Shown: one piece after another, positions 1 to 4,723 of the stretch
Numbering within the stretch: the stretch's first letter is position 1
Layout of the letters: every line of letters starts with the position of its first letter
Virus record (IMG/VR): IMGVR_UViG_3300029721_000076
Source: a virus
Taxonomy: Duplodnaviria; Heunggongvirae; Uroviricota; Caudoviricetes
DNA: 4,723 bases
Direction: 5' to 3' (one strand)
Position numbers and translations under genes: made by a program
The notes under the pieces: model-generated
The model's database searches: none
Seen by the model: the letters and a program-made list of their open reading frames with translations, nothing else
Told to the model about the DNA's origin: nothing

Positions 1-135
1 CGGACTTCGGGGGAAAAACGAGTATTTTTAGTCATCCTGTTTACCTCTTTCTCAGGAAGTTTAGTCTCCAGGATTCCCGGGGCGGTTCAGTATGGCGAGA
101 ACGCAGGTTATCTGGCTGAAAGAGGGGGTAATTAA
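1..135 (+). CDS. 3' end of upstream nin-region ORF (partial, product unknown)
   Basis: Frame 1 is open from the window edge to TAA at 133-135 (…GSLVSRIPGAVQYGENAGYLAERGGN*), ending 3 nt before the rusA GTG. GAGGGGG at 122-128 would serve as the rusA RBS. An alternative 16-codon frame-2 ORF (ATG 92 to TGA 140-142, [16 protein letters not shown]) overlaps the rusA start as GTGA, so the true frame is ambiguous. Confidence 0.3.
   Translation, partial: RTSGEKRVFLVILFTSFSGSLVSRIPGAVQYGENAGYLAERGGN
65..90. repeat. Left copy of a 26-nt imperfect inverted repeat (partner 4644-4669)
   Basis: TCTCCAGGATTCCCGGGGCGGTTCAG here versus the reverse complement of 4644-4669, TCTCCAGGAAACCCGGGGCGGTTCAG: 24 of 26 identical. 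Confidence 0.7.
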
Positions 136-138
136 GGC

Positions 139-501
139 GTGAATACTTACCACATCACACTACCCTGGCCGCCGAGCAATAACCGCTACTACCGCCATAA
201 TCGAGGGCGCACGCACATCAGCGCAGAAGGGCAGGCATACCGCGATAACGTCGCCCGAATCATTAAAGGCTCAATGCTGGATATCGGTCTGGCTATGCCT
301 GTGAAAATCCGCATTGAGTGCCACATGCCGGATCGCCGTCGCCGTGACCTGGATAATCTACAAAAAGCCTCTTTTGACGCACTCACCAAAGCAGGTTTCT
401 GGCTGGATGATGCTCAGGTCGTTGATTACCGCGTTGTGAAGATGCCTGTTACCAAAGGTGGGAGGCTGGAACTGACCATCACCGAAATGGGGAATGAATG
501 A
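139..501 (+). CDS. rusA: Crossover junction endodeoxyribonuclease RusA (Holliday junction resolvase)
   Basis: 120-aa [29 protein letters not shown]…[11 protein letters not shown], recognised as the RusA family of lambdoid prophage DLP12. GTG start at 139 preceded by GAGGGGG; stop TGA at 499-501. Confidence 0.92.
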
Positions 502-638
502 TGTTTGAGTTTTATATGGCAGAACTTCTTCGCCACCGCTGGGGGCATCTGCGCTTATATCGTTTCCCCGGTTCTGTTTTGACCGATTACCGAATACTGA
601 AGAATTACGCCAAAACCCTGACAGGAGCAGGAGTATGA
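498..638 (+). CDS. ylcG: Small DLP12-type prophage protein YlcG (46 aa)
   Basis: ORF not in the supplied track (below its length cutoff). ATGATG at 498-503 overlaps the rusA stop (ATGA). Translation [46 protein letters not shown], stop TGA at 636-638. Position between rusA and Q matches the known ylcG locus. Confidence 0.5.
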
Positions 639-723
639 AGTCAGAGATAACAATCAACTAATACTGTTTTGTTGATTTTTGCTTGTAATTGGCGTTCTGG
701 TCTGATTTTTGTGGAGTAAGTTG

Positions 724-1107
724 ATGCGTGATATTCAGATGGTTCTTGAGCGTTGGGGAGCGTGGGCGGCTAATAATCATGAAGATGTGACCTGGTCGTC
801 CATTGCCGCCGGTTTTAAGGGATTAATTCCTTCAAAAGTAAAATCTCGCCCGCAATGTTGTGACGATGACGCTATGATCATTTGCGGGTGCATGGCCCGT
901 CTGAAAAAGAACAACAGCGATTTGCACGATTTATTAGTAGATTATTATGTAGTCGGTATGACATTCATGTCACTGGCAGGTAAGCATTGCTGCTCTGATG
1001 GTTATATCGGGAAAAGGTTACAGAAGGCTGAGGGCATAATTGAAGGGATGTTAATGGCATTAGATATCCAGTTAGAGATGGATATCGTTGTTAATAACTC
1101 TAATTAA
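724..1107 (+). CDS. quuD: Late-gene antiterminator Q (phage 82-type)
   Basis: [27 protein letters not shown]…[14 protein letters not shown] (127 aa from ATG 724), recognised as 82-type Q / QuuD. GGAG at 713-716 lies 7 nt upstream of ATG 724. The track's 709 start is a TTG and less likely. Stop TAA at 1105-1107. Confidence 0.9.
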
Positions 1108-1124
1108 TATGCCAATTGTTTACT

Positions 1125-1158
1125 AAAAATTATTAAAAATGGGGCGTTGAGACGCCCC
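1125..1158 (-). terminator. Candidate intrinsic terminator for the nmpC transcript
   Basis: Stem GGGGCG (1141-1146) / CGCCCC (1153-1158) with 6-nt loop. On the minus strand it is followed by ATTTTTAATAATTTTT (complement of 1125-1140). About 140 nt downstream of the nmpC stop. Confidence 0.4.
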
Positions 1159-1246
1159 CAAAAATAAAGGGTAATATATAACAGAAGGTTTATATAGTTA
1201 GAAGCAAGGTTGTGCTTCTAAAGGAAGTGGCTTGAGGGAGCCACTT

Positions 1247-1288
1247 ATATGTTGGGGAGGCAACGCCTCCCGCAACATATCTTTTTCG
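1247..1288 (+). terminator. Candidate intrinsic terminator downstream of Q (possible tR'-like)
   Basis: Long imperfect hairpin: 1247-1260 pairs with 1266-1280 (about 14 bp, one bulged G, 5-nt loop caacg, GC-rich core GGGGAGG/CCTCCC), followed immediately by CTTTTTCG at 1281-1288 on the + strand. No U-tract on the minus strand. Confidence 0.55.
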
Positions 1289-1296
1289 TAATCAGA

Positions 1297-2379
1297 TTAG
1301 AACTGGTAAACCAGACCTACAGCGACGATGTCGTCGGTATCAATATCAGCTGTTTTGGTAAACTTACTATCGTCAATTAAGTTGATTTTGTAATCAACAA
1401 AAGTGGACATGTTTTTATTAAAGTAGTAAGTAGCACCGACATCGACATACTTGACTAAGTCTCGGTCACCATGAACACCAAGGTCTTTACCTTTTGACTG
1501 AAGGTAAGCAACAGATGGGCGCAGACCGAAGTCAAACTGATATTGTGCTACTGCTTCAAAGTTTTGTGCTTTGTTTGCAATATGGTTATTACCAAAAACG
1601 GTCATATTCTGAGTTTCAGAATATGTGGTAGCCAGATAGATATTGTTCGCATCATATTTCAGGCCTGCAGCCCATACTTCCGCATTTTTGCCGGAGGCAT
1701 TGAATTTGCTCTTACCATAGGCGACCTGACCGTCAGTGCGATCTGATTTAGCATAGGTTGCACCCACGCCGAATCCTTCATACTCATAAGTAGTGGAGAA
1801 ACCGAAACCATCACCATTGGCTTCAGTTACGTCAGTGCGGTCATTTTTACCCTGATACTGAGCAGCAAAGTTCAGGCCATCGACCAGACCAAAGAAGTCG
1901 TTGTTACGATAAGTTGCAACACCAGTAGTGCGACCAGTCATGAACACATCTGTTTGGGTCCAGGTATCACCACCGAATTCTGGCAGAACGTCAGTCCACG
2001 CACCGATGTCGTATGCTACACCGTAGTTACGGCCGTAATCGATTGAGCCGTAATCACCAAATTTCAGGCCTGCAAATGCAAGACGGGTTTTGTCTTTGGA
2101 AGAACCTTGAGATTCAGCGCGGTTGCCTTTGAATTCATATTCCCACTGACCGAAACCAGTCAGTTGATCGTTGATTTGGGTTTCACCTTTGAAGCCAAGA
2201 CGGGCATAAGTAGTATCACCATCATCTGCATCATTAGAGGAGAAGTAGTGCTTAGCATTAACTTTCCCGTACAGATCCAGCTTGTTACTGTCTTTATTAT
2301 AAATTTCAGCTGCCTGAGCAGACATCGCCATCAGTACTGATGCAGCTACAGCAGAAATTGCCACTGTTAATTTTTTCAT
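1297..2379 (-). CDS. nmpC: General outer-membrane porin, NmpC/OmpD family (OmpC/OmpF/PhoE superfamily), apparently intact
   Basis: 360-aa product [23 protein letters not shown]|[17 protein letters not shown]… ending …[12 protein letters not shown]. It has a typical signal peptide, the classic porin N-terminus and a C-terminal Phe. Start ATG at 2379 (complement of CAT 2377-2379) with AAAGGG upstream. The track's longer 380-aa start adds an unlikely 20-aa extension before the signal peptide. Confidence 0.92.
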
Positions 2380-2470
2380 CGTGAGCCCTTTTTTTGAACT
2401 ATTATTAAAAAATGATGTCACTGCGCGATAAATATTCATCTAATCAATGTGATTATTTCAAGATGTAAGT
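2380..2470 (-). promoter_or_regulatory. Putative nmpC 5' UTR / promoter region with candidate CRP half-site
   Basis: AT-rich sequence directly upstream of the nmpC ATG. It contains AATGTGAT (TGTGA at 2449-2453), matching one CRP half-site; the second half-site is weak. No unambiguous -10/-35 pair could be fixed by eye. Confidence 0.3.
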
Positions 2471-2658
2471 TTTGGTTTCTCGTTTGATTTGTGAAGTAGA
2501 TCTCTATTTTTATCTGAACTTTTTTCTATCGAATCCTATTCATGGCTCTTGGCTGAATAAAAATAAATCTATTAGCCAATTTATATTAATGGCTGTTATT
2601 TATAAGTGCTCTATAATTTGAAGGTTTAATTTAAATCGGCTAAAAATAACGCTGGAAA

Positions 2659-2680
2659 TTATTTGTTGGTTATTTGTTGA
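2659..2680. repeat. Tandem direct repeat of an 11-mer (TTATTTGTTGG / TTATTTGTTGA)
   Basis: Two adjacent copies, 10/11 identical, inside the AT-rich ORF-free region. Confidence 0.6.
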
Positions 2681-2806
2681 GATTTGCTTATGTATTTGTA
2701 GTGGTGTTTTCAATACTCGGTAGCATTCTCGCAAATATCATTTAGTGGTTTACGTACGTAAAAAATTGGTTATGCTGTTAAGAGTGGTTACTTCGTCACA
2801 CAGCTT

Positions 2807-2840
2807 AAACCCGCCGTCGAGCGGGTTTTTCCATTTTTTG
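2807..2840 (+). terminator. Candidate intrinsic terminator upstream of the lysis cassette
   Basis: Stem AAACCCGC (2807-2814) / GCGGGTTT (2821-2828) with loop CGTCGA, followed by TTCCATTTTTTG (2829-2840). The minus-strand side has no U-tract. No + strand CDS lies upstream of it. Confidence 0.5.
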
Positions 2841-2951
2841 AGTCTCGATATTAGCTGATAACCCAATACCTGAGTTATTCACTGACTCCGAGTCTGTTAC
2901 GTTTCGTAGTATTCCCTCAATTTACACCCGCTTTGTCTGCGAGGTGGGGTT

Positions 2952-3167
2952 ATGAAATCCATGGATAAGTTAACAACGGGTGTCGCCTATGGCACCTCAG
3001 CAGGTAGTGCCGGGTACTGGTTTTTACAGCTGCTAGATAAAGTCACGCCCTCACAGTGGGCGGCAATTGGAGTGCTGGGTAGCCTGGTATTTGGCCTGCT
3101 GACGTACCTGACAAACCTTTATTTCAAGATTAAAGAAGATAAGCGCAAGGCTGCGAGAGGTGAATAA
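2952..3167 (+). CDS. essD: Class II holin (pinholin, phage 21 S-type) with dual-start motif
   Basis: 71-aa [34 protein letters not shown]…[13 protein letters not shown]. Met1 and Met4 (ATG 2952 and 2961) form the S21 antiholin/holin dual-start pattern. Two hydrophobic segments are present. RBS GAGGTGG at 2941-2947. Confidence 0.9.
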
Positions 3168-3664
3168 TGCCTCCATCATTACGAAAAGCCGTTGCTGCTG
3201 CTATTGGTGGCGGAGCAATTGCTATAGCATCAGTGTTAATTACTGGCCCAAGTGGTAACGATGGTCTGGAAGGTGTCAGCTACATACCATACAAAGATAT
3301 TGTTGGTGTATGGACTGTATGTCACGGGCATACAGGAAAAGACATCATGCTCGGTAAAACGTATACCAAAGCAGAATGCAAAGCACTCTTGAATAAAGAC
3401 CTTGCCACTGTCGCCAGACAAATTAACCCGTACATCAAAGTCGATATACCGGAAACAACGCGCGGCGCTCTTTACTCATTCGTTTACAACGTGGGTGCTG
3501 GCAATTTCAGAACATCGACGCTTCTTCGCAAAATAAACCAGGGCGATATCAAAGGCGCATGTGATCAGCTACGTCGCTGGACATATGCTGGCGGTAAGCA
3601 ATGGAAAGGTCTCATGACTCGTCGTGAGATTGAGCGTGAAATCTGTTTGTGGGGTCAGCAATGA
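3167..3664 (+). CDS. rrrD: SAR endolysin (phage 21 R-type lysozyme with N-terminal signal-arrest-release domain)
   Basis: 165-aa [42 protein letters not shown]… with a Gly/Ala-rich weakly hydrophobic N-terminal segment and a lysozyme-like body. The start overlaps the holin stop (TAATG). Confidence 0.92.
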
Positions 3665-4122
3665 ACAGAGTAACCGCGATTATCTCCGCTCTGGTTATCT
3701 GCATCATCGTCTGCCTGTCATGGGCTGTTAATCATTACCGTGATAACGCCATTACCTACAAAGCCCAGCGCGACAAAAATGCCAGAGAACTGAAGCTGGC
3801 GAACGCGGCAATTACTGACATGCAGATGCGTCAGCGTGATGTTGCTGCGCTCGATGCAAAATACACGAAGGAGTTAGCTGATGCGAAAGCTGAAAATGAT
3901 GCTCTGCGTGATGATGTTGCCGCTGGTCGTCGTCGGTTGCACATCAAAGCAGTCTGTCAGTCAGTGCGTGAAGCCACCACCGCCTCCGGCGTGGATAATG
4001 CAGCCTCCCCCCGACTGGCAGACACCGCTGAACGGGATTATTTCACCCTCAGAGAGAGGCTGATCACTATGCAAAAACAACTGGAAGGAACCCAGAAGTA
4101 TATTAATGAGCAGTGCAGATAG
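3661..4122 (+). CDS. rzpD: Rz-type inner-membrane spanin (i-spanin)
   Basis: 153-aa product from ATG 3661 ([23 protein letters not shown]…KYINEQCR) with an N-terminal transmembrane segment followed by a charged, helix-prone region. The start overlaps the endolysin stop (ATGA). The track's 3649 start is a non-ATG extension. Confidence 0.88.
3881..4063 (+). CDS. rzoD: Rz1-type outer-membrane lipoprotein spanin (o-spanin), embedded in rzpD
   Basis: 60-aa ORF wholly inside rzpD in another frame: [20 protein letters not shown]|TSKQ… with a lipobox (VVGC) and proline-rich mature part (PPPPPAW…PPPDW), the hallmark of Rz1. Confidence 0.85.
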
Positions 4123-4153
4123 AGCTGCCCATATCGATGGGCAACTCATGCAA

Positions 4154-4447
4154 TTATTGTGAGCAATACACACGCGCTTCCAGCGGAGTATAAATGCCTA
4201 AAGTAATAAAACCGAGAAATCCATTTACGAATGTTTGCTGGGTTTCTGTTTTAACAACATTTTCTGCGCCGCCACAAATTTTGGCTGCATCAACAGTTTT
4301 CTCCTGTCCAATTCCCGAAACGAAGAAATGATGGGTGATGGTTTCCTTTGGTGTTACTGCTGTCGGTTTGTTTCCAACAGTAAACGTCTGTTGAGCACAT
4401 CCTGTAATAAGCATTGCCAGAGCGGCAGAAAACAACATTTTTTTCAT
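4154..4447 (-). CDS. borD: Bor family lipoprotein (serum-resistance protein, Iss homologue)
   Basis: 97-aa product from ATG 4447: MKKMLFSAALAMLITGC|AQQTFTVGNKP…EARVYCSQ with a lipoprotein signal peptide and lipobox LITGC. AGGA RBS upstream on the minus strand. The track's 113-aa version is an unlikely upstream extension. Confidence 0.9.
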   Translation of the reverse strand: MKKMLFSAALAMLITGCAQQTFTVGNKPTAVTPKETITHHFFVSGIGQEKTVDAAKICGGAENVVKTETQQTFVNGFLGFITLGIYTPLEARVYCSQ

Positions 4448-4563
4448 CTTATTATCCTGCATTGTTAAAAACGGCAGAATCCTATGTGACAACAATTAAA
4501 CGATAGTTAAATGGATTGATGAAAATTAAAACTATATAGGTGGATGCTCAGCCTATTGGAGGA

Positions 4564-4571
4564 GGGGGGGG
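4564..4571. repeat. Homopolymeric G8 tract (C8 on minus strand) in the borD upstream intergenic region
   Basis: GGAGGGGGGGGCAC read directly from the sequence; lies between the right-edge ORF stop and the borD start. Confidence 0.85.
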
Positions 4572-4604
4572 CACTCAGAATCCTGTGGAATGAAATAAAC
4601 CGCT

Positions 4605-4723
4605 CTATCTGTCCATTACCCTTTTAGCTGCGCTGTATCGTCGCTGAACCGCCCCGGGTTTCCTGGAGAGTATTTTATCTGTGAACTCAGGCTGCCAGAT
4701 CATCGTTTCCGATGGAAGCATAA
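4605..4723 (-). CDS. Partial ORF at right edge (ybcV-position gene, product unknown)
   Basis: This is the only minus-strand frame open at the edge: …MLPSETMIWQPEFTDKILSRKPGAVQRRYSAAKRVMDR*, stop TAG (complement of 4605-4607). The ATG at 4721 may be internal, so the gene probably continues beyond the window. Confidence 0.3.
   Translation of the reverse strand, partial: MLPSETMIWQPEFTDKILSRKPGAVQRRYSAAKRVMDR
4644..4669. repeat. Right copy of the 26-nt imperfect inverted repeat (partner 65-90)
   Basis: Reverse complement matches 65-90 at 24/26 positions; similarity decays outside the core. Confidence 0.7.

Follow-up and report, generated by a model that had tools for sequence, protein, structure and literature searches.

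Insertion-sequence ends around a lambdoid prophage segment

The stretch analyzed here (the window, 4,723 nt) carries a DLP12/phage-82-like prophage segment flanked on either side by the end of an insertion sequence (IS), and its features are collected in Table 1. Over its whole length, the segment is colinear with E. coli VR50 at 99.96% identity (2 mismatches in 4555 nt). The VR50 counterpart runs from inside an intact 291-nt ybcO to the spacer between bor/iss and ylcI. Window and VR50 differ at position 829, inside quuD (C in the window, A in VR50), and at position 2627, in the porin-essD intergenic region (T in the window, C in VR50). The Holliday-junction resolvase gene rusA is intact, and its product matches the Pfam RusA family (PF05866) with 77.7 bits against a cut-off of 22.8 (E = 1.5e-21, residues 9-114 of 120). 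The phage 82 record X92588 annotates rus at equivalent coordinates, together with a ribosome-binding site.

Table 1. Features of the window, with coordinates in window positions (minus-strand features are written from high to low where read as genes or codons); the genes from ylcG to bor/iss follow the gene list of the segment and its Pfam assignments.
Feature	Position	Strand	Remarks
IRL end of IS629/IS1203-type, IS3-family insertion sequence	1-89	-	element runs on past the left window edge
Frame-1 open frame	1-135	+	not a gene; antisense to the IS orfA start and IRL, then out-of-frame ybcO
IS orfA start, left IS copy	ATG 35-33	-	first 11 codons MTKNTRFSPEV
Ribosome-binding site of IS orfA	49-44	-	AAGAGG
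IRL, 25-bp terminal inverted repeat	65-89		outermost base 89; minus strand TGAACCGCCCCGGGAATCCTGGAGA
ybcO 3' remnant (phage 82 orf96, DUF1364/PF07102)	90-142	+	nt 239-291 of 291
DLP12/phage-82-like prophage segment between the IS ends	90-4644	+	4555 nt
rusA ribosome-binding site	about 120-128	+	AGAGGGGG, inside the retained ybcO remnant
rusA, Holliday-junction resolvase gene	139-501	+	intact; GTG start overlaps the ybcO stop
ylcG	498-638	+	
quuD (Q antiterminator)	721-1107	+	
porin	2379-1297	-	
essD	2952-3167	+	
rrrD	3167-3664	+	
rzpD	3661-4122	+	
bor/iss	4447-4154	-	
IRR end, same IS type	4645-4723	-	orientation as left copy; element runs on past the right window edge
IRR terminal repeat	4645-4669		right IS copy
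orfB stop codon, right IS copy	4689-4687	-	

Several further elements of the segment deserve mention in their own right. An intact porin gene of the OmpC/NmpC type, encoding 360 aa, separates the Q antiterminator gene from the lysis cassette; a longer porin ORF starts at ATG 2439, which is probably not the true start. The porin copy of DLP12 in K-12 (nmpC) is interrupted by IS5. Embedded in the +1 frame of rzpD is a 60-aa ORF (3881-4063, plus strand) with LVVVGC as a lipoprotein-like signal and a tail rich in proline; it would fit the Rz1/RzoD spanin component, and PF06085 (Rz1) is called at the equivalent place in locus L007. A GGAGGGGGGGG tract (4561-4571), identical in VR50, occupies part of the spacer that separates bor/iss from the right IS. 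Between quuD and the convergent porin gene, GC-rich, hairpin-like palindromes occur at 1140-1160 (GGGGCGTTGAGACGCCCC) and 1225-1275 (GGGAGGCAACGCCTCCC); these are probably terminators, and they lie beyond the part of the window scanned for such signals (1-720, see below). An Rfam scan of the whole window returned no family at threshold.

Sequence comparison identifies positions 1-89 as the outermost 89 nt of an IS629/IS1203-type element in antisense. BLAST against fetched loci gives 100% identity to the ends of full 1310-bp IS copies (L003, L001), and the 1310-bp copies in E. coli DLI.6n and GF66.2 are annotated as 'IS3 family transposase, programmed frameshift'. Compared with a copy annotated as 'IS3 family IS629' in the phage record LC567828 (1310 bp, target site duplication TAA), 88 of the 89 positions agree, the sole difference being synonymous (CCC/CCT); both OrfA and OrfB of that copy have NCBIfam transpos_IS3 matches. 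The window itself holds only 89 + 79 nt of IS sequence, and the length of 1310 bp and the transpos_IS3 matches are those of elements elsewhere with identical ends. IS629, which is the same element as IS1203 and IS1203v, is an IS3-family insertion sequence that is 1310 bp long and common in E. coli O157:H7 as well as in other E. coli and Shigella. Its imperfect 25-bp terminal repeats beginning TGAACCGCCCC, its OrfA N-terminus and the position of its orfB stop, 43-45 nt from the IRR end, are all found in the window as well. Read on the minus strand, 1-89 consists of the terminal repeat and ribosome-binding site, TGAACCGCCCCGGGAATCCTGGAGACTAAACTTCCTGAGAAAGAGGTAAACAGG, and then ATG ACT AAA AAT ACT CGT and onward; orfA of the left IS copy reads away from rusA.

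At the right edge, positions 4645-4723 are identical to an IS of VR50 over all 79 nt (L004 1278-1200) and match the annotated IS629 of LC567828 at 78 of 79 positions. When positioned by the VR50 genes, this copy sits in the intergenic spacer between bor/iss and ylcI (window 4642-4645; L004 8555). About 114 complete E. coli genomes, O26 and O103 strains among them, carry an IS1203-type copy ~100 nt further along the same spacer, which appears to be a repeated IS target.

The two ends also bear on the inverted repeat of the window. A repeat search of the window pairs arms of 42 nt (49-90 and 4644-4685) that are 79% complementary, and within them 23 of the 25 positions of the IRL (65-89) match the IRR (4645-4669). 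A rough estimate with equiprobable bases puts the probability that 4.7 kb contains such a 23/25 inverted match by chance at the order of 1e-5. The repeats belong to two different IS copies, which are directly oriented, with an IRL end on the left and an IRR end on the right; the 'inverted repeat' is evidently the IRL of one copy paired with the IRR of the other. The left copy of the repeat, placed at 65-90 in the preliminary description, is thus real and corresponds to the IRL, but its true extent is 65-89: bases 90 and 4644 are flanking bases outside the terminal repeats, complementary by coincidence. The triplets flanking the IS ends are GTA (90-92) and CGC (4642-4644). As a whole, the window looks like a short-read contig broken in repeats and bounded by the same IS on both sides, and these bounding repeats would explain why it stops where it does. 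The layout would fit equally well a circle made of one IS and the 4555-bp segment.

The left junction in ybcO

In the alignments, the window switches from IS to ybcO at ...GGTTCA/GTATGGCG, base 90 (G) being already part of ybcO. Within the 291-nt gene, the breakpoint falls after nt 238 and splits codon 80 (...GCGCTGGAAG/GTATGGCG), which leaves a remnant of 53 nt made up of two bases of that codon, all of codons 81-96 and the stop codon TGA. The orf96-rus region of phage 82 (X92588) is 100% identical to the window over 90-150. A megablast of window 1-300 against 5,426 complete E. coli genomes found thousands of ybcO-rusA loci matching 90-300, many of them at 100%, and no ybcO-rusA locus that extends to the left of base 90. 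The ybcO-rusA regions of DLP12 and phage 82 are colinear with window 90-501 and identical or near-identical to it, down to the annotated ribosome-binding site and the GTGA in which stop and start overlap. The difference lies in ybcO: the intact gene of VR50, IAI1 and phage 82 is colinear with the window from base 90 onward, but its first 238 nt are replaced in the window by the IS end.

The coordinates given in the preliminary description hold throughout at base level. Frame 2 (2-142) is interrupted by stops at 29-31 and 62-64; from ATG 92 to TGA 140-142 it encodes a 16-residue peptide, and this last stop overlaps the rusA GTG at 139 (GTGA). The possibility raised there, that the neighboring gene of reference prophages ends with this peptide, is borne out: YbcO of VR50, YbcO of IAI1 and phage 82 orf96 all have precisely these 16 residues at their C-terminus. 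Since the peptide is identical to the YbcO C-terminus, frame 2 is the genuine frame. Likewise, the breakpoint near 65-91, to be sought by alignment to ybcO-rusA loci, is present at 89/90, and no reference shares the frame-1 C-terminus colinearly.

The intact YbcO protein is 100% identical to PDB 3G27, and in VR50 it matches PF07102 over residues 3-93. YbcO has been classed as a His-Me finger nuclease fold (PMC5714182). The complete PF07102 domain (~92 residues) is absent from the window, where only residues 81-96 and two bases of codon 80 are left; residues 1-79, including most of the Pfam YbcO domain, have given way to the IS end. What remains is a gene fragment rather than a PF07102 member protein. 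Neither the start codon nor the catalytic His-Me finger part is still joined to the remaining codons, which makes ybcO a pseudogene fragment here.

Origin of the junction and its bearing on rusA

Taken together, positions 1-89 are almost certainly the IRL end of an IS629/IS1203-type element lying in ybcO, 49 nt upstream of rusA, and the junction likely arose by ordinary transposition. The most likely event would be copy-out/paste-in transposition of IS629 into ybcO. Under such a simple insertion, the far side of the IS, which the window does not reach, would hold the rest of ybcO with a 3-bp target duplication (GTA), and there ...GCGCTGGAAGGTA, from that 5' portion of ybcO, would adjoin the IRR of this copy.

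In searches for the junctions, the megablast of window 1-300 and 4560-4723 against the 5,426 complete E. coli genomes yielded two-piece matches only, with the IS elsewhere, and a megablast of window 30-150 against phages and plasmids gave only half-matches. By exact search, a 32-mer across 89/90 is absent from species-representative genomes and metagenome contigs, and a 20-mer across the left junction and a 21-mer across the right one are absent from viral contigs. Because neither junction occurs in the collections searched, both IS insertion sites are strain-specific, as is usual for IS629; sites unique between strains are the norm for this element (PMC9943667).

The same IS type is found at other positions of related prophages. 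GF66.2 (L001 4333-6284) carries it in ybcO with the breakpoint after nt 96 and with the orientation seen in the window. On the far side of that IS stands a truncated integrase beside tRNA-Arg, an arrangement that indicates an IS-associated deletion of the whole early prophage region. The ybcO insertion of GF66.2 and PSS-11 (NZ_CP172145, NZ_AP027694) shares with that of the window the IS type (100% over the 89-nt end), the gene and the orientation; its breakpoint, after nt 96 and not nt 238, marks it as an independent event, with a large deletion. In long contigs with the exact porin (L008-L013, L016), this prophage has IS3-family insertions in ren, close to ybcN and in the ylcG-quuD spacer, and YbcO is intact in every one of them that reaches that far. 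The region as a whole is rich in this IS type. Some of these IS copies are annotated as split or truncated transposase ORFs.

The GF66.2 case is what makes a deletion a realistic alternative to simple insertion, given that its IS in ybcO abuts a truncated integrase and the early region has been lost. Either an IS-associated deletion, IEE-promoted or by transposase-mediated adjacent deletion, or recombination between two IS629 copies could have produced the same left junction, and IS629 is known for adjacent deletions of up to >40 kb (PMC9943667, PMC9330008). That complete E. coli genomes, species-representative genomes and metagenome contigs do not show this junction together with a matching partner points the same way. 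However, the window itself gives no reason to assume a deletion, the whole nin region is retained in its closest relatives, VR50 and the exact-porin loci, and simple insertion is the default outcome of transposition. A deletion or recombination is therefore possible but the less probable origin; were it true, the source genome would lack the first 238 nt of ybcO together with further parts of the prophage.

A separate question is whether the insertion activates rusA through an outward or hybrid promoter 49 nt from its GTG. In E. coli K-12, rusA is quiescent and is switched on by upstream insertions of IS2 or IS10 (PMC1636454), and the rus-1 (IS2) and rus-2 (IS10) alleles, like the window, have an IS shortly upstream of rusA in a DLP12-type prophage (PMC1636454). 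The insertion is indeed very close to rusA, and both the gene and its annotated ribosome-binding site are intact. A second, independent IS of the same type lies in ybcO in the same orientation (GF66.2), but this shared orientation was selected by the query itself and is hence no evidence of a bias. The IS type also differs from those of rus-1 and rus-2, and here it is the IRL that faces rusA, with the transposase reading away. IS3-family elements carry an outward -35 in the IRR and an inward -10 in the IRL (PMC9330008), so that the end facing rusA has the inward -10 and not the outward -35. Moreover, a crude consensus scan of 1-720, in which 89 nt of the IS are visible, found no sigma-70-like promoter or terminator on either strand. 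Activation of rusA by the IS thus appears unlikely. It is more likely that the IS would separate rusA-ylcG-quuD from upstream nin-region transcription, and rusA is most likely at least as silent as it would be in a cryptic prophage without the interruption. The proximity to rusA is only a mildly interesting angle, to which orientation and sequence lend no support as activation.

A still broader reading would treat the two directly oriented IS629-type elements, together with the intervening 4.5 kb (rusA, Q antiterminator, porin, lysis cassette and bor/iss), as a unit, either a composite transposon or a segment looped out by IS-IS recombination, and/or the ybcO IS as a naturally selected activator of rusA in the manner of rus-1 and rus-2; it is improbable. 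It is very improbable, too, that the junction is a chimera, formed when assembly attached the IS end to a wrong flank. Both window ends do stop in the same repeat family, as is typical of short-read contigs, and the junction is unique among the collections searched; against this, the switch falls exactly at the last terminal-repeat base at both ends, as in true insertions and unlike mis-joins, and unique IS629 sites are normal between strains (PMC9943667).

Reading frames beside rusA and the meaning of the locus

The preliminary description had left open whether the two frames ending at the rusA start reflect a frameshift or a rearrangement of the neighboring gene. The rearrangement stands, in that there is a breakpoint and colinearity begins exactly at base 90; the frameshift does not. 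A small indel in ybcO, with frame 1 upstream joining frame 2 downstream, could draw only on the two frames being open or partly open beside the rusA start, and it is refuted by the alignments of the window to ybcO loci and IS copies: bases 1-89 are 100% IS sequence with no ybcO homology 5' of base 90, and the frame-1 translation is unlike YbcO residues 35-79.

Nor is frame 1 a real gene with an alternative C-terminus. As described, it has no stop from base 1 until TAA 133-135 and offers 44 open codons from the window edge, yet none of its codons over the whole of 1-135 is ATG, GTG or TTG. The full-length IS copy of L003, whose end is identical, has TGA as the codon just before the base that aligns with window position 1. 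Frame 1 looks open because the window begins one codon after a stop, and its openness is evidently a window-edge artefact. The frame runs antisense to the start of IS orfA and crosses the terminal repeat, and exact-product look-ups gave no record for its product or for a 30-aa minus-strand ORF (61-153) that spans the junction. Without a start codon and with the upstream TGA, the frame-1 gene is refuted for practical purposes.

For annotation, 1-89 should be given as an IS629/IS1203 end and 90-142 as a ybcO pseudogene fragment, with no gene called in frame 1. The identification of the IS also accounts for the inverted repeat of the window. The type of event, disruption of a gene of a cryptic lambdoid (DLP12/82-like) prophage by IS629/IS1203, is already known, and many gene inactivations and deletions in E. 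coli are due to IS629 (PMC9943667, PMC9330008). The value of the finding lies mainly in annotation, and the locus represents one more case of IS629-driven decay of a cryptic lambdoid prophage.

Follow-up and report, generated by a model that had tools for sequence, protein, structure and literature searches.

Hairpins between Q and a reversed porin gene in a DLP12/PA-2-type prophage: a probable termination and 3′-UTR zone of a moron

Examples of morons in lambdoid phages are bor and lom in lambda, stx in Stx phages and lc in PA-2; the moron, as Juhala/Hendrix reportedly defined it in 2000, is an extra gene with its own promoter and terminator, located between genes that are adjacent in related phages. 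Two further described systems are close to the locus studied here. One is the pR′-QBE-pause-tR′ cassette of the Q21/933W type (Yin 2019; Sy 2020) and the other is the set of overlapping bidirectional termination sites between convergent genes of E. coli, seen by SEnd-seq (Ju et al. 2019, as relayed in bioRxiv 10.1101/2022.10.23.513370). We analysed a stretch of viral DNA of 4,723 nt (IMGVR_UViG_3300029721_000076), referred to here as the window, in which a cluster of four hairpins (H1 to H4) occupies positions 1108 to 1296. We consider the cluster to be the termination and 3′-UTR zone of a reversed porin moron lying between Q and pR′, with a probability of roughly three in four. The hairpin zone is real and conserved but ordinary, and embodies no new principle.

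The window represents the part of a DLP12/PA-2-type lambdoid prophage that serves late control and lysis. Its plus strand carries rusA (139 to 501), ylcG (498 to 638) and the gene of the Q antiterminator (724 to 1107; quuD type, Q21/933W family; PF06530, E 7.6e-54). The porin gene nmpC/lc (1297 to 2379; PF00267, E 1e-150) sits on the minus strand; it is intact in the window and interrupted by IS5 in K-12. The holin gene essD (2952 to 3167), the endolysin gene rrrD (3167 to 3664), the spanin genes rzpD/rzoD and, on the minus strand, bor/iss also belong to the gene content. RefSeq annotates quuD at the equivalent K-12 coordinates and a porin in the VR50 equivalent. The segment 1108 to 1296 corresponds exactly to the gap that separates the stop codons of the convergent genes Q (+) and nmpC (−). 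Positions 1100 to 1300 are 100% identical to E. coli K-12 MG1655, and positions 1090 to 1310, which include the last 14 nt of the porin gene, match the 1986 record of phage PA-2 lc (J02580) at 100% identity. A 43-aa open reading frame (1249 to 1380, +) was rejected as a gene; it overlaps H4 and antisense nmpC, and its annotation in phage 434B is only ‘disrupted hypothetical protein’.

In related phages pR′ is found close behind Q, about 30 to 45 nt after the Q stop codon in loci L011, L012 and L014-L020 and in Stx phages, and about 140 nt after it in one relative from C. amalonaticus (L013). The hairpin cluster is absent from L011-L020 and from the Stx phages. Since pR′ directly follows Q in the relatives, the stretch from about 1086 to 2743 is an insertion in this lineage. 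It is a moron between Q and pR′, comprising the last Q codons, the hairpins, reversed nmpC and the promoter region of nmpC. The flanking Q and pR′ are adjacent in related phages, and the insertion has both its own terminator (H1) and its own promoter. The nmpC promoter upstream of the gene has been shown experimentally (PMC11677980), and the PA-2 lc record carries annotated CRP sites. Like other lambdoid morons, nmpC/lc brings its own promoter region and terminator, is absent where Q abuts pR′ and serves as a conversion gene expressed by the prophage. Unlike stx, which lies downstream of pR′/tR′ and is Q-dependent, it is placed upstream of pR′ in the opposite orientation. We also note that the last seven or so codons of Q (IVVNNSN plus stop, 1086 to 1107) are unlike those of all porin-less relatives; the left-hand joint of the module thus falls within the 3′ end of Q and provides the Q stop codon.

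An inverted-repeat search located perfect arms at 1141-1147/1152-1158 (H1), 1198-1206/1213-1221 (H2) and 1225-1232/1239-1246 (H3), and a composite stem with one bulged G at 1247-1261/1265-1280 (H4). Plus-strand folding energies are −12.5, −9.7, −12.4 and −20.8 kcal/mol for H1 to H4, respectively; each hairpin has a z between −4.0 and −6.0 against dinucleotide shuffles and values for the minus strand are similar. Folded as a whole, the 189 nt of 1108 to 1296 reach −65.5 kcal/mol on the plus strand (shuffles −41.9 ± 4.0, z −5.9) and −65.1 kcal/mol on the minus strand (z −7.4), a stability matched by 0 of 200 shuffles. H2 (1198 to 1221; 8-9 bp, 1198/1199 to 1220/1221, with a 6-nt loop) and H3 (1225 to 1246; 8-9 bp) have a U-tract on neither strand. 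The A/T-rich spacer between H1 and H2 (1159 to 1197) is nearly invariant among variants and holds no promoter-like site. It contains a fifth, A/T hairpin (1175 to 1196) with a T-rich tail on the minus strand and no stable stem, whose −1.2 kcal/mol is negligible.

The two outer hairpins differ from the inner pair in their tails. The RNA just past H1 reads AUUUUUAAUAAUUUUU on the minus strand as against CAAAAAUAAA on the plus strand, where the flanks are A-runs; just past H4 it reads CUUUUUCGU on the plus strand as against AAGUGG on the minus strand. Among H1 to H4 only these two tails are T-rich, scoring 2.21 for H1(−) and 2.13 for H4(+) compared with 2.47 for tR′, and the remaining orientations score 1.0 or less. 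A d'Aubenton-Carafa-style terminator d-score, in an uncalibrated form, was negative even for tR′, so only its ranking is meaningful. A sequence-only reading of this DNA had described four stem-loops in 1108 to 1296 and a U-tract confined to the minus strand for the first and to the plus strand for the last. All four are present and stable on both strands when folded, and the asymmetry of the tails is as described. The positions given for H1, H3 and H4 agree with ours, while H2 is slightly longer than the 1200 to 1219 assigned to it.

For a measure of conservation, 96 loci were reduced to 21 distinct sequences which, together with the window, gave 22 variants at 88.6-100% identity. Variable positions number 8 of 90 in the stems and 39 of 99 outside them (Fisher p = 1.3e-6). 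The cluster occurs in 2510 of 5426 complete E. coli genomes, and this prevalence, together with the selective conservation of the stems, argues that it is not a chance arrangement. The H1 loop varies (TGAG, TGAA, GTCA, GGAA, TGCA) around a stem and minus-strand U-tract that are almost invariant. The plus-strand T-tract of H4 is the least conserved terminator feature, with 3-5 T among the variants and 5 T in the window. A covariation test on the stems of the 22 variants found no pair changed on both sides; compensatory double substitutions are missing because the variants are too close to one another. Wobble-type changes in the stems favour neither strand consistently, and one H2 variant (1217 T>C) keeps a G.U pair in the minus-strand RNA only. 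A search of IMG/VR for the porin returned only copies 99-100% identical. An apparent locus with Q and H1 only (H50/L006) was discarded as a mere IS5-family insertion or deletion. The stretch 1161 to 1197, between H1 and H2, is near-invariant in the 22 variants, including the one at 88.6% identity; neither stable structure nor a promoter-like site accounts for its constancy.

The assignment of H1 (1125 to 1158, minus strand) as the intrinsic terminator of the porin transcript, backed by Rho and keeping leftward transcription out of Q, is well supported. The stem (1158-1152/1147-1141) has 7 bp, 6 of them G-C, closes a 4-nt loop and is followed immediately 3′ by a U-tract at 1140 to 1125, the canonical stem-plus-U-tract arrangement; H1 is also the top element in a terminator scan. 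Window positions correspond to K-12 positions minus 573232, which places the curated minus-strand Term-seq 3′ ends of K-12 at 574367/574366 (Adams 2021, PMC7815308) at window 1135/1134. Position 1135 is the fifth U, 6 nt beyond the H1 stem, and the in vivo 3′ end thus falls within the U-tract. The proposal that H1 terminates nmpC on the minus strand is borne out by this end, by the strand on which the U-tract lies and by the rank of H1 in the scan. A further minus-strand end in K-12, fairly abundant, maps at 574476 (Adams 2021, PMC7815308), equivalent to window 1244. It lies 3 nt beyond the H4 stem on the strand where H4 has no U-tract, and could represent a processing or exonuclease stop, or termination independent of a U-tract. 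The 1244 end supports an additional role of H4 as a stable 3′ structure on the minus-strand RNA. The K-12 ends come from the nmpC::IS5 allele, and the RNAs mapped there are not intact porin mRNA.

Rho acts just beyond H1. The Rho termination region in K-12, which is antisense to the 3′ end of quuD, peaks at 574331(−) (Adams 2021, PMC7815308); this is equivalent to window 1099 and lies 36 nt past the H1-associated end at 1135. Without bicyclomycin (BCM) coverage drops there from 285 to 24, with BCM from 445 to 362 (score 9.66, p 3e-36; PMC7815308). Most minus-strand coverage beyond H1 is thus regained with BCM, which implies either that H1 is leaky in vivo or that part of the 1135 ends is left by exonucleases trimming back to the hairpin after Rho termination. 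With the drug, antisense coverage of quuD in K-12 is about 15 times higher.

On the plus strand H4 is the only one of the four hairpins that is terminator-like (1247 to 1289; bulged stem of 15 bp, −20.8 kcal/mol, then CTTTTTCGT). We infer that it is a moderate terminator which guards the porin gene against unmodified transcription running rightwards out of Q. The stem has an A/U-rich base, and the tail, with 5 U in the window, has only 3-4 U in many variants; this short, variable T-tract together with the A/U-rich base means that plus-strand termination may be weak. The K-12 Term-seq tables hold no plus-strand 3′ end between 572350 and 578444, a range that covers both H4 and tR′. This may reflect low rightward transcription, quuD being silent in the cryptic prophage, or RNAs too short to be recorded. 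In a study in which the rrnB terminator was put into the nmpC/quuD spacer, IS5 transposition, the sole readout, was unchanged, which the authors took to mean that transcription arriving from quuD is already stopped by intrinsic terminators (Zhang et al., PMC11677980). The suggestion that H4 ends transcripts leaving Q agrees with the hairpin and its short, plus-only U-tract, and finds no counterpart among the K-12 Term-seq ends. Of the suggested overlapping 3′ ends, those of the minus strand are mapped at 1135 and 1244 and that of the plus strand, at about 1286-1290, is predicted. If H4(+) terminates, the two RNAs would overlap by about 150 nt at their 3′ ends, each transcript crossing the hairpin of the other.

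The bidirectional termination sites of E. coli share with this locus two convergent genes, hairpin sequence in a zone that both transcripts would cross and a predicted overlap of 3′ ends, of which one arm is confirmed here by Term-seq. There the two directions share one hairpin, whereas here two orientation-specific elements of hairpin plus U-tract stand about 100 bp apart with two hairpins between them. The present locus differs also in that its plus-strand end is predicted only and in that Rho provides a backup on the minus strand.

These observations can be combined in a model of the zone. In the lysogen the porin would be transcribed leftwards from its own promoter; the mRNA would cross a structured 3′ UTR of about 160 nt (H4, H3 and H2 on the minus strand) and stop at H1 with its U5 tract. 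H1 would keep most of this transcription from running antisense into Q, with Rho catching the leak-through in K-12. H4(+) is the best candidate stop for unmodified rightward transcription from Q, ahead of antisense porin. H2 and H3 are probably accessory 3′-UTR hairpins acting as barriers to exonucleases and, together with H4, would probably also serve as protective structures at the 3′ end of the porin mRNA. Insulation is the likely purpose of the terminator arrangement. In a functional phage during lytic growth, N-modified polymerase from pR would be expected, by analogy, to continue past H4 and antisense through nmpC. The expectation that N-modified polymerase ignores H4 comes from lambda biology.

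The porin 3′ UTR might instead yield a regulatory RNA, either an Hfq-type small RNA ending at H1 or a cis-antisense partner of the 3′ end of Q mRNA that is cleaved as double-stranded RNA. There are two discrete, fairly abundant minus-strand ends (1244 and 1135), and between them an unstructured, A/U-rich, near-invariant 38 nt (1161 to 1197) is followed by a U-rich stretch, a terminator hairpin and a U-tail, a layout resembling that of Hfq-binding small RNAs; leaders in prophage late regions are moreover known sources of small RNAs (StxS; PMC7547250). A search of the whole window against Rfam at E ≤ 1, however, returned nothing in 1108 to 1296, the sole nearby match being a weak one to Trp_leader over the tR′ hairpin, which we regard as spurious. 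The literature search found no paper that ties nmpC to a small RNA from its 3′ UTR, and the conservation of 1161 to 1197 is measured on closely related sequences, in which it may be due to hitch-hiking. We consider a regulatory RNA improbable, at about the level of an outside chance. Were it true, a small RNA or an overlap of about 150 nt of double-stranded RNA would tie a lysogenic-conversion gene to the lysis switch, and the overlap might couple porin expression to Q levels.

Slightly less probable still is that the minus-strand ends are made mainly by Rho, with H1 and H4 being mere exonuclease stops and not terminators. The strength of the Rho signal at window 1099, the recovery of most downstream coverage in bicyclomycin and the lack of a U-tract at the 1244 end all agree with such an origin. 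Against this, H1 has every canonical feature of an intrinsic terminator, the mapped 3′ end is on the fifth U, 6 nt after the stem, and the minus-strand U-tract is nearly invariant.

We think it very unlikely that the palindromes act as DNA, whether as a recombination site or mosaic joint, a protein site or the remnant of a mobile repeat, and that termination is incidental. It is true that four different palindromes fall within 140 bp, exactly where a mosaic boundary marks the left edge of the porin module. The hairpins, however, have no sequence in common and all of the 36 matching phage records flank the cluster with the 3′ end of Q and the 3′ end of the porin gene. The placement of the U-tracts and the mapped RNA 3′ ends also fit a role at the level of RNA.

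The late promoter is found on the far side of the porin gene. A signature consisting of TTTACGTACGTAAA, N16, TATGCT, TAAGAGTGGTTAC and a hairpin with T-tract occurs once in the window, at 2749 to 2838 between nmpC and the holin gene. Its pR′ (TTTACG-N16-TATGCT; 2749 to 2776, +) corresponds in alignment to the ‘putative late promoter’ that is annotated in VT2-Sakai, phi24B and Ss-VASD. The palindrome TTTACGTACGTAAA (2749 to 2762, +) overlaps the −35 hexamer and is a probable Q-binding element. Downstream come a conserved initial transcribed region (2779 to 2806, +; beginning TAAGAGTGGTTAC), with a presumed −10-like pause element, and a tR′-like terminator (2807 to 2838, +) with an 8-bp stem and a T-tract, which is called by the terminator scan, folds at −11.5 kcal/mol and precedes essD (2952). 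When the window was searched with up to 3 mismatches, TTTACGTACGTAAA was found only at 2749 to 2762 and TAAGAGTGGTTAC only at 2779 to 2791, beside one chance match at 3 mismatches on the minus strand (3670 to 3682). In a BLAST comparison of the nmpC-essD spacer with phages, 2748 to 2830 matched the region just after Q in about 300 Stx phages; their counterpart is annotated ‘putative late promoter’, ‘putative Q-utilization’ and ‘rho-independent terminator’ (VT2-Sakai, phi24B, Ss-VASD). The Stx-phage-type pR′ region, in turn, matches the window only at 2748 to 2838.

Q homologue loci were taken from a second E. coli type, Shigella, Citrobacter, Trabulsiella, Pantoea, Providencia and Xenorhabdus; here the unit starts about 30-45 nt behind the Q stop, or about 140 nt behind it in C. 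amalonaticus. In the 11-locus alignment the −35 hexamer TTTACG is invariant and sits inside the palindrome TTTACG-TA/AT-CGTAAA; a 16-nt spacer, a TAT..T −10 hexamer and an invariant TAAGAGT block at the transcript start follow. Most of the 11 loci have a hairpin and T-run in the same position, which differ in sequence and keep their pairing through compensatory pairs. A literal search of papers for the conserved motifs gave unrelated matches only. The location of the −35 within a perfect palindrome (TTTACG-TA-CGTAAA) suggests, from its symmetry, recognition by a symmetric Q dimer, although the Q21 binding element is described as a direct repeat. In 933W-type phages and in C. amalonaticus the centre of the palindrome is AT, not TA, with the symmetry intact.

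The start of pR′ transcription has been mapped by dRNA-seq in the homologous Sp5 promoter (Sy 2020, PMC7547250), and by alignment to it the start here would be near window 2783. A Q-loaded polymerase starting at about 2783 moves rightwards and so never reads antisense nmpC. Under the moron reading Q would load at 2749 to 2806 and drive rightward transcription into essD-rrrD-rzpD, with no action in the hairpin zone; a Q-type antiterminator is stated to control the DLP12 essD lysis operon (Rueggeberg 2013, as cited in PMC7918800). In K-12 Term-seq no 3′ end was found at the position expected for tR′ (57728x).

Within 1108 to 1296, by comparison, a promoter scan found no sigma-70 promoter-like site, and there are 0 copies of either conserved block at up to 3 mismatches. 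The segment has no similarity to any annotated pR′ nor to any Q locus without a porin; its BLAST matches are confined to porin-carrying loci. That 1108 to 1296 is the pR′/qut/tR′ unit, with Q-modified polymerase passing H4 into antisense nmpC, as the sequence-only reading had suggested and as the adjacency of pR′ and Q in relatives and the resemblance of H4 to a plus-strand terminator might lead one to expect, can be dismissed as extremely improbable, since the segment lacks promoter, late-promoter blocks and any similarity to pR′ or to porin-less loci and the real unit at 2749 to 2838 points to the holin gene, away from nmpC.

The same reading had taken phage 82 for comparison. The Q of the window is 77% identical to that of VT2-Sakai and matches the PDB structures of Q21 (6P18/6JNX) at E 1e-7. 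Judged by these similarities it is a Q of the Q21/933W family, not Q82, and the two families have been set apart (Yin 2019, bioRxiv 10.1101/651190). With a Q of the Q21/933W type, phage 82 is the wrong comparator. The window copy of the Q21/933W cassette (2749 to 2838) has approximately 77-89% identity to Stx-phage and other enterobacterial versions. It differs in lying outside the interval 1108 to 1296, about 1.64 kb from Q in this lineage, and in having a single terminator ahead of the holin gene; in Sp5 the transcripts run to a second terminator, 258 nt from the start, which is tR′ in that phage (Sy 2020, PMC7547250). No second terminator was found before essD in the window. In Sp5 (locus L003) the hairpin and T-tract homologous to 2807 to 2838 lie at 662 to 684 and are not the mapped transcript end.

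DLP12/PA-2-type prophages, which nearly half of the complete E. coli genomes contain, thus have their late promoter beyond the reversed porin and not beside Q. It follows that work on the Q-dependent lysis cassette should use 2700 to 2951 together with a Q of the Q21/933W family; the Q-proximal spacer and Q82 are the wrong choices for such experiments. The zone between Q and nmpC exemplifies the insulation of a moron by an intrinsic terminator with Rho behind it and, probably, by a second terminator facing the other way.

Some features of the wider locus may be added. In a porin-less E. coli/Shigella relative (L011, 3580 to 3660) a tRNA-like sequence follows pR′/tR′, as in Stx phages. The left flank of the prophage fragment is a 42-nt IS3-family terminal inverted repeat at 49 to 90, with its partner at 4644 to 4685. 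The repeat, with 1 to 48 and 4686 to 4723, marks the termini of two IS3-family copies that point the same way and bracket a 4.55-kb rusA-Q-nmpC-lysis-bor fragment; homology to phages and to VR50 spans exactly 90 to 4644. The window is contiguous in none of the complete E. coli genomes or plasmids of the collections searched. The 4.55-kb fragment may be a composite-transposon-like remnant, severed from the early region of the prophage. On the minus strand an ATG at 45 to 43 starts MTKNTRFSPEVR.

Follow-up and report, generated by a model that had tools for sequence, protein, structure and literature searches.

The gap between nmpC and essD in a phage sequence probably joins a porin upstream region to a late promoter unit acted on by QuuD

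The gap between nmpC and essD (2380-2951) is best read as composite, with the upstream control region of the porin gene nmpC/lc on the left and, on the right, a late promoter unit on which the antiterminator QuuD acts. The border between the two would lie at 2747/2748, and we assign this reading, including the mechanism set out below, a probability of about 0.8. All positions refer to the window, the whole 4,723-nt stretch of Caudoviricetes DNA that was analysed. Two origins are indicated because the AT-rich part of the gap co-occurs only with the porin, while the unit is also found in porin-less phages. At a query coverage of 80% or more there are 36 phage records, all of them full-length matches of the 434/PA-2/DLP12 type, and in about 320 further, porin-less phage records the match is confined to query positions 369-451. 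The gap region is matched in 2,662 of 5,426 complete E. coli genomes as well, including DLP12 of K-12. Nothing is annotated here in the K-12 DLP12, 434 and PA-2 records, except for the CRP sites of the 1986 PA-2 record.

The GC content of the gap is 0.265-0.275 over 2401-2700, compared to 0.33-0.56 elsewhere (200-nt windows), and the ORFs overlapping 2440-2951 encode only 37-49 aa and are not conserved. One of them, a 37-aa ORF at 2745-2858, covers both promoter and terminator, and its frame is broken in relatives by indels of 1 nt or of variable length. These values bear out the preliminary description of an AT-rich gap free of ORFs, and the TATAAT hexamer, 11-mer repeat and + strand terminator that it reported are all where it placed them. 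A consensus scan called no sigma-70 promoters across 2380-2951. When the whole window was scanned against Rfam (E <= 1), no family reached its gathering score; the sole match was Trp_leader (20.8 bits against a threshold of 41, E 0.9), which was driven by the terminator hairpin.

The left part of the gap belongs to a moron block of about 1.66 kb (1084-2747), which is inserted between quuD and the promoter acted on by QuuD. At the left junction all relatives align through ...GAGATGGAT (1083) and diverge immediately after, while at the right junction porin-less phages are homologous from 2748 on. The block supplies a new C-terminus of Q, the nmpC terminator and 3' UTR, nmpC itself and the nmpC upstream region. 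The cargo gene is an ORF on the - strand (1297-2379), annotated as a porin, lc or nmpC in 434, PA-2 and K-12. Its upstream regulatory region (2380-2747, GC 0.27) travels only with the porin. In K-12, the nmpC/essD intergenic region is bound by H-NS in all three ChIP-chip studies, which for that strain supports the earlier suggestion that the AT-richness fits H-NS silencing of the porin moron. This stretch of K-12 also figures among the 'promoter islands', a class called transcriptionally suppressed by its authors. A CRP site is annotated in the PA-2 record at about 2488-2508. The tandem 11-mer TTATTTGTTGG (2659-2680; 1.9 copies with 100% match in Tandem Repeats Finder) has a nearly invariant second copy, and its first copy varies, a G being replaced by A in about 19 variants and by T in K-12. 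Searching by eye for a - strand nmpC promoter gave as the best pair the reverse complements of 2624-2629 and 2599-2604, where the 19-bp spacer is too long.

The right part of the gap starts with the predicted late promoter pR' on the + strand (2749-2776), composed of the -35 element TTTACG (2749-2754), a 16-bp spacer and the -10 element TATGCT (2771-2776). This promoter is weak, matching the consensus at 8 of 12 positions, and was not called by the promoter scan. Every column of it can be aligned to the pR' annotated in SC370 (AF548457, 494-522) and in VT2-Sakai, and the alignment to these phages extends over the whole of 2748-2840, where it takes in their first terminator. For the Sakai pR' transcript, dRNA-seq has located the start, and a 3' end found by Term-seq lies 258 nt downstream (PMC7547250). 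In Sakai, an A positioned 7 nt past the -10 element is separated by exactly 258 nt from the T-run end of the second (StxS) terminator, and this A is equivalent to position 2783 in the window. We infer the start and stop positions in the present strain from homology to the Sakai pR' unit, and transcription would thus start at the A at about 2783, which is 577229 in K-12, where the 3' end is predicted at 577276-577286. The K-12 5'- and 3'-end data in the eLife 2021 supplements contain no entry for the locus. The preliminary description had suggested a short non-coding unit of the lambda pR'-tR' kind, giving an RNA of about 200 nt and with the TATAAT at 2612-2617 as its possible promoter. The kind of unit stands, whereas the predicted promoter is instead the pair at 2749-2776, and with a start at about 2783 the predicted length of the terminated RNA is therefore only about 50 nt.

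Two further elements lie around the predicted start. The hexamer AAGAGT (+ strand, 2780-2785; -3 to +3) is part of the near-invariant GWTAAGAGTG, and no variant seen has lost its A at position 2 or its T at position 6. It is the sole candidate for a sigma-dependent pause element. The conserved dyad GTG-N10-CAC (+ strand, 2784-2799; +2 to +17) could be considered either a stem at the start of the RNA or a site in the DNA. It is 79.9% paired, a count that is uninformative since the outer pairs never vary, and RNAalifold predicts no such stem; we have therefore set the RNA stem aside. The consensus spacing of CRP half-sites is 6 bp. As the half-sites here are 8 bp apart, the CRP site that the 1986 PA-2 record labels on the +1 to +21 dyad, with GTG and CAC as half-site cores, is unlikely.

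The unit ends with an intrinsic terminator on the + strand (2807-2840), which we consider the promoter-proximal tR'. Its hairpin (2807-2828) has 8 pairs, 5 of them G-C, and a dG of -12 kcal/mol, and is followed by the T-rich tail TTCCATTTTTT up to 2840. Terminator-like sites are not rare in themselves (8 found, 3.9 +/- 2.2 expected), and it is due to its conservation that we regard this terminator as real. The helix shows 93.7% pairing over 45 diverse sequences, with five of the seven pairs changed on both sides, while sliding the partner by 1-3 columns as a control gave 34-52% pairing. A hairpin with a T-run is present in 55 of 74 distinct leaders, at median positions +34 to +57. The stem is weakened in 30 of 81 DLP12/PA-2-like loci (dG -5.8 compared to -12.0 kcal/mol). 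Besides the intact stem sequence GCGGG, GCTGG is a common allele. In Sakai lysogens, the 258-nt transcript extends beyond the corresponding hairpin in the absence of Q (PMC7547250), and the hairpin is therefore an incomplete block there. From the end of the terminator at 2840 there are 111 nt to the essD ATG at 2952, so that the clean terminator noted earlier about 110 bp before the holin is confirmed in position, and the covariation backs its helix. The intervening lysis operon leader (2841-2951, + strand) is 97-100% conserved among 57 variants, and the scan found no promoter-like site in it. The late (lysis) genes essD, rrrD and rzpD/rzoD follow on the + strand (2952-4122), as seen from ORFs, Pfam matches and annotations.

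The Q gene of the window, quuD (724-1107, + strand), is cognate to the unit and takes its last 8 codons (1084-1107) from the insert. QuuD matches Pfam PF06530, the Q21/Q933W family (E 7.5e-54), it is 78-81% identical to Q of 933W/VT2-Sakai-type phages, and it is distantly related to Q21 (PDB 6p18/6jnx, E 1e-7). Phage 82, which had been proposed for comparison, is thus the wrong reference. A profile of the unit gave a single match, on the + strand and downstream of Q, in nearly all of about 160 loci from many genera, with Q proteins of 43-99% identity. The unit accordingly lies downstream of QuuD/Q933W-type Q genes across the Enterobacterales. The gap between Q and the unit is -33 to +38 bp in about half of the relatives, and in the others it is 0.6-2.9 kb of mostly - strand ORFs. 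In the window this gap is 1,633 bp, with nmpC on the opposite strand, and no second copy of the unit was found near quuD. The unit adjoins Q in about 40 other loci, and a displaced layout with other cargo occurs in about 30 others; the cassette thus typically, but not necessarily, has the unit next to Q. The idea of a relocated late promoter unit is thereby upheld, in that the unit aligns with the mapped 933W/Sakai pR' and is separated from Q by the porin moron. A Q gene upstream on the same strand and an intrinsic terminator between promoter and lysis genes are both present. Control of the DLP12 lysis operon by a phage Q-type antiterminator is stated in PMC7918800, as cited there from Rueggeberg 2013.

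The candidate Q-binding element (QBE) of the unit is a perfect 14-bp dyad, TTTACGT|ACGTAAA (2749-2762; -34 to -21), which overlaps the -35 element. There is one such dyad per locus, always within the unit, and the class to which its sequence belongs changes along with the Q recognition helix. In 36 of 37 loci the dyad centre (TA or AT) agrees with residue 93 of Q (G or T), and there are about 10 joint switches of centre and residue on the Q tree, including five loci with an insert between Q and the unit. The assignment of the helix-turn-helix rests on a weak sigma-70 ECF region-4 Pfam match of a relative and on the published Q21 structure. Because it co-varies with a residue of the recognition helix, the dyad is likely to be the Q-binding site. 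The match between dyad and residue 93 could partly result from exchange of linked cassettes and not from independent co-evolution. Among the papers searched, there was no published QBE for a 933W-type Q.

A broader proposal for the Q933W/QuuD branch strikes us as an even bet. In this proposal, Q would read the dyad over the -35 element, presumably as a symmetric dimer, with G93 or T93 at the beginning of the recognition helix reading TA or AT, which would give several mutually exclusive Q/pR' specificities. The terminator about 25-60 nt downstream would be ancestral, and the junction between Q and the unit would repeatedly take up - strand cargo, such as porins, the PD-Lambda-5 defence system and AriA/GajA-like ATPases, which would be shielded there from late transcription.

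The unit consists, in order, of the 14-bp dyad over a weak -35, the -10, the predicted start at about 2783, AAGAGT, a leader of about 24 nt and the terminator, and it may work as follows. RNA polymerase would initiate at 2783, and when QuuD is lacking most transcripts would stop at about 2830-2840, giving an RNA of about 50 nt and leaving essD-rrrD-rzpD off. When QuuD is present, it would bind the dyad and load onto polymerase paused just past the start, and the QuuD-modified polymerase would pass the hairpin and transcribe the lysis genes. The binding of QuuD to the dyad, the pause element and the efficiency of termination at the hairpin are predictions from sequence and homology.

The lysis operon might instead be driven mainly by an RpoE promoter beside the nmpC start, with +1 at about 2428, in which case the hairpin would be an attenuator in a 5' UTR of about 520 nt and 2749-2776 would be non-functional. 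PMC7918800 cites Rueggeberg 2015 for RpoE control, and the reporter it describes, from -121 to +650, puts +1 near 2428. Primer Pdlp12Fw of this published DLP12 construct maps to 2307-2326, and as it is described as -121, +1 would be at about 2428. An RpoE-type, promoter-like GAACT-N16-TCACT (2396-2422; 2396-2428 with the implied +1) is present on the + strand and is invariant in 56 of 57 variants. However, all of 2380-2460 is about 100% conserved among the 57 intergenic variants, and the invariance of the motif therefore carries no information. Moreover, loading of Q-type antiterminators is confined to a promoter-proximal site of their own, so that a transcript from the RpoE promoter would still end at the hairpin. 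The pR'-type unit of K-12 is also identical to that of the window and its dyad still matches QuuD residue 93, both of which argue for maintained function. We therefore consider RpoE as the main driver unlikely, although an RpoE promoter as an additional input is compatible with a QuuD-dependent unit.

It is quite improbable that the terminator instead ends an independent RNA of about 210-220 nt, initiated at the + strand TATAAT at 2612-2617 and extending to 2807-2840, either as a moron-associated sRNA or as the true pR'-tR' RNA. The hexamer is separate from the promoter of the conserved unit. The terminator does lie downstream on the same strand, and CTATAAT is intact in 50 of the 57 intergenic variants while the 6-8 nt flanking it on either side are hypervariable, a pattern that resembles constraint. 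However, the hexamer has neither a -35 nor an extended -10 and was not called by the promoter scan, and a single occurrence is at chance level (2 TATAAT hexamers in the window, 3.8 +/- 2.0 expected). It also lies within the H-NS-bound 'promoter island', whose class is described as transcriptionally suppressed, and PA-2, a viable phage, carries CTATGAT in its place. In addition, over 40 loci and about 320 phage records without this AT-rich DNA contain the unit to which the terminator belongs. The terminator is therefore not tied to the hexamer at 2612, and we have rejected the latter as the promoter of the unit. An RNA from the hexamer could still coexist with the QuuD-dependent unit.

That the hairpin is merely an insulator against upstream or early read-through, with the conserved sequence before it serving another regulator (a repressor or CRP) and not a Q-dependent promoter, is very hard to sustain: the 1986 PA-2 record does call the +1 to +21 dyad with its GTG/CAC cores a CRP site, but the half-site spacing does not fit, the mapped pR' transcript of Sakai begins with the same sequence, the unit is always linked to Q and in the orientation of Q, and the upstream dyad co-varies with Q itself.

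A late promoter and terminator at 2748-2840 would mark the place where Q controls the lysis genes of DLP12, to which biofilm and vesicle phenotypes have been linked in other work. With the insertion, a moron came to separate an antiterminator gene from the site that its product would target, and the proposed recognition pair remained intact. The relationship between dyad centre and residue 93 offers a simple, testable specificity code for a Q family that includes, in its 933W-type members, the regulators of Shiga toxin expression. A widespread, predicted terminated leader of about 50 nt can now also be told apart from the Stx-specific StxS extension.

In lambda, the pR'-6S-tR' arrangement consists of a constitutive promoter before the late genes, from which a short terminated RNA is made without Q and read-through occurs with Q. 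The lambda 6S RNA is 194 nt, compared to the approximately 50 nt predicted for the terminated RNA here. The logic proposed for the present unit is the same, with Q loading at a promoter-proximal site, but the lambda unit has no sequence similarity to the unit described here and the two Q families (PF03589 for lambda, PF06530 here) are unrelated. In lambda the QBE falls between the -35 and -10 elements, as opposed to the dyad over the -35 proposed here. The candidate pause element AAGAGT also sits further upstream than the pause elements of lambda or phage 21.

Phage 21 is closer, as its Q (6P18/6P19, 6JNX) belongs to PF06530 like QuuD and the N-terminal half is common to both. Q21 binds in the stretch separating the -35 from the -10, and it is loaded where polymerase makes a sigma-dependent pause immediately past the start. 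The QBE of phage 21 precedes the -10, and beyond the start there is a pause element resembling a -10. This QBE consists of a direct repeat, with TGAGCA twice at about -21 and -13, which two protomers bind on different DNA faces (structures 6P18/6P19, 6JNX), in contrast to the perfect dyad at -34 to -21 found here. The binding mode proposed for QuuD therefore differs from that of its only solved relative. QuuD has 127 aa compared to 162 aa in Q21, and since the alignment is limited to QuuD residues 8-86, the DNA-binding region may differ.

The closest counterparts are found in the Stx phages 933W, VT2-Sakai and SC370, where pR' at the 5' end of StxS-L has a homologous -35/dyad, -10, GWTAAGAGTGGTTAC and first GC hairpin with a T-run. 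The centre of the dyad is AT, together with T93 in Q, in the Stx phages, and TA together with G93 here. StxS is a 258-nt pR'-tR' transcript containing a 74-nt Hfq-binding 3' fragment with an rpoS-activating seed (PMC7547250). In the Stx phages, a further stretch of about 200 nt and a second terminator give the 258-nt StxS-L and the 74-nt StxS-S; both additions are absent in the window, and among about 170 loci StxS-S is confined to those of Stx phages. As the similarity in the window stops after the first approximately 50 nt of StxS, we have rejected the RNA as a StxS homologue. Unlike in the Stx phages, the holin starts 111 nt after the first terminator. While the Stx phages have the unit overlapping the final Q codons (gap of -21 bp), it lies here 1.63 kb downstream, past the porin gene.

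The gene-free AT-rich stretch between nmpC and essD (2380-2951) is real, and the elements listed for it in the preliminary description are present. Only ORFs of 37-49 aa are found here, and GC content falls to 0.265-0.275 over 2401-2700. The TATAAT at 2612-2617, the tandem 11-mer (TTATTTGTTGG, repeated at 2659-2679) and the + strand terminator, with a hairpin at 2807-2828 and a T-rich tail to 2840, 111 nt upstream of essD, were all recovered. A lone TATAAT occurs at chance level in the window (2 found vs 3.8 expected), and a consensus promoter scan made no call anywhere in 2380-2951. K-12 MG1655 (K-12 coordinate = window + 574446) is collinear with the stretch, with 0 indels and six substitutions, none of them in 2740-2951. 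The nmpC-essD gap has no RefSeq annotation in K-12, and the phage 434 record annotates neither promoter nor terminator between these genes; the late promoter-terminator unit that we describe at 2748-2840 is so far unannotated, despite the very well-studied genome.

The window is from a lambdoid prophage of the DLP12/PA-2/434 type, of which it covers the late-control and lysis region. On the + strand it encodes rusA (139-501), ylcG (498-638), quuD (724-1107), essD (2952-3167), rrrD (3167-3664) and rzpD/rzoD (from 3649/3661 to 4122, with rzoD embedded at 3881-4063), and on the - strand the porin nmpC/lc (1297-2379) and bor/iss (4154 to about 4447). QuuD, the late antiterminator Q of the window, matches Pfam PF06530, is 78-81% identical to 933W-type Q and is distantly related to Q21. 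Window 2748-2830 corresponds to the late promoter unit found in 933W-type phages; its counterpart in phage SC370 carries annotations of a putative pR' (494-522) and a terminator (555-577), and overlaps the last Q codons. For the Sakai Stx1 and Stx2a prophages, the pR' start has been mapped by dRNA-seq and the 3' end, 258 nt downstream, by Term-seq (Sy, Lan & Tree, PMC7547250). In the Sakai sequence, exactly 258 nt separate the final T of the second terminator from the A that follows the -10 (TATCAT) at a distance of 7 nt, and this A has its counterpart at window 2783; the equivalence of this A with the mapped start rests on geometry and the independent SC370 annotation, the published Sakai coordinates being those of an older record version. 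By this correspondence the window reads, on the + strand, as a -35 (TTTACG, 2749-2754), a 16-bp spacer, a -10 (TATGCT, 2771-2776), a start at about 2783 and the hairpin at 2807-2828. Only 8 of 12 positions of this pR' match the consensus.

We compared 80 viral and 80 species-representative genome loci encoding Q homologues (43-99% identity). A profile search found the unit in nearly all of them, as a single copy that follows Q in the same orientation, in genera including Citrobacter, Pantoea, Xenorhabdus, Photorhabdus, Proteus, Providencia, Yersinia and Erwinia. Two classes of spacing separate the unit from the Q stop codon: -33 to +38 bp, or 0.6-2.9 kb occupied almost entirely by - strand ORFs. 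The window, with 1,633 bp, is of the second class. At the left junction of its insert, relatives all align through ...GAGATGGAT (window 1083, residues ...LEMD) and diverge beyond, and in PhiR40_1 another insert occupies this position; the right junction is 2747/2748. The Q frames of different phages are likewise common through ...LEMD (1083/1084) and end in unrelated C-terminal tails of 0-24 residues; in 933W-type phages, the promoter's own -35/dyad codes for the tail. When 2380-2951 was compared with phage records by distant BLAST, two classes of match emerged: 36 records, including 434 and PA-2, had at least 80% query coverage, all full-length and of the 434/PA-2/DLP12 type, while about 320 records, mostly of Stx-converting phages, had only query 369-451 (window 2748-2830) in common. 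Hence the AT-rich DNA accompanies the porin, and the last ~90 bp before 2840 are of other origin. The unit goes with the Q gene, from which the inserted porin separates it. Given this linkage and the insert junctions, the earlier suggestion of a relocated late-promoter unit was correct in kind, but it erred on the promoter (pR' at 2749-2776, by homology, instead of the TATAAT at 2612-2617), on the RNA (from about 2783 to the hairpin, a terminated transcript would be about 50 nt, not about 200 nt) and on the Q family for comparison (phage 82, not QuuD's own Q21/Q933W family).

The Q-pR' junction repeatedly serves as a slot for - strand cargo, defence systems included. Among the compared loci, DNA between Q and unit encodes a complete PD-Lambda-5 defence pair (L142:6404-8682; E 1e-164 and 7e-125), an AriA/GajA/NsnB-like ATPase (L138:6393-9158), an NA37-like protein (L148:6346-8704) and, in Stx2a_1447 and PhiR40_1, unknown proteins (L003:1384-2947, L004:2490-2936). 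In one viral contig (L082:6124-6995) the late promoter itself is split: an insert of ~790 bp separates the dyad/-35 (6124-6137) from the -10, and the unit resumes at ~6913. Phage ev066 (L006:3379-3510), whose Q is 87.5% identical to QuuD and has the recognition helix RSDCWIGRM, has no copy of the unit; its Q is followed by another promoter-like sequence and by a terminator similar to the tR' of StxS, the pR' RNAs of Stx phages.

The AT-rich part of the gap, 2380-2747, constitutes the nmpC upstream region. It is one of 78 "promoter islands" in K-12, corresponding by coordinate conversion to about 2460-2813, and H-NS binds it there in all three ChIP-chip studies, which for K-12 supports the earlier H-NS remark. 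Among 57 distinct variants, invariant blocks alternate with hypervariable stretches of 4-8 nt, footprint-like at 2540-2700, where the blocks are TGTTATTTAT, CTATAATT, AATTTAAA, AAAAATAAC and the nearly invariant second 11-mer copy. CTATAAT is intact in 50 of the variants; together with the second 11-mer copy it may be part of porin regulation or of a weak + strand promoter. For the lysis operon an RpoE-type "+1" has been published, which the primers of the reporter in PMC7918800 put near 2428; transcripts from there would still meet the 2807-2840 terminator.

At the other end of the porin gene, the nmpC 3' UTR (1141-1296, - strand) has a strong - strand terminator at its end (1141-1158) and no Rfam family match. 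This UTR is reported to be the IpeX RNA, which lowers OmpC/OmpF (Castillo-Keller et al. 2006). IpeX is among the ompC regulators listed in PMC3333887. IS3-family termini lie at both window ends (1-90 and 4644-4723), with inverted arms (49-90 and 4644-4685) of 79% complementarity; the start of an IS orfA reads leftward from ~34. Since VR50 and similar relatives match the window at 90-4644 only, the rusA-quuD-nmpC-lysis-bor segment lies between two IS copies in the source strain.

Within the unit, the -10 takes the form TATnnT across genera, and GWTAAGAGTG around the start is near-invariant, the A and T of AAGAGT being kept in all variants seen. Both Q21-type and lambda-type Q proteins need a -10-like pause element, for which AAGAGT is the sole candidate in the unit. 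A GTG-N10-CAC dyad follows at +2 to +17, labelled a CRP site in the 1986 PA-2 record; as its outer pairs are invariant, it may act as RNA or as DNA. The GC-rich hairpin before the T-run is 93.7% paired (slid controls 34-52%), with both-sided changes in five of seven pairs, and, of 74 distinct leaders, 55 qualify as having a terminator by a strict test, at a median position of +34 to +57. The promoter-proximal terminator is thus the conserved state of this Q branch. In 30 of 81 DLP12/PA-2-like loci, a G to T/A change (GCGGG to GCTGG in the 3' arm) cuts hairpin stability by half (-12.0 to -5.8 kcal/mol); in the window the stem is intact. The weakened loci, at the equivalents of 2821-2825, include L010, L015, L045 and L087. 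Even without Q, part of the transcription in Sakai reads past the equivalent hairpin (PMC7547250).

The hairpin common to the window and Stx phages is the first terminator-like hairpin there, at +25 to +50. The tR' of Sy et al. is a different hairpin, and this first one is not discussed by them. For the remaining ~200 nt of the 258-nt StxS-L and for the 74-nt StxS-S, no homologous sequence was found in the window; among about 170 loci, StxS-S occurs only in those of Stx phages, to which the StxS extension is confined.

The upstream dyad, at -34 to -21 across genera and occurring once per locus, is probably the Q-binding element (QBE), judging from how it varies with Q. Its palindrome changes with Q clade while symmetry and position are kept: TTTACG(TA/AT)CGTAAA accompanies the recognition helix CSD(G/T)xIGK, GCGTACGC CSDGT(I/V)RK, GCGGTCCGC KKDEKxIRIE, GTAATTAC GISHNEVxKR, TGGAATTCCA GVSHTQILKR and TTTCGTAACGAAA KCSEGKIRQN. 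PhiR40_1 (L004) combines the helix RSDCWVGRL with an imperfect dyad, TTTACAATCGTAAA. In the main clade, 19 loci combine a TA centre with G93 and 17 combine an AT centre with T93, with a single exception. The remainder of the protein gave a tree on which centre and residue each switch about 10 times, and together. The match persists despite inserts between Q and unit (window, L099, L126, L130, L131). This pattern could also arise if a linked "helix plus site" cassette were exchanged, which would itself imply functional Q-dyad pairing. As a QBE candidate with a one-residue specificity code, the dyad belongs to the more novel, comparative results, as do the conserved promoter-proximal terminator and the cargo slot at the Q-pR' junction; among the papers searched, none defines a QBE for 933W-type Q. 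Compared with the Q21 site, a direct repeat between -35 and -10, the dyad fits in position but differs in symmetry.

Follow-up and report, generated by a model that had tools for sequence, protein, structure and literature searches.

A predicted phage 21-type pinholin/SAR-endolysin/spanin lysis cassette in a lambdoid DLP12-type Escherichia coli prophage

The window analysed here, a DNA stretch of 4,723 nt, very probably carries at 2952-4122 the intact lysis cassette of a lambdoid DLP12-type E. coli prophage, which would act via the phage 21 pinholin/SAR-endolysin/spanin pathway. The ORF list and its translations gave four complete genes in this interval, S, R, Rz and Rz1, all on the plus strand and in reading frames 2, 1, 0 and 1, respectively, at exactly the coordinates where an earlier sequence-only reading had placed a four-gene lysis cassette. 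The ORFs are free of frameshifts and premature stops, and all four products were assigned to the PHROGs category 'lysis'. The Pfam bit scores of the four proteins were judged against the curated cut-offs and lay far above them, and by this measure the matches far exceed chance. Overlapping gene junctions had also been described, and both were found: at the S/R junction, TAATG (3165-3169), the TAA stop at 3165-3167 and the R ATG at 3167-3169 have one base in common, and at the R/Rz junction, ATGA (3661-3664), the Rz ATG at 3661-3663 overlaps the R stop TGA at 3662-3664. Because of these overlapping stops and starts, translation of the cassette is probably coupled. Four minus-strand ORFs (3964-4173, 3239-3421, 3054-3179 and 2753-2866) and one plus-strand ORF (2745-2855) were rejected as genes, as they lacked a Pfam match.

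The S ORF matched the P21 holin S family PF04971 (E=2e-35, 121 bits against a cut-off of 26), a family of class II holins or pinholins, with 63 of the 64 profile positions covered. Its N-terminus, M1-K2-S3-M4, contains the MKSM dual start that had been claimed for the holin and offers two candidate starts, at 2952 and 2961; the longer motif MKSMDK is identical to that of S21. From Met1 the ORF would yield the antipinholin S71 (71 aa, 2952..3167), identified by PF04971 and by identity to the 434B/DLP12 copy and S21, and from Met4 the pinholin S68 (68 aa, 2961..3167); annotations of phages 21 and 434 list the two products as separate entries. By hydropathy calculation only, S has two uncharged stretches, at residues 7-28 and 31-58. 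The predicted TMD1 (7-28) is weakly hydrophobic (mean KD 0.70, 55% G/A/S/T), and TMD2 (36-58) is strongly hydrophobic (KD 1.5) and keeps G40/G43/S44/G48, which we take to be the glycine-zipper interface. Pinholes of the S21 family are heptameric and ~2 nm in size; they depolarise the membrane and cannot release a soluble endolysin, and the role of the extra positive charge at the antiholin N-terminus has been described (PMC9636201).

The S allele is of the DLP12 EssD type, being identical to the phage 434B copy at all 71 residues, and it shares 61 of 71 residues with S21 (73-78% nt identity); the ten differing positions include W27L in TMD1. Since S is of the EssD type and has 77% nt identity to S21, the cassette is, on these alignments, a mosaic. 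TMD1 is slightly more hydrophobic than its counterpart in S21 (KD 0.70 vs 0.52), which suggests that lysis timing may differ from that of S21. Upstream of the gene, folding indicated a 9-bp hairpin over the Shine-Dalgarno of both S starts (2927..2948, plus strand; RBS positions as in the 434B annotation), a possible but weak sdi-like element. Its folding was not better than that of shuffled sequence (z = -0.35), and its form is not conserved in phage 21.

The R gene (rrrD, 3167..3664) was predicted to encode a SAR endolysin of 165 aa, a GH24 true lysozyme matching PF00959 (E=1.3e-45, 155 bits against a cut-off of 22). Solved structures exist for R21 (3HDE) and RrrD (4ZPU), and the protein matches either one at 164 of 165 residues; it carries E35-x8-D44-x5-T50, an instance of the catalytic motif E-x8-D-x5-T given for such lysozymes (PMC9239132). 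Residues 8-31 are charge-free and residues 8-26 consist to 63% of G/A/S/T; this Gly/Ala-rich stretch, together with identity to R21 over residues 1-97, bears out the SAR N-terminus that had been proposed for the endolysin. R21 undergoes Sec-dependent export, is tethered to the membrane in an inactive state and is released on depolarisation (PMC9239132, PMC9636201), and because R is near-identical to R21, we infer that it would share this export, tethering and release behaviour. Residue 98 is T here and M in R21, PhiR26_1 and ev207. Since T98 also occurs in K-12 RrrD (4ZPU) and in R of phage 434B, and the rest is as in isolated phages, every R residue in the window is found in a phage or crystallised homologue.

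The i-spanin gene Rz (rzpD, 3661..4122, 153 aa) was identified by PF03245 (E=2.6e-54, 183 bits against a cut-off of 25) and by identity to phage 21 and lambda. The N-terminal TMD corresponds to a hydrophobic stretch at residues 1-27 (maximum KD 3.07), and Cys residues occur at positions 14, 18, 99 and 152. The o-spanin lipoprotein Rz1 (rzoD, 3881..4063, 60 aa) was identified by PF06085 (E=2.9e-20, 72 bits against a cut-off of 28) and by phage 21 identity. In agreement with the claim of an out-of-frame Rz1 inside Rz, 3881-4063 falls within 3661-4122 in the +1 frame of Rz, and Rz1 is wholly contained, starting at 0.48 L and ending at 0.87 L, where L is the Rz length. Its lipobox VVGC fits [LVI][ASTVI][GAS]C, with C20 followed by T21 at position +2 (no Asp); C29 is present, PPPPP occupies residues 32-36, and Pro makes up 10 of the 40 mature residues. 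The roles of spanin Cys residues, the lipobox consensus and penta-Pro data are available from previous work (PMC6139136). RefSeq leaves Rz1/rzoD unannotated in the closest genomes. The embedded o-spanin gene is real despite this missing annotation.

The assignment to a phage 21-type system was further supported by pairwise alignment with S, R, Rz and Rz1 of phage 21 (OL657228), the check that the sequence-only reading had suggested: 164/165 residues of R, 150/153 of Rz, 60/60 of Rz1 and 61/71 of S are identical, and the changes in S are only conservative. Neither of the residues whose loss had been named as refuting the assignment is missing: R retains the catalytic Glu35, along with D44 and T50, and Rz1 retains the lipobox Cys20. 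At the level of sequence, the cassette genes are complete, with every residue inspected in place. It is very improbable that the cassette merely looks intact while a subtle defect (R T98, the S substitutions or loss of promoter function, for instance) makes it non-functional. R does have T98 where R21 and the isolated phages have M98, and ten S positions differ from S21, but T98 is present in K-12 RrrD (4ZPU) and phage 434B, the S allele is identical in PhiR26_1, ev207 and 434B, the frames are uninterrupted by frameshifts or premature stops, and PhiR26_1 has an identical promoter/terminator block.

Identity of ~98-99% in Rz and Rz1 and of 91% in bor to the lambda proteins could instead point to a canonical large-hole holin and a soluble endolysin of the lambda S/R type. 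The sequences of S and R refute this reading, whose probability is close to nil: S gave no blastp hit to lambda S, and R gave two short hits only (E 4 and 9); S has two TMDs rather than three and matches PF04971, and the N-terminus of R forms an uncharged membrane segment not present in lambda R.

Expression of the phage 21-type cassette would be gated by Q and a pR'/terminator block, a level of control absent from the sequence-only reading. The Q-type late antiterminator QuuD (724..1107, plus strand, 127 aa), whose gene is intact and annotated as quuD in the closest genomes, matched PF06530 (Q 82/933W type) over the full profile (E=7.5e-54) and is 78% aa identical to the VT2-Sakai/933W-type Q. 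A putative late promoter pR' on the plus strand (2749..2776; -35 TTTACG, 16-nt spacer, -10 TATGCT) aligns with the 'putative late promoter' annotated in VT2-Sakai and 24B and recurs unchanged in phage PhiR26_1 and almost unchanged in ev207; its hexamers are weak, and a strict sigma-70 consensus scan missed it. On the same strand follow a putative Q-utilization element (2790..2797), placed on homology only by alignment to VT2-Sakai 743-750, and, between promoter and S, a tR'-like intrinsic terminator detected by terminator scan (2807..2836), with an 8-bp G+C-rich stem and then a T run. The terminator hairpin is present in the centroid fold (~-12 kcal/mol) and aligns with an annotated rho-independent terminator; its stem is the same in VT2-Sakai, and its loop is different. 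As a whole, the 83-nt block at 2748-2830 is 77% identical to the promoter/qut/terminator region of VT2-Sakai/24B, where the features are themselves marked 'putative'.

A late promoter right after Q (1108-1296) was considered and rejected, as homology to known pR' regions is absent there and the homologous block is that at 2748-2830. Hairpins in 1141-1276 resemble Q and nmpC terminators, and 1141-1158 was flagged on the minus strand in the terminator scan. A tRNA gene search of the window found none; phage 21 and Stx phages have tRNAs upstream of S. An Rfam search of the window at a permissive threshold returned two sub-threshold chance hits only.

By analogy with the characterised homologues, QuuD (724-1107) would modify RNA polymerase starting from pR' (~2749-2776), resulting in read-through of 2807-2836 into S-R-Rz/Rz1. 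The two S starts would then give S68, the pinholin, and S71, whose extra Lys2 would keep TMD1 in the membrane and make it an antiholin. Meanwhile, R would be exported by Sec without the holin, and its Gly/Ala-rich SAR N-terminus would keep it tethered and inactive in the inner membrane. At the set time, S68 TMD1 would exit the bilayer, and TMD2 oligomers would form pinholes on the nanometre scale, causing the proton motive force to collapse. The SAR domain would thereby be freed, and R would refold to an active lysozyme (E35/D44/T50) that degrades the murein. Rz in the inner membrane and the outer-membrane lipoprotein Rz1 would finally form a disulfide-linked, periplasm-spanning complex that disrupts the outer membrane.

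The gene order of the window is rusA-ylcG-quuD-nmpC(-)-essD-rrrD-rzpD/rzoD-bor. The nmpC porin gene lies between Q and the promoter and is uninterrupted (360 aa, PF00267 E=9.5e-151). The VR50 genome is 100% identical over 90-4644, and its near-identical prophage lies in the modC-pgl-ybh region, adjoining ybhI and an IS-truncated hydratase gene. Judged by the uninterrupted nmpC, the ATG start of Rz and the position of the VR50 copy, the module in the window is of the DLP12 type and belongs to a lambdoid prophage other than DLP12. The integration site reported for DLP12 is argU.

Both ends of the window consist of IS3-family sequence, and the left one leaves no more than the last 53 nt of ybcO and lies 50 nt upstream of rusA, ahead of Q. 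This IS3-family end may sever Q from phage early transcription, so that in its host the cassette might be expressed weakly or not at all. The earlier suggestion that the prophage may retain lysis competence holds for the intact cassette only; the state of the prophage itself cannot be judged from a window bounded by IS3-family ends. These observations bear on a competing account, in which the cassette is intact but domesticated: it would have ceased to serve phage release in this host, being weakly expressed in an IS-disrupted, defective prophage and helping peptidoglycan turnover, vesicle control or biofilm formation, roles reported for DLP12 in K-12. Domestication would leave the biochemistry unchanged and give the cassette a different biological role. 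We consider it a serious contender, with somewhat less than an even chance of being right. Besides the IS3-family ends and the truncation of ybcO just upstream of rusA and Q, it is favoured by IS3/IS66 insertions and pseudogenes in the same prophage of the closest genomes, by the presence of the module in 3587/5426 genomes, and by the K-12 DLP12 module, which is reported to be transcribed, to have a role in envelope maintenance and to affect OMV production (PMC7918800). However, close relatives of the prophage keep full lambda-like head and tail genes, the DLI.6n prophage still has replication genes as well as one for a repressor-like S24 peptidase, and the LST200A prophage retains N, cII and replication genes. 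The same module is also carried by viable phages, high identity could stem from recent acquisition rather than selection, and the window by itself cannot show a prophage defect.

The 4.56-kb segment at 90-4644, with genes for the Q antiterminator, the NmpC porin and the serum-resistance lipoprotein Bor/Iss and with the complete lysis cassette, lies between the two ends of one IS3-family element, both of which point the same way. There is a slim chance that the segment moves between replicons, either as a composite or translocatable unit or, once excised, as a circle together with one IS; a self-contained, Q-activatable lysis-plus-virulence module would then be mobile. Otherwise, the window is simply a contig from a draft assembly that broke at IS repeats. 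When GTDB species representatives were scanned for exact copies of the left and right IS junctions, no match was obtained, and collinearity across either junction was found in none of the complete E. coli genomes and plasmids.

The sequence-only reading had called the system not novel, and we agree: at least 80% of the cassette is present in 3587/5426 complete E. coli genomes, and both the pinholin/SAR-endolysin/spanin pathway and the DLP12-type module are textbook material. Little is added to a cassette that is already known, given that an enzyme differing by one residue has been crystallised and that at least 80% of the cassette occurs in ~2/3 of complete E. coli genomes. For annotation, its use lies in the indication that an intact cassette could kill the cell if expressed, and that expression is expected to depend on QuuD acting at the promoter/terminator block directly upstream of S, not beside Q.

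When the cassette was compared with known systems, phage 21 (OL657228) shared the gene order, the lengths of 71/165/153/60 aa, the overlaps and the dual start MKSMDK, with 95-100% nt identity from R through bor. The region upstream of S is unrelated, however: in phage 21 it holds a Q21-type pR' together with two tRNA genes, and the Q of that phage is of another type. The DLP12 (qsr') set essD-rrrD(ybcS)-rzpD/rzoD, as in phage 434B (OL657227), shares S at 71/71 residues, a near-identical upstream region and the order Q, nmpC (opposite strand), S-R-Rz/Rz1, bor, and the 434B copy has 94.4% nt identity over window positions 1372-4644. Differences from DLP12 are found in Rz (147/153 in 434B/K-12, with a GTG start there and ATG in the window), in Rz1 (59/60, K-12 having P34R), in R (164/165, K-12 having V159) and in nmpC, which is interrupted by IS5 in 434B/K-12 and intact in the window. 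In K-12, higher plasmid expression of the DLP12 module leads to a lytic phenotype, and the module is reportedly controlled by Q, RpoE and Hha (PMC7918800); the pinholin/SAR/spanin mechanism has been reviewed (PMC9636201).

Phages PhiR26_1 (PV340555) and ev207 (NC_049949) share the module rusA-ylcG-Q-porin-S-R-Rz-bor, and their S, Rz and Rz1 proteins are identical to those of the window, while R differs solely at residue 98 (M98 there, T98 here). Nucleotide identity to PhiR26_1 reaches 99.3% over 2700-4122. In contrast to the window, both are free phage genomes without flanking IS elements; both phages are viable and plaque-forming, and the recorded host of PhiR26_1 is MG1655. In the Stx phages VT2-Sakai/933W/24B the promoter and the end of Q overlap, and tRNAs and stx come next, whereas in the window Q and the promoter are ~1.6 kb apart with the porin gene in between, and S begins 115 nt past the terminator. 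Lambda shares the operon logic, a dual-start holin and highly similar Rz (99.3%), Rz1 (98.3%) and bor (88/97) products, but its S, a canonical holin with three TMDs, and its R, a soluble transglycosylase, are both unrelated to S and R of the window.

Four plus-strand ORFs occupy 2952-4122, exactly where the sequence-only reading had placed a complete pinholin, SAR endolysin and spanin cassette. These are S (2952-3167, 71 aa; PF04971 'P21 holin S', E=2e-35), R (3167-3664, 165 aa; PF00959 'Phage lysozyme', E=1.3e-45), Rz (3661-4122, 153 aa from the ATG at 3661; PF03245 'Rz', E=2.6e-54), and Rz1 (3881-4063, 60 aa; PF06085 'Rz1', E=2.9e-20); the mechanical ORF list carries Rz on to an upstream GTG at 3649. 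Because the Pfam scores of all four genes were several-fold over the curated cut-offs, this arrangement is not a chance product. The PHROGs category was 'lysis' for all four, and opposite-strand ORFs in the cassette gave no family match. The dual start claimed for the holin was seen as an M-K-S-M N-terminus, with Met1 (2952) yielding 71 residues and Met4 (2961) yielding 68. The claimed overlaps were likewise found, TAATG at 3165-3169 combining the S stop with the R start and ATGA at 3661-3664 combining the R stop with the Rz start, and Rz1 lies wholly within Rz in the +1 frame, out of frame as claimed. A purine-rich Shine-Dalgarno sequence stands 5' of every start in the cassette, at the positions of the annotated ribosome-binding sites of phages 21 and 434, and the TAATG and ATGA overlaps may plausibly couple translation. 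Directly downstream of the cassette, a minus-strand gene (4154-4447) encodes a 97-aa Bor-family lipoprotein (PF06291, lipobox Cys17) identical to lambda Bor at 88 of 97 residues; RefSeq names this lysogenic-conversion gene product 'increased serum survival lipoprotein Iss'.

The two residues whose loss had been singled out as evidence against competence, the catalytic Glu of the endolysin and the lipobox Cys of Rz1, are both present (E35 and Cys20). R keeps the lysozyme triad E35-x8-D44-x5-T50, in line with the E-x8-D-x5-T motif (PMC9239132). As had been claimed for its N-terminus, the composition there predicts a signal-anchor-release domain, with residues 8-31 uncharged and 63% Gly/Ala/Ser/Thr across 8-26. 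S has two uncharged segments, a weakly hydrophobic TMD1 (7-28; mean KD 0.70, 55% G/A/S/T) and TMD2 (36-58; KD 1.5), in which G40, G43, S44, and G48 are kept. Rz1 carries a VVGC lipobox with Thr at +2, together with Cys29, PPPPP at 32-36, and 10 prolines among 40 mature residues, while Rz has an N-terminal TMD, C99, and C152; the functions of these key residues in Rz and Rz1 have been described (PMC6139136). With four complete genes and all checked functional residues in place, the cassette appears intact, as had been claimed, and because it is near-identical to characterised homologues it is very probably lysis-competent. For the K-12 DLP12 module, raising expression from a plasmid produced a lytic phenotype, and a Q-type antiterminator, RpoE, and Hha are reported to regulate it (PMC7918800).

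By analogy with characterised homologues (PMC9636201, PMC9239132, PMC6139136), lysis would begin when Q-modified RNA polymerase passes the terminator and S68 and S71 build up in the inner membrane, S71 acting as antipinholin because of its extra Lys2. Export of R by Sec would not need the holin, and the SAR domain would keep the enzyme tethered and inactive. On triggering, pinholes of ~2 nm would abolish the proton motive force, R would then be freed, refold, and degrade the murein, and the Rz-Rz1 complex would disrupt the outer membrane.

When the 312 nt 5' of S were used as query in a distant DNA search, hundreds of Stx phages matched window 2748-2830 at ~77-78% identity where their Q gene ends. 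In VT2-Sakai and 24B, this stretch bears the annotations 'putative late promoter', 'putative Q-utilization', and 'rho-independent terminator'. Alignment to these phages places a putative plus-strand pR' with a -35 TTTACG (2749-2754), a 16-nt spacer, and a -10 TATGCT (2771-2776); this assignment rests on homology to reference features that are themselves annotated 'putative', and a strict sigma-70 consensus scan did not pick up the promoter. A putative qut-equivalent maps through the alignment to 2790-2797 (plus strand), and the plus-strand terminator at 2807-2836 was recovered by both the alignment and an independent terminator scan, its stem being conserved. Over the pR'/terminator block (window 2750-2866, minus strand), PhiR26_1 (L006, 3351-3467) and ev207 (L007, 3330-3446), two isolated lambdoid phages, carry an annotated 38-aa 'hypothetical protein'; the ORF, for which Pfam gave no match, is probably a spurious call. 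Q itself (quuD) lies at 724-1107 (plus strand; PF06530, E=7.5e-54) and is 78% identical to VT2-Sakai Q. Whereas 88 nt separate the Q and promoter homologies in VT2-Sakai, the window has 1,692 nt, the extra DNA carrying an AT-rich spacer (2380-2747, 29% G+C) and an intact nmpC-type porin gene (1297-2379, minus strand; 360 aa; PF00267, E=9.5e-151), which thus stands between Q and pR'. The porin gene is labelled 'ompC' in RefSeq and 'OmpD' in phage records. Between the convergent quuD and nmpC 3' ends are four hairpins (1141-1158, 1200-1219, 1227-1246, and 1251-1276), presumably terminators of these two genes; only the first was flagged as terminator-like by the scan, on the minus strand. As judged from homology, the circuit from Q through the putative pR' and the terminator to S-R-Rz/Rz1 appears complete within the window.

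The window is bounded by the two ends of one IS3-family element, both on the minus strand: 1-89 is the left end, with the start of orfA (MTKNTRFSPEV...), and 4645-4723 is the right end. They are 98.7-100% identical to the 'IS3 family transposase' element of the closest genomes, E. coli VR50, DLI.6n, and LST200A. The left end cuts ybcO to its final 53 nt (90-142), and the right end lies 197 nt past the bor start. VR50 is 100% identical to window 90-4644, and no collinearity across either IS junction was found among complete E. coli genomes, plasmids, and GTDB representatives. The simplest and probable reading is a contig from a draft assembly, cut short on both sides by IS copies; a composite or circular unit is a much less likely alternative. 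Several 'plasmid' records of ~4.9 Mb in PLSDB are evidently chromosomes. Since the window ends in IS sequence, the genes by which the prophage's state would be judged (repressor, N, replication, and morphogenesis) would fall outside it. Intact rusA (139-501; Holliday-junction resolvase, PF05866) and ylcG (498-638) lie 5' of Q, with stop/start overlaps styled like those of the lysis cassette (GTGA at ybcO/rusA and ATGA at rusA/ylcG). With an IS 5' of rusA and Q, early transcription may no longer reach Q; for this reason, and with the prophage state out of view, the lysis module may have been domesticated and survive as a weakly expressed remnant, in the way reported for DLP12, which does not exclude the competence argued for the cassette itself. 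In the nearest genomes the prophage has retained lambda-like head and tail genes, yet it also contains IS insertions and pseudogenes. In VR50 it occupies the modC-pgl-ybh region, not argU as reported for DLP12, so the module is of DLP12 type and not DLP12 itself.

The cassette had been called not novel, and indeed at least 80% of it occurs in 3587 of 5426 complete E. coli genomes, while 37 phage records show at least 99% nucleotide identity over window 2900-4200. Each component of the cassette is part of a system that is already known and has been dissected by experiment. In the closest genomes (VR50, DLI.6n, and LST200A), RefSeq uses the gene names essD, rrrD, and rzpD, and its annotation of the rzpD loci lacks the embedded o-spanin gene rzoD/Rz1. 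In HM037272.1, a Bacillus thuringiensis CT-43 plasmid record, 2.25 kb (58002-60251) is 96.7% identical to the nmpC-S-R-Rz region; this E. coli-like DNA looks like contamination or misassembly.

Among known systems, phage 434B carries a DLP12-type copy whose S is identical to window S (71/71). Its nmpC is split by IS5, as is characteristic of the K-12 DLP12 (qsr') region, whereas the window copy is intact; its Rz starts with GTG (VSRV...) and its Rz1 has P34R, while the ATG start and PPPPP of the window represent the phage 21/lambda state. Identity to the lambda proteins is 99.3% for Rz and 98.3% for Rz1, whereas window S and R have no relation to lambda S and R. PhiR26_1, for which MG1655 is the recorded host, and ev207 encode S, Rz, and Rz1 identical to those of the window, and their R differs only at residue 98 (Met, Thr in the window). 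Two solved crystal structures, 3HDE (R21) and 4ZPU (RrrD of DLP12), each match window R at 164 of 165 residues; Thr98 also occurs in K-12 RrrD (4ZPU) and phage 434B and Ile159 in R21, so each residue is seen in a phage or crystallised homologue. Alignment with the complete phage 21 genome (OL657228), which had been proposed as a check, gave 164/165 for R (M98T, phage 21 to window), 150/153 for Rz (T45K, V50A, I54M), 60/60 for Rz1, and 61/71 for S (I7L, S8T, I11V, W27L, Q30K, S32T, L47F, F49L, R61K, R64K). Nucleotide identity, 73-78% in S, rises to 95-100% over the stretch that begins with R and runs through bor (joint compared over window 2952-3250 and phage 21 locus L003 3867-4165), and 5' of S no homology to phage 21 was found; the cassette is therefore mosaic, joined close to the S/R boundary. 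The assignment to the phage 21-type system is supported, with a distinct S allele, the mosaic joint, and the putative expression block as refinements.

Follow-up and report, generated by a model that had tools for sequence, protein, structure and literature searches.

A length-polymorphic poly-G tract at the edge of the bor/iss moron of a lambdoid prophage

The DNA analysed here, a stretch of 4,723 bases that is called the window throughout, is the late region of a lambdoid prophage, as judged from the list of its open reading frames (ORFs) and from annotated relatives. The following genes were assigned, together with the homopolymer that lies to the right of the last of them.

139-501: rusA
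709-1107: gene for a Q-type antiterminator
1297-2439, minus strand: gene for an OmpC/NmpC-like porin, apparently intact
2952-3167: holin gene
3167-3664: lysozyme gene
3649-4122: Rz, with the embedded Rz1 at 3881-4063
4154-4447, minus strand: bor-family lipoprotein gene, prophage 'iss' allele, 97 aa, assigned from the ORF, the protein identity and the RefSeq 'iss' annotation
4564-4571, no strand assigned: G8.C8 homopolymer, length-polymorphic in related prophages (G5-G10, mode G6), established by the sequence, by shuffles and by a multi-locus comparison

In K-12 an IS5 element, and in E. coli B an IS1 element, breaks the counterpart of the porin gene at 1297-2439.

The lipoprotein gene has the features of the Lambda_Bor/Iss moron, namely a 97-aa lipoprotein with the lipobox LITGC that is encoded after Rz/Rz1 on the opposite strand, as in the case of lambda bor, DLP12 borD and ColV iss, and in related loci the proteins encoded at this position are assigned to PF06291. 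Its product is identical at 97/97 residues to the RefSeq 'increased serum survival lipoprotein Iss' of CB8671 and at 96/97 to the iss products of E2865 (O26) and REL606 (E. coli B), as against 88/97 for K-12 BorD and lambda Bor. The bor-family gene is thus the prophage 'iss' allele and not K-12 borD, so that the sequence-only reading, in which it had been named borD, had the right family and the wrong allele. The name matters because lambda and K-12 DLP12 lack, upstream of bor/borD, the whole segment of ~69 bp (window about 4541-4610 in the alignment) that bears the tract; gene names taken from K-12 therefore cannot be carried over to this region. We also observed an A7/T7 run at 4438-4444 inside the bor/iss ORF (ATG AAA AAA ATG), in frame, by which iss could be switched off more directly than by the G tract.

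The right edge of the window is occupied by the end of an insertion sequence (IS), which is overlapped by a short open frame.

4605-4721, minus strand: 38-aa 'right-edge ORF', an out-of-frame IS/phage chimera and not a gene
4645-4723, minus strand: right end of an IS3-family IS (IS629/IS1203-like), recognised by IS-end matches, by the alignment break at 4644/4645 and by the transposase C-terminus

Similarity to intact phages ends at 4644, and positions 4645-4723 match thousands of IS3-family (IS629/IS1203-like) ends, the assignment to this family being based on the 79 bp of the element that fall inside the window. The terminal inverted repeat starts with TGAACCGCCCCGGG, in agreement with the TGAAC... 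pattern, and the transposase C-terminus, YASIGNDDLAA (the last 11 codons, with the stop at 4689-4687 on the minus strand), is identical to that of the annotated IS3-family transposase of E2865. The tract and the element to its right are 73 bp apart, and the transposase of the element reads toward iss/bor. The 'right-edge ORF' had been taken for a neighbouring gene, and this does not hold, since the frame at 4605-4721 spans the IS/phage junction and is out of the transposase frame. A neighbour of the K-12 kind, ybcV, was likewise rejected, as the right edge is the IS3-family end; in relatives, the natural neighbours of the iss allele are a dubious 37-aa ORF and then ylcI. The exact IS/phage junction of the window found no match in 5,426 complete E. 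coli genomes, IMG/VR, the GTDB representatives and the JGI metagenomes. Insertion sequences have entered the spacer between iss and cos more than once: in the O26/O111/O103 STEC clade (E2865, 3350-4700), an IS1203-like element with the same orientation lies ~100 bp further to the right, and in CP025886 (5305-6900) an IS66-family element lies only ~25 nt upstream of the iss ATG, an insertion by which the putative promoter described below has been removed.

We then examined the homopolymer itself. The tract reads ...TATTGGAGGA GGGGGGGG CACTCAGAATCC... on the plus strand, where the eight Gs occupy 4564-4571, and it is consequently a C8 run on the bor-coding strand. It starts 117 bp upstream of the bor-family ATG (4447-4445, minus strand), and the earlier description of an 8-G run 'about 115 bp' from the bor start was thus accurate. 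The G8 run is the only homopolymer of at least eight bases in the 4,723-base window, the next longest being T7 runs. In dinucleotide-preserving shuffles, the expectation for G8/C8 was 0.10 per window, and at least one such run appeared in 14 of 200 shuffles; the G8 is uncommon, yet not statistically extraordinary from composition alone. In terms of prophage organisation, the tract is located in the spacer between the bor/iss moron and the ylcI-cos region of the lambdoid prophage. The spacer also contains two copies of a direct repeat, 101 bp apart, which may be the remnant of an old partial duplication.

4475-4486, plus strand: direct repeat CAGAATCCTRTG, copy 1, overlapping the putative -10 element
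4576-4587, plus strand: direct repeat CAGAATCCTRTG, copy 2, immediately to the right of the tract

The run is a property of some alleles of this region only. A common sister allele has GGAGGA-AGTTGGGGA-CAC at the tract position, and the one ColV-type plasmid iss that was examined, on pEC6622-2, has TGGTAGGT there. The upstream regions of lambda bor, K-12 DLP12 borD, pEC6622-2 iss and the AGTTGGGGA allele are thus free of the tract, and the long run is therefore lineage-specific and not needed by the family in general.

To describe the tract in related prophages, its length was collected from three independent collections. In the IMG/VR and metagenome scan, which used exact 17-nt flanks and left the middle free, 103 IMG/VR loci were distributed over G5 (4), G6 (45), the interrupted form GGGAGG (4), G7 (27), G8 (14), G9 (6) and G10 (3), and 38 loci on metagenome contigs over G5 (1), G6 (21), GGGAGG (2), G7 (4), G8 (8) and G9 (2). 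For complete genomes, a 90-nt query with the tract at its centre found matches in 2150 of 5426 E. coli genomes, and 60 rows were taken at even steps of the ranking; 25 of these 60 carried the homopolymer allele, which corresponds to about 900 genomes, and the match span and identity indicated roughly 14 G6, 6 G7, 2 G8, 1 G9 and 2 G10 among them. Direct alignments placed the differences in the run itself: the window and phage PhiR68_2 have G8, Lambda_2G7a and E2865 have G6, and CB8671 has G10. The tract ranges from G5 to G10 with a mode of G6 across all three collections. The sequence-only reading had proposed that the run is prone to slippage and had named an invariant length across isolates as an observation that would refute this; indeed, lengths of G5-G10 were found among otherwise identical sequences in the three collections, so that the length is not invariant and the proposal stands. 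The interrupted variant GGGAGG, present at six loci of IMG/VR and the metagenomes, always has the same length, which fits a point mutation that stabilises the run. In addition, a 468-bp contig of the Thiomicrorhabdus heinhorstiae HH1 assembly (NZ_JACBGI020000059.1) is 99.8% identical to the REL606 iss upstream region, G7 included, and almost certainly represents E. coli contamination of that assembly.

The variation is carried on otherwise invariant backgrounds and is inherited. Among 17 haplotypes with more than one member, five were mixed in tract length despite 1390+70 identical flanking bases, and a lower bound that does not depend on a tree gives at least 7 tract-length changes where the 1460 flanking bases had none. 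On neighbour-joining trees built from ungapped, closely related flanks, the tract requires 23-43 parsimony steps, as compared with about 0.1-0.2 steps per site for the flanking sites. The minimum over 200 tip shuffles was 32-60 steps, and since the observed steps are fewer than in any of the 200 shuffles, the lengths are inherited and are not random noise. Two further runs in the same loci served as controls. The T7 run in bor codons 2-3 (4438-4444, 120 bp from the tract) had a length of 7 in 146 of 149 loci, the exceptions being two loci with a length of 6 (a frameshifted bor or an error) and one that was unmatched, and an A5 run was constant in 149/149. Because the T7 control is stable in the very loci in which the tract varies, sequencing noise does not explain the variation of the tract.

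Within clones, the length is stable, as was seen for the G6 and G7 alleles in 60 STEC genomes and three B strains. REL606, BL21(DE3) and BL21-AI all have G7. The tract of E2865 was read directly as G6, and among the best-listed O26/O111/O103 STEC genomes, 60/60 showed a 525-bp match span and an identity equal to those of E2865, which implies G6. The tract thus does not appear to be a rapid switch at the level of the clone, and the modal G6 is a short and relatively stable length.

The position of the tract was then considered relative to the bor/iss promoter. The borD gene belongs to the PhoP regulon (PMC5740661), and in PhoP-activated promoters of 'architecture I' the box, a direct (T/G)GTTTA-N5-(T/G)GTTTA repeat, is located 12 nt upstream of the -10 hexamer (PMC3335776). 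Lambda and K-12 DLP12 have a perfect PhoP box, TGTTTA-GGGTT-TGTTTA, which lies 53-69 bp upstream of the ATG in K-12 and has TACGAT 12 nt downstream of it. From the positions that align with those of lambda and DLP12, we infer the location of the bor/iss promoter in the window as follows, and the shared part of the module is given with it.

4400-4562, no strand assigned: upstream part of the bor/iss module, with 100% identity to HK97-like (P27-type terminase) prophages
4479-4484, minus strand: putative -10 element TAGGAT (TACGAT in lambda), 12 nt downstream of the box, proposed from the sequence and the 12-nt rule of PMC3335776
4497-4513, minus strand: PhoP-box-like direct repeat CATTTA-ACTAT-CGTTTA, a putative bor/iss activator site at the aligned position of the lambda/DLP12 box

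The box-like repeat has three mismatches and on its own is not above chance; its spacing to the -10 element is the same as in lambda and K-12, and the layout of box, 12 nt and -10 aligns with the promoter region of these morons. The window differs from them in that its PhoP box is degenerate and in that it has the extra ~69-bp segment with the G tract. With this layout, transcription would start near 4472, and the tract would span about -92 to -99 and lie 50 bp upstream of the PhoP box. It would thus be located outside the interval between the promoter elements (putative PhoP box and -10, 4513-4479), where a promoter homopolymer of the phase-variable kind is situated. On the minus strand, a -10-like hexamer, TATAGT, is present at 4536-4531, ~30 bp downstream of the tract in the direction of bor, and a second promoter nearer the tract could in principle exist there. 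A promoter scan around the tract found no sigma-70 consensus site covering it.

The boundary of the module was also clearly defined. In ~290 genomes and in phage vB_EcoS-733R4, which have HK97-like packaging genes, bor and the 115 bp upstream of it are 100% identical to the window through 4562, and these relatives are wholly unrelated to it past 4562/4563, a sharp mosaic boundary. Since the shared identity stops at 4562, the mobile unit to which bor belongs stops 1-2 bp short of the tract.

The coding and structural potential of the tract was also assessed. The ORF scan returned a single ORF of at least 20 aa that crosses the tract, as follows.

4544-4627, plus strand: 27-aa ORF at G8, judged to be spurious

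This ORF is put out of frame across the tract at G6/G9 and G7/G10, and its ATG is missing in sister alleles, which have GGTGG--GCTC and GGTGTACGCTC in its place. The bor ORF ends 117 bp away, so that the tract does not lie inside a conserved protein-coding frame, as it would in translational phase variation. A coding role was thus rejected, the only crossing ORF being 27 aa long and not conserved. The terminator scan revealed no terminator-like hairpin over the tract, the predicted folds of the two strands were no better than those of shuffles (z-scores of +1.3 and +0.3), and no Rfam match was found over the tract; with all three negative, a reading as a terminator or structured RNA was also rejected. 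The motif GGAGGAG8 could give a G-quadruplex of the two-tetrad type only, which we judge to be weak.

Several explanations can be offered for such a run. Homopolymers are commonly miscalled by several sequencing platforms, and the G8 of the window, or much of the apparent polymorphism, might accordingly be a sequencing or assembly error. Because the exact IS junction of the window is present in no other searched assembly, its own tract length is without an independent replicate, and an error of +/-1 may apply here; part of the length spread could also be platform error in G/C homopolymers. Against this, phage PhiR68_2, strain AR_0013, 14 IMG/VR loci and 8 metagenome loci all show G8 with identical flanks, the lengths track phylogeny better than in every shuffle, the control runs T7 and A5 hardly vary across the loci compared, and the 60 STEC genomes and the three B strains agree exactly within each group. 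The suggestion that the run 'could equally be' an artefact has thus lost its force: recurrence of G8 in independent assemblies, the phylogenetic signal and the stable T7 largely exclude a pure artefact, and we regard this explanation as improbable. Still less credible, and indeed the least credible of those considered, is a role in structure or coding, whether as a frameshift-prone small ORF (4544-4627, plus strand), as a two-tetrad G-quadruplex in GGAGGAGGGGGGGG, or as a C-rich Rho-loading or terminator element that would insulate bor from upstream or IS read-through. The 27-aa ORF does cross the tract at G8, a weak two-tetrad G4 is conceivable on the G-rich strand, and C8UCCUCC occurs in the minus-strand RNA; however, the ATG of the ORF is absent in sister alleles, the two commonest lengths, G6 and G7, shorten it to 15-17 aa, a three-tetrad G4 is impossible with these runs, hairpin, fold and Rfam searches were negative, and the element is missing from other bor/iss contexts.

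The main alternative would be a contingency locus, in which slippage of the C8 re-spaces a distal element relative to the PhoP-dependent promoter, or in which a second promoter contains the tract in its spacer or UP region, so that sub-populations would differ in a serum-resistance lipoprotein. The length is indeed polymorphic in identical backgrounds, the tract lies upstream of a gene for an outer-membrane virulence lipoprotein, which is the usual kind of target, G8-G10 alleles as long as true contingency tracts exist, the -10-like TATAGT is found ~30 bp downstream on the bor strand, and the region is flanked by the 12-nt repeat. Even from an upstream position, a tract may in principle alter how distal sites are phased, or the shape of the DNA nearby. 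On the other side, the tract would lie 50 bp upstream of the putative PhoP box rather than between promoter elements, a scan of its surroundings gave no sigma-70 consensus promoter, and the bor module common to other phages stops before it. In addition, lambda, DLP12, the examined plasmid iss and the AGTTGGGGA allele do without it, the mode is G6, neither the B strains nor, judged by span, the 60 STEC genomes vary in length, and no report of such a tract was found in the literature searched. We thus consider a contingency locus in this broad sense unlikely, and the specific form of it, a simple-sequence switch that re-phases an upstream element against the PhoP-dependent iss/bor promoter, somewhat less likely again. 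The proposal that the run modulates bor or the neighbouring gene finds no support in the anatomy of the locus, where the tract is in no ORF, is not between promoter elements and would be 50 bp upstream of the putative box; it is further weakened by the position outside the bor module, the alleles without the tract, the clonal stability and the identity of the 'neighbour gene' as an IS end. A regulatory role for the tract is, in sum, unlikely.

We thus favour, with good though not complete confidence, the explanation that the G8 is a genuine, hypermutable mononucleotide microsatellite, a slippage hot spot, neutral or nearly neutral, in the non-coding spacer at the edge of the bor/iss moron. Replication slippage by slipped-strand mispairing, which we infer as the mechanism, would alter the tract length far faster than mutation alters the flanking bases, and would generate the G5-G10 alleles seen across E. 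coli prophages. With the tract outside the putative promoter and outside the bor module, changes in its length would most probably have little or no effect on bor/iss expression, and the variation would be neutral rather than a phase-variation switch.

This behaviour is that predicted by mutation-accumulation work in E. coli, in which longer runs have exponentially higher indel rates and the 8-bp G.C runs of leu tRNA genes were outliers and indel hot spots (PMC8510543). The tract resembles these mononucleotide hot spots in organism, run type, length and expected behaviour, and differs in that they were scored in mutation-accumulation lines, whereas the tract was compared across natural isolates (PMC8510543). 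It also differs in being intergenic on a mobile prophage module, so that its variants would persist and spread.

Homopolymer slippage that generates virulence variation is usually credited to Neisseria, Haemophilus, Campylobacter and Bordetella. Phase variation by promoter homopolymers includes the poly-G/C tracts of Neisseria porA, opc and fetA and, in the fim genes of Bordetella, a poly-C tract between the BvgA site and the -10 element, and frequent slippage usually needs at least 8 G/C. The tract shares with these systems a G.C run upstream of a surface or virulence gene and single-unit changes between close relatives, and slipped-strand mispairing is likely here too. In contrast to them, it would lie ~50 bp upstream of the putative PhoP box and not inside the promoter, its modal length is 6, it did not vary within the clones seen (G6, G7), and other alleles are tract-free. 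We therefore do not class the tract as a phase-variation locus, as it appears to lack the defining promoter geometry. No description of a poly-G tract or of a promoter upstream of iss was found in the literature searched, and the tract is a new instance of a well-known kind, the variability of which is real but ordinary.

The iss gene serves widely as a marker for avian and extra-intestinal pathogenic E. coli. If expression did depend on tract length, 'iss-positive' strains could differ in their Iss output, and if the tract were a contingency switch, lysogen populations would be heterogeneous in surface Iss and the locus would be a rare case of slippage-based virulence phase variation in E. 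coli. As it stands, the tract is a hypermutable microsatellite of a prophage spacer, of little consequence in itself. It is a known kind of trap for homopolymer errors in assemblies, and it serves as a warning that the iss upstream region of this allele cannot be read as that of K-12 borD. The tract could, in turn, be tried as a fast-evolving marker to sub-type iss-bearing prophages.
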